Source: an uncultured Alphaproteobacteria bacterium
GTDB taxonomy: Bacteria > Pseudomonadota > Alphaproteobacteria > CAAHEQ01 > UBA3637
NCBI GenBank assembly: GCA_934234055.1
Contig: CAKQGY010000001.1
Coordinates: 14,035 to 78,034, forward strand
DNA length: 64,000 bases
Direction: 5' to 3'
The notes beneath the pieces are model-generated. The model was given only the letters and a program-made list of their open reading frames with translations. It was not told the DNA's origin and ran no database searches. Positions 1 through 64,000 of this stretch are shown in pieces (position 1 is the first letter of the stretch; every line of letters starts with the position of its first letter). A program made the translations under genes and the position numbers.

Positions 1-1233
1 AAGTTCATCACACCCGAGTATCGCTCGTTCGGCTATCTGCTCTTGACCCCCCAGGCGTTGGCCGATCGCGTGCCGGTATCGGACGCTGAAATTGACGCCG
101 TTTATGCGGATCGTCAGGATCAATACACCACCCCCGAAAAGCGTGCCGTCAGCCAGATGTATTTTGCGGATGAGGCCGCTGCCCGTGCTGCGATGCAGGG
201 TTTAACTCCCGCCAATTTTGACACGGTTGCGACACAAAAGGCCGGCCAAAAATCCGCCGACACCGATTTCGGCTTTGTGGCACAAAACGAACTGATGGAA
301 GAACTGGCTGCCCCGGTTTTTGCGGCCAAGAAAAATCAGATTTTGGGCCCGATTGAGGGGGTATCCGGCTGGCATATTTTGCTGGTGCGTGATATCCAAC
401 CGGCCAAAACGACTCCCAAGTCCGCGGTTCGAGATCAAATTAAGCAACAGCTGGCTTATGAGAAGGCGTATGATTTAATGGCCGATACCACCCGTCGCCT
501 GGAAGATATTTTAGGCGTGGGTGATTCGTTGGACAAGGCTGCCAAGGAATTAAAATTGCCACTCAAACATATTCGTGAGACGGACATCACCGGCCACCTC
601 TCTGACGGCCGCGATCTGGACAAAGCTCTTGCCGTGCCTGAATTGTTGCAAAGCCTCTTTACCCTTCAAAAGGGCGAAACCACTCCTCTGGTGGACAGCG
701 CAAACGGCCTTGTCGTGGCGCAATTGGATGACATTCGCCCCGTCGGGACCAAACCGTTTCAATCTGTCCAAGACGAACTTACCCGTCTTTGGACGGCCGA
801 TCGCCAAAAGGATCAGATGACCAAGCTTGCCGACAAAGTAATAGCGCGTGCGGCTCAGGGCACATCTTTGGCGGCTCAATCGGCTTTTGCACCGGTCAAG
901 CTGACCCATGTCAAGAATCTGACGCGATCCGGGAATGATCAGTTTTCTCCCGCCACAACCGCCGAAGTGTTCCGTCAGACGACCGGAGCGGCCGGAATGA
1001 CACGCATTGCGGACGGCGACACCTTGATTATTTCCGAGGTAACGCGAATCAAGACGCCTGATGTTGCCAAAGATTCGGCTGCTTATGCCAAAGCGCGCGC
1101 GGATTTAGAGTCGCTGCTTGCCACCGAGTTAGCCTCGACTGTCACGGCGGAATACGGGAATATGTTGGGTGTTCATGTCAACACGCCCGAGATTGATCGT
1201 GCTTTTTCGGTTTATACCACTTCACAGGAATAG
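1..1233 (+). CDS. ppiD: Periplasmic parvulin-type peptidyl-prolyl isomerase / chaperone, PpiD-like, with its 5' end outside the window
   Basis: ORF 43..1233 stays open in the same frame back to nt 1. It has a parvulin-like segment (ILGPIEGVSGWHILLV) followed by a roughly 280-aa C-terminal chaperone region, which is PpiD-like architecture rather than SurA. The periplasmic chaperone context fits. Confidence 0.65.
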   Translation, partial: KFITPEYRSFGYLLLTPQALADRVPVSDAEIDAVYADRQDQYTTPEKRAVSQMYFADEAAARAAMQGLTPANFDTVATQKAGQKSADTDFGFVAQNELMEELAAPVFAAKKNQILGPIEGVSGWHILLVRDIQPAKTTPKSAVRDQIKQQLAYEKAYDLMADTTRRLEDILGVGDSLDKAAKELKLPLKHIRETDITGHLSDGRDLDKALAVPELLQSLFTLQKGETTPLVDSANGLVVAQLDDIRPVGTKPFQSVQDELTRLWTADRQKDQMTKLADKVIARAAQGTSLAAQSAFAPVKLTHVKNLTRSGNDQFSPATTAEVFRQTTGAAGMTRIADGDTLIISEVTRIKTPDVAKDSAAYAKARADLESLLATELASTVTAEYGNMLGVHVNTPEIDRAFSVYTTSQE

Positions 1234-1239
1234 GAGTTT

Positions 1240-1824
1240 ATGATGAAGAAAATTATTTTGGCTTGTGCTTTAACGATATTGTTGTCCCTGCCGGTTCAGG
1301 CGGCCAGCCCCTTTGTTCGCTCGGGTGGTCTTAAAAACGGACTGTATTTTGCGATTCGCGCGGGTGGTTCGGATTTAACGATTAAAAGCAACGGTGAAAA
1401 AGATCATAAATCGTCGCTATTGTGGATCAACTCTCTGGGTGCACGCCTCAATCGCCTGCGGTTTGAGGCCGAGTGGACCAACTTCGCCCGTGCGCGTTTT
1501 GAAAACGCCAAGATTCGCCAACAACGGTATATGTTGCAGGCCTATTATGATATTCCGGTGCGCTTGCTGGTGCGTCCGTTCGTGAATGTGGGTGCCGGTG
1601 CCGCGTATACCGAGGCCGATATAGAGGGGTCCAGCGACAGCCACGACGATACGACATTTGCGTGGAATGCGGGTGCGGGGTTGGCCATCAACATTACCTC
1701 GCGGATCAGTTTTGATGTCGGCTATCGTTATTTTGACGCCGGTAAGGCTCGTATGATCAAGGGTGCTGCCCGTCAACACCTCACGGGACACGAGGGATAT
1801 ACCGGTGTTCGCATCAGTTTCTAG
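1240..1824 (+). CDS. Outer-membrane beta-barrel protein (OmpA-like TM or OmpW-type small barrel)
   Basis: Signal peptide MMKKIILACALTILLSLPVQA. The sequence shows alternating amphipathic beta-strand character and ends in a C-terminal Phe (GVRISF), which is the OM beta-signal. Confidence 0.65.
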   Translation: MMKKIILACALTILLSLPVQAASPFVRSGGLKNGLYFAIRAGGSDLTIKSNGEKDHKSSLLWINSLGARLNRLRFEAEWTNFARARFENAKIRQQRYMLQAYYDIPVRLLVRPFVNVGAGAAYTEADIEGSSDSHDDTTFAWNAGAGLAINITSRISFDVGYRYFDAGKARMIKGAARQHLTGHEGYTGVRISF

Positions 1825-2743
1825 GTTTTAACCGCCATATCACAAACCGCCCGCCCAGGTAAAGGCTTGCCATAATAAACGGCAGGAAGTAGTAAAGCAC
1901 CCGGAACAGAGCCAGACTTGCCAAGATTCCGCCTTTGTCGCTGCCGGTATGCGGAAACAGATACAGGAAAGTCCCCTCGAATACGCCGATTCCGCCCGGC
2001 ACTTGGGTTGTCAGGCCAATGGTTTGCGCGATGATAAAGACCATAAACGCCGGTATGATCGGCGCATGGATGTGATAGCGCAACAGGATATAAAAGCATA
2101 GGAATAAGGTAATATTATCTCCCAATCCCACCATTATTTGTTTCAGTGTCAGTATGGGCGAGGGGGCCTCTATCACATGCCCCGCCACAGACATATTTTT
2201 GCCCCGTCGCACCCAGATCAGGTAATATAGGACAAAGCCAGCGACCACGCCACCGGCCGACCAATACAGGGCTTTCAGATACGATACACCGCTTAAAATT
2301 TTTTCATACGGAGCCAATCCCACCGCCAGCACATAGGCCGCGCCCATTCCCATCAAGATCGTCAAACTTTCAAAGGCAATCACGCGGATAATTTCGGCGC
2401 GTGTCAACCCTTGCGGCAGATAGAACAAGTATCGCACCGACCCGCCGGCGACATAGGCATGCCCGCTTGTATTACTAATTGCAAATCCGATAGAGGAGGC
2501 TTCCAATATCCTTCGATAGGGTAAAGATTTATGTATATATTCCAGTGCCGTTATATCATATCCCGACAGGACTGTAAAGTTTACCCCTGCGATTAAAACG
2601 GCCGCACCAATTACCCACAAAGGCGTTGACAAGATTTGGCCCCACAGATATTTTGCGCCCACTAATTCCACTTCTTTAATGATCAGCCACAACGCGATCC
2701 CAAAGAAGATAAAACTAACCAACTGTATAATTTTATCAATCAT
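1814..2743 (-). CDS. Polytopic membrane protein of the lysylphosphatidylglycerol-synthase TM-region / flippase-like family (UPF0104)
   Basis: 309 aa with about 8 TM helices. The N-terminus (KIIQLVSFIFFGIALWLIIKEVEL...) and overall layout are typical of the LPG_synthase_TM (DUF2156-associated) flippase-like domain. Confidence 0.55.
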   Translation of the reverse strand: MIDKIIQLVSFIFFGIALWLIIKEVELVGAKYLWGQILSTPLWVIGAAVLIAGVNFTVLSGYDITALEYIHKSLPYRRILEASSIGFAISNTSGHAYVAGGSVRYLFYLPQGLTRAEIIRVIAFESLTILMGMGAAYVLAVGLAPYEKILSGVSYLKALYWSAGGVVAGFVLYYLIWVRRGKNMSVAGHVIEAPSPILTLKQIMVGLGDNITLFLCFYILLRYHIHAPIIPAFMVFIIAQTIGLTTQVPGGIGVFEGTFLYLFPHTGSDKGGILASLALFRVLYYFLPFIMASLYLGGRFVIWRLKPRN

Positions 2744-2747
2744 GGCA

Positions 2748-3968
2748 CTAGAACATCAGTGTTGCGCGAATGGAGCTCACTGTTGCCGTGCGATGATTTT
2801 GATTGGCTCCGGGATTGATATAGAATTGAACATCCGGCGTAATCGTCATAAAGTTAGATACCCCCCACGCCCAATAGGCTTCCAGCACATTTTCCACCGC
2901 GCGCGTGCCGCTGTTTTCGGCCGTGTCAATTTTGTTGACCGCCCCCGCCAGCCCGATCTGATCCAAGGCATTACGTCCCAACGGGTTATTATACACCACC
3001 CCCAGCACATAGGATTGCTCGATTTCGGTCGGTGTATGCGTTGTGCCGTTGGCGCGAGCAAAGACGCCCCATTTATCGCCGATATTTTGTTGCAGGTTCA
3101 CACTCCATCCCTGACTGGTTTGGGGTTGCGCGCCCACCGACGGTTGATAGTAGTATAGAAAGCTGTAAGTCCCTTGCCCCAGCCCCTCAATCATCGGCGT
3201 ATAACTGACGCCGGCAAAGCCGGTATAGTGCCCTTTACCGAAATCGTGTGTGCTGATTCGATTGCCGGCGACATTATGCGCGTCCTGAAACCCGGCTGTC
3301 AAGCTGATTAAATTGTTCGGCGCATAGGTCACATAGCCTCCCAAACTGGCCGTCGGATAGGCCGATGACGCATTTTGCGACAACGAGTCATTCAAAAAGT
3401 TGATCTGCTGATTCGAGTCATACGACCCCCCGTCAAAGTTAGAAATCGGAAATTGTCCCACCGTCAGGGACAGGCCGCTTAAATCCCCCGGCAGTTGGTG
3501 CGTATACGACAGCTGATTAAACTCGTTTTCGTTGGTGGTATAGTCATTAAATGCCGACACCAGGCCGATACGGTTATTCACGCGTGCGGCATTTGTCCCC
3601 CAATAGCGCACGGCGGTATAGGCGATTTGAGCCGACCCGCTGCCCCAAGTATCCGACTGAAACATATCCCAATTTGCAGTGCCATAGTATTGCGTTTGCC
3701 AGGGCGTGCCTTTTCCGCCGGGACTGCCGCGTTGTCCCAACACCGAGACGTCCAGTGAATAGCTTAGTCCCGTCTCCGCTGCCAATCGTTTTTTGAAATC
3801 AGCATAGTCTTTTTCCAAGGTTTTCTCTGCCGCCAGCAATCCGCGATAGACGCTGTGATCTCGCCGTTTTATTCCGTTTTTATGGGTGTCTGAGGCCCAT
3901 GCTTCCCCGCTCACAGCCCCCAAGATTGCCACCAATCCGATTCCCGCCAATAATATCCGTTTCATCAT
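2748..3968 (-). CDS. Outer-membrane porin, OprB-like carbohydrate-selective family suggested
   Basis: Signal peptide ending at AWA. 406 aa, Gly/Tyr/Asn-rich with beta-strand periodicity and a C-terminal Phe (RATLMF). Confidence 0.5.
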   Translation of the reverse strand: MMKRILLAGIGLVAILGAVSGEAWASDTHKNGIKRRDHSVYRGLLAAEKTLEKDYADFKKRLAAETGLSYSLDVSVLGQRGSPGGKGTPWQTQYYGTANWDMFQSDTWGSGSAQIAYTAVRYWGTNAARVNNRIGLVSAFNDYTTNENEFNQLSYTHQLPGDLSGLSLTVGQFPISNFDGGSYDSNQQINFLNDSLSQNASSAYPTASLGGYVTYAPNNLISLTAGFQDAHNVAGNRISTHDFGKGHYTGFAGVSYTPMIEGLGQGTYSFLYYYQPSVGAQPQTSQGWSVNLQQNIGDKWGVFARANGTTHTPTEIEQSYVLGVVYNNPLGRNALDQIGLAGAVNKIDTAENSGTRAVENVLEAYWAWGVSNFMTITPDVQFYINPGANQNHRTATVSSIRATLMF

Positions 3969-4045
3969 TTCCCTCCTTGTTGATGATACGGTTTATATAG
4001 GGACCTGTTCCCTTTTGCGGAAGAGTATCTTTCCCCGACTTTCGG

Positions 4046-7000
4046 CTAGAACAACCGCCCCAAGATTCCCGGCGCCATAGACCCCAATGTTTTGAAGGTC
4101 ACTTGCGGTGCCCACGGTGTGCCGGTGGTTTCGTATTTCACACCGACCAATCCGCCGCCTTGCCCGTCGCGGAACAAAGCCCCCACCAGCGGTATTTTTC
4201 CCGGCAGGCTGTTGATGGCATAGGCCGGAATGACCGCTCCCGTCAAGGCTACTTGATGCCATCCGACATCCCCCGCAAAAGTCAGGCCCAGAGTCGTCCC
4301 CGACATCACACCGTTTTGGATTGTCAAGGTCAAATTCGGCACCGGTGTCAGGGTAAAGGGCACTTCCACCCGATCAAAGGATAAATCTTGGTCAAAAATA
4401 CCGTTGACAATACCCAATATCGTAAATGCCTGCACCAAAAATCCCGGCGTTTTCAGGTTAAAGTGCTGCATATTCGCCGTGCCGGTAAAGACTCCCAGCG
4501 GCGATTGTTCGGCGGTAATCACCAATCGTCCGCCTTGAATCCGATCGCTGATTCCCAATCGCTCCAACAAATCGCCCAAGTCATTCGTCTGTGCCCGCAG
4601 CAGTCTGTTCAGCGGTGTATAATTCACCGTAAAGGCCTCTTTTCCCGTCGCTGTCAGGATCAAAGAGTCCCACACAAATCCTTGCCGTCGGCCGATAATT
4701 TTTACACCCGTCAGGGGCTTATCCGCCACCAAAGTCAACTTCCCGACGGCCATATCCATATCTATGTCGGGCCAAGGTGCCACGGGTTGCATTTCCCCGG
4801 CCGGCGCATCGGTTTTTTCCGCGGCTTTTTCCAAAGTCATCCAGTCTTGCATATTCCACGATTCCGCATCCAGGCGCAGCACTGCCCGCTGCTTGGCATC
4901 GGCTTCAAAACGCCCGCGCATAATCGTTCCCGGCGCCATCAGGTTATCCAGCTCAATTTTCAGACCGTCTCCTGTTGCAAAGTGCGCCTGTGCTTTTATC
5001 GGTTGCTTGCTTTGCGTATCGGCATATCCTTGTATGCTTGCTTCTCCGTGCCAGGTTTGCCCCGCTCCCGTCAGCGTGATTTTCCCCGTCAAAGGCACCC
5101 CCACCGGTTTTTTTACCGAAATCGGATACAGGTTCACCGCTGCTGCTTTCAGGTTCAAGTCTCCTTGTATTGTCCAAATATCGGCCACCGTTTTAGTGAT
5201 TTTTCCCGTCAGGCCGACCGTCCCGTTGCCCCAATCGGTTGCCGCAGGATACAGGGGTTGAATTGTTGCTATCGGCACTTGTCCCGCAATATCATAGCGC
5301 GTTTGAATTTCGTCGTTTTTTTCGGCGGTAAATGACTCTACCCATTTCAAGGTCAGCGGTATTCCCGCCACCGTTCCCGTCCCGTTCAGGCGCAGGGCGT
5401 TGTTATCCACCACCAGGTTCAGCGCTCCGTTTTCCAGGCGATAGGCCTCGGCCGGCGTCGGAAAGCCCCCGTTCGTAATGGCTGCTTTTGTCTTTACCCG
5501 CACCTGATTTTGGTTCAAGTCTTCAATCAAGGGAAACTTCAAGTCCACCTGCACGGTTGCATTGCCGCCGGTTTTGGCGGGATCTATACCGAACAGTTGC
5601 GGAAACTCCAATGGTTTTTGTGCGATCAGATCCAAAGCCTCTGCCACCGGCCCCACCACATTCAATCGTATGTCGGCCTGCGCAATCTCGTCTTGCAGGT
5701 TTATTAGATCCACTTGTGCCGTCGTCAGGTTCAGGTTCCCCACCCGCCCTTGCGTGCCGCTGATCAGGACCTTATCCGGATACAGACGCACCAGCCCCGC
5801 AAAGTCGTCCACCGGTTTCATCGGGCTTAAATAGTCCACCCGCACGCCTCGCACCGGCATTTCGCCATACAGGTTCACCAGTTCCCCTCCCGTGAAATAG
5901 AGCGTAAAGTCGGCTTTATCCACCGTCCCGGATTTCAGGTTTTGCTTCACCCAAGCATGTGCGTCCGGCCCGGTTGCCGGCGGCCAAACATCGGGCACCT
6001 GCACCATCGGCAGGGACGAGATATGTGCGTCCAGCACCGTCTTCACCGCGTTCAAGTCGTTCGCATCTATCAGGCGATCCAGCCCTGCCACCGTCACTTC
6101 CAAGTCCGCTTTCGGCCCGTTTTTCAGCCACACCGCCGATTTCCCGATTTTCAGGTTTTTCAATCCCGCTTCCCACGCGCCGTTGATGGTGGCCGTTTTA
6201 ATATGATACAGGTTCGTCAGCGGCTCCGGCAGGTTCAAGGTCCCCCCCGTTTCCGTCTTTAATTGAAAAGTCCCTTTTCCCACCAGGTGCGACAGGCTTT
6301 TTGCCGGTTTTGACAGGTTCAACATCCCCTCAACATTTGCCGCCACGGTTAGGTCCGCCCCCGCCAGCACCGGTATCACGCGTGCCAGGTTTTTCAGATA
6401 CAGTGCATCCACTTCCGCGTCAAAGCTCATGTGTTTACGCATACGATTGTATTCCGCTTGCACATTAAAACGCGTTAAATCCTTTTGGATTTTAAACATA
6501 CCGCTCATTTGGATTGCGTGATTGAATCCGAATTGTTTTTCCATCAGGATATCCATATTCGGAATACTAAGGCGTTGATGTTGTTGCTGATCATCTACAT
6601 ACAAACTGATATCATTCAAAGCCAGCGCATTAAAAGCCAACAGTCTCTCAATTGTTTTGTCAATATCGGGTGCGCCGTCGCCTTTCAACCACACCCCGTC
6701 CGCTGTTTCTTCGGGCTCGTTCTCGCCCCGGTTTGACAGGCGCACATTCCCCTCCGGTGTAATTTCAATCCGCAGCACCACCCGATTGATTCGCAACGTA
6801 TCGGGCATATAGTTCAAACTCACAATATGCCACAGCCCATACGACATTTGCACATCGTCCAGTTTCAGGGCGATTTTCCCGTCCGGCCGCACCAAAGCCA
6901 GGTCCGCCACATCAATATGCAACAACCCTTCATCATGCAAAGACGCCTTTAACATCGCCGATTTTGCCTGTAATTTCAGGTTGCTTCCCTCCGGCAAGAT

Positions 7001-7165
7001 ATAGCTCTCCAAGGCCGGCAGCAATTCGGTGATATTCATCGGTTCGGCATACAGCTTTCCGATAATCAGACCCAGCATCACAATTCCCAAAGCCACCACG
7101 ATCGCCATCCCGTGGACGACGGCTTTGATCACGCGCTTGATTGCCTTTTTCAGTTTTTTCTTCAT
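4046..7165 (-). CDS. AsmA-family protein (AsmA/TamB-like outer-membrane assembly factor), about 1040 aa
   Basis: The true start is ATG at 7165 (MKKKLKKAIKRVIKAVVHGMAIVVALGIVMLGLIIG, an N-terminal TM anchor). The tracked ORF start at 7408 overlaps the upstream PiT gene. The protein is long and beta-rich with an AsmA-like C-terminal region. Its start overlaps the upstream stop as TGATG. Confidence 0.7.
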   Translation of the reverse strand: MKKKLKKAIKRVIKAVVHGMAIVVALGIVMLGLIIGKLYAEPMNITELLPALESYILPEGSNLKLQAKSAMLKASLHDEGLLHIDVADLALVRPDGKIALKLDDVQMSYGLWHIVSLNYMPDTLRINRVVLRIEITPEGNVRLSNRGENEPEETADGVWLKGDGAPDIDKTIERLLAFNALALNDISLYVDDQQQHQRLSIPNMDILMEKQFGFNHAIQMSGMFKIQKDLTRFNVQAEYNRMRKHMSFDAEVDALYLKNLARVIPVLAGADLTVAANVEGMLNLSKPAKSLSHLVGKGTFQLKTETGGTLNLPEPLTNLYHIKTATINGAWEAGLKNLKIGKSAVWLKNGPKADLEVTVAGLDRLIDANDLNAVKTVLDAHISSLPMVQVPDVWPPATGPDAHAWVKQNLKSGTVDKADFTLYFTGGELVNLYGEMPVRGVRVDYLSPMKPVDDFAGLVRLYPDKVLISGTQGRVGNLNLTTAQVDLINLQDEIAQADIRLNVVGPVAEALDLIAQKPLEFPQLFGIDPAKTGGNATVQVDLKFPLIEDLNQNQVRVKTKAAITNGGFPTPAEAYRLENGALNLVVDNNALRLNGTGTVAGIPLTLKWVESFTAEKNDEIQTRYDIAGQVPIATIQPLYPAATDWGNGTVGLTGKITKTVADIWTIQGDLNLKAAAVNLYPISVKKPVGVPLTGKITLTGAGQTWHGEASIQGYADTQSKQPIKAQAHFATGDGLKIELDNLMAPGTIMRGRFEADAKQRAVLRLDAESWNMQDWMTLEKAAEKTDAPAGEMQPVAPWPDIDMDMAVGKLTLVADKPLTGVKIIGRRQGFVWDSLILTATGKEAFTVNYTPLNRLLRAQTNDLGDLLERLGISDRIQGGRLVITAEQSPLGVFTGTANMQHFNLKTPGFLVQAFTILGIVNGIFDQDLSFDRVEVPFTLTPVPNLTLTIQNGVMSGTTLGLTFAGDVGWHQVALTGAVIPAYAINSLPGKIPLVGALFRDGQGGGLVGVKYETTGTPWAPQVTFKTLGSMAPGILGRLF

Positions 7166-8157
7166 CAGCCCATTCCCCGCATCAGGATCAACAACCCCCA
7201 ACTTAAACCGCCGGCGACCACCGGCACCAAGAACCATGATAAGATAATACGACCTAAAATCCCAAAACGCAAGCCATAACCGCCTCTTGCCAACGAAATA
7301 CCGCAGATAGCGCCGATAATGACACCGGACACAGGGATTGGCACCAACGGAAACGCGGGCAGGTGCCATTCGCGCAGTTCTTCCTGCCATTCCTGCAATG
7401 AAAAGCAAAACAGGCTGACGGCGGTGGCCGCCATCACGACCAAAGCCTCCACCGGCGACAGCGGGAACAAGCGCGAACTCACCGTTGCGATCACTTTTTT
7501 ATTTGCCATTAAAAAGCCGATTCCCACAAAAATGCACACAACAATAATCACCCCATACGCCGGCAGATCCGGATAGACTTCCAGATACGGCCCCACAATC
7601 GTGCCGACATTATTCGCCCCCAGGGCATAGGCCGCCCACGTGCACGCCAGCACCAACCCCACGCGCACCATGCTGTCGCGGATAAAGAGAGATACCGGCC
7701 ACCGTGTCAAAGCCCGCCGACACAGGAACATCAGGATTCCGCTGATCACGCTTGCGATCACGGGCGCCATCAGCCATGCCTCCGCCATTTGCCGCATCAA
7801 GGGCCAATCCACCACGGCCGCCCGCGCGATATTCCATCCCACCAACGCCCCGATCATCGTTTGCATCAGTGAGGTTGGTGTCCCCCGCAGTGAAAACACC
7901 TCCTGCACCAAAAACGCCGTAAAGATAACCACCAACAGTTCTTCCGGTTTGTCCAGTTGCCCCAGTTGCGCAACACTGGCCGTTGTGCCGGCGCCGCTGA
8001 CCAAGGCTCCTGCCAGCACCGCAATCCCTGCCACCACCGCTGCGGTTTTCAGGCGCACCATGCGTGTGCCGACCGCCGTGCCGAACAGGTTCCCCAGGTT
8101 ATTTTTCCCCAAGGACCACGCCAATATTATCGCACCCAAGTAAGTCAACCAAATCAT
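7165..8157 (-). CDS. pit: Inorganic phosphate transporter, PiT family
   Basis: Two PHO4 repeats carrying GKNNLGNLFGTAVGT and GANNVGTIVGPY signature motifs, in a polytopic membrane protein. Confidence 0.85.
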   Translation of the reverse strand: MIWLTYLGAIILAWSLGKNNLGNLFGTAVGTRMVRLKTAAVVAGIAVLAGALVSGAGTTASVAQLGQLDKPEELLVVIFTAFLVQEVFSLRGTPTSLMQTMIGALVGWNIARAAVVDWPLMRQMAEAWLMAPVIASVISGILMFLCRRALTRWPVSLFIRDSMVRVGLVLACTWAAYALGANNVGTIVGPYLEVYPDLPAYGVIIVVCIFVGIGFLMANKKVIATVSSRLFPLSPVEALVVMAATAVSLFCFSLQEWQEELREWHLPAFPLVPIPVSGVIIGAICGISLARGGYGLRFGILGRIILSWFLVPVVAGGLSWGLLILMRGMG

Positions 8158-8798
8158 ACAGCGTGTTTCACCACAAACAAGGACAGTAAATCCGCCATAT
8201 CTTCGGCCATATCCGATATTTTTTCAATACTGTAAATAAATTCTTTTAATTGCAGTTGCCGTGCCAGGGGCAGTTTCAGTTCCTGGAATACTTTTTGCTT
8301 CAAGTCTATCGCCATCAGGTCCACCTGGTGTTCCAGGTTATAGACCTCTTGCACAAAGTCCGACACATGTGTCCCACCCAGGACGGTTTTCATACCCGAC
8401 ACCAACGTTCCCACACAGTTGATATTCACTGCTATCAGATGAGTTAAATCCGGCTTTAACGCGTCCGGGATTTCGGGGCATTCCACCGACACCAGGATCA
8501 GATCTGATTCGTATTTATTGATGATTTTATCACATCCTTCTATCAGGGATAAAATATCCGATCGCATATCCGGCAGCAGCATTTGCGCATACAGCTGATT
8601 TTCCACATCGCGGCGCAGGCTGTCATTTTCCGCTTCCAAGGCACTCACTTTCGCTCTCAGGTCCAAGAACACCGGCGACACCCCGTCGGCGAAATAGTGT
8701 TCAAACGCTTGCGAGACGAACAGTCCGCTTTGGATGATATTGATTAGGAAAGTGGTAATTTTTCCTTCCAGCTCTTTTGTTTTTTTGAATAATTCCAT
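8154..8798 (-). CDS. DUF47 family protein (PhoU-like; the conserved partner of PiT, as in ykaA-pit)
   Basis: 214-aa all-helical protein immediately upstream of pit with a 4-nt overlap. DUF47/TIGR00153 pairs with PiT in many genomes. Confidence 0.75.
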   Translation of the reverse strand: MELFKKTKELEGKITTFLINIIQSGLFVSQAFEHYFADGVSPVFLDLRAKVSALEAENDSLRRDVENQLYAQMLLPDMRSDILSLIEGCDKIINKYESDLILVSVECPEIPDALKPDLTHLIAVNINCVGTLVSGMKTVLGGTHVSDFVQEVYNLEHQVDLMAIDLKQKVFQELKLPLARQLQLKEFIYSIEKISDMAEDMADLLSLFVVKHAV

Positions 8799-8807
8799 AA
8801 CCCCTCC

Positions 8808-9909
8808 TTATTTTTTTGCCAATCCTGCCAGCGACGCGCGCATAAATCCGTCCAAATCGCCGTCCAGCACTCCGCCCGTATCCGAGGTCTCATACCCTGT
8901 GCGCAAATCTTTGACCATCTGATAGGGTTGCAGCACATACGATCGTATCTGGTTGCCCCAGCCGTTATCCCCCTTGGCGGCTTCCACGGCACCTTGTGCT
9001 TCCCGCCGTTTTTGCAGCTCCATTTCATACAGCCGTGCTTTCAGCATTCGCCATGCCTCATCGCGGTTTGCGAACTGACTGCGTTGTGTTTGACAGGCCA
9101 CCACAATCCCGGTCGGCAGGTGTGTAATTCGGATTGCGCTTTCCGTGCGGTTGACATGCTGCCCGCCCGCACCCGATGCCCGATACAGATCAATCCGACA
9201 ATCCGCCGGGTTAATGTCAATTTGGATTGAATCGTCCACCACCGGATAGACCCACACCGACGCAAAGCTGGTATGGCGTCGGGCATTTGAGTCAAAGGGC
9301 GAGATTCGCACCAACCGGTGCACACCCGATTCATATTTCAACCACCCATAGGCATTGGCTCCCGTGAATTTCAAGGTTGCCGATTTAATGCCGGCTTCTT
9401 CGCCCTCACTTTCTTCCAGCAGTTGCACCTGATACCCGGCGCGTTCACCCCATCTCATATACATGCGCAACAGCATACTGGCCCAATCTTGAGATTCCGT
9501 TCCCCCCGCGCCCGAGTGTATTTCCAAAAAGGCGTCATTTTTATCGCCCTCTGCGGACAGCAGACTTTCCAGTTCAGCCTTTTCCATATCCTCTTTCATT
9601 GCTGTCAAAGCCTTTTCCGCCTCCGCCAGCAATTCCGGCTCATTTTCCGCCTCCGCCAGTTCCAGCATTTCATAGTTGTCGCCAAATCGTTTTTCCAAGT
9701 CTTTAACCCGTGTCAGCGCCTCGGCCAAAGTATTGCGTTCGGTCATCAATTTTTGCGCCCGTTCCGGATTGTCCCACAGGCTTCCTTCCGCCGTCAGCGC
9801 GTCCAATTCTTCCAACTTCAACAGGGCATTATCCCAGTCAAAGACGCTCCTTAAGAAGCGCCAGCACTTCTCTGTATTTTTCGCTTAAAGAAATCATTTC
9901 TGCTTTCAT
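8808..9909 (-). CDS. prfB: Peptide chain release factor 2, made through a programmed +1 ribosomal frameshift
   Basis: [20 protein letters not shown] and GGQ ([12 protein letters not shown]) motifs. ORF0 ([23 protein letters not shown]-stop) ends in CTT TGA C, which is preceded by AAGGAG. The +1 frame continues as [16 protein letters not shown]... Confidence 0.9.
9838..9856 (-). other. prfB programmed +1 frameshift cassette (SD-like AAGGAG, 3 nt, CUU UGA C)
   Basis: Minus-strand reading gives cttAAGGAGcgtCTTTGAC. This is the classic autoregulatory RF2 recoding site. Confidence 0.85.
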
Positions 9910-9918
9910 TGTGTTCTC

Positions 9919-12324
9919 CTAATAGACCCCGCCCATATCCGGCAGGTTTTCATCGTCTTGAATAATGATATTGCGACCGCCGATGACTTTGGCGGGCTTA
10001 CTTAAATCCGTGCCTTTTCGGAAAGCCTCCATAATCACATTTGTATCGCCCGGTGCGGCAGGCCTCCCCGTTGTCGCATTGACGCGCACCAACTCCACGG
10101 TATCGGGTACGCGGAACGGAATGTTTGTCTTATCGGCCAAGGCATCTTTCATAAAGTCGCGAAAGATCGGTCCGCTGACGGTGCCACCTGTTTCATTCGG
10201 TCCCAGGGTTTGCGGATTGTCATAGCCGACCCACACCCCCACGACCAAGTCCGGCGAAAATCCGATAAACCACGCATCCACGCTGCTGTTGCTGGTGCCG
10301 CTTTTGGCGCCTAACGTTTTGTGCAGGCTTTTCGCCACCCGTCCGGTTCCGCGCTCCACCACACCGGCCAGGATATTGACCATTTGATAGGCGCTGGCCG
10401 AGTCTTGGATCTGGGCGCGATTATCGGGAATCACGGGCTTGTTTTCCGGAGTGGCGTTTTCGCCGACACAGGCCTCACACGCCCGATCGTCGTGTCGATA
10501 GATGGTTTTGCCTGTTCGGTCTTGAATGCGGTCAATAATACTGGGCGTAATTTTTTTACCGCCGTTGACCAGCATCCCATAGGCCGTTGTCATTTTCATC
10601 AAAGTCGTTTCCCCCGACCCCAGTGCCGTGGACAGCACCGGTTCCAATTTATCCGAGATTCCGAATTTCTTGCCATAGGCCAAAATTTTGCGCATACCGA
10701 TCGCCTGAGCCAACCGGATTGTCATCAGGTTGCGTGATTTTTCAATCCCGACACGCAGGGTTGTCGGCCCGTAAAAGATCTGACTGTAATTTTTGGGTTT
10801 CCATTTTGTGCCGTCCGGGTTTTCCATAACCAACGGCGCATCCAAAATCAGGCTGGACGGCGTATAGCCCGAATCCAACGCCGCCAAATACACAAAGGGC
10901 TTAAACGACGATCCCGGTTGCCGCAAGGCCTGAATAGCGCGGTTGAATTGATTGCGCTTGAACGAGAATCCTCCCGTCATCGCCAACACGCGTCCCGTAT
11001 GCGGATCCATCGCGATCAAAGCGCCTTCTGCTTCCGGCATTTGTCGCAGCAGGTAATCGGCTTCTGTTTTGGCTTTTTTGCGCACCATCACCACATCACC
11101 CACAGCCAACACATCGGCCGGCACTTTCACTTTTGTGGCCGATACTTTCCGGTCTTCCAGGGGCTTTCTTGCCCATTTCAGATTTGCAATCGTAATCCGT
11201 CCTTTTGCCCCGTCTGCCAGGTTCAGGTCCGCCTGCGTTTCCGTCAGTCCCACCACGGCGGCCAAGTGCCAGGTATCGGGCACATAGTCCGGTATTTTGT
11301 GTGTTTCGACATAAGATTTAGCTTCATCGGCACTGTCCAGATGAGCCACCGGCCCGCGCCATCCGTGCCGCATGTCATAGGTGATCAAGCCGTCCCGCAA
11401 AGCCTTTGTCGCTGCTTTTTGCAATTTCGGCTCCAACGAAGTTCGAATCGCCAATCCGCCGTCATACATTGCTGCATCGCCATAGGTTTCCGCCACGAAT
11501 CGCCGGACTTCTTCGGCATAGTATCCCGCATCTTCCAGCAAGCGATTTTTGCGTTCGGCCATATGGATCGGCTCTTGCTTGGCGTCATCGCGTTGCGCCG
11601 CGGTGATATAGCCTTCTTCATACATCCGATCCAGCACCCAGTTCCGTCTCTCCAAGGCGGCCGCCGTTTTGCGGATCGGGTGATAGTTGTTCGGTCCTTT
11701 CGGCAGGGCTGCCAAGAACGCCATTTCCCCCAGGGTCAATTCGTCCATTGCTTTGTCAAAGTAGCTCAGCGACGCACTGGCCACGCCATAAGATCCGACC
11801 CCCAAGAAGATCTCATTCAGATACAGTTCCAGGATATGGTCTTTCGTGAAAGTCTTTTCAATTTTTCGAGCCAACAGGATTTCTTTAATCTTGCGCGAGA
11901 ACGACTGCTCCGATGTCAGCAGCATATTTTTCGCAACCTGCTGCGTGATTGTCGAGGCTCCGACTTTGCGTCGCCCGTGCCCTATATTTTTCAGGTTCAC
12001 CAGCACCGCGCGCCCGATACCGACAAAGTCAATTCCGCCGTGCGTATAGAATGTTTTATCTTCCGCCGCGATAAACGCCGACCGCAACAGGGGAGGGATC
12101 TTGTCCACCGACACGAACAGGCGTTTTTCGGTGGCATATTCGGCCAGCAACGACCCGTCCGCGGTATACAGCCGACTGGTAATTTGGGGTTGATAATTTT
12201 CCAATTGATGATAGTCCGGCAATCCCATGGAATACCGCAGCACCACGATAAAAGCGATTGCTGCCGCCAAAAAGCACCCAAAGAAAAACAGACTCACCAA
12301 TGTTGACAAAAAGCGCATTTTCAT
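9919..12324 (-). CDS. mrcA: Class A penicillin-binding protein 1A (transglycosylase/transpeptidase)
   Basis: N-terminal TM anchor, a GT51 domain (ITQQVAKNMLL...RKIKEILLARKIEK) and a transpeptidase domain with SxxK, SxN and KTG motifs. 801 aa. Confidence 0.85.
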   Translation of the reverse strand: MKMRFLSTLVSLFFFGCFLAAAIAFIVVLRYSMGLPDYHQLENYQPQITSRLYTADGSLLAEYATEKRLFVSVDKIPPLLRSAFIAAEDKTFYTHGGIDFVGIGRAVLVNLKNIGHGRRKVGASTITQQVAKNMLLTSEQSFSRKIKEILLARKIEKTFTKDHILELYLNEIFLGVGSYGVASASLSYFDKAMDELTLGEMAFLAALPKGPNNYHPIRKTAAALERRNWVLDRMYEEGYITAAQRDDAKQEPIHMAERKNRLLEDAGYYAEEVRRFVAETYGDAAMYDGGLAIRTSLEPKLQKAATKALRDGLITYDMRHGWRGPVAHLDSADEAKSYVETHKIPDYVPDTWHLAAVVGLTETQADLNLADGAKGRITIANLKWARKPLEDRKVSATKVKVPADVLAVGDVVMVRKKAKTEADYLLRQMPEAEGALIAMDPHTGRVLAMTGGFSFKRNQFNRAIQALRQPGSSFKPFVYLAALDSGYTPSSLILDAPLVMENPDGTKWKPKNYSQIFYGPTTLRVGIEKSRNLMTIRLAQAIGMRKILAYGKKFGISDKLEPVLSTALGSGETTLMKMTTAYGMLVNGGKKITPSIIDRIQDRTGKTIYRHDDRACEACVGENATPENKPVIPDNRAQIQDSASAYQMVNILAGVVERGTGRVAKSLHKTLGAKSGTSNSSVDAWFIGFSPDLVVGVWVGYDNPQTLGPNETGGTVSGPIFRDFMKDALADKTNIPFRVPDTVELVRVNATTGRPAAPGDTNVIMEAFRKGTDLSKPAKVIGGRNIIIQDDENLPDMGGVY

Positions 12325-12418
12325 ATCCTGTTTCTGATTGTTTTTTTAACATACCTGTTTTTGGGATTAAAATCAAGGATTTTTTATCCCTTCGGCTGTT
12401 TTTTTACCGAAACCGGCG

Positions 12419-14266
12419 TTATTTTTTCTTCAAGTATCCGATAATCGCCGTCGTGGCCGCGGGTGTCATTCCCGTCATCCGCATCAGGGCGCCGATTGTC
12501 GCCGGCCGGGTCTGCTTTAACCGCTCTACGATTTCGCTGGACAGGCCGCCTATTTTTTGGAAGTCCGTCTCGGGCGGTATTTTCAACGCTTCATCTTTTC
12601 GGAACGCTTCAATATCCATCATTTGCCGCGCCAAGTATCCGCTGTATCGTCCTTCAATTTCCAGTTGTTCGGCAATATCCGCCGGCACATCGGCCCATTC
12701 CGGCCACGCCCGCGCAATTGCGGCCCAATCAACGCCCTGATAGGCCAACATATCAAACGCTGTTCTTTTTTGTCCGTCCGCATTGACATTAAAGCCCATG
12801 CCTCGCAATTCTTTTGAGGTATAGGCTTTTGCTTTAATCTGCTCCCGCAAGCGATTCAGTCTCTCTTTTTTGGCCTGGAAAATCCGGGCGCGTTCGGCTC
12901 CCACACACCCCACATCAATCCCTTTTTGTGTCAGGCGCAGATCCGCATTATCCGCCCGCATTGTCAGGCGATATTCCGCGCGCGAAGTGAACAGGCGATA
13001 CGGCTCATCAACCCCCAGGGTTGTAATATCATCAATCATCACGCCGATATAGCTGTCTGCCCGATCCAGCGTAAAGGTCTCACCGCTTGCTTTGGCTTTT
13101 AATGCCGCATTGATTCCCGCCACCAGGCCCAGCCCCGCCGCTTCTTCATAGCCCGTTGTGCCGTTGATTTGCCCCGCCAGGAACAGGTTCGGCACGAATT
13201 TAGCTTCCAATGTCGGGCGTAATTCCCGCGGATCCACATAGTCATATTCAATCGCATACGCCCAGCGCAAAATTTTAACTTGTTCCAACCCCGGGATAGA
13301 GCGGATAAAGGCCTCTTGGACATCTTTCGGCACGCTGGTGGAAATACCGTTGGGGTAAATGCTGTTGCCGGTGCGTGATTCGGGCTCCAAAAAGATGTGA
13401 TGACTGTCGCGTCCCGCAAACCGCACTAATTTTGTCTCAATACTGGGGCAATAGCGCGGCCCCGTTGATGTAATCTGCCCGTCAAACAACGGTGCGCGGT
13501 TCAGGTTATCCAGAATGATTTTGTGTGTTTCGGGCGTCGTATGCGTGATATAGCACGGCAGTTGCTCGGGCTTAAAATCCGTTGTTAAAAAGGAAAAAGG
13601 CTTTGCGGGATTGTCGCCGTCCTGACGCTCACATTTGCGCCAATCAATTGTATTTTTGTCCAACCGAGCCGGCGTTCCGGTTTTCAATCGTCCCACCCGC
13701 AGGCCCAGTTTTTTCAATGCCAGTGTCAAGCCCAAACTCGGTTCTTCGCCCCACCGTCCGCCCGGTGTTTTCTCTGCTCCGATGTGCAGCACACCGTTCA
13801 GAAAAGTCCCCGTCGTCAGGATCACCGCCCTGGCTCGGATTTCTTCCCCGCCGGCGACCACCCCGACCACGGCGCCGTCCGCCACAATCAAGTCTTCCGC
13901 CGCCGCCTCTTTCAGGCTCAGGTTCGGATAGTTTTTCAAGATTCGTTGCATTTCCGCCCGATAGGCCGGCTTATCGGCTTGGGCGCGCGGGCCTTGCACG
14001 GCGGGTCCTTTGCTGGCGTTCAGCATTCGGAATTGAATCCCCGTCTTATCAATCACCCGTCCCATCAGGCCGTCCAAGGCGTCCACTTCCCGCACGACGG
14101 TTCCTTTGGCCAAACCCCCGATCGCAGGGTTGCACGACATATCGGCGATGGTGTCCAGGTGCAAAGTAATTAAAAGGGTCTTTGCCCCCATGCGCGCCGC
14201 CGCCGCACAGGCCTCACATCCGGCATGCCCGCCGCCCACCACAATGACATCATAATTATTTTCCAT
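12419..14266 (-). CDS. mnmG: tRNA uridine-5-carboxymethylaminomethyl synthesis enzyme MnmG (GidA)
   Basis: [22 protein letters not shown]-binding N-terminus with full-length MnmG homology. The ATG at 14266 is preferred over the tracked TTG at 14284. Confidence 0.9.
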
Positions 14267-14268
14267 TT

Positions 14269-15603
14269 TTATTTCCCAATACAAAAATCGCGAAAGATAA
14301 TATCCAGCAAATCCTCGGCATCAATGCGCCCCGTAATGCGCCCCAACGCCCGCGCTGCCAAGCGCATATCTTCGGCTTTCAGTTCCAACTCCGTCGCCGT
14401 CAAAGCCTGCTCCAAATGAGCCACACAGTCTTTCAAAGCCACCCGATACCGCTCCCGCGTAATGACAGCATCCGGCCGCGCCCCAAAGTTTTGCTCTAAA
14501 ATCGTTTTAATTTGGTTCCACAGATCGTCAATCCCCGTGCCGTTTTTCGCACTGATGCACAGGGTTTCCGCCGGCTTTTCCGTCATCAGATCTGCTTTGT
14601 TCCACAGTTTCAGCACCGGCTTTTCATTCAACATTTCCGGCATTGTTTCTTCCTGCGGCCAAACGCTCCCGTCTTGAATAAACAAGATTAAATCCGCATC
14701 ATTTGCCCGTGCCAAAGCCCGCCGGATACCTTCACTTTCAATCGTATCCGCCCGTTCGCGCAGGCCTGCCGTATCGGCCAGGATGACCGGGAATCCCGCC
14801 ACATCCAGGTGTGCTTCCACCACATCGCGCGTTGTGCCCGCGATTTGCGAGACGATTGCCACATCTTTATGTGTTAACGCATTGATTAAACTTGATTTTC
14901 CGACATTCGGCCGACCGATAATCGCGATCTGGAATCCCTCCCGCAATTTTTCGCCCGTCCGCGCATCGTTCAGGTGCACATTGATTTTCGTGATCAGAGT
15001 GCGGATACTGCCGTCAATTTCGTTCATTTTTTCGGCCGGTATTTCTTCTTCCGGAAAGTCAATAAAGGCCTCCAAATAGGCCATTTGTTTCACCAAATCC
15101 TGCCGCCACCCGTTATACAGGTGCCCTAATTTCCCCTGCATTTGCAAGACCGCCTGCGCGCGTTGGCGTTCGGTTTCCGCATTGATCAGGTCCAGCAATC
15201 CCTCTGCTTCCGTCAGGTCCATTTTTCCGTTGATGACCGCCCGGCGCGAGTATTCGCCGCGTTCGGCCGGCCGACAGCCCGCTATTTCTCCCAGCCGAGA
15301 CATCAGGCTTTGAATCACGGCTCGCCCGCCATGTACTTGAAATTCGGCGACATCTTCGCCCGTAAAGCTGTTCGGTGCCGGGAAATACAGCACCACCGCG
15401 TGATCAATCACACCCCCGTCCGTGGTCTTTAACGCCTTGAAATAAGCATGCCGTGCCACCGGGTTATCCAATCCTGCCACGGTGCGCAAAGCCTCCCGCA
15501 CCTGCTTCCCCGACAGGCGCACCACCGCCACGCCGCCTTTGCCCGCCCCGCTGGACAGGGCATAAATCGTATCGTTCAGGTTATAGGATAATTCCTGCAT
15601 CAC
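14269..15603 (-). CDS. mnmE: tRNA modification GTPase MnmE (TrmE)
   Basis: N-terminal THF-binding domain, G-domain ([14 protein letters not shown]) and the C-terminal CIGK motif. Confidence 0.9.
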
Positions 15604-16235
15604 AGCCCCTTTAACACCTTAATAAACTGCGCCCGCACTTCGGCCACACCGATTTTCTTTTCCGCACTGGTCAACAGCACTTCCGGATAGCAAGCCGTAT
15701 GCTTTGCTCCGACAGCAGCCACTTCTACCCGTCGTTTTTCTGCTTCTGCCGGCGTCATTTTATCCGCTTTCGTCAGGACCAGCTGATAGTTCACCGCCGC
15801 TTTATCCAGCATTTTCATAATGTTTTCATCCACGGTTTTCACCCCGTGCCGCGCATCTATCAACAGGAACACCCGCCGCAGTTGCGGCCGTCCTCTCAGG
15901 TAAGCGTGGATCAGTCTTGTCCATACTTGCACGGTGGCTTTCGGTGCACTGGCAAACCCGTATCCCGGCAGGTCCACGATATAGAACTGCTCTTTTTGTT
16001 CAAAGAAGTTGAGTTCCTGTGTTCGTCCCGGCGTGTTAGAGGCCCGTGCCAATTTCGGCACCCCCGTGACGGCGTTGATCAGGCTGGACTTCCCGACATT
16101 AGATCGTCCCGCAAAAGCAAACTCCGGCAACCGCCCGTCCGGCAGTTGCGCCGGGTCTACCACCCCGCGCCAAAAGGCCGGCTTTTGTTCAAACAGGCGA
16201 TTGCCTTCACCCACCAGGTCCGCGGTTTCCACCAT
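15600..16235 (-). CDS. engB: Ribosome biogenesis GTPase YihA/EngB
   Basis: [17 protein letters not shown] ... DLPGYGFA motifs. The corrected start (MVETADL) at 16235 overlaps the yidC stop by 1 nt. The tracked 315-aa ORF over-extends into yidC. Confidence 0.8.
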   Translation of the reverse strand: MVETADLVGEGNRLFEQKPAFWRGVVDPAQLPDGRLPEFAFAGRSNVGKSSLINAVTGVPKLARASNTPGRTQELNFFEQKEQFYIVDLPGYGFASAPKATVQVWTRLIHAYLRGRPQLRRVFLLIDARHGVKTVDENIMKMLDKAAVNYQLVLTKADKMTPAEAEKRRVEVAAVGAKHTACYPEVLLTSAEKKIGVAEVRAQFIKVLKGL

Positions 16236-17887
16236 TACGCGCCCACCTTTTTCATGATATAGCGTTGCTGCATAATAGACAGGATATTGCTCCAAGTCCA
16301 ATAGATCACCAACCCCGACGCAAAGTTCCCCATCATAAAGGTAAAGATAATCGGCATCAGGTTCATAATCACCTTTTGATCTTCGCTGGTGGTGGGCGAG
16401 GGGTTCATTTTTTGTTGAATCACCATCGTCAGGCCCATAATGATCGGCCACACCCCGATATTCAAAAAGGACGGAATCGGCCACGCCAGCAATCCGAACG
16501 CCGTAAAGACCGACGACGGATCCGGTTGCGACAGGTCCGTAATCCACCCGAAGAACGGCGCCTGCCGCATCAGGATAGACACCGACAGCACTTTATACAG
16601 AGCAAAGAACACCGGTATTTGGATCAGCATCGGCAAGCATCCCCCCGCCGGGTTCACTTTGTCCCGTTTATACAGGTTCATCATTTCAATTTGCAGTTGT
16701 TGCTTATTGTCTTTGAATCGTTCCTGCAAGGCCTTAATCTTGGGTTGCAGCTTTTTCATTTTTGCCATATTTTCGTATGTTTTTGTTGCAATCGGCAACA
16801 TCAGAATCCGCAGCAGGGTCGCGAACACCAAAATCGCCACCCCCATATTCCCCACCAGGCTGTATAAAAAGCCCAGAAAATACAAGAACGGCTTTGTCAA
16901 AAAGTAGTACCACCCGAAATCAATCGTCAGGTCAAACCGCGGGATTCCCTGCTCTTCATAGTCATTGATCAGGCTCAATTCTTTTGCCCCCGCGAACAGT
17001 TTTGTCGTCTGTGTTTTCGTGGCCCCCGCGGCAATTTCGGCCGTGTTTTGGAAAGTCGCCGTATAATTTGTTTCGGTGGCATTAAAGGTCATTTGCGTTG
17101 TCGCGCTTTGTTCGGGCACAAAGATAGCCTGCCAGTATTTATCCGTCATACCGATCCAGCCCCCTTTGGTTGCCATTGCTTTTGAGTCACCCGGCTCAAT
17201 CGCGCTCCACCGTTCTTCCACGCGTGTATTATCCACCAGGCTTAAAAACCCCTCATGCACCGACGATTGTGTTGTATTGACCGAGTCGACGACCCGTTCC
17301 ACCCGCCCGATCAAGCGTGCTTCAATCGCCCGCCCGCTCTTGTTCGTCAGTTTATCGGTAAAGGTCATCATATAGGCATTGTCCAAAGTGATTGTGCGTT
17401 CAATCCGTGCCGTTTCGTTTTCCCAACGCATTACCACCGGCGTTTCCGGTGTCAATTTTTCGCCCACAACCTGCGGTGTTTGACGCGTATCGGGTAAACT
17501 GCCTCCCTCCCAGTTCAAACCCGTCTGCCAGTTCCGGCTCAACAGCACCACAAACGGGCTGTCTTCTTGCGTCGTTTCGCGATAGGTCGTCAGGCTCAGG
17601 TTATTCAGATCCGTCCCCCCCGCGTTCAAGGATCCCGCTACCACGCTGTTTTCCACCGGAATCGTAATGATTTCCTGCGCTGCCTCTACACTTTTTCGAG
17701 CCGTCATATCCATCGCCGGCACTGCTTCTGCCGCGACTGTTTCGGCGCTTTCCGCCGGCCCGTCCAAGGGCACCGCCACCATTTGGGTCTTTGGTTTTTG
17801 CCACCATTGCATCCCCAGCAACAAGGCGATGATCAGCACCAAAGCCAACATCAGATTTTTTTGTTCTTTTTTTTCATCTTCAATCAT
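16235..17887 (-). CDS. yidC: Membrane protein insertase YidC
   Basis: 550 aa with an N-terminal TM, a large periplasmic domain and the conserved C-terminal 5-TM core (PMLIQIPVFFALYKVL). Confidence 0.9.
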   Translation of the reverse strand: MIEDEKKEQKNLMLALVLIIALLLGMQWWQKPKTQMVAVPLDGPAESAETVAAEAVPAMDMTARKSVEAAQEIITIPVENSVVAGSLNAGGTDLNNLSLTTYRETTQEDSPFVVLLSRNWQTGLNWEGGSLPDTRQTPQVVGEKLTPETPVVMRWENETARIERTITLDNAYMMTFTDKLTNKSGRAIEARLIGRVERVVDSVNTTQSSVHEGFLSLVDNTRVEERWSAIEPGDSKAMATKGGWIGMTDKYWQAIFVPEQSATTQMTFNATETNYTATFQNTAEIAAGATKTQTTKLFAGAKELSLINDYEEQGIPRFDLTIDFGWYYFLTKPFLYFLGFLYSLVGNMGVAILVFATLLRILMLPIATKTYENMAKMKKLQPKIKALQERFKDNKQQLQIEMMNLYKRDKVNPAGGCLPMLIQIPVFFALYKVLSVSILMRQAPFFGWITDLSQPDPSSVFTAFGLLAWPIPSFLNIGVWPIIMGLTMVIQQKMNPSPTTSEDQKVIMNLMPIIFTFMMGNFASGLVIYWTWSNILSIMQQRYIMKKVGA

Positions 17888-18123
17888 TTTTTCTTCCTTT
17901 TTATGGTTGGTAGAGGCACCGGATCATAGCCCGATCCGCCCCATGGCGCGCACCGGACAATCCGGCAAAATGTCAACATAGCACCTTTTATCACGCCATG
18001 CAACAAAAAAGCGTCTTTGGCGTATTCCGAGCACGTCGGTTCAAACCGACAGCACTTGGGCTTAAACGGCGATACAGCTGCTTTATAAAGGCTGATCAGT
18101 CCTATACACACGTGTCGCAGCAT
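17884..18123 (-). CDS. yidD: Membrane protein insertion efficiency factor YidD
   Basis: 79 aa carrying the CRFEPTCSEYA motif. It sits in the canonical position between rnpA and yidC. Confidence 0.85.
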   Translation of the reverse strand: MLRHVCIGLISLYKAAVSPFKPKCCRFEPTCSEYAKDAFLLHGVIKGAMLTFCRIVRCAPWGGSGYDPVPLPTIKRKKK

Positions 18124-18719
18124 TCGGCTTCCTCCGTTTTTTTATCGCCTTCGCCGACAGATTCCGTTGTGGCTCCTTTTCGGATTTGCCGCAACGCATA
18201 GGTGAAATCACCTTTTAATTTTGAAAACGCGCGGGTTGCCGTGGCTGTTCGTCCCACAATGACCAAGTCATATCCTGTAAAAGTGCCCGTTTCCGGCGTC
18301 AGGCGCACCACTTCGCGCAGGCGTCTGCGGATTCGGTTGCGCACCACGGCGTGTCCTAATCGTTTTGTGGTGGTAAAGCCGATTCGGATTTGCCCGTTCT
18401 CATTTTTGGCATATTGCAGAACCAATCCCAGAGTCACGATTTTTGTCTGCGCTTTATTCACCTGCACAAAGATTTTTCGTTTTTTTATCCGAATCGGCCG
18501 TTGCGACCCCGGCTGTTGTTCCGGCTCCGATATATTCTGTTCTTTAAAATTTTCTTTCGATTCCGGTTCTGCCAAGCCCGATTTATTCGTTTCATACCCT
18601 GTTGCCTCGCGCGTGCGCAATACACCTGCGTGCGCGTCTAATTTCTCTCTCCCAAGGTTATCTTCCCCCGGGAGCGATGTTTCCGGATTACTTTTCCAGT
18701 TTTGTATTTTAAGGCTCAT
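18102..18719 (-). CDS. rnpA: RNase P protein component RnpA with an unusual 75-aa acidic/Lys/Ser-rich N-terminal extension
   Basis: The C-terminal 125 aa are RnpA (IRIKKRKIFVQVNKAQ...RLGHAVVRNRIRRRLRE). The only in-frame ATG that does not overlap rpmH is at 18719, and it has a GGAGA SD 7 nt upstream. Confidence 0.7.
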   Translation of the reverse strand: MSLKIQNWKSNPETSLPGEDNLGREKLDAHAGVLRTREATGYETNKSGLAEPESKENFKEQNISEPEQQPGSQRPIRIKKRKIFVQVNKAQTKIVTLGLVLQYAKNENGQIRIGFTTTKRLGHAVVRNRIRRRLREVVRLTPETGTFTGYDLVIVGRTATATRAFSKLKGDFTYALRQIRKGATTESVGEGDKKTEEAECCDTCV

Positions 18720-18793
18720 GTGTTTATCTCCGATATGAAACAAGACACCGTTCACAAGCGGTGCCCTGCTTAAAGAAACCGGGTGATAACCCT

Positions 18794-18927
18794 TACGCGC
18801 TGACGACTTTGCGTCCTTTCCGACGGCGCGCATTGATCACGGCGCGACCACCGACAGTAGCCATACGGGCACGGAATCCGTGGCGACGGGTCCGAACGAT
18901 TTTACTGGGTTGATATGTGCGTTTCAT
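18794..18927 (-). CDS. rpmH: 50S ribosomal protein L34
   Basis: Not in the ORF track because it is under 60 aa. It translates as [44 protein letters not shown], with an AAGGAGA SD upstream. Confidence 0.85.
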
Positions 18928-19073
18928 AGCTTTTTCTCCTTGTGTTTAGAAAATTGATTTCACTTTTATACCTGATTTTTGCCCGAATGTCAAGCGTTTT
19001 TTTCTCTTTTTTTAGTTTTTTGTCTTTTAAGTTATCCCGCTGCCCGACCGTCGTTCCGCAAGCCGTTTTATCC

Positions 19074-19637
19074 TTACCCGCGTGTGCGTTCCAAGTCCGC
19101 CATGCGTGCAATCGCCTGTTCCAGTTCCGCCTGTTTCAAGGCCTGCATTGCCCGTCCAACCCGCAGGCGCGCCTGTTCCCGCACGGCCGGTGGCATTTTC
19201 CGCACCGCTCGGGCGATATAGTCCGCATTTGCCTCTCGTCGCATAACGGGCGTCGCCAAAGCCGCCACCAATTCCGCTGCTGCTTGTGGCAGTTTTAAAG
19301 CCAATTTTTCGCCTTTGTTTTCGGGTGCCGGGGCTCGCATTTTTTTGTCTTTGTTGACCAGTTCGCCCTTTTCCGTCACATAGTCCATCAGGCGCCAGCA
19401 TCGCCGCAGATAGTCCACCAACCGTGTCAATCTGTCATAGTCTTTTGCTTTCGGGTCCATTTCGTGCAGCATATCCGCCGCCACCTGATAGTTCGTCAGG
19501 GTTTCCTGCCGCATAGTATCCATTTTGTCCAGTTCGGCATTTGTGATAATCCCGTCGGCAAAGAACTGTTCCGCCCGTTTAATCAAGTCAAAATAGCGAC
19601 AGCATTCATAATCGCGTCCCGCATCAATATAGTCCAT
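19074..19637 (-). CDS. Hypothetical protein (187 aa, helical, CC pair at DYECCRYF), immediately downstream of yceD
   Basis: A strong AAGGAGG SD lies 6 nt upstream of the ATG. It occupies the slot where rpmF (L32) usually follows yceD. I recognise no family. Confidence 0.5.
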   Translation of the reverse strand: MDYIDAGRDYECCRYFDLIKRAEQFFADGIITNAELDKMDTMRQETLTNYQVAADMLHEMDPKAKDYDRLTRLVDYLRRCWRLMDYVTEKGELVNKDKKMRAPAPENKGEKLALKLPQAAAELVAALATPVMRREANADYIARAVRKMPPAVREQARLRVGRAMQALKQAELEQAIARMADLERTRG

Positions 19638-19639
19638 AT

Positions 19640-20125
19640 TTATTCCTCCTTTTTCAGTTTTTTCAACACCGCAAAGGGGCTTTCCTTTGCGTCATTATCT
19701 TCCGGATCGTGATAGTCGCAATACCCCGATATACTTTTCGGAAAGGGGTTCAGGGTCAATCCGAATTCTTCTGCGATTGTTTCCGTCAAGTCAATTTTTC
19801 CCCGTATAATCGGCAAGATAGTTTCGTCTTCCGGATCATCGCTGATTTGCTCGTCAATTTTTTCCGAGAATAACAGGTGGATTGGGGTTTCTGTTTTTTC
19901 CACAAAAGGCTTCATTGTTGCCACACAAATTCGTTCGGCTTCGGCATAAATCACGCCGTCCAAGGCGATCATATCCCCCCGTGTCAAGCGTCCCTCGGCC
20001 CTCAGAGAGATAATTTTCGGCACTTCAAATCGCATGGCAATTTCGTTCCGTTCTTGTTCATCGGCCTGCATCTGCCAGTCAATCCCGTCTTCTGTAATGG
20101 TGCGCACATCAATCAATTTTTTCAC
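19640..20125 (-). CDS. yceD: YceD/DUF177 family protein (large-subunit rRNA accumulation protein)
   Basis: 161-aa acidic protein with a C-terminal CDYHDPED...SPFAVLKKLK region typical of DUF177. Confidence 0.7.
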   Translation of the reverse strand: MKKLIDVRTITEDGIDWQMQADEQERNEIAMRFEVPKIISLRAEGRLTRGDMIALDGVIYAEAERICVATMKPFVEKTETPIHLLFSEKIDEQISDDPEDETILPIIRGKIDLTETIAEEFGLTLNPFPKSISGYCDYHDPEDNDAKESPFAVLKKLKKEE

Positions 20126-20212
20126 CCTGTTTTTCTCCTGTGTTTTTTAGTATTTTTTTTGTTTTTTCCTCTCTCTCCCGCCATCTTCCTCTCTCTTGCT
20201 TTCCCACCCTTT

Positions 20213-20261
20213 GTCATTGCGAGGCCGTCAGGCCGTGGCAATCCACCCGGCACATAATTCC
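20213..20261 (+). repeat. REP/MITE-like repeat family 1, copy A (gtcattgcgag-hairpin-gtggcaatcc-acccggcacataattcc), preceded by a Py-rich tract and followed by C7
   Basis: Shares conserved flanks with copies at 24395, 27757, 36996, 43445, 44718, 46774 and 59741. The central hairpin ggccgtcaggcc is variable. Confidence 0.8.
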
Positions 20262-20396
20262 GCCCTTATCCCCCCCATTTTAACATCGTGGACCCGTCCG
20301 GCAAATTCTCTTTTATCATAGACGATTTTCCCCAAAATCGCAAGGCTTTTCAAAAAACACTTGCATTTTTTTCACTTCTCGTCCACAATAGGGCGT

Positions 20397-21491
20397 ATGA
20401 AGTATGGTTATTTTCTCAAACGGCTGGCTTTAATTCCGATAACTTTGTTCGGGATTATAGCTCTCAATTTTGCGCTGGTGCAGTTTGTCCCCGGCGGCCC
20501 GGTGGAGCAGATGATGCTGCGTATAGACGGTGCTCCCGGTTCGGCGACGGCGCGTATCAGCGGCAGTGGGGCAGGGGATACGCTTTCCGCTTCTTCCGCG
20601 CGCGACGGTGTTTATCGCGGAGGCCGGGGTCTGCGGGACGAGATTCGCCAAGAGCTGGAACATCGCTTTGGCTTTGACAAGCCTGCCACCACCCGTTTTT
20701 GGGAAATGTTGACCCGCTACCTGCGTTTTGATTTCGGGACCAGTTTTTATCAGGATAAAACCGTCATTCGCCTGATTTTAGAGAAAATGCCCGTTTCCAT
20801 TTCACTCGGCGTGTTCAGCACATTACTCATTTACCTGTTGGCGATTCCTCTCGGCATACGCAAAGCCGTTCGCGCCGGCACGCCTTTTGACCAAGCGACC
20901 AGTTGGGCGCTCACGATCAGTTATGCCGTTCCGTCGTTTTTACTGGCGATTTTTCTGGTGATTATTTTTGCCGGCGGTCGGTATTTACAGTGGTTTCCGC
21001 TCCGGGGTCTTGTTTCCGACAATTGGGACGAGTTAAATTGGTTTGCCAAGATTACCGACTATTTGCATCATTTGGTGCTGCCGGTGTTGGCGCTGGCGAT
21101 CGGCGGGATTGCCGGCCTGGCTTTTTTGACCAAAAACGCCTTTTTGGACGAACTGGGCAAAGCCTATTGCCGCACTGCGGTGGCCAAGGGTTTATCGCGC
21201 CGGCGTATTTTATACGGTCATGTGTTCCGCAATGCCATGCTGATTGTGATTGCGGGATTTCCGGCGATGCTGATCGGTATGCTGTTCACGGGTTCCGTGT
21301 TGATAGAGGTCATTTTTTCACTCGACGGTTTGGGTTTGTTGGGGTTTGAGGCCGTTCAGAATCGCGACTATCCGGTTGTTTTTGGGACGCTTTATTTATT
21401 TGCGCTGCTGGGGCTGGTGCTCAATATATTAAATGATTTTGTGTATACACTGGTGGATCCCCGCATTCATTTTGGCAAGAGGCTCCAATGA
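20397..21491 (+). CDS. yejB: ABC transporter permease, YejB/OppB-type (peptide/microcin C-type importer)
   Basis: 364 aa starting from ATG 20397 (MKYGYFLKRLALIPITLF...). This matches the length and N-terminus of YejB. The tracked start at 20361 is TTG. Confidence 0.8.
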   Translation: MKYGYFLKRLALIPITLFGIIALNFALVQFVPGGPVEQMMLRIDGAPGSATARISGSGAGDTLSASSARDGVYRGGRGLRDEIRQELEHRFGFDKPATTRFWEMLTRYLRFDFGTSFYQDKTVIRLILEKMPVSISLGVFSTLLIYLLAIPLGIRKAVRAGTPFDQATSWALTISYAVPSFLLAIFLVIIFAGGRYLQWFPLRGLVSDNWDELNWFAKITDYLHHLVLPVLALAIGGIAGLAFLTKNAFLDELGKAYCRTAVAKGLSRRRILYGHVFRNAMLIVIAGFPAMLIGMLFTGSVLIEVIFSLDGLGLLGFEAVQNRDYPVVFGTLYLFALLGLVLNILNDFVYTLVDPRIHFGKRLQ

Positions 21492-22513
21492 CCGATCATC
21501 TCATCCGCCGCCGTTGGTCTCGTTTTCGCCAGAACAAGCGCGCCTTATTCGGCCTGATTATTTTCACGACTTTGTTGATGATTGCCTTATTTGCTCCCGT
21601 GATCGCAAACGATCGCCCGATTTATGTGTCATACAAAGGGATGCCCTATTATCCGTTATCCGAGTTTGTGCCCGACTCGGCGCTGGGTGGCACCCTGCCG
21701 ACCGAGGCCGACTACCTGGATCCTTATACGCAACAGCAAATAGAGCAACACGCTTCCGCCATTTGGCCTTTAATTCAGTGGGGTCCCGACAGCATAGATT
21801 ACTATTCCCCGACCCCGTTTCCGGCGCCGCCGTCCGCGCGTCATATTCTGGGCACGGATGATCAGGGCCGCGACATTCTCACCCGCCTGATTTACGGTTT
21901 TCGGCTCAGTTTGTTTTTCGGCCTGACGCTCACGGTGCTATCGGCCAGCTTTGGGATACTTGTCGGTGCGGTTCAGGGGTATTTTGGTGGGCGCACGGAT
22001 CTGTTTATCGGCCGATTATTGGAAATTTGGGGTTCATTGCCCCAGTTATTTATTTTGATTATCGTGTCCAGTTTTATCACGCCCGGCTTTTGGTCGCTGC
22101 TGTTGATTTTGCTGCTGTTCAGTTGGACGGCGCTCAGCGGTGTTGTGCGTGCCGAGTTCTTAAAGACCCGCCAACAGGATTATGTTTTGGCCGCCAAAGT
22201 GCTGGGTGTTTCCGATTGGCGGATTATGAGTCGCCACATTTTGCCCAACGCCCTGGTTGCGACGATTACTTATATGCCGTTTATTTTGGCCGGAGCGATT
22301 GTATCGCTGTCCGCGCTGGATTTTTTGGGTTTGGGTATGCCCGCCGGCACGGCCAGCCTCGGCGATCTCATTCGTCAGGGCAAAGAGAATCTCCAAGCCC
22401 CTTGGATCGGCCTGTCGGCGTTTGTTTCCATGACCGTGATTTTGTCCGTTTTGATTTTTATGGGCGAGGGGGTTCGCGATGCCTTTGACCCGCACAGCAG
22501 GGGGAAAGTATGA
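21488..22513 (+). CDS. yejE: ABC transporter permease, YejE/OppC-type
   Basis: 341 aa with the OppC-like N-terminal extension. It overlaps yejB by 4 nt. Confidence 0.8.
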   Translation: MTDHLIRRRWSRFRQNKRALFGLIIFTTLLMIALFAPVIANDRPIYVSYKGMPYYPLSEFVPDSALGGTLPTEADYLDPYTQQQIEQHASAIWPLIQWGPDSIDYYSPTPFPAPPSARHILGTDDQGRDILTRLIYGFRLSLFFGLTLTVLSASFGILVGAVQGYFGGRTDLFIGRLLEIWGSLPQLFILIIVSSFITPGFWSLLLILLLFSWTALSGVVRAEFLKTRQQDYVLAAKVLGVSDWRIMSRHILPNALVATITYMPFILAGAIVSLSALDFLGLGMPAGTASLGDLIRQGKENLQAPWIGLSAFVSMTVILSVLIFMGEGVRDAFDPHSRGKV

Positions 22514-23994
22514 ATTTACTTGAAATTCGTGATTTAACCGTTCATCTGCCCGGAGCCAATCCCGTGCGCGGTGTTTCTTTGGCTGTGCGTTCGGGCGAGT
22601 TTGTCGGTCTTGTCGGCAGCAGCGGTTCGGGCAAGTCCAGCCTGGCCATGGCGATTTTGCGCCTGCATCCGGCCGCTCGTATCAGTGGCCAGATTTTATT
22701 CTGTCGCCAAGATTTGCTCAAAATGACCGAGTCCGAACTCAACCGCATTCGGGGCAAGCGTATCGCGATGATTTTTCAAGAGCCGATGCTTTCTCTCAAT
22801 CCGTTGCACACGATCGGTGCCCAGATTTTTGAAGTTTTAAAATATCACACCGACTCGGCCACTCGTTCCCGCGTGCTGGATTTATTGCAGTTGGTTGAAT
22901 TGCCCGACGGCGATCGGATTTACGATTCCTACCCGCACGAGCTTTCCGGCGGCCAGCGCCAGCGTGCGATGATTGCCATGGCTTTGGCGGCCAAGCCCGA
23001 TCTGCTCATCGCGGACGAGCCCACCACCGCCCTGGATGTGACGGTTCAGTCCCAGATTCTCCGACTCTTAAAGTCTCTCCAACAAAAACTCGGGCTCAGT
23101 ATTTTGTTCATCACCCATGACCTGGACATTATCCGTGCGTATGCACGGCGTGTTTATGTGATGAAATACGGCCATATTGTGGCGACCAAACTGCCCCCCC
23201 GTCCGACAGTCGAACTCGGCCGCCGCCGAGCGCCCTCTACCCAACCGCCGACGTTGTCTGTCCGCCACCTCAGCGTATTTTACGGTGATATGAATGCCGT
23301 TGACGATGTGTCCTTTGACCTGTATCCGGCGCGCACTTTGGGTCTTGTGGGCGAAAGCGGTTCAGGCAAGTCCACGATTGCCAAGGCTCTTGTCCGTCTG
23401 ATTCCCGCCCAAGGCCAAGCCCTTCTTGACACTTCTGATTTTTTCACACTGTCCGGGCGTGATTTATTGGCTGCCCGCGGCCGCATTCAGATGGTGTTCC
23501 AAGACGCAGCCTCTTCGCTCAACCCGCGCCTTTCTGTCGGTCGCCTGATTGCCGAGGGGTGGCAACTGCACCATACCGGCGATTCGAAACCCTTTGTGGA
23601 CAAAGCGCTCAAAGCCGTCGGCCTCAATCCCGATATGGCCACCCGCTACCCGCACGAGCTTTCCGGTGGCCAGAAAACGCGTGTCGCCCTGGCTCGCGTG
23701 CTGATTTTGCGTCCGGCCGTTGTGATTTTGGACGAGGTCACTTCCTCCCTGGACATTGAAACGCAAAAGCAAATTATGACTTTGCTGTTGGACTTGCAAA
23801 AGGATTACAAGATGTCGTATTTATTTATTTCCCACGATATGCAGGCCGTTCGCCGTATGTCGGACGAGGTCATGATTATGAAACAGGCTCGGATTGTAGA
23901 GCGTGCCCCTGCTGCCACGATTTTCACCAATCCCCGCCACCCGTATACGCGCCAACTCTTGCGCGACAGTTTTATTTTACCCGAAAAGGCTTGA
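22510..23994 (+). CDS. yejF: Fused double ABC ATPase, YejF-type
   Basis: Two nucleotide-binding domains, with Walker A motifs GSSGSGKSS and GESGSGKST and two LSGGQ signatures (LSGGQRQR and LSGGQKTR). Confidence 0.85.
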
Positions 23995-24046
23995 CAACCT
24001 CCCGCGATTTCTTTATACTCAACTTATCTGTATGAAAGGAGATTTT

Positions 24047-24394
24047 ATGAGAACAAGCTTTTACATTACCTGTGCCTTGGCGGCTTTAACGCTTTCGGCG
24101 TGCAATTACAACAACTATGATCAAAATTCACCGTATCGGGGCAGCGTCGCGTATCAGCACGCCGATGAGACGGTTGTGCGTCCTAAAAAGACTCAGACCA
24201 TGACGGTCAAGCGTGATTTAACCACGACTTCCGGCGGCACGGTTCACACGCGCACGGTCACCGAGACGATTACGGTTCCTGACGACATTTCGGCCGCGCC
24301 CAAAGTCAAAGAGGCTCAACGTGCGTTAAATGCAGACGATAACTATTACGAAGTCAACATCAACCGCCGCGACACGATAGACATCAAAGACTAA
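24047..24394 (+). CDS. Small lipoprotein of unknown function
   Basis: ATG with an AAAGGAG SD. The signal MRTSFYITCALAALTLSAC carries a lipobox. 115 aa. Confidence 0.55.
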   Translation: MRTSFYITCALAALTLSACNYNNYDQNSPYRGSVAYQHADETVVRPKKTQTMTVKRDLTTTSGGTVHTRTVTETITVPDDISAAPKVKEAQRALNADDNYYEVNINRRDTIDIKD

Positions 24395-24455
24395 CCCCCT
24401 AATTCTTCTTGCCATTGCGAAGGACTGCGCAAGCGAGGACCTGCCTGTGGCCAGG
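24395..24455 (+). repeat. Degenerate copy B of repeat family 1 (ccccctaattcttcttgccattgcgaagg...tgtggccagg)
   Basis: The Py-tract plus a cattgcgaRg core are recognisable. The right flank has diverged. Confidence 0.5.
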
Positions 24456-24610
24456 TGGGGCGCGCAAAGCAATGAACCTTTGCCTTGAACCAGTCCGCTT
24501 CCGCGCACGCCGTTCAAGGCTTAGGTGGAATTGTTTTTTTGCCCGCCCTGTGTCAATCCATAATCAAAGAGTCAACCGTCATTTTACCATCATATAACAC
24601 GGGCAGGGCA

Positions 24611-24716
24611 GGCCGGCACACCTGCGCCGACCCTCACACCATACCACACGGGCCGGCACACCCGCGCCGCCCCTCACACCACACACAACGGGCCGGCACA
24701 CCCGCGCCGGCCCGTT
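24611..24716 (+). repeat. Tandem repeat family 2: 40-bp unit gccggcacaccYgcgccgMccctcacaccaYaccacacgg, 2.7 units
   Basis: Direct tandem units at 24611-24650 and 24651-24690, with a partial third unit ending in the palindrome cgggccggc-N8-gccggcccg. A related copy in the opposite orientation sits at 43317-43380. Confidence 0.8.
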
Positions 24717-24737
24717 GCCAATCCCACTCGGTCCGTT

Positions 24738-25211
24738 TTATCGCGCCTTATAGCCGACCATTTTGTTGCGGATGCGTGTCACACCGTCCAATTCCACCAG
24801 GATCACATGATCCCCGGGTTTCAGACCCAACTCATTGGATTGCACCACCGAGATGACATCACCCGTTCTGTCTTCTTGGACCAGGAATTCAAATGCCGTA
24901 TCGGTCAAGATTTTTTCTTCCGCCACATTGCCCAGAACCGCGCCGGCCACGCCGCCCCCGATCGCCGCCAAGACACTGCCGCGTCCGCCGCCGATTGCCG
25001 ATCCGGCCACAGCGCCCGCTGCCGCGCCGCCGATTGTCCCCAGGCCTGTTTGTTCACCTTTTGTTGTCACAACTTCCATCGCTACGATGGTGCCCGTGCT
25101 GGTCGAGCCGCGCTTTCCGATTTGTCCGCGCGCATAGGTTGTATTCGTATTTCCCGCCCCGCACGCTGCCAAGAACAAGCATACGAAACAGACTGCCAAT
25201 AATTTTTTCAT
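24738..25211 (-). CDS. SlyB-like glycine-zipper outer-membrane lipoprotein (17-kDa-antigen family)
   Basis: Lipobox LAAC. Gly-zipper segment GTIGGAAAGAVAGSAIGGGRGSVLAAIGGGVAGAVLG. Confidence 0.7.
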   Translation of the reverse strand: MKKLLAVCFVCLFLAACGAGNTNTTYARGQIGKRGSTSTGTIVAMEVVTTKGEQTGLGTIGGAAAGAVAGSAIGGGRGSVLAAIGGGVAGAVLGNVAEEKILTDTAFEFLVQEDRTGDVISVVQSNELGLKPGDHVILVELDGVTRIRNKMVGYKAR

Positions 25212-25236
25212 AGAAAACTCCTTTACAATAACAGGG

Positions 25237-25320
25237 TTATCCTAGCACCGATTTTCCCCAAAGTCAACCAAAGCGTTCATTTTTTTATTGCTTTTTTCTC
25301 AAAATCTGCTAGGATAGGGG
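25237..25320 (+). promoter_or_regulatory. Inverted repeat pair (ttatcctagca ... tgctaggataa-like) in the slyB-like / yqaA divergent intergenic region
   Basis: 9-11-bp perfect inverted repeats about 62 bp apart between divergent genes. They are candidate operator half-sites. Confidence 0.3.
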
Positions 25321-25340
25321 TCCTAACAAAGGAACAGTCT

Positions 25341-25940
25341 ATGAAAATACAAAATCTTTGGAACAATTTCACCCGCCGAGTCTATGATTGGACGATGGGT
25401 CTCGCGTCGGGTGAGCGTGCTTTATGGGCGCTGTGCATCGTGTCGTTTGTGGAAAGTTCATTCTTTCCGATTCCGCCTGATTTATTGCTGATTCCGCTGG
25501 TGCTGGCGCGGCGCGACCGAGCGTTTCGGATTGCGTTTTACACCACGGTTTTCAGTGTTCTGGGCGGCTTTTTCGGTTATGCGATCGGCTATTTTGCGTA
25601 TGATGCGATTTTACCTTATCTGCCTGCCGCGTTTGTCAGCAAAGTGGACTGGTTCGCCGGCGAGTATAATACTTACGGTGCCTGGATTGTGTTCGGAGCC
25701 GGTATTACGCCTTTCCCTTACAAGATTATCACGATTGCCAGCGGCGTCACTCACCTGGATTTACTTGTCTTTACGGTGGCCAGCATTTTGGCCCGCGGCC
25801 TGCGCTTCTTCCTGATTGCCGCCTTGCTGTGGCGGTGGGGTGCTCCGATGAAAGCGTGGATCGAGCGCAACCTCGGTTGGCTTTCGGTTTTATTTTTCGT
25901 GCTGCTCGTCGGCGGCTTTTTGGCCTTAAAGTTGTTTTAG
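25341..25940 (+). CDS. DedA/YqaA family membrane protein
   Basis: 199 aa with the SNARE-associated/DedA topology (ESSFFPIPPDLLLIPLV ...). Confidence 0.7.
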   Translation: MKIQNLWNNFTRRVYDWTMGLASGERALWALCIVSFVESSFFPIPPDLLLIPLVLARRDRAFRIAFYTTVFSVLGGFFGYAIGYFAYDAILPYLPAAFVSKVDWFAGEYNTYGAWIVFGAGITPFPYKIITIASGVTHLDLLVFTVASILARGLRFFLIAALLWRWGAPMKAWIERNLGWLSVLFFVLLVGGFLALKLF

Positions 25941-25949
25941 GAGGTATCC

Positions 25950-26810
25950 ATGACTCAAACTCCGCGCCTACCCATGGCGATCTGCTATGATTTTGACGGC
26001 ACTTTGTCGCCCCGTTGTATGCAAGAGTATGGCTTTATCCCCCGGGTTGGCCTGGACCCGGCCGAGTTTTGGCGCCGTTCCAACCAATTCGCGCACCGCA
26101 ACCAAGCCGACCAGATTCTGGGATATATGAGCCTGATGAAGCAGGAATCGGAAAAGCATCATATGCCGTTTTCCAAAAGCGAGCTGCGTACCTATGGCCG
26201 TTCGGTTGAATTATTCGCGGGCCTGGATACCTGGTTCCGCCGGATCAATGCCTATGGCCGCCGCCGTGGCCTGACGGTTGAGCATTACATCATTTCTTCT
26301 GGCCTCCAAGAGATTCTCGCCGGCACTTCCATCGCGCGTTATTTTCGGGCGATTTTTGCGTCGTCATTTATTTTTGATTCTGCCGGCAATGCGATTTGGC
26401 CGGCTCAAGTCGTCAATTACACGAACAAGACTCAATTTCTGTTCCGCATCAACAAAGGCTGTTTGGACATTGGCGACGATCGCCGGATCAACCGCCGTAT
26501 CCCCGAGTCGGAAAAGCATATGCCTTTTTCGCGTATGATATACATCGGCGATGGCGAGACCGATGTGCCTTGTATGCTGACCTTAAAGGGCGACGGCGGG
26601 CATTCCATAGCGGTATACCAACCGGACAAGCCCACCTCGCGTGAGAATGCGCAATTGCTGCTGGACGACCACCGCGCCGATTTTGCAGCGCCTGCCGATT
26701 ACCGTGCCGATCAACCCTTAGAGCGGTATGTCCGTGCCCTGATTGACAAGATTGCTGCCGACGCCTACATTCAAACGCTCAAAAAGAAAACCGTTCTGGA
26801 CATTTCCTGA
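25950..26810 (+). CDS. HAD-superfamily hydrolase
   Basis: Motif I YDFDGTL near the N-terminus and a C-terminal IGDGETD (motif IV). Confidence 0.6.
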   Translation: MTQTPRLPMAICYDFDGTLSPRCMQEYGFIPRVGLDPAEFWRRSNQFAHRNQADQILGYMSLMKQESEKHHMPFSKSELRTYGRSVELFAGLDTWFRRINAYGRRRGLTVEHYIISSGLQEILAGTSIARYFRAIFASSFIFDSAGNAIWPAQVVNYTNKTQFLFRINKGCLDIGDDRRINRRIPESEKHMPFSRMIYIGDGETDVPCMLTLKGDGGHSIAVYQPDKPTSRENAQLLLDDHRADFAAPADYRADQPLERYVRALIDKIAADAYIQTLKKKTVLDIS

Positions 26811-26828
26811 TTTTGAAAGGGGCCCTCT

Positions 26829-27737
26829 ATGATTACCCAACAAGAATTTCTCACCCAAGTCCGCACACAGATTTTCCCATTGATTGATATTCGCGCCGAG
26901 TGGTGCTCCAAGTTGCGTCATCATACGATCATTTTGGGAACATTGGCACTGTATGTGTTTTTAATGTATTGTCTAAATGGTAATCCTGTTATCACTTTGC
27001 TCATTCTTTTAATTCCTTTTGCTGGTTTTTACGCTTTGGATCATTTTTACCGCAAGCAAAAGGCAGTTGTCCGTCCGCTTATTTTTCGGATTTTGGGTGC
27101 CGATACCCGCCCCGAGTATAAGATTACCGGACCTACCGTTGACCAACTCCGCCAAATTCATTTCCTGCCCAAATTAGACGCGCGCCGGATTGACGAAACA
27201 GCGGACGACAGTTTCGGCTTTCCGGGTGATTCGGTTCCCTTTTATGTCCAAGAGGTCCACTTTTCCGAAGGGGACGAAAACTCCGAGCATTTCCGTGGTG
27301 CTCTTGTTCGTTTTCCGTCCGGCACTTATCCCGACTTAAACCTGATGGTGATGAACAAAGCGTCCTTGCTTTATAAAGACCAAATCGCTCTTTCCTCGCG
27401 CAAGGCCCTTCAATCCGTTTTCGGATCGGATGAGTGGCAACCGCTCAATCTGGAAAGTGTCAACTTCACGAAAAAGTATTATTCGTTTACTAACGACCAA
27501 CTGACCGCGCGCCGTATTTTAACGCCGTTGTTTATAGATCGTATTCGCGAGTTGGAAGCGGTTTATAAAGCTCCGGTGAATATTTTATTTTTCCAAGGGT
27601 ATTTATGCCTGATGATTGTCACGAACCGCAATATGTTTGAGTTTTCCGGCTCTTGGAAAGATATGAAGACCTACGAGAAGTTTTACGACGAAATCGCCGC
27701 CCTTTACGACTTCCAACATTTCTTCAACCTTTCTTAA
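26829..27737 (+). CDS. Membrane protein, possibly DUF3137-like
   Basis: 302 aa with two TM helices near the N-terminus and then a soluble domain. The family call is tentative. Confidence 0.45.
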   Translation: MITQQEFLTQVRTQIFPLIDIRAEWCSKLRHHTIILGTLALYVFLMYCLNGNPVITLLILLIPFAGFYALDHFYRKQKAVVRPLIFRILGADTRPEYKITGPTVDQLRQIHFLPKLDARRIDETADDSFGFPGDSVPFYVQEVHFSEGDENSEHFRGALVRFPSGTYPDLNLMVMNKASLLYKDQIALSSRKALQSVFGSDEWQPLNLESVNFTKKYYSFTNDQLTARRILTPLFIDRIRELEAVYKAPVNILFFQGYLCLMIVTNRNMFEFSGSWKDMKTYEKFYDEIAALYDFQHFFNLS

Positions 27738-27756
27738 TTTTATTTACAGCCTCCCC

Positions 27757-27807
27757 GTCATTGCGAGGCGACTTGTCGCCGTGGCAATCCATAAGGCACA
27801 TAATTCC
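27757..27807 (+). repeat. Repeat family 1 copy C (gtcattgcgag-gcgacttgtcgcc-gtggcaatcc-ataaggcacataattcc)
   Basis: Sits between convergent genes. The central hairpin gcgac-ttg-tcgcc is variable. Confidence 0.8.
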
Positions 27808-27816
27808 TTATTTTTC

Positions 27817-30800
27817 CTACCGTGCGCGAGAGAACGACCCGCGCACAGTCCGTCCCGCCGGTTCCACAGTCCCCGCGTCTTCCTCGGTCTCGTCTGCCAA
27901 GCGCGCGTCTACCGCCGCCTGTGTCCCGCTGGCCAGTGGCTCCGACAGGTCAAACCGCGCCGCATGCTGATAGGCTGCCTTGATTTTCGCCAAAGCATCG
28001 GCACTGGCCGCCAACAGCCGCTCCGTTTGCGCCGCATCAGCCCCGGCTCCCACAGTCCCCGCCCCGGTAATCCGAGCCGCCACCTGTTCAATCACCGCAC
28101 GGTTTTGCGCCGCATTTTGAGCCAACCGCGCCAGCACTTCAATATCCGGATTTTCGCCGGCCCATTGTTGCAAAGCCGTCGTCATTTGCGCGGCCTGTTC
28201 GCGATCCGATTGTATTTGCTGTTGCACATTAAAGGCCGTTTCCTGCGTCAAAGCCTGTTCAAACTCTTCCGCTTTCAGCAAAACCAACCGCGCTTGTTCA
28301 ATTTGTTGGATCAGTTGCGCATCGGTGGGTTCTTCGCGGATAGCGGCTTGGTTCACGATGGACAAAGCATCTTTTGCCGATTGATACAGCCGGTTGCCCG
28401 TCTCAAACGGATAGGTTCGCAGTTGCGCTTCCATTTCCGCAACGGCCTCGCGCGCCCGTTTCGTCAGATTTTGCCCTTCAGCCAATCGGTCAGCCCGTTT
28501 TTGTGAGATTGCCAGTTGTGCTTGTTCTTGCTGTTGTTTCAGATTATCGGCCAAAGCGGTCTTACTCCGCCCTGCCAAGACACTGGCCAAGTCCGCATAG
28601 TTCGGCGTATAGACTCCGCGCCCGCGTCCCACCGAGATTCCCAGCACAAACGGGGGCAGGGTATTCAGAGCGTTCATCACCACCGGCACCGATATATCCA
28701 TTGTCCGGCGCGGAATATCCCAAATCACCTGAGTGGGATTACCCGTCACATTGGCGGTTTTTAATGTCAAGTCCATCATGCGCACAACGCCGTCCGCCAC
28801 GACATAGTCGCCTTGGATAGTCTTAATCACGGTTTTCCCGCTGTGCAGCACGCGCTTCATTTCGGGTTCAAAGTCCTGTTGTGTTTCGCTGCGTTGAATG
28901 GCGTGAGTCACAATCGGAATCATTTGATCGGTATCCGCACCGACGATTTGTCCGCCTTGCACGGCCAAAGTTCCTTTCCCGTTCAGGTTTTTGCCCCACA
29001 ACGCCGGCGATACACCTCGTGTTTTCAGGTCTCCCTTCAAGGTCAATTTTCCGCCCCCGATAGCCAAGTCTTTCAACACCATAAAGTCCGCCCGTATCGG
29101 CATATTTTTAATTTCAAACGAGGTCGTCAACGCGGGCTCCGGCGTATTCCAATCGGCTTTTCCCGTGATACGAATCGGCGCATCTTCCCCCGATCCGGCA
29201 TTTGCCACCAACTGCGTCAGGGCCAGTTCTTTGTTTTGCAAAGCCAGCGCCATATCCACATTTTGCAAAGCCATATCGCGATAGAACAGCTGACGTGCTT
29301 TCAAGTGAATATCCCAGATCTGGTTATCCAAGTTCTTAAAAGCGATCGGATTCGTGGACAAGCCGTTGATCGGCGAGTACCAGTTATTATCTGTCGGCAA
29401 AATCCGATCCAGGTTCAACGCCGGTGCGGACACTGTCGCGGTCAAGGTTTTCACTTGCCCGTCATGGAATGAAACCACGCCCGACAGTTGCTGCAACCCG
29501 ATATTTAACGCCATATCTTTGATTTCCCAGTTTTCTCGTGTTCCGGTTATCACACCTTTCAGTTTGAATGTCCCGTCCAGGTTCGGCAACGCCTTATATT
29601 CCGGATTGATCAGGGTCGCCAGGGTCCGGAATTTCGGATAGGCCAAATCCACACGCATGGCCTGCACGGCGGGCTCGGTATCCACGGTATTCAAGGTCCC
29701 CGAGAATTTTGCCGACAAATCGTTCAGTGCGAACTGCCCGTCCAGTTGCCACAGGTTATCCTGTCCGCCTTTCAGGTTCAGCTGCGCCGTTGCGCCTTTT
29801 GCCTGTTGCACCAGCGGCACCGTGCAGGCCAGATTCATCTTATCCAACAAAGTCGGCAGGTTCTTGCTGTCCAGGGTGATTCGCCACCCGTCCACATTCA
29901 TTTGCGGCCGTCCCAAGTCTTTAATCAGGCCTGTCATAGACACATTTGTCCCCGCCAGGTTCAACGCCGTCAGGTTATCCAGTTTCAAGGTATTCCCCAC
30001 CAGGTTTCCCTCCATATGCAGTTTCAGGAACGGTGTGCCGAACACAGTGCCGTTGCGCGCATCCAAGGTTCCCGACACCGCCACGCCTTGCGCCCACGAG
30101 GCCTGCTCCAACCAGGCTTTCACTTTCGCCGGCAAGTCTTCCAGCGCGATTTTTTCGGCCGGCGCCTGCCATTTCGTCAGGGTATCCAGGTTCACATCAT
30201 TCAGGGCCACCCGCACCTGATAGGATTTTTCTTCCCCGCGGTTAAAGGCCACACTGCCCGAGGCTGCCGCCGTCCCCATTTTCAGGTCTTGAATGGTCGT
30301 TGTGATTTTATCGGGCGTCAAGGTCAATCCCCCCACCACCGAGGTTTTGATAGCTGCTGTTTCTTCATCCGCTTCCCGATTTAGCAGCACATTGATCAGG
30401 GTCTTCGGCTTTTGTGTGTTGGCCTGGAATTTCAAGTCCAGCGTCGGTGTTGACGCCATCATTTGCCCGTGCCCGGTCAAGGTTACGGCCGTATCGCCCG
30501 CCAATCCGATTTCGGATTTGTCCAGGGTTAAAATCCCCGCTTCATATTTTCCGGCCAGAGCTGTCTTCCCCAGCGTATACCTTCCGATGACCACTTGGTC
30601 GGCATTGATTTTGAATGCCATATCGGGATAGTCCTCGCTCTTTTCCAACCACGCCCAATTCATCGCTTTGGTATAGGCCGGCCAATCCGTTGCCCGCCAC
30701 AGCCCCGTGTTCAGGGTGATATTATATTGAGTCCGTGTCCCGGCTTTTTGACTGATCGTGCCGGTCAGGGCCGTTTTGGGATTTTCGGGGTCATATGTGA

Positions 30801-31716
30801 CGATAAAGTTTTTCAGGATATTTTCCGCCGGAGTCACTTCCACGGTCCAGTTTCCGTCCACTTTGCGATCATTTGCTCCCCACGGAGCCGGCAATCCCAC
30901 CGCCCGCATCAGGTCATTTGTTTTCGCCACCACAAAGTTGCCCGACGCCTCAAACCATTTATCCAACCGTGTCGGTGTAAAGGTTCCGTCCAGTGTTGTT
31001 TCCAAACCCAGCATATCGCTTTTCAGGTTCAAGCTCACCGCAATCGGGTTTGTCCCTTGGAACACCCCCGTGCGTGCATTCAGTTGATAGGGCACATTGT
31101 TCACGACCCCCGCGCCGGTCCAGCGGAAAGGCCCGCGCACCGAATCAGCCGCCAGTTGTCCGTTCACATTTTGCATCACCCAGCGGATTCCCGACACAGC
31201 GTTTTGATAAGTGATTGTCCCTTCTTTAATCTTGATGGACGAGATTTGCGTCCCCGTATCCGAGGGGCCTGTTTTTTCCGCGCTCATAAAGTCAATTTCG
31301 TTCAATTGAAAGTTCGGGTCTATCAGGAACGGGAAAGCAAAGTTGACTCGATTGCTTTCCAAGCGCTCCAATAAAATCGTCGGTTTTGTCAGTTCAATGC
31401 TGTCAATCACCATCGGGCTTTTCAGCAGTGACGACCACGTCATGTTGACCTGCACTTTTTCAATCCGCATCAAGTCCTGCGCCGATCCTTTATCCATATT
31501 TTTCAGGCGCACATCGTTCATCACCACCGTCGGCACCGGGCTCCACGAAATGGCTGTCCCCGCTCCGATACTGACCTCGCGCCCCGTCAAGCGTTGCAGC
31601 GTCCCCACCACTTGTTTTTCATAGGCCGTCGGGTTAAAGGACATCATCACCAATCCCACCAGCACTGCGATAATCAAGACCACAATCAGTATCAAGAACA
31701 GAAAAAACTTTTTCAT
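27817..31716 (-). CDS. AsmA-family protein, 1299 aa, with a C-terminal Gln/Ala-rich coiled-coil tail
   Basis: N-terminal TM (MKKFFLFLILIVVLIIAVLVGLV) followed by an AsmA N-domain signature (GREVSIGAGTAISWSPVPTVVMNDVRLKN...IDSIELTKPTILLER). This is the second AsmA paralog in the window. Confidence 0.75.
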   Translation of the reverse strand: MKKFFLFLILIVVLIIAVLVGLVMMSFNPTAYEKQVVGTLQRLTGREVSIGAGTAISWSPVPTVVMNDVRLKNMDKGSAQDLMRIEKVQVNMTWSSLLKSPMVIDSIELTKPTILLERLESNRVNFAFPFLIDPNFQLNEIDFMSAEKTGPSDTGTQISSIKIKEGTITYQNAVSGIRWVMQNVNGQLAADSVRGPFRWTGAGVVNNVPYQLNARTGVFQGTNPIAVSLNLKSDMLGLETTLDGTFTPTRLDKWFEASGNFVVAKTNDLMRAVGLPAPWGANDRKVDGNWTVEVTPAENILKNFIVTYDPENPKTALTGTISQKAGTRTQYNITLNTGLWRATDWPAYTKAMNWAWLEKSEDYPDMAFKINADQVVIGRYTLGKTALAGKYEAGILTLDKSEIGLAGDTAVTLTGHGQMMASTPTLDLKFQANTQKPKTLINVLLNREADEETAAIKTSVVGGLTLTPDKITTTIQDLKMGTAAASGSVAFNRGEEKSYQVRVALNDVNLDTLTKWQAPAEKIALEDLPAKVKAWLEQASWAQGVAVSGTLDARNGTVFGTPFLKLHMEGNLVGNTLKLDNLTALNLAGTNVSMTGLIKDLGRPQMNVDGWRITLDSKNLPTLLDKMNLACTVPLVQQAKGATAQLNLKGGQDNLWQLDGQFALNDLSAKFSGTLNTVDTEPAVQAMRVDLAYPKFRTLATLINPEYKALPNLDGTFKLKGVITGTRENWEIKDMALNIGLQQLSGVVSFHDGQVKTLTATVSAPALNLDRILPTDNNWYSPINGLSTNPIAFKNLDNQIWDIHLKARQLFYRDMALQNVDMALALQNKELALTQLVANAGSGEDAPIRITGKADWNTPEPALTTSFEIKNMPIRADFMVLKDLAIGGGKLTLKGDLKTRGVSPALWGKNLNGKGTLAVQGGQIVGADTDQMIPIVTHAIQRSETQQDFEPEMKRVLHSGKTVIKTIQGDYVVADGVVRMMDLTLKTANVTGNPTQVIWDIPRRTMDISVPVVMNALNTLPPFVLGISVGRGRGVYTPNYADLASVLAGRSKTALADNLKQQQEQAQLAISQKRADRLAEGQNLTKRAREAVAEMEAQLRTYPFETGNRLYQSAKDALSIVNQAAIREEPTDAQLIQQIEQARLVLLKAEEFEQALTQETAFNVQQQIQSDREQAAQMTTALQQWAGENPDIEVLARLAQNAAQNRAVIEQVAARITGAGTVGAGADAAQTERLLAASADALAKIKAAYQHAARFDLSEPLASGTQAAVDARLADETEEDAGTVEPAGRTVRGSFSRAR

Positions 31717-31784
31717 AAAAACCCCTTTACAATCATTCGGATATTATTTGTTATACCACATTTTTTTGAAAAAACAAGCCTTTT

Positions 31785-32006
31785 TTAATCTTCCAGCCAT
31801 ATTCTTACTTTTCTTGCCACTTCCGCCGGCAGATTCGGCAGGGGTTCGCGTTCGGCCAGTTTATCCAAAGCCCGTTCAATTTCGGTGCGCGTTGCGTTTT
31901 CATATTCTCGTCTCAGGTATTGCACCAACGTTTCCCGCTCCCGGTCTTCCGCCACCGCTGCCGGTCGATTTTTCATAAAAGCTTCTGCATCATCAAAAAA
32001 ACTCAT
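31785..32006 (-). CDS. Small acidic hypothetical protein (73 aa) translationally coupled to trkH
   Basis: ATG at 32006 overlaps the trkH TGA as ATGA. It has a GGAGGA SD and encodes MSFFDDAEAFMKNRPAAVAEDRERETLVQYLRREYENATRTEIERALDKLAEREPLPNLPAEVARKVRIWLED. Confidence 0.45.
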   Translation of the reverse strand: MSFFDDAEAFMKNRPAAVAEDRERETLVQYLRREYENATRTEIERALDKLAEREPLPNLPAEVARKVRIWLED

Positions 32007-33463
32007 GCATTCCTCCGCCACAAAAAAGGGAAAAACAGGACAAAGATAGAGATAAACTCCAACCGTCCCACCAACATCGCCAGGCTCAGCACCCATTTCG
32101 CCCCGTCCGGCAGGAACGCAAAGGTCTTATCCGGTCCGATCACCGGCCCCAACGCCGGCCCTACATTAGACAAAGCACTGAACGCCCCCGACAGGCTCGT
32201 CACAAAGTCCAACCCCATCCCCGTCAGAATCAAGGTTATGACCATAGAGGTTCCCAGATATAGCCCGAAGAACACCAAGACGCTGATCAGAATATCATCG
32301 GTAATCACTTGTGTGCCATAGCGCGGGATAAAGACGCCGTGCGGTTGGACCAGTTTTTTCAGCCTCACGCCGACGGTGCGCAGCAAAATGGTAAAGCGGA
32401 ACATTTTAATCCCGCCCGATGTTGATCCCGTGCATCCGCCCGCCAGAAACAGGAACATGAAAAATGCGATTGCAAAGTTGCCCCACAGTTGATAGTTTTC
32501 CGTCACAAATCCCGTGGTTGTTACAACCGAGATAATCGCGAATACTGCCTCACGGATATAGGCCATCAATTCCGCCGGCAGGAACCGATCCTGCAACCAT
32601 CTGAGTGTTGTCAGCAGCACCACCGCCCCCACCAGGAATTTCAGATAGACACTGATTTGCGCGTCCTGTCGGATCATTTGCCACCGTCGCCGCCACAGGT
32701 AAAGTCCCATAACCAGGGGCAGACTGGACACCAACATAAAGCCGCTTAAAATCCATTCTATCAGGGGGCTGTGATAGTATCCGATGGATAAATCGTGGGT
32801 GGAAAATCCGCCCGTTGAAATGGTTGCCAGGGCATGGTTGATCGCGTCAAACCCCGTCATACCCGCGATTTTCAAGGCTCCCGCGCACAGGATTGTCAGG
32901 CCGATAAAGTAGATCAGAATCGCGCGCATATTTTGCACCACGGTGGGCAGGTCGCGATTCGACGCCGATGCTTCCGTGCCAAAGAACTGCATCCCCCCGA
33001 TTCGCAGGGTCGGCAACACCACAATCGCCACGATTACGATTCCCGCGCCCCCGATCCATTGCAGCATCGACCGCCACAACAGCAGCCCCGGTGACAGGGT
33101 ATCCAGTCCGCTCAACACCGTTGCCCCCGTTGTTGTCAGGCCCGACACCGCTTCAAACACCGAATCGGTCCACGACAAATTATATTCCGACACAAAGAAC
33201 GGAATTGCCGACAACAGGGCGTATGAAATCCAGATCAGAGCCGTCGCCAAAAACATTTCTTTTGTGCGCAGGGGTTCGCGATCCGTCCCCGTCAACAGAC
33301 ACATCAGGACGCCGATTGACACCGCCAGCGCCGCCGACACGGCAAAGCGTTTGGCCGCCCCGTCCCAGCCATAGAACAAATCCGCCGCTGCCGGCACCAA
33401 CATTGCCAATCCGCAGCACACGCTCATAAATCCGATAATCGAAAAAACCAGTTTAAATCGCAT
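32003..33463 (-). CDS. trkH: TrkH/KtrB-family potassium transporter
   Basis: 486 aa with four MPM repeats carrying selectivity-filter Gly motifs (TTTGATV, STGGFS, TTTGFV, LSNVGPAL). Confidence 0.85.
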   Translation of the reverse strand: MRFKLVFSIIGFMSVCCGLAMLVPAAADLFYGWDGAAKRFAVSAALAVSIGVLMCLLTGTDREPLRTKEMFLATALIWISYALLSAIPFFVSEYNLSWTDSVFEAVSGLTTTGATVLSGLDTLSPGLLLWRSMLQWIGGAGIVIVAIVVLPTLRIGGMQFFGTEASASNRDLPTVVQNMRAILIYFIGLTILCAGALKIAGMTGFDAINHALATISTGGFSTHDLSIGYYHSPLIEWILSGFMLVSSLPLVMGLYLWRRRWQMIRQDAQISVYLKFLVGAVVLLTTLRWLQDRFLPAELMAYIREAVFAIISVVTTTGFVTENYQLWGNFAIAFFMFLFLAGGCTGSTSGGIKMFRFTILLRTVGVRLKKLVQPHGVFIPRYGTQVITDDILISVLVFFGLYLGTSMVITLILTGMGLDFVTSLSGAFSALSNVGPALGPVIGPDKTFAFLPDGAKWVLSLAMLVGRLEFISIFVLFFPFLWRRNA

Positions 33464-33557
33464 AGGACTCCTTATATTTTACATTATTTTATTTTTATTT
33501 CTTTCAAAATGCAATAAAAAAGTGTATAATACCGCCACAAAGAACAAAGGAATCGTT

Positions 33558-34214
33558 ATGACCTATTTTGATGCCCACTGTCATTTGATGGCTGATTCAG
33601 CCTTTTTGCGCGCCCAGGCCAAGGGGGTTTCCACCTTTATTGTCAACGCCACCCACCCGGCCGAGTGGGAGGAAATTGCCGATTTACAAAATCGCCTGCT
33701 CGGGATTTATTTCTGTGCCGGCATACATCCCTGGTATATCAATTCGGCCGAATCGGGCTGGGCGGATCGGTTATCGGCTTTTCTTAAAAAGTATCCTCGC
33801 GCGATGGTGGGTGAAATCGGCCTGGACAAGAAGCGCCCGTTTTTTGACCAACAACTGGCGGTGTTTAATCAAAGCCTTGAAATTGCCGCCACTTACAACC
33901 GAGCCGTGCACATTCATTGCGTCGGTGCCTGGGACGAGATGTTTGAAGCGATTTCCCAATACCGCGAACTGCCGATGTTGTTTCACCGTTTTTCGGGCGA
34001 CGAAGTCATTATTCAAAAACTGCGCCTGTTTAACGCTTATTTTTCGGTTTTAAACGGCCGTTTTATTGATATTATTCCGGACAAAAGATTGCTGGTTGAA
34101 ACCGATTCGCCCGATGGGCTGCGCACGCCTTCGGCCATTCCGGCCTTGGTGCAATCTTTACAACTGGACACCGATCAACTCAATCTCAATTTGGCAAGTT
34201 TCCTCAATGACTGA
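33558..34214 (+). CDS. tatD: TatD-family metal-dependent hydrolase
   Basis: MTYFDAHCHL N-terminus and an HIHCV motif. ATG 33558 has an AAAGGAA SD. The tracked start is over-extended. Confidence 0.8.
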   Translation: MTYFDAHCHLMADSAFLRAQAKGVSTFIVNATHPAEWEEIADLQNRLLGIYFCAGIHPWYINSAESGWADRLSAFLKKYPRAMVGEIGLDKKRPFFDQQLAVFNQSLEIAATYNRAVHIHCVGAWDEMFEAISQYRELPMLFHRFSGDEVIIQKLRLFNAYFSVLNGRFIDIIPDKRLLVETDSPDGLRTPSAIPALVQSLQLDTDQLNLNLASFLND

Positions 34215-34914
34215 TACGCAATTCCAACGCACTTTATTACTTTTCGGGAGCGCGGGCCTCGCGCGCCTGCGTCAATCGCGTGTAGCCGTTGTCGGTTGCG
34301 GCGCGGTCGGCAGTTTCGCGATAGAGGCTCTTGCCCGCACCGGAGTCGGCCATATTTTTCTGGCAGACGGCGATACGGTTCAGCCCAGTAACATCAACCG
34401 TCAGTTATGCGCCCTGCATTCCACGATCGGTGAAAACAAAGCGCAAACCCTTGCCGCCCGCATTCACGACATTTGTCCCGACACCCGGGTTATTGCCTAT
34501 CCGGATTTTATCCGTCCCGAAACGTTGCCGGATTTACTGGCTTTTCGCCCTGATTTTGTGATAGACGCCATAGACATTCTTCCCGACAAAGCCGGCTTGA
34601 TTTGCGCGGTTCAGCAAGCCGGCATTCCACTTGTTTCGTCTATGGGGGCAGCCCTTAAAACAGATCCGCTGTCGGTGCGCCTGGCTCCGCTCAATCAGAC
34701 CTCCGTTTGTCCGTTGGCCGCCCGCCTGCGTCGTTTGTTGAAACGCCAAGGTGCCGACCTCACATTTCCGTGTGTTTATTCGGTTGAAAAGCCCGCCGCC
34801 GCTCGTGATTCCGGCCGTCAGATGGGCAGCCTTATCACGCTCACGGGCTTGTTCGGCCTGGTGCTTGCGAACACCGTTATTTTACAGTTGGTAAAGGAAC
34901 CTCTCAATGCCTGA
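34207..34914 (+). CDS. tcdA: ThiF/MoeB-family tRNA threonylcarbamoyladenosine dehydratase (TcdA/CsdL-like)
   Basis: Rossmann motif VAVVGCGAVGSFAIEALARTGVGHIFLAD.GD. It overlaps the tatD stop. The tracked N-terminus runs into tatD. Confidence 0.65.
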   Translation: MTDTQFQRTLLLFGSAGLARLRQSRVAVVGCGAVGSFAIEALARTGVGHIFLADGDTVQPSNINRQLCALHSTIGENKAQTLAARIHDICPDTRVIAYPDFIRPETLPDLLAFRPDFVIDAIDILPDKAGLICAVQQAGIPLVSSMGAALKTDPLSVRLAPLNQTSVCPLAARLRRLLKRQGADLTFPCVYSVEKPAAARDSGRQMGSLITLTGLFGLVLANTVILQLVKEPLNA

Positions 34915-37231
34915 TTTTTTTGAACTGACCGATCCCGTCGATTTTTCCGAGGCCGCCCCCACTTCTTCTCCCCAGGACTACCCGTTTATGCAGGCTCTGA
35001 ACCCCGAGCAGCGCCAAGCCGTCATGCAGACCGAGGGTCCCGTTTTGGTTTTATCCGGTGCCGGCACGGGCAAGACTCGCGTGCTCACCACCCGGATTGC
35101 GTATTTGCTGGCGACGGGCAGGGCGACTCCGTGGCAGATTTTAGCCGTCACTTTCACCAACAAGGCCAGCCGCGAGATGAAAGATCGCCTGGAACAGATG
35201 ATCGGCCCGTCGGCGCGTTCGGTATGGCTGGGCACATTTCACGCTATCGGGGTCAAGATTTTGTCGCGTTATGCGGCTCAGGCCGGCCTTGCCCCCAACT
35301 TTATCGTTCTCAACACCGACGACCAAGAACGCCTGTTAAAGCAGCTGATGGTTGCCGGTGGCGTGGACATCAAGCGTTTTACGCCCGCCACGATGCTGGA
35401 CATTATTCAGCGTTGGAAGGACCGCGGCCTGTCCCCCACGGCGATTACGCCGGCTCAGGACAGTGATTTTTGCGACGGCCGTGCGCGTGGCTTTTATCAG
35501 CTGTATCAGAATCGCCTGCGCGAGTTAAACGCCGTTGATTTCGGTGATTTGCTGCTGCTGCCGCTGGAATTGTTCAAGGCCCACCCCGACATTTTAGCGG
35601 TTTATCAGGCCAAGTTCCGCTATCTTCTGGTGGACGAGTATCAGGACACCAATGTTGCCCAGTATTTACTGCTGCGTTTATTGGCGCAAAAGTCGCGTAA
35701 TATCTGCTGTGTCGGCGATGATGATCAGTCTATTTATTCCTGGCGCGGAGCCGAGGTTGAAAACATTCTCAATTTTCAAAGCGTGTATCCCGACGCCGTT
35801 GTGATTCGACTGGAACGCAACTATCGCTCTACGGCGCATATTTTGGGCGCGGCCTCGGCACTGATTGCGAACAATGCCGGACGTCTTGGCAAGACTCTCA
35901 AAGTTGCCGACAACCGCGACGGTGCGGGCGATCGCGTGCACATCACGGGCTACTGGAACGGCACCCAAGAGGCCGCCGGCATTATATCGCATGTAGAGCA
36001 TGCTCAATCTCTCGGCACGCCGCTGTCCCATATGGCGATATTGGTGCGCACATCGGCTCAAACCCGTCCCTTTGAAGACGAGTTGATTCGGGCCGGTATT
36101 CCTTATAAGATTATCGGCGGGTTCAAGTTTTACGAGCGCGAAGAAATCCGCGATGCCGTGGCATATTTGCGCCTGGTCTTAAATCCCGGCGATGATCTGG
36201 CGTTTCAGCGCATCGTCAACAAGCCCCGCCGCGGTATCGGCGACAGCGCGCTGACGGCCATTTCCGAGGCTGCCCGCGACCATCGGATCAGCCTCTTTGA
36301 CGCGATTGCGTGGGCCACATTGCGCCCGTCTGTCCGGCGCACGCTGGACGGCTTTACAACACTGATCACCACCGCCCGCGGCAAACAGGATTTGCTGGAC
36401 CCGGCCGCCCTTGCCAAACAAGTGCTTGAAGACTCGGGCTACATCAATATGTGGCGTATGGACAAATCGCCCGAGGCCGAGGGCCGTTTAGAGAACTTGG
36501 ACGAATTGTATAATGTGTTGGGTGATTTCGAAACGATCAATGATTTTATTGAATATGCCGCCTTGCTCACCGACGCGGACGATAATGCGACCGACGATCA
36601 ACTGGTTGTAATGACACTTCACGCGTCCAAAGGGCTTGAATTTGACTATGTTTTCCTGGCCGGCTGGGAGGAGGGGCTTTTCCCGCACCAACGTGCGTTG
36701 GACGAGACCGGCCAGCAGGGTCTGGAAGAAGAACGTCGTTTGGCGTATGTAGGCCTGACCCGTGCGCGTCAAAAAGCGTTTATTTCGTTTGCCGCGAACC
36801 GCAAGATCTACGGCCAATGGGAGAATACGGTGGCCAGTCGTTTTATTGACGAACTTCCCCCGGGGGATATTCAGAACGATACCCAAGTCCGTATGGGCTC
36901 CACTTCCGGTGATTTTTCCGCTCCCTATCCCCGCGCCGCCTGTGCGTCCTCTTCTGATTCCTTTTCCCGCTCTTTTAATTCTTCTCCTCTCCCCCGTCAT
37001 TGCGAGGGACAGATCAATCTGTCCTGTGGCAATCCATTAAACCAAGAGTCCTTATACTCTTACCAAGGACGAGCCACCCCCCGCCGGAAATCTGCCCGTA
37101 TCGGTAAAAGGGTCTATCACGACACATTCGGTTTCGGAACAGTGATTCGCGAGGAGGGCGACCGCCTGGAAGTCCGTTTTGACGACTATGGCCTCAAAAA
37201 AGTCCTCTCTCGCTTCCTCTCCCCCGCTTAA
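34907..37231 (+). CDS. uvrD: UvrD/PcrA-family ATP-dependent DNA helicase, with a repeat element inserted in-frame in the C-terminal linker
   Basis: Carries the helicase motifs (GAGTGKTRVL Walker A, DEYQDTN, VGDDDQSIYSWRGA, ...) and a C-terminal Tudor-like domain (GKRVYHDTFGFGTVIREEGDRLEVRF). Residues encoded by 36945-37060 are repeat family 1 copy D. Confidence 0.85.
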   Translation: MPDFFELTDPVDFSEAAPTSSPQDYPFMQALNPEQRQAVMQTEGPVLVLSGAGTGKTRVLTTRIAYLLATGRATPWQILAVTFTNKASREMKDRLEQMIGPSARSVWLGTFHAIGVKILSRYAAQAGLAPNFIVLNTDDQERLLKQLMVAGGVDIKRFTPATMLDIIQRWKDRGLSPTAITPAQDSDFCDGRARGFYQLYQNRLRELNAVDFGDLLLLPLELFKAHPDILAVYQAKFRYLLVDEYQDTNVAQYLLLRLLAQKSRNICCVGDDDQSIYSWRGAEVENILNFQSVYPDAVVIRLERNYRSTAHILGAASALIANNAGRLGKTLKVADNRDGAGDRVHITGYWNGTQEAAGIISHVEHAQSLGTPLSHMAILVRTSAQTRPFEDELIRAGIPYKIIGGFKFYEREEIRDAVAYLRLVLNPGDDLAFQRIVNKPRRGIGDSALTAISEAARDHRISLFDAIAWATLRPSVRRTLDGFTTLITTARGKQDLLDPAALAKQVLEDSGYINMWRMDKSPEAEGRLENLDELYNVLGDFETINDFIEYAALLTDADDNATDDQLVVMTLHASKGLEFDYVFLAGWEEGLFPHQRALDETGQQGLEEERRLAYVGLTRARQKAFISFAANRKIYGQWENTVASRFIDELPPGDIQNDTQVRMGSTSGDFSAPYPRAACASSSDSFSRSFNSSPLPRHCEGQINLSCGNPLNQESLYSYQGRATPRRKSARIGKRVYHDTFGFGTVIREEGDRLEVRFDDYGLKKVLSRFLSPA
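36996..37035 (+). repeat. Repeat family 1 copy D, inside the uvrD ORF (gtcattgcgag-ggacagatcaatctgtcc-tgtggcaatcc)
   Basis: Preceded by the usual Py-tract (36945-36993, encoding a Ser-rich linker). The whole insert is read in-frame with no stop. Confidence 0.8.
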
Positions 37232-37242
37232 AAATTATTTTC

Positions 37243-37740
37243 TCAAATCATAGACTCAAACACAACCGTGCCAGCATTGTTGTCGTTGCAGTTTGTCTTA
37301 TGGGGTTTATCGCTATTTTCCGGCCGCACGCTCACATTCTGCCATTGATAGGCTTTCAACTGTTCACACGCGGCTTTCGGCACACTGTCCAAAGTAATCA
37401 CGAAATAATCTCCCGTCTCCGGCGTAACGGTCATTTTTCCCCACGGCGTATCGGCCTCAACGCCCTTGTCTTTTACCTGACACCCATAGGCATCACAGAC
37501 ATCATTATTGACAATGCGCAGCCCAAAATCATTAGTTGTCGGATAGGCCCGGCTCCACGAAAAGATATCCGAGATTCCCCGCGCTGTTTCTTCTACTTGC
37601 GAATAGACCTGCGACACGTTATAGGCCTGCATGCCAAAGTTCATTGCCGATATTCCCCCGACGGTCAGCACGCCGATCACGGCCAGCACCCCCAGCATTT
37701 CCACCATAGATCGTCCGGTTTCATTCGTATTCATCATCAT
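37243..37740 (-). CDS. Type IV pilin-like / pseudopilin protein (prepilin-type N-terminal cleavage/methylation domain)
   Basis: MMMNTNETG|RSMVEMLGVLAVIGVLTVGG has a short leader, a Gly and then a Glu at +5 followed by a hydrophobic helix. The N-terminal 35 aa are near-identical to the large adhesin at 44899..46539, and its downstream domain is distantly related to that protein too. Confidence 0.7.
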   Translation of the reverse strand: MMMNTNETGRSMVEMLGVLAVIGVLTVGGISAMNFGMQAYNVSQVYSQVEETARGISDIFSWSRAYPTTNDFGLRIVNNDVCDAYGCQVKDKGVEADTPWGKMTVTPETGDYFVITLDSVPKAACEQLKAYQWQNVSVRPENSDKPHKTNCNDNNAGTVVFESMI

Positions 37741-38453
37741 TAAAAGCCTCCATAGGTTTTCAGGGCTGCCACATCGCTCAGATGCGCCATCACCCCGGTT
37801 TTTGTTAAAATTGTCAAGATTGTATCTGTTTTATCCCCGGCCAAGATTTTCTGGATTTCTTTTTCCCGCCGGTTCAGGGACACCAGCCCCAACCTCCCCG
37901 CCGTTTCAGGGAACAGGGCCACCACTTCGGGGTCGGGTTCGCCGCGTCCGAAACGCGCCCAGAATCGCATATAGCGCAGGATTCTCAGTCCGTCTTCCCA
38001 CAGCCGCCGCGCCGGATCGCCGATAAAGCGCACGCGTCCTGCCGCCAAATCTTCTTGCCCGCCGTGATAGTCATAGATTGTTCCGTCCGCCCCCAGATAC
38101 AGCGCATTGATGGTAAAGTCCCGCCGCACCGAGTCCTCTTGCCAATCGGTGATAAAGGTGGTTTTTTCCGTCCCGTCCGGCGAAAACAGATCGCGCCGCA
38201 GTGTTGCAATTTCCAGCGTTTCGTCCCCCGCTTTGGCCATCACGACCCCGCGCTTCATTGTAATCGGCCAAGCCTCAATTCCCGCGTTTTTCAGGGCATC
38301 CAGCACTTTATCCGGCCGCACCGGGGTCGCCAGGTCCGTATCTCCCGCCGGTTGCCCCAGCAGGCGATCGCGCACACAACCGCCCACCGGCCTGACCCTT
38401 CCGGCCAAGGCGTCCGCAATTTGTCGCACAGATTCAGACCACAATTCCATCAT
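37740..38453 (-). CDS. tRNA nucleotidyltransferase / poly(A) polymerase family protein (Pol-beta head domain only, 237 aa)
   Basis: GGCVRDRLLG ... DLATP ... RRDFTINALY head-domain motifs. It is much shorter than canonical CCA enzymes, with no HD or body-tail region. Confidence 0.6.
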   Translation of the reverse strand: MMELWSESVRQIADALAGRVRPVGGCVRDRLLGQPAGDTDLATPVRPDKVLDALKNAGIEAWPITMKRGVVMAKAGDETLEIATLRRDLFSPDGTEKTTFITDWQEDSVRRDFTINALYLGADGTIYDYHGGQEDLAAGRVRFIGDPARRLWEDGLRILRYMRFWARFGRGEPDPEVVALFPETAGRLGLVSLNRREKEIQKILAGDKTDTILTILTKTGVMAHLSDVAALKTYGGF

Positions 38454-38512
38454 ACGGTTATTTTAGCAAGATATTTCTTGCATTTCAACTAAAAAAAGCG
38501 TAAAATACAAAA

Positions 38513-39664
38513 ATGATTATAAAAACAAGCACCGAACTGACGGATCTGTGCACGCGTTTGGCACAGCATCCCTTTATTACTTTGGATACCGAGTTTATCC
38601 GCGAACACACCTATTATCCCGAATTATGCCTGATTCAGGTTGCTTCTCCGGCCGAGGCCGCCTGTATAGATCCGCTGGCACCGGATTTGGATCTGACGCC
38701 GTTATTTGCACTGCTCCAAAACCCGAATGTGGTCAAGGTTTTTCACGCCGCCCGCCAAGATGTGGAAATTTTCTACCACCTGACCGGCCAAGTCCCGACG
38801 CCGCTGTTTGATACCCAAATTGCCGCGATGGTGTGCGGCTATGGCGAGAATATCGGTTATCAGCAGTTGGTGCACGATATATCCGGCGTCTCACTGGACA
38901 AGTCTATGCGTTTCACGGATTGGAGTCGTCGCCCCCTAAATGAAGAGCAGGTCGCCTATGCGCTTCACGATGTCACTTATCTGCGTGATGTATACACGGC
39001 ACTCAATGACCGGTTGCAACAATCCGGGCGTCAGTCTTGGTTGGCTCAGGAAATCGCGATTCAAAACGATCCCGCCACTTACGATACGAGCGAGGATGAA
39101 GTTTGGCATCGGATCAAGGTCCCGTTCAAGCGTCCCTTACAAACCTATGTTTTTGCCAAGTTATGCGCCTGGCGCGAGCGCACGGCCAAGCGTAAAAACC
39201 GCCCGCGCAAGTTTATTCTCAAAGACGACGCCTTGATTGAGTTGGCCCTGATGATGCCCGAACAACCGTCTGATATGGACACGGGGCGCAATATCCCCCG
39301 CGGTTTCGGTAAAAGTCCTTTCGGGCAAGAGGTTTTGGCCGTTATTTCGGCGGCGCGCACGGATCCGCCCGAGTGTTATCCCACTGCCTGGAAACAACCC
39401 AAACCCCTCACATCGGCTCAACACGCTTTTTCGGATATGTTGCAACTGTTGCTGGCCATTATTGCGACAAATTTGGGGGTTGCTCCGCGCATTATTGCCA
39501 CAACGGACGAGTTGCGCGAATTGGCTCGCGGTAATAATCAGGTGCCCTGTATGCAGGGGTGGCGCCGCGACATTTTCGGCGAGCAGGTTTTGCTTTTCAA
39601 GCAAGGCAAGCTCGGCCTGATTTATGACCCGGCGACACACCATCCCGAAATAAAACCGCTCTGA
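38513..39664 (+). CDS. rnd: Ribonuclease D
   Basis: DEDDy 3'-5' exonuclease domain (FITLDTEF...LIQV, ... YALHDVTYL) followed by an HRDC region. 383 aa. Confidence 0.8.
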   Translation: MIIKTSTELTDLCTRLAQHPFITLDTEFIREHTYYPELCLIQVASPAEAACIDPLAPDLDLTPLFALLQNPNVVKVFHAARQDVEIFYHLTGQVPTPLFDTQIAAMVCGYGENIGYQQLVHDISGVSLDKSMRFTDWSRRPLNEEQVAYALHDVTYLRDVYTALNDRLQQSGRQSWLAQEIAIQNDPATYDTSEDEVWHRIKVPFKRPLQTYVFAKLCAWRERTAKRKNRPRKFILKDDALIELALMMPEQPSDMDTGRNIPRGFGKSPFGQEVLAVISAARTDPPECYPTAWKQPKPLTSAQHAFSDMLQLLLAIIATNLGVAPRIIATTDELRELARGNNQVPCMQGWRRDIFGEQVLLFKQGKLGLIYDPATHHPEIKPL

Positions 39665-39678
39665 CACAAAAAAACTGC

Positions 39679-39707
39679 TTGACTTTCGCAAAAATTTATG
39701 CTATATT
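39679..39707 (+). promoter_or_regulatory. Sigma-70 promoter TTGACT-N17-TATATT upstream of ffh
   Basis: Consensus-like -35 and -10 elements with 17-bp spacing. A roughly 110-nt structured leader precedes the ffh ATG. Confidence 0.5.
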
Positions 39708-39817
39708 TGGGCTAATTTCCTCATACGGCTAAGTGTTTTAGTCTCCACGGAGATACATCAATCAGCGCGGGTGCGCCCATTGGTGCGCTTGGTATATAGG
39801 AGGTTTGAAAGGGTTAC

Positions 39818-41206
39818 ATGTTCACGGGATTGAGCGAAAAATTATCGGCAGTATTTGACAAACTCACGCGGCGTGGGATTTTAACCGAATCCGCCGTTGA
39901 CGAAACGATGCGCGAAATCAAGGTTGCTTTGATTGAAGCCGATGTGGCGCTTCCTGTGATCAAAGATTTTATCGCCACGGTGCGGTCTCGTGCGATCGGC
40001 GAGCAGGTTGTCAAATCTGTTTCCCCCGCTCAGATGGTGGTAAAAATCGTGCATGATGCGTTGGTTGAGATGTTGGGTAATTCAACACCGTTGAATCTGA
40101 CACCTCGGCAACAGAACATCATTTTAATGGTCGGGTTGCAGGGATCCGGCAAAACGACCTCGTCGGCCAAGTTGGCCCGACGCTTGCAAAAGCAAGGAAA
40201 ATCCGTCCTATTGGCCAGTTTGGATACTTACCGGCCGGCGGCTCAGGAACAACTCTCGGAACTCGGATCGGCCAACGACCTCACGGTCTTGCCGATTGTG
40301 CCGGCGGAACAACCGCTGGACATTGCCAAACGGGCATTGGCGGCGGCGAAACAATCGCTTGCCGATGTGCTGATTTTGGATACGGCGGGCCGGCTGCATA
40401 TTGATGATGATATGATGGCTCAGGTTGCCGCAATACGCGATCTCACAAAACCGTGCGAGGTTTTGTTGGTGGTTGATGCTCTCATGGGCCAGGACGCGGT
40501 GAATGTCGCCCGGGCTTTTCGGGATAAAATCGGGATTACCGGAACGATTTTAACGCGTGTTGACGGGGACGCACGGGGTGGTGCGGCGCTGTCTATGCGG
40601 GCGATTACCGGTGTGCCGGTGCAATTTTTGGGCGTTGGCGAACGGGCCGATGCGCTTGAAGCCTTTGACGCCAAACGGATTGCCGACCGGATTTTGGGTA
40701 TGGGTGATGTGGTCGGATTGGTTGAAACCGCGATTGAAAAAGTCAATCACGCCGAGGCCGAAAAGACAGCCGCCCGTATGATGTCGGGTCGTTTTGACCT
40801 GAACGATCTTCTCTCTCAAATGCGCCAGATCAATCAAATGGGCGACATTCGTGGGATTATGAAGATGATTCCCGGGTTGGGGCGTTTTTCGGCGCAGATT
40901 GATGCGGCCGGCGTCAACAACAACCTGATCAAGCGTCAAGAGGCCATTATTCTGTCTATGACACCGCGTGAGCGTCGGAATCCCGATTTGCTCAAAGCCT
41001 CCCGCAAACAGCGGATTGCAAACGGTGCCGGCGTTTCTGTCAGCGATGTGAATCGTTTACTCAAACAGTATGAACAGATGGCCGATATGATGCGGAAATT
41101 CAAGAAAATGGGCCCGCTGGGTATGATGTCCCTGATGAAAAAGATGGGCGGCGCATTTGGCGGAAATAACCCGTTTATGAATGGCGGGGGCTTGCCTCCG
41201 TTTTAA
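39818..41206 (+). CDS. ffh: Signal recognition particle protein Ffh
   Basis: N, G and M domains. The G domain has GLQGSGKTT and DTAGR motifs, and the Met-rich M domain ends in ...KKMGPLGMMSLMKKMGG. Confidence 0.95.
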   Translation: MFTGLSEKLSAVFDKLTRRGILTESAVDETMREIKVALIEADVALPVIKDFIATVRSRAIGEQVVKSVSPAQMVVKIVHDALVEMLGNSTPLNLTPRQQNIILMVGLQGSGKTTSSAKLARRLQKQGKSVLLASLDTYRPAAQEQLSELGSANDLTVLPIVPAEQPLDIAKRALAAAKQSLADVLILDTAGRLHIDDDMMAQVAAIRDLTKPCEVLLVVDALMGQDAVNVARAFRDKIGITGTILTRVDGDARGGAALSMRAITGVPVQFLGVGERADALEAFDAKRIADRILGMGDVVGLVETAIEKVNHAEAEKTAARMMSGRFDLNDLLSQMRQINQMGDIRGIMKMIPGLGRFSAQIDAAGVNNNLIKRQEAIILSMTPRERRNPDLLKASRKQRIANGAGVSVSDVNRLLKQYEQMADMMRKFKKMGPLGMMSLMKKMGGAFGGNNPFMNGGGLPPF

Positions 41207-41242
41207 CCAAGAACAACTGAACAAGAAAGGAAACAGAAAAAG

Positions 41243-41662
41243 ATGTCAGTTCGTATTCGTTTAAGCCGTGGCGGTGCTAAAAAGCGTCCGTTCCACAAAA
41301 TTGTAGTTGCAGACCAACGGTGCTCCCGCGATGGTCGGTTTATTGAAGCCATCGGCTTTTATAACCCGCTGTTGCCCAAGGATCACGCCGAAGCGTTGCG
41401 CGTTGATGTAGAAGCCGCCAAAAAGTGGTTGGCCAACGGCGCTCAACCGACGGAAAGAGTGCAAAAACTGTTCTCGCTGGTTGGCCTGTGCGACAAGCCG
41501 GCAGTCCGTGAAACGCCGAAAAAATCCGCTCCAAAGGCCAAAGCCCAAGAACGGATGAAAGAAATGGCCGACCGTGCCGCCGCCGCAGAAGAAGCCGCCA
41601 AGGCTGCTGCTGCCGAAGCCGCTGCCGCCGAGGCTGCACCGGCTGAAACACCGGCTCAATAA
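41243..41662 (+). CDS. rpsP: 30S ribosomal protein S16 with an Ala/Lys-rich C-terminal extension
   Basis: [24 protein letters not shown]... The core is about 80 aa and the tail is about 55 aa of low complexity. Confidence 0.9.
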
Positions 41663-41677
41663 GGAAGGAAGCCTGAT

Positions 41678-42190
41678 ATGTCCCAACTGGTCTGTATCGG
41701 TCAAATTGTGAATGTCCACGGGATCAAGGGTGCGGTCAAAATCCGGCCGTATCTGTCGCGCCCCGAGGATATTGGCACATTCGGACCCCTGACAGACAAA
41801 GAAGGTCATCAAACGATTGAAGTGCAAGTGCTGTCCCGCAAAGGGGATTTCGTGCTGGCGTCAATCAAAGGAATCACCGACAGAACGGCTGCCGAAGCGT
41901 TTAAGGGCCTGAATTTGTATATTCATCGCGATCAATTACCGGAAGACAAAAATGCCTTCTATTATTGCGATTTAATCGGAATGACGGTCTTGGAAAACGG
42001 GCATTTGTTCGGGACGGTGGTATCGGTTCAAAACTATGGGGCCGGCGATGTGATAGAGGTCAAAACCACCCACGGGCGGACATTTGCTTTTGATTTTTCC
42101 AAAGCGACTTTTCCCCGCGTTGATGTGGCGGCGCGCCAAATGGACATCGTTATGCCCAAAGGAATGGAGGAGGTTGTGCATGAAGTGTAA
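41678..42190 (+). CDS. rimM: Ribosome maturation factor RimM
   Basis: 170 aa with a PRC barrel. It sits in the canonical rpsP-rimM-trmD-rplS order. Confidence 0.85.
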   Translation: MSQLVCIGQIVNVHGIKGAVKIRPYLSRPEDIGTFGPLTDKEGHQTIEVQVLSRKGDFVLASIKGITDRTAAEAFKGLNLYIHRDQLPEDKNAFYYCDLIGMTVLENGHLFGTVVSVQNYGAGDVIEVKTTHGRTFAFDFSKATFPRVDVAARQMDIVMPKGMEEVVHEV

Positions 42191-42869
42191 TGTGCTGACC
42201 CTCTATCCGGAAATGTTCCCGGGCGTTTTGGGATATTCGTTGGCAGGCAAGGCTTTGTCCGAAGGCAAATGGTCCTTGAATGTCGTGAATATCCGCGATT
42301 ATGCAACGGATAACTATCAATCCGTTGATGATACACCGTTCGGCGGTGGCGCGGGCATGGTGATGAAACCGGCGGTTTTAGATGCGGCTTTGACGGCCGT
42401 ATATCACTCGGGACCGTTGTATTATCTGTCGCCGCGGGGGGCTGTATTTACCCAGCAAACGGCACAGGAATGGGCGACCGAGAACCAAGAGATGACTTTT
42501 CTGTGTGGGCGATTTGAAGGCATTGATGAACGCATTTTGGAAAAATGGCCGTTCCAGGAAATCAGCATCGGTGATTTTGTCTTGTCGGGCGGAGAACCGG
42601 CTTTGATGACGATGCTGGACGCAACGATCCGCTTGTTGCCATCGGTGATGGGAAATGCGGCATCGGGTGCGGAAGAAAGTTTTACGGACGGATTGCTGGA
42701 ATACCCGCAATACACCAAGCCTGCCGTATGGCAAGGGCGCGAAGTGCCGGCCGTGCTGCTTTCGGGACATCATGCCAAAATCCGACAATGGCGTTTAGAA
42801 CAAGCTGAAAATATAACCAAAACAAGAAGACCAGACTTGTGGACAAAATATCTGGCGAATCAACAATAA
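42180..42869 (+). CDS. trmD: tRNA (guanine37-N1)-methyltransferase TrmD
   Basis: MKCNVLTLYPEMFPGVL... SPOUT fold. The start overlaps the rimM stop. The tracked start is over-extended. Confidence 0.9.
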   Translation: MKCNVLTLYPEMFPGVLGYSLAGKALSEGKWSLNVVNIRDYATDNYQSVDDTPFGGGAGMVMKPAVLDAALTAVYHSGPLYYLSPRGAVFTQQTAQEWATENQEMTFLCGRFEGIDERILEKWPFQEISIGDFVLSGGEPALMTMLDATIRLLPSVMGNAASGAEESFTDGLLEYPQYTKPAVWQGREVPAVLLSGHHAKIRQWRLEQAENITKTRRPDLWTKYLANQQ

Positions 42870-42884
42870 GAAAGGAATAAGACT

Positions 42885-43259
42885 ATGGATATTATTCAAG
42901 AATTAGAAAATGAACAAATGGCGAAATTGAACAAGAAAATCCCTGCGTTCAAAGCCGGCGATACCGTCAAAGTGATGTATAAGATCGTTGAGGATAAGAA
43001 CGAACGTTTGCAGGCCTATGAAGGTGTGTGCATTGCCCGTTCCAACAACGGTATGAATTCGTCCTTTACGGTGCGGAAAATCTCGTTTGGGGAAGGGGTG
43101 GAACGCGTGTTCCCGCTGTATTCTCCGAATGTGGCCTCTATTGAAGTGGTGCGTCGCGGTAAAGTGCGTCGCAGCAAACTGTATTACCTGCGCTCTCTGT
43201 TCGGGAAAGCGGCCCGTATTGCCGAAGATAAAGACGGCAAAACTGCCGACGCCGAATAA
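42885..43259 (+). CDS. rplS: 50S ribosomal protein L19
   Basis: [11 protein letters not shown]...[12 protein letters not shown]... is the typical L19 sequence. Confidence 0.9.
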
Positions 43260-43281
43260 GCGTTATCGTTTAGTTGTTCCA

Positions 43282-43313
43282 ACACCGACGGGAGAACCCG
43301 CCGGTGTTTTTTT
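43282..43313 (+). terminator. Rho-independent terminator after rplS
   Basis: GC hairpin acaccgacggg-agaa-cccgccggtgt followed by T7. Confidence 0.75.
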
Positions 43314-43316
43314 ATG

Positions 43317-43380
43317 AGGGTGTGGTCGGCGCGGAGTGTGGTATGGTGTGAGGGTTGGTGCGGGATGTGCCGGCCGATCC
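43317..43380 (-). repeat. Repeat family 2 copy (about 1.5 units, minus orientation)
   Basis: The reverse complement reads ccggcacatcccgcaccaaccctcacaccataccacactccgcgccgaccacaccctc, matching the units at 24611-24716. Confidence 0.7.
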
Positions 43381-43382
43381 TC

Positions 43383-43398
43383 TTTTTTTTTGGGGGGG
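43383..43398 (+). repeat. Homopolymeric tract T9G7
   Basis: tttttttttggggggg lies directly between the family-2 copy and family-1 copy E. Confidence 0.8.
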
Positions 43399-43444
43399 AA
43401 GGAGAGGAATGGCAGATTTGGGGTATATGGTTTCTTTGTTGAAT

Positions 43445-43481
43445 GGATTGCCGCGCGTCCGGAATGGACGCTCGCAATGAC
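43445..43481 (+). repeat. Repeat family 1 copy E (ggattgccgc-gcgtccggaatggacgc-tcgcaatgac), left direct repeat of the islet
   Basis: It matches copy F (46774-46810) at 33 of 37 positions, including the otherwise variable hairpin, and lies in the same orientation. Confidence 0.8.
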
Positions 43482-43582
43482 AGGGGATAGGGGATAACGG
43501 CGGAGTGGGGAAAGGTATTAAATGGAGTGGGTAAAAAAGAGAGACCTAAAAAGAAGAAGACGAAAGCGGGTGAAAAAAACTG

Positions 43583-43610
43583 TTTACAAAACGGAAAATT
43601 ATGCTATAAT
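43583..43610 (+). promoter_or_regulatory. Sigma-70 promoter TTTACA-N16-TATAAT for the small-protein pair
   Basis: Near-consensus hexamers. A GGAGG SD lies 8 nt before the ATG at 43658. Confidence 0.5.
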
Positions 43611-43657
43611 ATAACTATGGAGCCAATGGAGGCTCGATTATAACCGGAGGAAAAACG

Positions 43658-44044
43658 ATGGATTTGGTAAAACAATACTTTAAAGATGAACGCAAAGAAT
43701 TAAAAGATATGTCGCCGGAAGATAAGGCTGAATTGGCCGAAGAATTGCGCGCAACCACGACGGAAGTGAAAGCAATTGAACAGGCTGCCCCCTTTATGGC
43801 GGATAAAAATGAAAGCGACGGTTTTCGCATGGCGGTGGGGTTGGCAATGCATAACCCGAAAATCGCCAAAGCCATGAAAGCAATGAAACTGAAATTGTCA
43901 TCTAAACAAATTCCGGAACCTTTTGATGTGGAAGAAGAAGGTATCGGTCCGTGGATTCAGGCTGTCGTGAAATATGTGGAAACAGAACAAGCCTCGCGCA
44001 CTGCTGCAACCAAGAAATTGGCGGCCTCGCGGCGGGGGCGCTAG
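43658..44044 (+). CDS. Hypothetical helical protein, paralog 1 (128 aa, C-terminal ...KKLAASRRGR)
   Basis: Strong promoter and SD. Shares an FRxAVGxxxxNPKxAKxxKxxxLKLSSKxxPxP core and a C-terminal A-SRRGR motif with the next ORF. Confidence 0.55.
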   Translation: MDLVKQYFKDERKELKDMSPEDKAELAEELRATTTEVKAIEQAAPFMADKNESDGFRMAVGLAMHNPKIAKAMKAMKLKLSSKQIPEPFDVEEEGIGPWIQAVVKYVETEQASRTAATKKLAASRRGR

Positions 44045-44068
44045 GATATCCGAAAGGAGGAAAACCCG

Positions 44069-44596
44069 ATGAATTTGGACGAATTGGCCTATCCCGAGAA
44101 TATAGAAACCTATCGCACGACGGTGCCCGATAATGAAGAGCGCGTGTCGTCGGTGGACGAGATTGCTCTGGAAAAAGATATTGAAGCAGTGAAAAAAAGT
44201 GCACGGCTGCGGCAGGCGGATTTGGACGGGACAAAGTTGTCAAAGGCCGGCGCGGATAATATGCGGCAGACTTTGCCACAACTGGCGGCGCCGTATATTG
44301 AAGATCCGAAAAAGGAAACGATTCGCTTTCGAACCGCGGTCGGAATGCTGATCCGGAATAACCCGAAAATGGCGAAAATCCTGAAAGAAACGGGATTGAA
44401 ACTGTCGTCAAAGCTGGTGCCGAGCCCGTATGAAGCGAACTATGCACGATCGGAAATTGAGCATATCGGTATGTGGTGCGGCGCTGTGCGGGAGTTCTTG
44501 GAACGGCAGGAGGCTGCACGGCAGGCGAAAACACCGGCCAAAGCCGAAGAGGCTGCGCGGCTGAAACGCTTGGCACAGAGCCGGCGGGGACGCTAG
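44069..44596 (+). CDS. Hypothetical helical protein, paralog 2 (175 aa, C-terminal ...KRLAQSRRGR)
   Basis: Tandem paralog of 43658..44044 with a GGAGG SD. I recognise no family. Confidence 0.55.
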   Translation: MNLDELAYPENIETYRTTVPDNEERVSSVDEIALEKDIEAVKKSARLRQADLDGTKLSKAGADNMRQTLPQLAAPYIEDPKKETIRFRTAVGMLIRNNPKMAKILKETGLKLSSKLVPSPYEANYARSEIEHIGMWCGAVREFLERQEAARQAKTPAKAEEAARLKRLAQSRRGR

Positions 44597-44717
44597 GCCG
44601 GAGTGCCAGGGGAAGGCTGTCTGGGCTGTCGGGACGCCGAGGTATTCGGGCACTGGTGTGCGACGGTAAGGCTTGGCTGTATGGTGGCACGGGTCGGTAG
44701 GGTACCGGCGATGACAA

Positions 44718-44840
44718 GAAGCATTATCTGATTATGGATTGCCACAGGGCGGACTTTTCCAAGTCCGCCCTTCACAATGATATTGCATTCGTGTTTGATG
44801 GATTCTTCGCGGGGACAAGCCCCGCTCAGAATGACGAAAG
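44718..44840 (+). repeat. Repeat family 1 copy G, a two-module form (...attatggattgccac-hairpin-tcacaatga + tattgcattcgtgtttgatggattcttcg-cggggacaagccccg-ctcagaatgac)
   Basis: Module 2 is shared with copies F and H. It is intergenic between the paralog pair and the adhesin gene. Confidence 0.75.
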
Positions 44841-44898
44841 GTGAGACGGGCCTTTTCAGACCGTTCTGCGGTAATCCGGCAAATGCATAATTTATATA

Positions 44899-46539
44899 TT
44901 ACTTATGACATAAGAAAGGAGAGCCAATCGGACTTAAATCAATTTCTATTTCAGAGGCCACATTGTGCGCTTTCCCATCTTTCATTACAATTTGATATTT
45001 CTTTCCGGCGGTAAAAGAATAATCCTGTGGCCAGAACATATCTTTCCCAGATAGTGTGGCCGACCCTCTATTACCATAGGTATGCCAGGCCAAAGTGACA
45101 TTATTAAAAGACTCGTCCGACAAATAGATAAGATATCCCTCTTGAGTACTGGTGCAACTCTTTTTACTGGAATGAGTGCTGCCCATTGGAGACGTTGGTG
45201 TTGTTATACTGGTATAAGCTACAAAAGTTCGATTACATTTATTGCCCCATACAGAAGTATATTTAAGACCATCTTTTAAGCCGAAAAATTGACAAGGTGT
45301 TTTACAAACATTCTTAGTTGTATCACATTTAAACTTGTTATCTGCTCGTCCGGCACAATCCGTATCATTCACGCACTCCACGCAGGCTGTATTATCAGCG
45401 TTTGGTACGCCCGTCGGACAGTTGCATTCGCAGGTATCGGCATTTTGTGTCATACCGGCAGCCGCGCACGCCGGGCATTTGCAGGTATTGTTTGCGACAT
45501 CACAGACGGTCTTGGGCTCGGTGCAGGTCAAGGGCTCGTAAGTTGTATAGGCCGGACATGCTTCCGTCGCCGCGTGCTCCGTGGTCGTATAGCAGGTGTT
45601 CTGCGGCACCGACCCCGACTCCGGACAAGCACAAGTATTATCTGCCATATTGCATATTTTGCCGCCGGTGCAGTCTGTATCGGCCAGGCATTCCACACAC
45701 GCGTTGTCATCGGCGTTTGGCACCCCCGTCGGGCAAGTGCACGCACAGGTGTTCGGATTCTGCACCTTGTCCGGGTTCGTGCACCCCGTGGTGCAGACGC
45801 AGCTCAAATCGTCGTCGCACCGGTGCAGTCCGTCATTGGTGCAGTCCGCAATTGTGTTCTGGTGAGGCCCATACCTGTCAATTGAAGCCTGATCAAAATA
45901 GCACTGCCGCGTATTCGCCGTTGTGCAGCAAGTTAAATTGTTGGCGGCTGTTTTCTTACATTCTTTATTAGATAGGTATTGGCCTTCTTCAAACGCCAAA
46001 GTGTCCGTGTCCGTTACGCGGCAGCAGGTTTTGCCCCAACACGGATCATACGCCTCCGCGTCAGTGCGCTCGTTCAAGTCCCCCGCGAACACAAAGGTCA
46101 TCTTACTGTTCCCCTCGGGGCAGGGAATAGCCCGTTCATTCACAAAAATCCCCGCCGGCCAAGTCCAGTTCCGATCCAAGATATCCTGACACACCGCCTG
46201 AGGCACCTCTTTCACATCAATAGAGAACAAGTTTTTCTCGTTATTCAAGCCACCATCAAACCATTCGGTCTCATATTCCAGGATTGTGCTTGGGAACTCG
46301 GACAAGTTGATTCCCTCCATACCTTGCAGGTATTGCCCGCTACCGACGGTGGCGCGTTGTTTAACGCTTTCTATAATCTCGTTGGCGCGATACCGTGTCA
46401 TCGCAAAGTTATACCCCGCAACACCCCCGATGCTCAGCACTCCCATAATCGCCAACACCCCCAGCATCTCTACCATACTGCGACCAGATTCGGAATTGTC
46501 CTTTGCACCCCACGCCCCGGAGCGCCGGCTGAAGTTCAT
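44899..46539 (-). CDS. Large pilin-like Cys-rich adhesin candidate: prepilin-type N-terminus, tandem Cys-rich repeats and a C-terminal globular domain (546 aa from ATG 46539)
   Basis: The N-terminus ...SESG|RSMVEMLGVLAIMGVLSIGG is near-identical to the pilin-like ORF at 37243. Two Cys-rich modules are present (CxCPTGVPNADxxACVECxxDTDCxG). The tracked ORF reaches the TTG at 46653 through a C13 run encoding PPPP. An SD-preceded ATG at 46634 is currently out of frame. Confidence 0.65.
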   Translation of the reverse strand: MNFSRRSGAWGAKDNSESGRSMVEMLGVLAIMGVLSIGGVAGYNFAMTRYRANEIIESVKQRATVGSGQYLQGMEGINLSEFPSTILEYETEWFDGGLNNEKNLFSIDVKEVPQAVCQDILDRNWTWPAGIFVNERAIPCPEGNSKMTFVFAGDLNERTDAEAYDPCWGKTCCRVTDTDTLAFEEGQYLSNKECKKTAANNLTCCTTANTRQCYFDQASIDRYGPHQNTIADCTNDGLHRCDDDLSCVCTTGCTNPDKVQNPNTCACTCPTGVPNADDNACVECLADTDCTGGKICNMADNTCACPESGSVPQNTCYTTTEHAATEACPAYTTYEPLTCTEPKTVCDVANNTCKCPACAAAGMTQNADTCECNCPTGVPNADNTACVECVNDTDCAGRADNKFKCDTTKNVCKTPCQFFGLKDGLKYTSVWGNKCNRTFVAYTSITTPTSPMGSTHSSKKSCTSTQEGYLIYLSDESFNNVTLAWHTYGNRGSATLSGKDMFWPQDYSFTAGKKYQIVMKDGKAHNVASEIEIDLSPIGSPFLCHK

Positions 46540-46560
46540 ACGAAAATACTTTAATAACGC

Positions 46561-46566
46561 ATTATA
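46561..46566 (-). promoter_or_regulatory. Candidate -10 hexamer TATAAT upstream of ATG 46539
   Basis: A perfect TATAAT lies 22 nt upstream of the MNFSRR start. The -35 is poor (ATAACT-like), and the poly-C tract lies just upstream. Confidence 0.35.
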
Positions 46567-46599
46567 ACCACTTGAAAAACAAGAGTTATTCACACATAT

Positions 46600-46612
46600 G
46601 GGGGGGGGGGGG
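46600..46612 (+). repeat. Homopolymeric G13 (C13 on the coding strand) in the 5' region of the pilin-like adhesin gene
   Basis: Thirteen consecutive G. It separates an SD-preceded ATG (46634, frame +1) from the main ORF. Confidence 0.9.
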
Positions 46613-46706
46613 TATTGCCGGATAAAATATACATTTTGTGTCTCCTTTCTCAATCTGGAAAAATGTAATATATCTTTTTATAGCAGGAATTTTTGCCCCT
46701 GTCAAT

Positions 46707-46737
46707 AAAAAAAAGTCCGCATGACGCGGACAATTTT
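46707..46737 (-). terminator. Rho-independent terminator for the obg-rsfS transcript (hairpin gtccgc-atga-cgcggac with T8 on the minus strand)
   Basis: A8 precedes and aatttt follows on the plus strand, which gives a strong T8 on the minus strand. Confidence 0.65.
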
Positions 46738-46759
46738 GGCGATCCCGACAGGATTCGAA
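46737..46759 (-). other. tRNA 3'-end fragment (T-loop TTCGAAT, T-stem 3' half, acceptor 3' half, discriminator and CCA), with no 5' half
   Basis: The minus strand reads ttcgaat-cctgt-cgggatc-g-cca, which parses exactly as the 3' 23 nt of a tRNA. No complementary acceptor 5' strand lies within 100 nt, so it is not a gene. Confidence 0.55.
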
Positions 46760-46773
46760 CTTGCGTGTTTTGC

Positions 46774-46845
46774 GGATTGCCACGCGTCCAAAATGGACAC
46801 TCGCAATGACAAGCAGAATTATGTGCCTAATGGATTCTTCGGGAA
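46774..46845 (+). repeat. Repeat family 1 copy F (ggattgccac-gcgtccaaaatggacac-tcgcaatgac plus module 2 gaattatgtgcctaatggattcttcggg), right direct repeat of the islet
   Basis: Near-identical to copy E. It is followed by a Pu-rich tract that includes G6. Confidence 0.8.
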
Positions 46846-46880
46846 CACGGTGCGTGCCTCTTAGAATGAAAAAAACGGGG

Positions 46881-47315
46881 TTAGATTTTTTTGCGGGGAG
46901 GGGGGAGAGAAAGGCAGCGGCTGGGGCGCCAGAGAGATTCCAGGTCATAGCGGGTGCGAGCCTCGGCCGTCAGTAAATGCACGATAATGTTCCCCAGATC
47001 CACAATCACCCAGCTGCCGTCTCCGTCGCCGGCATTCGTCAGCGGAATAATATCGTGCGTGCGTAGGGTTTGCTCCAAATGGTAGCCCAGCGCCATTGTG
47101 TGGCGTGGGGAAGTGCCCGTTGCGATCACCACATAATCGGCCAGCGCGGACAGGCGGCGAATATCACGGGCTTGAATCTGCTCGGCCTTGCCGGTGTCCA
47201 GCTTTTTAATAATTAGGGTCAGGGTTTTGAGCGCGGCACGCTCGGCCGGGGTCGGTGTTGTCGGACGTTGCGGTCGGCGGGGGGAAGTGCGGGGTTTTCG
47301 GGGAGTAATGGGCAT
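46881..47315 (-). CDS. rsfS: Ribosome silencing factor RsfS (Iojap-like) with a Pro/Arg-rich N-terminal extension
   Basis: C-terminal core DYVVIATGTSPRHTMALGYHL...WVIVDLGNIIVHLL. The first roughly 35 aa (PITPRKPRTSPRRPQRPTTPTP) form a low-complexity extension. Confidence 0.75.
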   Translation of the reverse strand: MPITPRKPRTSPRRPQRPTTPTPAERAALKTLTLIIKKLDTGKAEQIQARDIRRLSALADYVVIATGTSPRHTMALGYHLEQTLRTHDIIPLTNAGDGDGSWVIVDLGNIIVHLLTAEARTRYDLESLWRPSRCLSLPPPRKKI

Positions 47316-48738
<1,423 letters not shown>

Positions 48739-48739
<1 letters not shown>

Positions 48740-50190
48740 TATTGCACGGCTTTCCCGTTGAGAGTCAGTTTGCCATCTTGAAACTGAATTTTGAGCGTGT
48801 CAACCGTCGCACCGTCCGGATCCGTCGTGCGCGCGCCCGCCGTGAGGTAAGGCCGAATGATGTCCAGCATACCGCCCTGAGGCGCACAGGCCATTTCAAT
48901 CATCATTTGAGAGGCTTGCTTATCCTGCTCGTCTGTGGGGTTTGTGAAGTCCTTTTTCGCCTGAGCACAACGGGCTTCATCAACCGTCGGAACCGGCGAA
49001 ATGGTGTCCAAATTGCGAATGGTCAGCGTCGCATCAACCACCGGTTGCGGATTACCGCGCACGTCAAACTTGGCCCGCGCCGTGCCCGTCAGCATCAGAC
49101 CTGCGCCGGCGTTTTGAACCTGCAACTCGTGCAAGGTAATCGTGCCGGATTGCAGCATATGCTGAATGGCGGCGTGTTGCCGGGCATCGTCGGACTTGTC
49201 ATCGGTGAGGGTGAGCAGATCCTGTTTATTGAGCCCCGTAATGTCCAAACGCAGCATAATCTCGGTCGGCATCAGGTTGGCCGGCACCGGCATCGCGGTT
49301 TGCAATTGGGTGAGTTTGGTCTCAAAATGATAGGTGTCATCTTGGAAGCGAGTTTTGCCCGACAGCGCGCCCGTCGCCATGGGCAGCGAGCTGTTCGTGC
49401 CGGCGGTGGGGAAAATCTGAATCGTCGGAATTTCAAAGGTGCCCTCAAATTTATCGGCCAGCAATTGACGCGTTAAATCCACGCCGACAACCGGTGCGTT
49501 CGTCAGCAGCGAATACGCCGTCAGCACCGGGATTTTAAGGCTGCCGTTTTGGGTGGTCAGGGTCATATCACGCATATCCAGCGCCGCTGACATATCCATT
49601 TTGTCCGCCGCCAAAGGGCGCGCCAAAATGTCCGAAGTCAATTGCGTCAGTGCCAAGGTGCCGTCGGCGGTGCTCATTTTCGCATCGGTGGCACGCGTGG
49701 CGCGGTTGGCAATCAATTGATAGGCCGGAACAACGATTAAATCGTCCTGAACCGTGGCGGCCGTCAATTTGATGTCGTCGTCAACCAGAGCCAGTAAGTC
49801 TTGAAGATAATCCAGAGAGGCCAGAGACAGCTTATACTGTGCCTGATCCCCGAAAGCACCGGCACGGGTCAGTTTGACCGAACGGGCAGAGAGCGACTTG
49901 ACTTTGCCGTCGTCCTCGTCCGATACGGCGCCCAACGTAATATCAAAATCATCACCGTTTGGGGTGACGGTAATTTCGCCGGGCCAGGCAATCACGGATT
50001 CAAGGGTTTGTTTGACCTGCTCGATTGTGGGGATAACCACTGCGGAAGCGGTCGTTGCCGGCGCGGGAGCGGGGGCCGTGGGGGCTGTGGCAACAGCAGG
50101 GGCCGGGGTCGGAGCCTCGGCCGCCAGCAGAGGAAATGACGCACAGGTTAAACCCGCCGCAATACAGCCCAGTAAAAGTGTTTTTTTCAT
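48739..50190 (-). CDS. Secreted hypothetical protein with an Ala/Pro-rich linker (possibly DUF2125-like)
   Basis: ATG 50190 (MKKTLLLGCIAAGLTCASFPLLAA signal) with an AAAGGAGA SD. It has a PAPAVATAPTAPAPAPATTA linker. The family assignment is uncertain. Confidence 0.45.
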
Positions 50191-50297
50191 CGTAAGTGTC
50201 TCCTTTCTGTTAAAAATAATGCCTATTATAAAGCGGGTTTGGGGGTAAATCAAGGATTTTCTTGCAATTTTGTAAAAAATATGCTATAACGAAAGCC

Positions 50298-50981
50298 ATG
50301 AAATGGAATGTATATCACTTTGATTGCTTGGAAAGCACTAATGACACAGCCCGTTCTTATCCCCCAAACAGTGTAATCGTGGCCGCCGAACAAACGGCCG
50401 GGCGGGGGCGTTTGGGGCGCGTGTGGCAAAGTAAGCGCGGGAATCTGTTCCTGTCGGCGGTGGTGCCGGATTACGGGTTGCAAACGCCGCTGTTGGCTTT
50501 TGTGGCGGGACTTGCCGTAGGTGATGCTTTGGCGGATTTCGGGGTGCGCCTGAAATGGCCGAATGATGTGCTGCTGAACGGAGGAAAAGTTTGCGGAATC
50601 CTGCTGGAACGCACCGAGGAAAATCACATCATCGTCGGAATCGGTGTGAATGTGGCCGTGGCACCACAGGCGGGCATGATGTATCGGACGGCTTGTCTGA
50701 ACGGGGCGATCACGGTGCAAGAGGCCGAAGAGCGCGTGCTGAAAGCTTTGGAACGAAATCTGAATGACTGGGAAAAAAACGGATTTGAACCTATCCGTAA
50801 TCGATGGTTGGCCAAGGCAGCCGGATTGAACGAAAACGTGAAAGTTAATCTACCTGACATACAAATCACAGGTATCTTTAAGGATTTAAGCCCGCAAGGG
50901 GAATTGGTTTTGGAAACTCCGGACAAGACCGTTCAAAAAATTGTTGCCGGAGATGTGTTTTTAACAGGAAATGAAAAATGA
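50298..50981 (+). CDS. birA: Biotin-protein ligase BirA (class I, with no DNA-binding domain)
   Basis: MKWNVYHFDCLESTNDTAR ... GRGRLGRVWQS (the GRGRxGRxW biotin-binding motif). Confidence 0.8.
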   Translation: MKWNVYHFDCLESTNDTARSYPPNSVIVAAEQTAGRGRLGRVWQSKRGNLFLSAVVPDYGLQTPLLAFVAGLAVGDALADFGVRLKWPNDVLLNGGKVCGILLERTEENHIIVGIGVNVAVAPQAGMMYRTACLNGAITVQEAEERVLKALERNLNDWEKNGFEPIRNRWLAKAAGLNENVKVNLPDIQITGIFKDLSPQGELVLETPDKTVQKIVAGDVFLTGNEK

Positions 50982-52654
50982 GTCATAATAACAGTAAAAT
51001 AATTATTCCGCCCGAAGATTTTGTGTTTGTGCCGCTGGGCGGGGCAACGGGAATCGGCATGAACTTTTTTGCCTATGGGTATCAGGGGAAATGGCTGCTG
51101 GTGGATTGCGGCGTGGGTTTTCCGGGCGACGGATTGCCGGGGGTTGATGTGTTGCTGCCGGATCCGAAATTTTTGGCCGATAAGAAAAAAGATATTGTGG
51201 GCATGGTGATTACGCATGCGCATGAAGACCATATCGGCGCAATTGCCTATTTGTGGCGGGATCTGCTGTGCCCGATCTATGCGACGCCGTTTGCGGTGGA
51301 ACTGATCGAAGATAAATTGGAGCAAGCGGGTCTGTTGGGACGTGCGGAAGTCGTTCGAGTGGAGCAGGGTTCGGCCATCGACCTGCCCCCGTTTGAAGTG
51401 GAATTTGTGTCTATGAACCACTCTATCCCCGAACCGAATGCGTTGGCAATCCGGACCAAAGAAGGCTTGGTCGTGCATACGGGCGACTGGAAATTGAGCG
51501 TGGACCCGATCCTGGGCAAGGGTATGGATACAGATACTTTGCGCGATCTGGGAAAAGAAGGCGTGCTGGCCGTGGTGTCGGATTCAACCAATGTGTTCGG
51601 TGAACATACCGATAAAACCGAAACCGATGTGCAGGAAACACTGGAACGCCTGATCGGGGAATATCCGGATAAGCAAATCGCCATAACCTGCTTTGCGTCC
51701 AATGTGGCGCGAGTGAAAAGCATCTATCAGGCGGCGGTCGCAAACGGGCGCGATGTGTGCCTGATGGGGCGGAGTCTGTGGCGCATTGACGGTGCGGCGC
51801 GAGCCACCGGATACTTTGACGATATGCCCGAATTTCTGTCCGAACGCGAGGCCCTGGATCGGCCGGCGGGATCGGTGCTGTATATCTGCACGGGCAGTCA
51901 GGGTGAGCCGCACTCGGCTTTGGCGTCGCTGTCGGCGATGACTCCGCAGAAAAACAGTGTCTTTTTGGGGCCGGATGATGTGGTCATTTTCTCGTCGCGG
52001 ATTATTCCGGGGAACGAAAAATCCATCGCTTTGCTGCAACGGAAATTAAAGGCCAAAGGTGTTAAAATTATTACCGACCGCGAAGAAATGGTCCATGTGT
52101 CGGGGCACTATGCGGGGGCGGATTTGGAACAGCTGTATAACCTGTTGAAACCGAAGATTGCCCTGCCGGTGCATGGGGAAGCGTTGGAGTTGGAAGGGCA
52201 TGTGGCCACCGCCAAAAAATGCGGCGTGCCGTATGCGTTTGCCCTGGAAGACGGGGAGGTGATTACCTTGTCCGAGACGCCGGAAGTGCTGGGCGAAGTG
52301 CCGACCGGAATCTTGGCCGTGGACGGCAAGCATATTGTGCCCCTGGACGCGGAAGTGATTCGCAAACGTCGCAAAATGATGGACGACGGATCGCTGGTGA
52401 TTACTTTGGTGATTGACAAGCAGGGCGCGGTGTTGGGCGAGCCGCAACTGTCCACTTTCGGGTTATTGGATGCAACGCCGGAAGATAAGGCAACCCTGAT
52501 CACCCAAATCAAAGCGGGAATTGAGGTGTTGGATTCGAATCAAAAATCCTCTAATACCCAGATTGATCAGGCAGTGCGCACCGTAATCCGCAAGTTCTTG
52601 AACGAATTTTACGGGAAAAAACCCTTGATTGATGTGCATTTGGTGCGGATTTAA
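50978..52654 (+). CDS. rnj: Ribonuclease J (metallo-beta-lactamase / beta-CASP)
   Basis: HAHEDH motif, a beta-CASP domain and a C-terminal domain. 558 aa, with strong RNase J-like features throughout. Confidence 0.85.
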   Translation: MSHNNSKIIIPPEDFVFVPLGGATGIGMNFFAYGYQGKWLLVDCGVGFPGDGLPGVDVLLPDPKFLADKKKDIVGMVITHAHEDHIGAIAYLWRDLLCPIYATPFAVELIEDKLEQAGLLGRAEVVRVEQGSAIDLPPFEVEFVSMNHSIPEPNALAIRTKEGLVVHTGDWKLSVDPILGKGMDTDTLRDLGKEGVLAVVSDSTNVFGEHTDKTETDVQETLERLIGEYPDKQIAITCFASNVARVKSIYQAAVANGRDVCLMGRSLWRIDGAARATGYFDDMPEFLSEREALDRPAGSVLYICTGSQGEPHSALASLSAMTPQKNSVFLGPDDVVIFSSRIIPGNEKSIALLQRKLKAKGVKIITDREEMVHVSGHYAGADLEQLYNLLKPKIALPVHGEALELEGHVATAKKCGVPYAFALEDGEVITLSETPEVLGEVPTGILAVDGKHIVPLDAEVIRKRRKMMDDGSLVITLVIDKQGAVLGEPQLSTFGLLDATPEDKATLITQIKAGIEVLDSNQKSSNTQIDQAVRTVIRKFLNEFYGKKPLIDVHLVRI

Positions 52655-52722
52655 TTTTTACTTGCAAAAAGCCTGACAATGTGTTAGGCTTTTTTTATAT
52701 CAATATAACGCAAGGGGGTAAT

Positions 52723-53514
52723 ATGACCGAAAAATATAATGTTATCTGTATCAAATGGGGATCGGGATATCCGTCGGAAGATGCCAATAAATTATGCCGA
52801 ATGATTAAACGCAATACCTCGTTTGACATAGATTTTTATTGCTTTACCGATGATCCGAAAGGCTTGGATAAAGATGTAATCGTCAAGCCCATGACGCACC
52901 TGAATGTCAAGCCGGAAGAAAATAAATATGCCTATCGTAAAGAAGCGGGGCTGTGCGATGATAACCTGGGCGGATTGAACGGACAGCGGGTGTTCTTTTT
53001 TGACTTGGACTCGCTGATCGTGGGGAATTTGGATGAGTTCTTCCGCTATCCCGAGGGAGATAAATTCTATATCATCAATGATTGGAATACGCGCGGGGAT
53101 ACCGTAGGACAGGCCAGTTGCTATTCGTGGGTTGTGGGGACGCTGGGGTTTGTGAAAAAATACTTTGAAGAACACCCCGTGGAAGTCGTGGATAAATACT
53201 ATACCGCATCTCAGGAATACCTGTCGGCGAAGGTGATTGAAAAATGGGGACACTTGAACTTTTGGCCGGAAAGCTGGTTCTGCTCGTTCCGGTTCCATTG
53301 CCTGCCGCCGATGCCGTTTCGGTGGTGGGTGATGCCCAAAATTCCGAAATGGAAAGGCCTGAAAATGATTGCGTTTCACGGATTACCGGGACTGGAAGAT
53401 GCGCGCAAAGGAATCTGGTGCTCGAATCCGGCGGATCGGAAATATCCGCGCGGAATCAAAAAATTATATAAGCATACCGAACCGGTGCGCTGGATTGATG
53501 ACTATTGGAAATAG
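52723..53514 (+). CDS. GT32-type glycosyltransferase (Och1-like 'sugar-binding region containing DXD motif')
   Basis: N-terminus YNVICIKWGSGYPSEDANKLCRMIKRNTSFDIDFYCFTDD follows the IHQIWIG...P.Y.Y.LWTD pattern of PF04488. It has a DLD (FFFDLDSLIV) DxD motif. The local GC is lower than the flanks. Confidence 0.55.
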   Translation: MTEKYNVICIKWGSGYPSEDANKLCRMIKRNTSFDIDFYCFTDDPKGLDKDVIVKPMTHLNVKPEENKYAYRKEAGLCDDNLGGLNGQRVFFFDLDSLIVGNLDEFFRYPEGDKFYIINDWNTRGDTVGQASCYSWVVGTLGFVKKYFEEHPVEVVDKYYTASQEYLSAKVIEKWGHLNFWPESWFCSFRFHCLPPMPFRWWVMPKIPKWKGLKMIAFHGLPGLEDARKGIWCSNPADRKYPRGIKKLYKHTEPVRWIDDYWK

Positions 53515-53523
53515 GGGAAATGT

Positions 53524-54471
53524 ATGCCGAAAATATCCGTGATTGTGCCGATTTATAATGTGGAAAAATTGCTGGAAGGATGCCTGGCCAGTATCCGGCA
53601 ACAGACTTTTCCGGACTTTGAAGCCCTGTGCGTGGATGACGGTTCAACGGATCGGAGCGGCGATCTGGCCGACGAATTTGCCAAGCGTGATTCGCGCTTT
53701 CGGGTGATTCATCAGGAAAATAAGGGCCTGTCGGGAGCGCGTAATACCGCTCTGAATCAGGCAAAAGGAGACTATGTTTTCTTTTGCGATTCGGACGATT
53801 ATATGCACCCGCAAACTCTGGAAGTTCTGTTGGAAGCGATAGAAAGCACGCGCGCCGATGTGGCCGGGTGCGGATTTGTTAAAACCGGAAAACTCTATCC
53901 CGTGTCGTTCCCGATTATCAGCCCGGCGGACAGAATACCTGAAATCATCTCTAACCCGTTTGAGGCCTATTTGACCAGGCGCGATATTATGACGGGTGTG
54001 TGGACACGCCTGTATCGGCGGCGAATCCTGAAAAATGTGCGGTTCGTAGAGGGAATTTACTTTGAAGATGTGCCTTTTACCACCCATATTATGGCGACGA
54101 TTAAAAACTATGCCCTGATCAAAGCGCCGATGTATTACTACTATCAAAACCCGGCGTCTATACTGCATACCTCGTTTAACCTGAAAAAAGCGGAAAGCTA
54201 TGTGACGGTGATACGCACGGTTTGGGAGGATATGCGCACAATCAGACCCGAAATGATGGAACGGGTGCGGAAAATAATCCTGAACGGACGAGTCAAAATG
54301 ATGCTGAACGGCATTTATAAAAAACAAAAAGATAAGGCCGAACGCAAGCGGATATTGACGGCAGTGGTGCCCGAATTAAAACGCCTGATGAAAAATGAAA
54401 TAATCTCGTATCAAGGATTGAAATTAAAGCATAAAATCCGGCTGTTTCGCGTGCTGCATAAACGAGGATAA
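53524..54471 (+). CDS. GT2-family glycosyltransferase
   Basis: SVIVPIYNVEKLLEGCLASIRQQTFPDFEALCVDDGSTD ... CDSDD is the classic GT-A/GT2 N-terminal domain. Confidence 0.8.
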   Translation: MPKISVIVPIYNVEKLLEGCLASIRQQTFPDFEALCVDDGSTDRSGDLADEFAKRDSRFRVIHQENKGLSGARNTALNQAKGDYVFFCDSDDYMHPQTLEVLLEAIESTRADVAGCGFVKTGKLYPVSFPIISPADRIPEIISNPFEAYLTRRDIMTGVWTRLYRRRILKNVRFVEGIYFEDVPFTTHIMATIKNYALIKAPMYYYYQNPASILHTSFNLKKAESYVTVIRTVWEDMRTIRPEMMERVRKIILNGRVKMMLNGIYKKQKDKAERKRILTAVVPELKRLMKNEIISYQGLKLKHKIRLFRVLHKRG

Positions 54472-54478
54472 CAAAATC

Positions 54479-54847
54479 CTAGGGTTGGGCTTTGAAATGT
54501 AATTTCCGCCCGTCGGATAATGTGAGCGTGAGTGTGTCCCCTTGTAAAGCATAGCTTTGAACCTGATGCAAATCGTCCAGGTAGGTGCGCTCAAAATCCA
54601 TTTCGTCGCGCGGGCCCATCATCATCGTGGTGCCGACGGTGGAAAAAGTAATCGTGTCGGCCGATGCGGTATAATTGCCGAAATAATTGTTGACGACTTG
54701 GCCGAAAAAGCGATTCTCATGAGCGTCAAATCCAAGTGTTGCCGCAACGGGCGAATCGGTGAGAGTAAAGGTCTTGCCGGGCAGGGTTTCTCCCCGAGAG
54801 CAGGAACAGACGGCAAACAAAGATAAAAATAAAGCAATATATTTCAT
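54479..54847 (-). CDS. META/HslJ-like lipoprotein
   Basis: ATG 54847 with the signal MKYIALFLSLFAVCSCS (lipobox). 122 aa, HslJ-like. Confidence 0.5.
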   Translation of the reverse strand: MKYIALFLSLFAVCSCSRGETLPGKTFTLTDSPVAATLGFDAHENRFFGQVVNNYFGNYTASADTITFSTVGTTMMMGPRDEMDFERTYLDDLHQVQSYALQGDTLTLTLSDGRKLHFKAQP

Positions 54848-54969
54848 GATTGGTTTTTCCTTTCGTTTAACAAAATAACCGCTTTTTGGTTGAAAAGCAA
54901 GCGGAAATAAAAAACAGGCCAAAAAATAATAAAAAAAAGGGGCAGACCCCTTGAAAAAAATCTGATTTA

Positions 54970-54994
54970 GGCGTATAATACGCCCTGTTTTTTT
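54970..54994 (+). terminator. Rho-independent terminator (ggcgta-taa-tacgcc + T7) upstream of the PMM gene
   Basis: Perfect 6-bp stem followed by a T-run. Confidence 0.5.
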
Positions 54995-55007
54995 GAGAAG
55001 GACCCAC

Positions 55008-55763
55008 ATGAAACCAAAAGTTTTCTTATCTGATAATGACGGCACATTGACCGTCGCACGCAAGCCTATCCGCGGCGAAATGGCGGATACTTTGATTGAA
55101 TTTGCCAAACACTTTCGCTTTGCCATTACGACGGGATCGCCTTGGAAAGATATGGTGGAACAGATGCCGCCGGAAATCTTGAACAATCCGAATATTGACT
55201 ATTGGTGCTGTATGGGGAATATCCTGTATCAACAGGGGAAAGAGGTCTATAACTCGCATAATACGATTAACTTTGACCACTTTAATCCGATTTTGCAGGA
55301 TATCTTGAAAAATTGTCCGTATCAATATCATAAATCTTTCCCGCGCCACCATGAAATCAATGCGAACTGCGCCATCAACTTTACAATGTTGGGTCGGCCG
55401 GAAGTGGGCGAACCATCAATGGAAGATCGGTGCGACTATGTCAAATGGGATCAGGCCAACGGCCAGCGCAAGTGGATTATTGATCACTTGGCCAAAACGC
55501 ACCCCGAATATAACTTTACCTATGGGGGACAGATCTCGGTGGATATTGTGAAAAAAGGCTGTGATAAGGCGCAGGTCGTGAACTATTATAAAGACAAATA
55601 CGAAATTGTCTATTTCGGCGACCGAATCTATAAACGCGGCAATGATAATGCTATTGCGCACGAAGTTGTGGATTGCGGCGGCAGTATCTATTCCGTCAGC
55701 GGACCGGAAGAAACAATGCATATTATGCAAACCTTGATTGCCCAGGATAAAAAATCGGCCTGA
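55008..55763 (+). CDS. Eukaryotic-type phosphomannomutase (PMM, HAD-IIB; PF03332-like)
   Basis: FLSDNDGTLT (DxDGT nucleophile) ... GGQISVDI ... VYFGDRIYKRGNDNAIAHEV ... YSVSGPEET follows the eukaryotic PMM1/2 motif order (GGQISFDV, FFGDKT, GGNDxEI). It is not the bacterial ManB/alpha-PHM type. Confidence 0.65.
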   Translation: MKPKVFLSDNDGTLTVARKPIRGEMADTLIEFAKHFRFAITTGSPWKDMVEQMPPEILNNPNIDYWCCMGNILYQQGKEVYNSHNTINFDHFNPILQDILKNCPYQYHKSFPRHHEINANCAINFTMLGRPEVGEPSMEDRCDYVKWDQANGQRKWIIDHLAKTHPEYNFTYGGQISVDIVKKGCDKAQVVNYYKDKYEIVYFGDRIYKRGNDNAIAHEVVDCGGSIYSVSGPEETMHIMQTLIAQDKKSA

Positions 55764-55852
55764 AATCCGCGCTTTTTTTAGGTAAAACGCAAAAAAAACT
55801 TGCTTTCGTTTTGCAAGGTGTGCTAATCTGAACAAAAAGAAAGGAATGTGCT

Positions 55853-56761
55853 ATGGACGAGTTTGATAAAATCCAAGAAGTATCGGACGATATTGTCGGC
55901 CGGAAAGAACCTGCATTTCAAAACGGGTCGGCGGAAGAACCGGAGGGCGTGAATGCACCAAACGGTGATGAGGCGGAGATGTATCACTTTGCCGAACTGG
56001 AAAAAGAGGCGAATCTGGACGAAATGATGCGTCAAAAAAATGTGCCTTTTCGCGGGCATTTGTGGGCTATCGGGGCGTTTGTCGTGATTCTGGCAGTGGC
56101 GGTGTCGGCTTTCCTGTTTACGGGAGACAAAACTGAAACGGGCGAAGTAATTACTATTGCGGCGACGCCGACGCCCGTGCGGGTCAAGCCCGAAAATCCA
56201 GGAGGAATGAAAATCCTGGATCAGGATAAACTGATCTATAATGTGATCAACTCTAACGCCGTGCCGACAAAGGTGGAAAATTTGTTCCCCGAGCCGGAAA
56301 AGCCGGTTCTGCCGGACATATTGGCGCAAAAAGAAACGACCGAAGAACCCTATGTCGCCGTGGAGAAGGTGGCAGCGATTGACCCTTTGAAAGAAGCGCG
56401 GCCGGTGGTGATTGAAGAAGTCCCGCCCGAACCTAAAAAAGAAGCTTTGACTTTGCCGAAAAAAGCAGTTGTGGCGGCGACTCCAAAAGCAGATAAAAAT
56501 AAACCGATCTGGCGGGTGCAGTTGCTGTCGTCGGGTAAAAAAGCAACGGCGGAAAAGGCTTGGGCTATGATCTCTAAAAAGCATAAGGCGCTGTTGTCGG
56601 ATATGTCGCACGAAATTGCAGTGGCCAAAATCGCGGGTAAAGGGACTTTTTACCGCTTGCAAGCCGGGCATTTTGCCACGCGTGATATGGCGGCGGGATT
56701 ATGCGTAAAACTGAAAGCCCAAAAGCAGGAATGCGTGCCGGTGAAGGTTGAGGCAAAATAA
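55853..56761 (+). CDS. SPOR-domain protein (septal peptidoglycan-binding), single-pass membrane
   Basis: Acidic cytoplasmic N-terminus, one TM, a Pro/Glu/Lys linker and a C-terminal SPOR fold (WRVQLLSSGKKATAEKAW...YRLQAGHFATRDMAAGLC). Confidence 0.65.
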   Translation: MDEFDKIQEVSDDIVGRKEPAFQNGSAEEPEGVNAPNGDEAEMYHFAELEKEANLDEMMRQKNVPFRGHLWAIGAFVVILAVAVSAFLFTGDKTETGEVITIAATPTPVRVKPENPGGMKILDQDKLIYNVINSNAVPTKVENLFPEPEKPVLPDILAQKETTEEPYVAVEKVAAIDPLKEARPVVIEEVPPEPKKEALTLPKKAVVAATPKADKNKPIWRVQLLSSGKKATAEKAWAMISKKHKALLSDMSHEIAVAKIAGKGTFYRLQAGHFATRDMAAGLCVKLKAQKQECVPVKVEAK

Positions 56762-57727
56762 ATGACGAATCGGCCCAAAGCGATTATCTTGGGGTGTGCG
56801 GGCACGGCTTTGACGCCCGAGGAAGTGAAATGTCTGCGAAAATGGCGGCCGCTGGGCTTGATCTTATTTAAGCGAAACATCGAATCGCCCAAGCAGGTGC
56901 GGGCCTTGGGGGCAGCCTTTCGGGACTGTGTGGAACGGGAAAACGCACCGATTCTGGTGGATCAGGAAGGCGGGTTGGTGCAACGCCTGCGCGCACCGAA
57001 TTGGACGGAACTGCCGGCCGTGAAAACCTATGAGGAACAATGGGGTGATGATGAAATGCAGCTGGAAAAGGCCGTGGCACATCATGCCCAAGTGATTGCC
57101 GAAAATCTGCGAACGGCGGGGATTACGACGGATTGCTGGCCATGTCTGGATGTAGCGCAAGAACAGACGCACGCCGTGATGGCATCGCGGTGCTTTTCCA
57201 CACGGCCCGAACGGGTGGCACGGTTGGCCGAAGTGGCCGTCAGGGCTTTGTTGCAACAGGGAATTATGCCGGTGGTGAAACACTTGGCGGGCTATGGTCG
57301 CGCGGTGGTGGATCCGCACAAAGATTTGCCCGTGGTGGAGGCGGATTTGGAGACCCTGAACCGGACGGACTTTGTGCCGTTTCGGCAGATGAGGCTGCCG
57401 GTGTGGGGCATGACGGCGCATATTATCTATCGGGCCCTGGACCCGGAACGGCCCGCGACTTTATCCCCGCGCGTGATGAACTATATTCGGCAGGAAATCG
57501 GCTTTGACGGTTTTGTAATCAGCGACGCGATGGAAATGGGGGCGTTGACGCACTTTGGCACGCCGGCCGAAATTGCGGACGGAATCTTGCGCGCCGGGTG
57601 TGATGCGGTGCTGCACTGCACGGGCGTTTTGACTGATGTGTCCGGGTGGATTGACCGGGTGCCCGAAGTCTCGGATGCCGGATTAAAACGGTTGCAAGTC
57701 GCGGAGGAATTGCTGAAATGCTGTTAG
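56762..57727 (+). CDS. nagZ: Beta-N-acetylhexosaminidase NagZ (GH3)
   Basis: VDQEGGLVQRL and the GH3 N-terminal domain. 321 aa is typical of NagZ. Confidence 0.8.
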   Translation: MTNRPKAIILGCAGTALTPEEVKCLRKWRPLGLILFKRNIESPKQVRALGAAFRDCVERENAPILVDQEGGLVQRLRAPNWTELPAVKTYEEQWGDDEMQLEKAVAHHAQVIAENLRTAGITTDCWPCLDVAQEQTHAVMASRCFSTRPERVARLAEVAVRALLQQGIMPVVKHLAGYGRAVVDPHKDLPVVEADLETLNRTDFVPFRQMRLPVWGMTAHIIYRALDPERPATLSPRVMNYIRQEIGFDGFVISDAMEMGALTHFGTPAEIADGILRAGCDAVLHCTGVLTDVSGWIDRVPEVSDAGLKRLQVAEELLKCC

Positions 57728-58374
57728 GATATGAATTGACGACTTGGATTATACCGCTGTTGCTGTGTATGATTGTGCACGAGGTGGCGCATGGTTTGGT
57801 CGCCGAACGGCTGGGCGATGATACCGCGCGGCGGGCGGGACGGTTGACGATGAACCCCGTGGTGCATATTGACCCGTTGGGGAGTATTGTTCTGCCGGCA
57901 ATGCTATGGGCAATGCAGGCTTCGTTCCTGTTCGGGTGGGCCAAGCCTGTGCCGGTGGATTTCGGGCGGTTGAACCGTCCCAAGCGCGATATGGGCCTGG
58001 TGGCGGCGGCTGGTCCGGTGTCGAACCTCTTGTTGGCAATGGCGTTGGCGATTGTGGGTCGGGTGTGTATGGAGGTTTTTCCCGAGGGGCAGGTCAGATT
58101 GTGGCTGATGCAAAATATAATCAACGGAATACAGCTGTCCCTGGTGATCGGAATCTTTAATCTGCTGCCGATTTTGCCACTGGACGGCGGGCGGATTCTG
58201 GTTGCGATTTTGCCTTTGAAATACGCAATTCGCTTGCAAGAAACAGAAAAGTATGGATTTTTGATTTTATTTGGTGTAATATTACTCTCACAAATATCGG
58301 GATTGAATGTGATCGGTTGGTTTATCGGAGCGCTCTATCCGTTCTTTGCAAAAATTGTGTCATTATTACTATAA
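57718..58374 (+). CDS. Site-2-protease-family (M50) membrane metalloprotease
   Basis: HEVAHG (HExxH) in TM1 and LLPILPLDGG (the LDG motif). 218 aa. Confidence 0.7.
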   Translation: MLLGYELTTWIIPLLLCMIVHEVAHGLVAERLGDDTARRAGRLTMNPVVHIDPLGSIVLPAMLWAMQASFLFGWAKPVPVDFGRLNRPKRDMGLVAAAGPVSNLLLAMALAIVGRVCMEVFPEGQVRLWLMQNIINGIQLSLVIGIFNLLPILPLDGGRILVAILPLKYAIRLQETEKYGFLILFGVILLSQISGLNVIGWFIGALYPFFAKIVSLLL

Positions 58375-58385
58375 AGGAGAAAAGT

Positions 58386-59678
58386 ATGATAGATATTAAA
58401 CTGGTTCGGGAAAATCCCGATTTGGTTAAAGCCAATATCAAAAAGAAATTTCAAGATAAAAAATTGCCCTTGGTGGACGAAGTGATTGAGCTGGACAAAA
58501 AAAATCGCGCGACAATCACGGAAATGGAAGCATTGAGAGCTCAACGGACAAAACTGTCCAAGCAGATCGGTGCCCTGATGGGGCAAGGCAAAAAAGATGA
58601 AGCCGAACAAATCAAAGCACAAAGTACCGAAATCGGTGAAAAAATTACAGCCCTGGAAACCGAACAGGAAATGCTGCAAGCCGAGATCCGCCAGCGTATG
58701 ATGATAATCCCGAATATCATTGACGATTCGGTGCCGGTGGGACGCGATGACTCGGAAAATGTGGAAAATGAACGATTCGGCGAACCGGTCGTGCCGGACT
58801 TTGAAGTGCCCTATCATATTGATATTATGGAATCCTTTGACGGGATTGACCTGGACAGCGCACGGCATGTGGCGGGAAACGGGTTTTACTATCTGATGGG
58901 GGATATTGCGCGGTTGCACTCGGCCGTTTTGGCCTATGCGCGGGACTTTATGATCGGACGGGGATTCACCTATTGCGTGCCGCCGTTTATGATTCGCTCG
59001 CAGGTGGTGGAAGGCGTGATGAGCTTCGCCGAAATGGACGCTATGATGTATAAAATTGAGGGTGAAGATTTGTTCCTGATCGGGACATCGGAGCACTCGA
59101 TGATCGGGAAGTTTATTGACCAAATTATTCCGGAAGAAAAATTGCCCTATACTTTGACCAGCTATTCGCCGTGCTTCCGCAAAGAAAAAGGCGCGCACGG
59201 TTTGGAAGAACGGGGAGTCTATCGCATTCACCAGTTTGAAAAGCAAGAAATGATCGTGATCTGTAAGCCCGAGGACAGTATGGCCTGGTATCAGAAACTG
59301 TGGCAAAATACCGTGGACTTGTTCCGCAGTATGGATATCCCGGTGCGGACGCTGGAATGCTGCTCGGGGGACTTGGCGGACTTGAAAGTCAAATCGTGCG
59401 ATGTGGAGGCTTGGTCGCCGCGGCAAAAGAAATACTTTGAAGTGGGGTCGTGCTCTACTTTGGGTGATGCCCAGGCGCGGCGTCTGAAAATCCGTGTGGC
59501 CGGCAAAGACGGCAAAAAATACTTTGCGCATACCTTGAATAATACGGTGGTGGCGCCGCCGCGGATGCTGATCGCGTTTTTGGAGAATAACCTGCAAGCG
59601 GACGGAAGTGTGCGAATTCCCAAGGTCTTGCAGCCCTATATGGGTGGGCAAAGTGTCCTGGTGCCTAAGAAAAAATAG
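58386..59678 (+). CDS. serS: Seryl-tRNA synthetase
   Basis: N-terminal coiled-coil plus a class II core. ATG 58386 has an AAAGGAGAA SD. The tracked start is over-extended. Confidence 0.9.
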   Translation: MIDIKLVRENPDLVKANIKKKFQDKKLPLVDEVIELDKKNRATITEMEALRAQRTKLSKQIGALMGQGKKDEAEQIKAQSTEIGEKITALETEQEMLQAEIRQRMMIIPNIIDDSVPVGRDDSENVENERFGEPVVPDFEVPYHIDIMESFDGIDLDSARHVAGNGFYYLMGDIARLHSAVLAYARDFMIGRGFTYCVPPFMIRSQVVEGVMSFAEMDAMMYKIEGEDLFLIGTSEHSMIGKFIDQIIPEEKLPYTLTSYSPCFRKEKGAHGLEERGVYRIHQFEKQEMIVICKPEDSMAWYQKLWQNTVDLFRSMDIPVRTLECCSGDLADLKVKSCDVEAWSPRQKKYFEVGSCSTLGDAQARRLKIRVAGKDGKKYFAHTLNNTVVAPPRMLIAFLENNLQADGSVRIPKVLQPYMGGQSVLVPKKK

Positions 59679-59691
59679 GTGTGTCGAAACA

Positions 59692-59720
59692 AGCCTCGGC
59701 CGGTTGGTCGGGGCTTTTTT
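59692..59720 (+). terminator. Rho-independent terminator after serS
   Basis: agcctcggccgg-ttgg-tcggggct hairpin (with GU pairs) followed by T6. Confidence 0.6.
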
Positions 59721-59740
59721 ATAAGTTGCATTTGTGTCTG

Positions 59741-59812
59741 GTGGATTGCCGCGGGACAGACCTGTCTGTCCCGCGCAATGACAGAAGCATTCGTGTTTAA
59801 TGGATTCTTCGG
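59741..59812 (+). repeat. Repeat family 1 copy H (ggattgccgc-gggacagacctgtctgtcccgc-gcaatgac + module 2 agcattcgtgtttaatggattcttcgg), followed by G9 at 59852-59860
   Basis: Same modular structure as copies F and G. The G9 tract lies 45 nt upstream of the adhE -35. Confidence 0.8.
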
Positions 59813-59906
59813 TCGCTCCCAATTCAACCTAAGCCTGGAACGGCGTGTGCAGGGGGGGGGCGAAAAAATGGGAGTGAAAAAAGTCAAAAAAGGATGAAGA
59901 AAATGC

Positions 59907-59935
59907 TTGACTTTTGAGGGGTGTTTTGCTATATT
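59907..59935 (+). promoter_or_regulatory. Sigma-70 promoter TTGACT-N17-TATATT for adhE
   Basis: Its hexamers and spacing are identical to those of the ffh promoter. Confidence 0.5.
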
Positions 59936-59951
59936 GTGCCACAAATCACAA
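59934..59951 (+). promoter_or_regulatory. Candidate Rex operator TTGTGCCACAAATCACAA overlapping the adhE -10/+1
   Basis: Matches the 18-bp Rex consensus TTGTGAA-N4-TTCACAA in both half-sites (TTGTG...CACAA). The rex gene lies immediately downstream of adhE. Confidence 0.55.
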
Positions 59952-59986
59952 TTCAAAACTCAAAAAATAACAGAAAGGAACGAAAA

Positions 59987-62584
59987 ATGAGTGAAGTTAA
60001 ATCTTTGGAAGATTTAGAAAAACTGATTGACCGGGTCCATGTCGCACAGAATCGCTTTGCGACATTCTCGGAAGAAAAAGTTGACGCGATTTTTAAAGCG
60101 GCGGCAACGGCTGCCGATAAAATGCGGATTGACTTGGCCGAAATGGCCGTCGCCGAAACCGGTATGGGCGTGATTGAAGATAAAATTATCAAAAATCACT
60201 TCGCTTCCGAATACATCTATAACAAGCACAAAAACAAAAAAACCTGCGGAATTATCAGTCGTGATAAAATTAACGGCACAAAAATCGTGGCCTCGCCTTT
60301 GGGCGTGATCGCGGGCGTTGTGCCGACAACGAATCCGACCTCTACGGCGATTTTTAAATCATTAATCTGTCTGAAAACCCGCAACGGCATTATCTTTTCA
60401 CCGCACCCGCGCGCCAAAAAATCCACGATCGCTGCGGCGAAAGTGGTGCTGGATGCGGCCGTGAAAGCCGGCGCGCCGAAAGATATTATTGCTTGGGTTG
60501 ATGAACCGTCTTTGGAACTGACACAAGCGTTGATGACTCACCCGAAAATCCAAGCGATTTTGGCAACCGGTGGCCCGGGTATGGTTAAGGCGGCCTATTC
60601 ATCAGGCAAGCCCGCGTTGGGCGTGGGGTCGGGTAATACGCCGGCCGTGATTGATGAAACAGCGGATATTATTCGCGCGGTGTCCTCAATCCTGATGTCC
60701 AAGACCTTTGATAACGGTATGATTTGTGCCTCGGAACAATCGGTAATTGTGGTCAAAGATGTTTATGAAGATGTGAAAAAAGAGTTCGTCTATCGCGGGG
60801 CGTATCTGATGAACAAAGCCGAAATGGATAAGTTGGGCAAAATTATCCTGACCGACAAAGGAACCGTGAATGCGGCGATCGTCGGACAACCGGCACACAA
60901 AATCGCGGAATTGGCGGGCTTTCAGGTGCCGGAAAATGCCAAAATCCTGTTGGCGGAACAAACCTCGTATGATGTGAAAAACCCGTTTGCGCACGAAAAA
61001 TTGTCGCCGATCTTGGCGATGTATAAAGCCGATAATTTTGAACAAGCGGCCGAGATGGCACACGCGTTGATCGCACTGGGCGGATTGGGGCATACCTCGG
61101 TCCTGTATACCGATGAACGCAAACAAGAACGGATTGATGCCTATGCAACGATGATGCCGACCGGCCGTATCCTGATCAACAGCCCGGCCTCGCAAGGCGG
61201 AATCGGCGATCTGTATAACTTCCGCTTGGAACCGTCGTTGACCCTGGGTTGCGGCTCGTGGGGCGGAAACTCGGTCAGCGAAAATGTCGGCGTGAAACAT
61301 TTGCTAAACTATAAAACTGTTGCAGAAAGGAGAGAAAATATGTTGTGGTTTAAAGTGCCGCCCAAGATCTATTTCAAACGGGGAGCGACCGAATTGGCTT
61401 TGCGCGAATTTGAAGGTAAAAAACGCGCGTTCATTATTACAGACCGATTCTTGTTTGATTCGGGTGCGGTGCGGACAATCACGGATACCTTGGAAGCCAT
61501 TGATGTGGATTACCAGATCTTCTTTGATGTCAAGCCTGATCCGACTTTGTCCACGGTGGAACAAGCCTTGGCCATGGTGCGGCCGTATGAACCGGATTTG
61601 ATTATTGCCCTGGGTGGCGGATCGCCGATGGATGTGGGCAAGATTATCTGGCTGATGTATGAACACCCGGAAACCAACTTTGAAGACATTTCTATGCGGT
61701 TTATGGATATTCGTAAGCGGATTTGCTCTATTCCGGAATTGGGTCAAAAAGCCAAATTGGTCTGTATCCCGACAACCTCAGGGACGGGCTCGGAAGTGAC
61801 GCCGTTCTCTATTATCACGGACGATGCAACCCATGTTAAGTATGCGTTGGCGGATTACGCTTTGACACCGTCTATGGCGATTATTGATGCGAACTTTGTG
61901 GACGGTATGCCCAAAGGGCTGACCTCGGCCGGTGGGATTGACGCGATGGTGCATGCGCTGGAAGCCTATGTCTCGGTGATGGCAACGAACTATACGAATT
62001 CGTTGGCGTTGGAGGCAATTAAACAAATCTTCCGCTATTTGCCGGCGTCGTATGCCGAAGGATCCGGCAATCCCAAAGCCCGTGAAAAAATGCATAACGC
62101 GGCGACCATCGCCGGTATGGCGTTTGCCAATGCATTCTTGGGGCTGTGCCACTCTATGGCGCACAAGTTGGGCGCAATGTATAACATTCCGCATGGGATT
62201 GCGAATGCCTTGCTGATCTGTCAGGTGATTCGCTATAACGCGACGGATTGCCCGAAGAAACAGGCGATCTTCCCGCAATATCGCGCTCCGGAAGCCAAAA
62301 AACGCTATGGGCAGATTGCGCATGTGCTGTATCTGGCGGATGAAAATGTGTCCGATGACGAAAAAGTGAACCGCTTGATCAAAGCGGTGGCGGACCTGAA
62401 AGAAAAAATCGGTATCCCCAAATCCATCCGGGAATGGGGTGTTGATGAAAAAACCTTTATGGACAACTTGGATAAACTGTCGCGCTTGGCCTTTGACGAC
62501 CAATGCACGGGAGCCAATCCGGTGTATCCGTTGATCAGCGATATCAAACAACTCTATCTGGACGCGTTTGAAGGCAAATACTAG
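59987..62584 (+). CDS. adhE: Bifunctional aldehyde/alcohol dehydrogenase AdhE
   Basis: N-terminal ALDH domain and C-terminal Fe-ADH domain (GGGSPMD, plus iron-binding His residues). 865 aa from ATG 59987, with a GAAAGGAA SD. Confidence 0.9.
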   Translation: MSEVKSLEDLEKLIDRVHVAQNRFATFSEEKVDAIFKAAATAADKMRIDLAEMAVAETGMGVIEDKIIKNHFASEYIYNKHKNKKTCGIISRDKINGTKIVASPLGVIAGVVPTTNPTSTAIFKSLICLKTRNGIIFSPHPRAKKSTIAAAKVVLDAAVKAGAPKDIIAWVDEPSLELTQALMTHPKIQAILATGGPGMVKAAYSSGKPALGVGSGNTPAVIDETADIIRAVSSILMSKTFDNGMICASEQSVIVVKDVYEDVKKEFVYRGAYLMNKAEMDKLGKIILTDKGTVNAAIVGQPAHKIAELAGFQVPENAKILLAEQTSYDVKNPFAHEKLSPILAMYKADNFEQAAEMAHALIALGGLGHTSVLYTDERKQERIDAYATMMPTGRILINSPASQGGIGDLYNFRLEPSLTLGCGSWGGNSVSENVGVKHLLNYKTVAERRENMLWFKVPPKIYFKRGATELALREFEGKKRAFIITDRFLFDSGAVRTITDTLEAIDVDYQIFFDVKPDPTLSTVEQALAMVRPYEPDLIIALGGGSPMDVGKIIWLMYEHPETNFEDISMRFMDIRKRICSIPELGQKAKLVCIPTTSGTGSEVTPFSIITDDATHVKYALADYALTPSMAIIDANFVDGMPKGLTSAGGIDAMVHALEAYVSVMATNYTNSLALEAIKQIFRYLPASYAEGSGNPKAREKMHNAATIAGMAFANAFLGLCHSMAHKLGAMYNIPHGIANALLICQVIRYNATDCPKKQAIFPQYRAPEAKKRYGQIAHVLYLADENVSDDEKVNRLIKAVADLKEKIGIPKSIREWGVDEKTFMDNLDKLSRLAFDDQCTGANPVYPLISDIKQLYLDAFEGKY

Positions 62585-62587
62585 GAT

Positions 62588-63193
62588 ATGCAACGGCTGT
62601 CTAACAAAATCATCAACCGGCTGACGCTATACCATTGTGTGTTGAGGCATACTTTGACAGACAAAGCGTTTGTCGCCAGTCAAGAGTTGGCCGGTTTGCT
62701 GCGGTTAGATGACTCGCAAGTCAGAAAGGACATCGCCCTGTGCGGTGTCCTTGGCCGTCAAAAGCACGGCTATCCGGTGTCTGACCTGAAACAAGCGATT
62801 GAAAAAACACTGGGCTTTGCCGAACGCAAAGGTGTGTTCGTGATCGGGGCGGGGAATTTGGGATCGGCCCTGATAAACTATGCGGACTTTCGCGACTATG
62901 GCATTGATATTACAGCGCTGTTTGATAACGATCCGCTTAAAATCGGGCAGATTATGAATGGCACACCGGTGTATGCTTTGACGGAATTGGCCGACCAAAT
63001 GCGCCGGCAAAATATTAAAAATATCATCTTGGCCGTGCCGCCGAAAGCCGCTCAGTCCGTGGTGGATGAGGCTGTGCAGGGCGGGGCGCGGTTTATTTGG
63101 AACTTTACGCCGTGCGTGGTGCGTGTGCCCGATACGGTGGTGGTCTGCTATGAAAATATCGTCAGCGGCTTTTTGCAAATGCAAAACGGTTGA
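62588..63193 (+). CDS. rex: Redox-sensing transcriptional repressor Rex
   Basis: Winged-helix N-terminus and a Rossmann NADH domain (VFVIGAGNLGSALINY). 201 aa. Confidence 0.85.
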   Translation: MQRLSNKIINRLTLYHCVLRHTLTDKAFVASQELAGLLRLDDSQVRKDIALCGVLGRQKHGYPVSDLKQAIEKTLGFAERKGVFVIGAGNLGSALINYADFRDYGIDITALFDNDPLKIGQIMNGTPVYALTELADQMRRQNIKNIILAVPPKAAQSVVDEAVQGGARFIWNFTPCVVRVPDTVVVCYENIVSGFLQMQNG

Positions 63194-63274
63194 GCGTTCT
63201 TTTTTCGGCACACCGAAAATAAGCATTGATTTTTGATTGATTTTTCGCTATACTGCCCCGTAAAGGAAAGCAGT

Positions 63275-64000
63275 ATGAAAGTCATTACATTCGGGTGCAG
63301 GTTAAATACTTTTGAAACGGCCGTCATGAAACAGTTGGCGGGTGAAGCGCTGGACGATGTGATCGTAATTCACACCTGCGCCGTGACGGGAGAAGCCGAA
63401 CGCCAATGTCGGCAGGCTGTGCGCCAAACCGCACGCGAAAATCCGGGCAAAAAAATTATCGTGGCCGGGTGTGCCGCGCAACTGCACCCTGAGGTTTTTT
63501 CCGCGATGCCTGAGGTGTATCGGGTGCTGGGCAACCATGAGAAACTGACACGCGAATGGCTGCTGGGGGAGCAGGCTGTGGCCGTAGGTGATTTAAGCGA
63601 ACCGCCGGCGGAAATACCGCTGTTGAATGCTTTTGAGGGGCGGGATCGCGCGTTCCTGCAAATTCAGCAGGGGTGCGATCATGCCTGCACTTTCTGTATT
63701 GTGCATACCCTGCGCGGAAAAAATACCGGTATGAAACCCGAGCGGGTGATTGAACAAGCCCGTCGATTCGTAGCGCAAGGTTTGAACGAGATTGTGCTGA
63801 CGGGGGTTGATGTGGCCTCGTATCCGTATGGGTTGTGGGACTTGACACGGCGGCTGCTGACGGAAGTTGAGGGCCTGAGGCGGTTGCGGTTCGGGTCGCT
63901 GGATCCGGCGGGGGTCGGGGACGAATTGTTTGACCTGATGGCAAAGTATAAAACGCTGATGCCCTCGGTGCACTTGTCGGTGCAGGCGGGCGATAACCTG
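63275..64000 (+). CDS. mtaB: Radical-SAM methylthiotransferase (MtaB/MiaB-like), with the 3' end outside the window
   Basis: MTTase N-domain (MKVITFGCRLNTFETAVM...HTCAVT) and a radical-SAM CDHACTFC motif. It is not in the ORF track because it runs off the edge. Confidence 0.65.
   Translation, partial: MKVITFGCRLNTFETAVMKQLAGEALDDVIVIHTCAVTGEAERQCRQAVRQTARENPGKKIIVAGCAAQLHPEVFSAMPEVYRVLGNHEKLTREWLLGEQAVAVGDLSEPPAEIPLLNAFEGRDRAFLQIQQGCDHACTFCIVHTLRGKNTGMKPERVIEQARRFVAQGLNEIVLTGVDVASYPYGLWDLTRRLLTEVEGLRRLRFGSLDPAGVGDELFDLMAKYKTLMPSVHLSVQAGDNL

Follow-up and report, generated by a model that had tools for sequence, protein, structure and literature searches.

Within the 64-kb window (the whole stretch of 64,000 nucleotides that was analyzed, originating from an uncultured Alphaproteobacterium of the gut), a gene located among housekeeping genes encodes a 546-aa protein with a pilin-like N-terminus and 42 cysteines, and it is preceded by a homopolymer of 13 cytosines. 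This locus raises the question of whether the gene product is a pilus subunit, which task its C-terminal part fulfils and whether the homopolymer controls its expression. The coding features considered here are as follows:

44899..46539, reverse strand: modular pilin-like open reading frame (ORF), 546 aa from the internal ATG at 46539, with the TAA stop at 44899-44901
46483..46539, reverse strand: leader peptide, residues 1-19, MNFSRRSGAWGAKDNSESG, the last residue being the invariant glycine at -1
46066..46482, reverse strand: pilin module, residues 20-158, with an alpha1 helix modelled at residues 21-71, a beta-sheet domain and the invariant cysteine pair C117/C140
45295..46065, reverse strand: cysteine-rich stalk, residues 159-415 (257 aa), with 36 cysteines
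45664..45741, reverse strand: stalk module copy 1, residues 267-292, CTCPTGVPNADDNACVECLADTDCTG
45349..45426, reverse strand: stalk module copy 2, residues 372-397, CNCPTGVPNADNTACVECVNDTDCAG
44902..45294, reverse strand: C-terminal head, residues 416-546 (131 aa), a beta-sandwich with four conserved cysteines (416, 435, 462 and 544)
37243..37740, reverse strand: small pilin of 165 aa with the same leader and helix as the large protein, a candidate major pilin

When extended from a TTG start, the same large ORF reaches position 46653 on the reverse strand. The 546-codon ORF is also intact in an independent assembly (L089) that is 99.99% identical to the window gene. Furthermore, an orthologue sharing 92% identity across the full length of the protein (P0001) features an intact ORF, located behind another promoter and leader than those of the window gene. 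No curated HMM matched any part of the 546-aa protein above its cut-off, and an exact-sequence look-up in protein records retrieved nothing for this protein or for the family member P0002.

The first-pass annotation had described a prepilin-type leader followed by a hydrophobic helix, and this description was confirmed: MNFSRRSGAWGAKDNSESG directly precedes RSMVEMLGVLAIMGVLSIGGVAGY. Around the predicted cleavage site (ESG/RSMVEMLGVLAIMGVLSIGGVAGY), glycine at -1, glutamate at +5 and then approximately 20 hydrophobic residues follow the layout of a type IV pilin leader. Alignments of 19 N-domains and of 39 and 74 full-length relatives showed no variation at G-1, R+1 and E+5; the hydrophobic positions are invariant as well, and the same leader was assigned in P0002 and P0015. 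A six-frame motif scan of the window detected the leader in two genes only, namely those at 44899..46539 and 37243..37740. Type IVb pilins possess a longer leader than type IVa pilins and a residue other than phenylalanine at +1. The leader in question comprises 19 aa counted from ATG 46539, or 51 aa when fused to ATG 46634, and its +1 residue is arginine, corresponding to the type IVb style with its long leader and non-Phe +1 residue. To our knowledge, arginine at +1 has not been seen in characterised pilins, and it is unusual for type IVa and type IVb alike.

To the curated models, the leader is hardly visible. The Pfam N_methyl model (PF07963) did not accept the window protein (E=0.15; 12.1 bits vs. 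a cut-off of 21.2), and the NCBIfam prepilin models gave no match to it at E<=1. A profile built from real N-domains yielded weak matches to solved pilins (fimbrial protein, 0.046; TcpA, 0.11; PilS, 0.51). Structure modelling with AF2, based on an alignment of 125 real sequences, returned pLDDT values of 88-97 for residues 21-155, in which an alpha1 helix of 51 residues packs on an antiparallel beta-sheet, as in the type IV pilin fold. The type IVb pilins CofA, TcpA and PilS are the closest fold relatives of this module, and the alignments showed the cysteine pair C117/C140 to be invariant or nearly so across the family. The N-terminal module is confidently modelled as a type IV pilin domain of type IVb-like character. 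Cleavage by a prepilin peptidase and incorporation into a pilus would be expected of such a protein.

A sequence motif had previously been reported to connect the large protein with the small pilin at 37243. It is indeed common to both (VPQAVCQDIL..NW vs. VPKAACEQL..QW), and BLASTP aligned the small pilin and the 546-aa protein at 30% identity over 128 aa (E=3e-15). The Pfam model PilS, representing the type IVb pilin of R64, matches the small pilin at E=0.0032, below its cut-off. The exact small-pilin sequence was found on three contigs.

The presence of pilus genes elsewhere in the genome had been suggested as a check, and its outcome was mixed. No pilus genes occur among the annotated neighbours in the 64-kb window, and a Peptidase_A24-like motif indicative of a prepilin peptidase was detected neither in the window nor in approximately 1.2 Mb of related loci. 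When the first 88 loci were screened for motifs of an A24 peptidase, a GspE-type ATPase and a secretin, nothing but FtsK and PriA was retrieved, and pilus genes were not found in most of 80 related loci. On the positive side, relatives carrying members of the family also encode type IVb machinery. In L091 and L092, genes for TcpQ, a PilN-family type IVb secretin (TIGR02520, E=2.7e-82), PAP_PilO, PilP, a GspE-like ATPase and a GspF-like platform protein are located in one cluster. In L027, tblastn placed most of the same cluster approximately 3 kb away from a member of the family; in L090, a distance of approximately 10 kb separates a family member from the genes for the ATPase and the platform protein. 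For the platform protein, 942 close homologues were obtained, several of which are named as originating from Alphaproteobacteria metagenome-assembled genomes (MAGs). Since the machinery-bearing relatives have a GC content of 40-43% vs. 52% for the window, assigning type IVb machinery to the organism under study is an extrapolation.

Behind the pilin module, the stalk was modelled at pLDDT 50-89 with short beta-hairpins. The two modules of the pattern CxCPTGVPNAD..ACVEC..DTDC.G noticed earlier are present at residues 267-292 and 372-397. The surrounding stretch is rich in cysteine as described, but the count of more than 40 cysteines given for it applies to the protein as a whole rather than to the stalk. 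An EGF, furin or GCC2_GCC3 identity of the modules was not upheld, as the stalk had no Pfam match of this or any other kind at E<=1; likewise, no PDB sequence matched it at E<=10. Its sole match was TIGR04201, a Myxococcus cysteine-rich repeat (E=3.7e-4, below threshold). The segment containing module copy 2 is closer to the paralogue P0003 than to the orthologue P0001, which indicates that the gene is a mosaic.

The C-terminal approximately 130 aa had been predicted to be beta-rich and to form a possible binding domain. Both proposals agree with the AF2 model, in which strands were placed at residues 465-533 (pLDDT 73-94) within a separate beta-sandwich, and with the fold comparison, in which the best matches are carbohydrate- or collagen-binding domains. 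These matches are weak and comprise PA14 domains as well as collagen-binding (PPC) and GOLD domains; PA14 was the most frequent Foldseek match, whether the PDB or the viral library was searched. In adhesins and toxins, PA14 domains serve as modules that bind carbohydrates; examples are known from anthrax protective antigen domain 1, the MpIBP adhesin and glycosidase inserts. The head would probably be glycan-binding. Queried on its own, the head gave no result in a word-indexed homologue search, and the exhaustive search located it at C-termini only. The homologues P0121-P0124 all carry it there, two of them being other pilin-like cysteine-rich proteins. Weak matches to Big_9/cadherin repeat proteins were set aside as uninformative, since they were of low identity and repeat-driven and since such repeat domains were absent from the fold-search results.

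The protein belongs to a large family. In total, 378 protein matches were obtained, none of which carries a name, and homologues are likewise unnamed in every database source. An earlier scan of genome contigs with the single window protein found nothing; patterns derived from the conserved leader, with confirmation by tblastn against the real first alignment row, yielded 541 confirmed places in species-representative genomes. Nearly all of the places lie in MAGs of uncultured Alphaproteobacteria from gut or rumen. Of the 80 loci retained, 78 are titled as Alphaproteobacteria MAGs, with human, ruminant and rabbit gut as sources. Five to seven or more copies occur per genome (up to seven loci per MAG). 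Across the family, conservation of the pilin module contrasts with diversity of the heads: EGF domains were found in at least nine of 74 members, F5/8 type C (discoidin) and PT-HINT domains occur as well, and the PDB matches of the commonest head are almost all C-type lectin domains. The AF2 layout of the window protein (pilin module 20-158, stalk 159-415, head 416-546) and the independent recurrence of its head are those of a modular pilin. The family can be described as pilins with interchangeable heads that are probably switchable adhesins.

Whether the window gene is switchable depends on its 5' region, in which the following features were identified:

46590..46634, reverse strand: short ORF encoding MYILSGNTPPPPYV followed by a stop; its ATG lies 7 nt past the Shine-Dalgarno (SD) sequence AAGGAG (46642-46647), and it reads through the C-tract
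46600-46612, reverse strand: C13 homopolymer (G13 on the forward strand), a candidate slipped-strand switch
46677..46705, reverse strand: promoter-like site read from the sequence, TTGACA, 17 nt, TATAAA, preceded by a T-run
46715..46765, reverse strand: 3' end of a tRNA-Arg gene (approximately 28 nt, 46737-46765) and terminator hairpin (46715-46731)
46774..46811, forward strand: hairpin repeat element, GGATTGCC..GCAATGACA, with a second copy at 43445-43482

The TATAAA site is missing from the promoter scan because the rule of the scan demands T at position 6 of the -10 hexamer; a similar promoter precedes paralogues in L081, L084 and L088. The tRNA-Arg end and hairpin mark the start of a 5' cassette of approximately 400 bp that is common to a different pilin-like gene in L088. 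Related copies of the hairpin repeat element are located at 44736-44780 and 44800-44834, so that, together with the copies at 46774 and 43445, these elements bracket the locus.

In a frame simulation, ATG 46634 was fused to the pilin ORF only with tracts of C11, C14 or C17. In the sequenced C13 state, this upstream start is out of frame with the pilin ORF, and no SD sequence precedes ATG 46539. Judged from its position and the simulated reading frames, C13 would represent a long repeat tract in the 5' region that decides expression, as in contingency loci. Paralogues fit this picture: in L083 a C12 tract leaves the start fused in frame, in L084 the tract is interrupted, the start is fused and an internal ATG is missing, and another paralogue showed (CA)15 vs. 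(CA)11 between identical flanks in two samples. Moreover, seven of 14 simple repeats in 1.15 Mb stand 112-493 bp upstream of pilin-like genes, an enrichment that is not independent, since some of these loci carry the same cassette and close relatives were hand-picked by the analyst; in the unbiased set of 80 loci, just two of eight simple repeats precede a family gene. The phase variation proposed by the first-pass annotation is compatible with this simple-repeat evidence, and the gene is probably phase-variable as judged from its sequence, with actual switching between states being what the repeat tracts would bring about. The two assemblies carrying the cassette, i.e., the window and L088, both possess C13, and the contig of L089 ends exactly at the C-tract. 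Several paralogues retain an internal methionine (MNF, MNC or MDF). Since C13 occurs in both assemblies and the internal methionine is conserved, the downstream ATG may be the real start, and the C-tract may be only a feature of the 5' leader. A metagenome scan for the C-tract element produced only a chance match to an unrelated AT-rich contig.

Taken together, we favour, with moderate confidence, the explanation that the gene product is a modular pilin of type IVb-like character, most likely a minor, tip-located subunit with a ligand-binding head, which belongs to a paralogue repertoire and is probably switched by C13. By way of the pilin module, which follows the prepilin-type leader, the protein would become part of a type IV pilus. 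The disulfide-rich stalk would be rigid and hold the head away from the filament, and the beta-sandwich of the head, held by two further disulfides, would act as a ligand-binding, probably glycan-binding module. As the paralogues have the pilin module in common and differ in their heads, they would provide the cell with a repertoire of binding specificities, while slipped-strand changes in C13 would switch expression of this copy on and off. An adhesin function of the protein is what we infer from this arrangement.

Initiation of assembly and docking of secreted proteins are further tasks of type IVb minor pilins that possess additional C-terminal domains (PMC5207764, PMC6048534, PMC9565799), and the window protein could accordingly serve such a purpose rather than adhesion, its head binding a secreted partner or triggering retraction. 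Both the closest fold relatives of the pilin module and the machinery of the relatives are of type IVb, as this role would require. However, if each system had just one pilin for initiation or docking, five to seven or more paralogues per genome whose heads are of the lectin-like, EGF, discoidin or HINT type would be unexpected, and simple repeats upstream of the genes are not predicted; we regard this role as unlikely. A membrane-anchored surface or periplasmic protein, in which the helix serves as an uncleaved signal-anchor and the product does not polymerise into a pilus, would agree with the rejection of the leader by curated prepilin models, the atypical arginine at +1, the lack of a detected peptidase in the loci searched and the lack of linkage to pilus genes in the window. 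This possibility is considered rather improbable.

Finally, the copy might be silent or decaying and represent an unexpressed reservoir that donates sequence to its paralogues. C13 places the start at 46634 out of frame and ATG 46539 is without SD sequence; in addition, the mosaic structure of the gene and the occurrence of its 5' cassette on a different gene in L088 point to recombination among paralogues. Against decay, the ORF is intact in the window, in L089 and in P0001, and a change of one base would restore the fusion, as in reversible contingency loci. The silent-copy explanation appears very unlikely.

The architecture, which had been called unusual, is of a kind already known, namely that of modular pilins (PMC8179133) and of CofB-type lectin-like heads (PMC6048534); new here is this particular family and its scale, not the architecture in kind. 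Modular type IV pilins are widespread, as exemplified by S. sanguinis PilB with a vWA module and PilC with a lectin module, and many have gone unrecognised as their extra modules are without database signature (Raynaud et al. 2021, PMC8179133). As in the window protein, a bulky functional module is grafted behind the N-terminal pilin module, and the carrier is thought to be located at the tip, providing the pilus with a binding function (PMC8179133). In contrast to those proteins, the window protein features a long stalk with 36 cysteines, rich in disulfides, between pilin module and head, its leader is not matched by the IPR012902/PF07963 signature underlying the modular pilin survey, and it belongs to a multi-copy family with interchangeable heads within single genomes.

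Among type IVb systems, CofB of ETEC CFA/III binds CofJ and TcpB of the V. cholerae TCP binds TcpF (PMC5207764, PMC6048534, PMC9565799). Both resemble the window protein in combining a type IVb-like pilin domain with beta-rich C-terminal domains; the C-terminal domain of CofB is lectin-like (PMC6048534), and relatives of the window gene carry TcpQ and the PilN-type secretin, i.e., type IVb machinery. Sequence similarity of the window protein to CofB or TcpB was not detectable. Furthermore, CofB and TcpB are encoded by single genes inside a pilus operon and possess beta-repeat linkers (PMC6048534, PMC5207764), whereas a cysteine-rich stalk and housekeeping neighbours were found here.

PilV of the IncI thin pili (R64, TP114) likewise combines a constant N-terminal part with alternative C-terminal parts, which set the binding specificity, are diversified by a shufflon and are displayed on a pilus of the PilN-O-P-Q-R type (PMC9045228). 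In that system, a single locus is rearranged by the Rci recombinase at sfx repeats (PMC9045228); this does not appear to be the case here, where diversity resides in many full-length paralogues at dispersed positions, in tracts of simple repeats and in what looks like an exchange of cassettes. No recombinase was found among the annotated neighbours, and repeat analysis revealed no sfx-like inverted repeats around the gene. Shufflon-like inversion was rejected, the surrounding repeats being direct and not inverted. Regarding expression control, a homopolymer tract lies within a surface-protein gene or upstream of it in contingency loci of Neisseria, an example of such loci in host-adapted bacteria (PMC5084427). 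The window gene resembles them in its 5' homopolymer of 13 bases, at which a change of one base decides whether the start codon reads into the gene, but differs in that the tract has the same length in both assemblies spanning C13. In the literature searched, contingency loci have not been described for this uncultured gut lineage.

More broadly, the results tentatively suggest that gut Alphaproteobacteria possess a repertoire of type IVb tip proteins with swappable heads, repeat-switched copies and cassette exchange, which would amount to a combinatorial, stochastic adhesin system. The repertoire would be genome-wide; its heads, carried on an invariable pilin module and a stalk rich in disulfides, would be partly eukaryote-like (C-type-lectin-like, EGF, discoidin and PA14-like), individual copies would be switched by poly-C, (CA)n and (ATCT)n tracts, and promoter-leader cassettes as well as stalk segments would be swapped between paralogues at hairpin repeat elements. 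If true, this system would be a functional analogue of the PilV shufflon and of the Neisseria contingency adhesins, built otherwise and so far undescribed. If the repeat tracts switch expression, contingency-locus biology would extend to an anaerobic gut commensal lineage, and this could also explain assembly breaks at these genes. Since the leader is too divergent for curated models, signature-based surveys of modular pilins miss the whole lineage. These Alphaproteobacteria are common and uncultured in the human and animal gut, and their attachment and interaction partners are almost unstudied; hundreds of unnamed proteins combining a pilin fold with lectin-like heads, in genomes that also encode type IVb pilus clusters, would provide a testable handle on their colonisation biology.

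The observation behind the first-pass annotation, a pilin-like gene with a prepilin leader, was confirmed: a 546-aa open reading frame (ORF) is present at 44899..46539 on the minus strand, and the coordinates of its parts were verified by translation. The protein begins with MNFSRRSGAWGAKDNSESG followed by RSMVEMLGVLAIMGVLSIGGVAGY, the predicted leader cleavage point lying between the two. Based on a six-frame scan, the leader occurs twice in the 64-kb window, only in this gene and in the 165-aa small pilin gene 37243..37740. Their products are 30% identical across 128 aa (E=3e-15), and the motif described at first in both is real (VPQAVCQDIL..NW vs VPKAACEQL..QW). Likewise, both modules of the type CxCPTGVPNADxxACVECxxDTDCxG were located (residues 267-292 and 372-397). 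The claimed Cys-rich stretch exists, but its count of more than 40 cysteines in about 250 aa was slightly overstated, since 42 is the figure for the entire protein: two in the N-domain (C117, C140), 36 in the stalk (residues 159-415) and four in the last 131 residues.

Pfam matched N_methyl alone (E=0.15) and NCBIfam the Myxococcus Cys-rich repeat TIGR04201 alone (E=3.7e-4), both under their cut-offs. No PDB sequence matched the stalk, and the suspected similarity of its modules to EGF, furin or GCC2_GCC3 knots was not upheld; the head (residues 416-546) obtained chance-level PDB matches alone (E~1). A profile from 19 N-domains of the family matched solved pilins (fimbrial protein 0.046, TcpA 0.11, PilS 0.51), which is only suggestive. 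Furthermore, an AlphaFold2 model built from 125 aligned sequences (mean pLDDT 75.6) predicts a 51-residue helix at residues 21-71, with residues 21-155 at pLDDT 88-97, and short hairpins in the stalk (pLDDT 50-89). Strands at residues 465-533 (pLDDT 73-94) agree with the earlier description of the C-terminal ~130 aa as beta-rich.

In total, 378 relatives were retrieved from 5.8 billion proteins; none carries a name from any source, and the literature search found no paper describing the family. P0001 is a full-length orthologue (92%), four relatives (P0002-P0005) show ~87% identity across the first ~75% of the protein and diverge afterwards, and in most others similarity is confined to the first ~140 residues. 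Cys-rich composition is found in nearly all of them. Scanning species-representative genomes yielded 541 confirmed places carrying the family, and 78 of the 80 loci kept are titled Alphaproteobacteria metagenome-assembled genomes (MAGs), as many as seven loci occurring in one MAG; gut hosts of the kept loci are human, goat, deer, sheep, buffalo and rabbit.

Heads vary within the family. The commonest contains a W..A.N.C.A...L motif (found in 40 of the 120 members listed, 35 of which have it near the C-terminus) and matched almost exclusively C-type lectin domains in the PDB, albeit weakly (E 0.02-2.5). Teneurin-type EGF was detected in at least nine of 74 scanned members, F5/8 type C and pretoxin-HINT heads in single cases each. 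The pretoxin-HINT domain of P0090, a member from outside the window, lies behind the pilin module, a hint that in some paralogues the binding head may be replaced by a C-terminal effector that is cleaved off and delivered. The window protein has a rare head, which may bind a ligand: when 1.84 billion representatives were searched exhaustively with HMMER, it turned up in P0001 and in four further proteins (33-41% identity). It is C-terminal in every case, its four cysteines are invariant, and in two of the proteins the pilin-like N-domain and Cys-rich stalk that precede it are different ones.

The gene content of the window is housekeeping only (rnpA, yidC, mnmE, mnmG, a PBP1, ffh, trmD, obg, rsfS, RNase J, serS, adhE and others). 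Pilus or secretion genes were absent from its 64 kb, and pilus-machinery motif searches in the first 88 related loci were negative; no prepilin peptidase was seen in the window or related loci. Pilus-machinery genes were found in relatives. On a large contig with family member P0045 (L090), genes for a GspE-type ATPase and a GspF-type platform protein lie ~10 kb upstream. For the platform protein, 942 close homologues were retrieved, several of them labelled as from Alphaproteobacteria MAGs; one sits in a type IVb pilus cluster, located in gut Alphaproteobacteria MAGs as follows:

L091, 1599-11140: type IVb pilus cluster
L092: same cluster
L027, 2-6872: same cluster, ~3 kb from a 722-aa family member

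The cluster encodes a 343-aa protein of no known family, TcpQ, a secretin matching the model "PilN family type IVB pilus formation outer membrane protein" (E=2.7e-82), PAP_PilO, a PilP-like protein, the ATPase, unusually long at 821 aa (1019 aa in L090), and the platform protein. A TrbC-like gene lies immediately upstream on the opposite strand. Judging by this cluster, the lineage is equipped with type IVb pilus machinery, in agreement with the type IVb-like fold predicted for the pilin module. A caveat is that the machinery-bearing relatives have 40-43% GC vs 52% in the window, and for this organism the machinery is an extrapolation. The protein would be incorporated into a pilus. The first interpretation was partly supported.

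In concept, the protein is closest to the modular pilins (PMC8179133). In structure and as a system, its closest relatives are CofB and TcpB, minor pilins of the type IVb class (PMC6048534, PMC5207764), and the closest analogy in function is with the PilV adhesins on the thin pili of IncI plasmids (PMC9045228). Four features set the present case apart: the stalk is Cys-rich, curated models miss the leader, the genes are dispersed and multi-copy, and simple repeats stand where PilV has a shufflon. Upstream of the window ORF, a terminator hairpin is followed on the coding strand by these features:

46705-46677 (-): promoter-like TTGACA, 17 nt, TATAAA, read from sequence
46647-46642 (-): AAGGAG Shine-Dalgarno site
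46634 (-): upstream start ATG, with 21 more bases of short ORF before the C-tract
46612-46600 (-): C13 tract

At C13 the frame from ATG 46634 stops after 14 codons; based on frame analysis, it would read directly into the pilin ORF at C11, C14 or C17. ATG 46539 may instead be the real start, and the internal Met is conserved in several paralogues. As to the tract in other paralogues, L083 has AGGAGG-ATG and C12, fused, and L084 an interrupted tract (CCCCCGCCACA), fused, without internal ATG. The C13 region has the anatomy of a contingency locus, at which switching would occur. The phase variation proposed initially is consistent with this layout and with (CA)15 vs (CA)11 between identical flanks in two different samples (L082 257-286, L086 1080-1101), directly after a TTGACA promoter upstream of paralogues P0003 and P0004; however, the tract is C13 in both the window and L088, where the same 5' cassette (90% identity over window 46765-46370) is joined to another pilin-like gene and lies in other genomic surroundings. 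An independent assembly of the locus (L089), 99.99% identical, terminates precisely at the tract. Seven of 14 simple repeats in 1.15 Mb, observations that are not independent, sit 112-493 bp upstream of a pilin-like gene. In other MAGs, (ATCT)7 lies 164 bp upstream of one family gene (L039) and (AC)11 493 bp upstream of another (L043). The sole other long homopolymer of the window, G9 at 59852-59860, is intergenic, upstream of an adhE-like gene (59921..62584), with a hairpin element ~70 bp before the tract.

Such hairpin repeats (conserved ends GGATTGCC(A/G)C ... (C)TCGCAATGA, middle variable and self-complementary) number eight in the window against 0.18 expected, four of them around the pilin-like gene:

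20214-20244: hairpin repeat
27758-27790: hairpin repeat
36997-37035: hairpin repeat
43445-43482: hairpin repeat
44736-44780: hairpin repeat
44800-44834: hairpin repeat
46774-46811: hairpin repeat
59743-59781: hairpin repeat

Whole or half copies also occur within the leader-coding region of paralogues, just 5' of the N-S-E-S-G-R codons. A dispersed ~110-bp element (~90% identity between loci) was observed at window 24421-24533, adjoined by a 40-bp tandem repeat (24611-24713), at L082 5502-5613 and at L081 9098-9207, where its insertion site corresponds to window 43460-43474. Two paralogous small (+) ORFs, at 43658-44044 (128 aa) and 44069-44596 (175 aa), run convergently to the pilin-like gene; both end in ..SRRGR, are conserved beside it in L081 and L089 and have no Pfam or NCBIfam match. 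ORF 48739-50253 (-) encodes a secreted or lipoprotein-like 504-aa protein with an Ala/Pro-rich N-terminal region and no family match.

The window and its orthologous locus L081 are homologous across the downstream neighbours and through the gene as far as 46503, within the leader, a point that coincides with a half hairpin element; upstream of it, the two are entirely different. The final ~28 nt of a tRNA-Arg gene (46737-46765) form the start of the window cassette, no tRNA gene being present in the window. L088 has this promoter-leader cassette behind an intact tRNA-Arg(TCT), which suggests that the cassette was copied from a tRNA-adjacent locus. Moreover, residues 361-400 are closer to paralogue P0003 than to orthologue P0001. 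Taken together, the breakpoint, the shared cassette and the P0003-like segment indicate that promoter-leader cassettes and segments of the stalk are probably exchanged among members as the family evolves.
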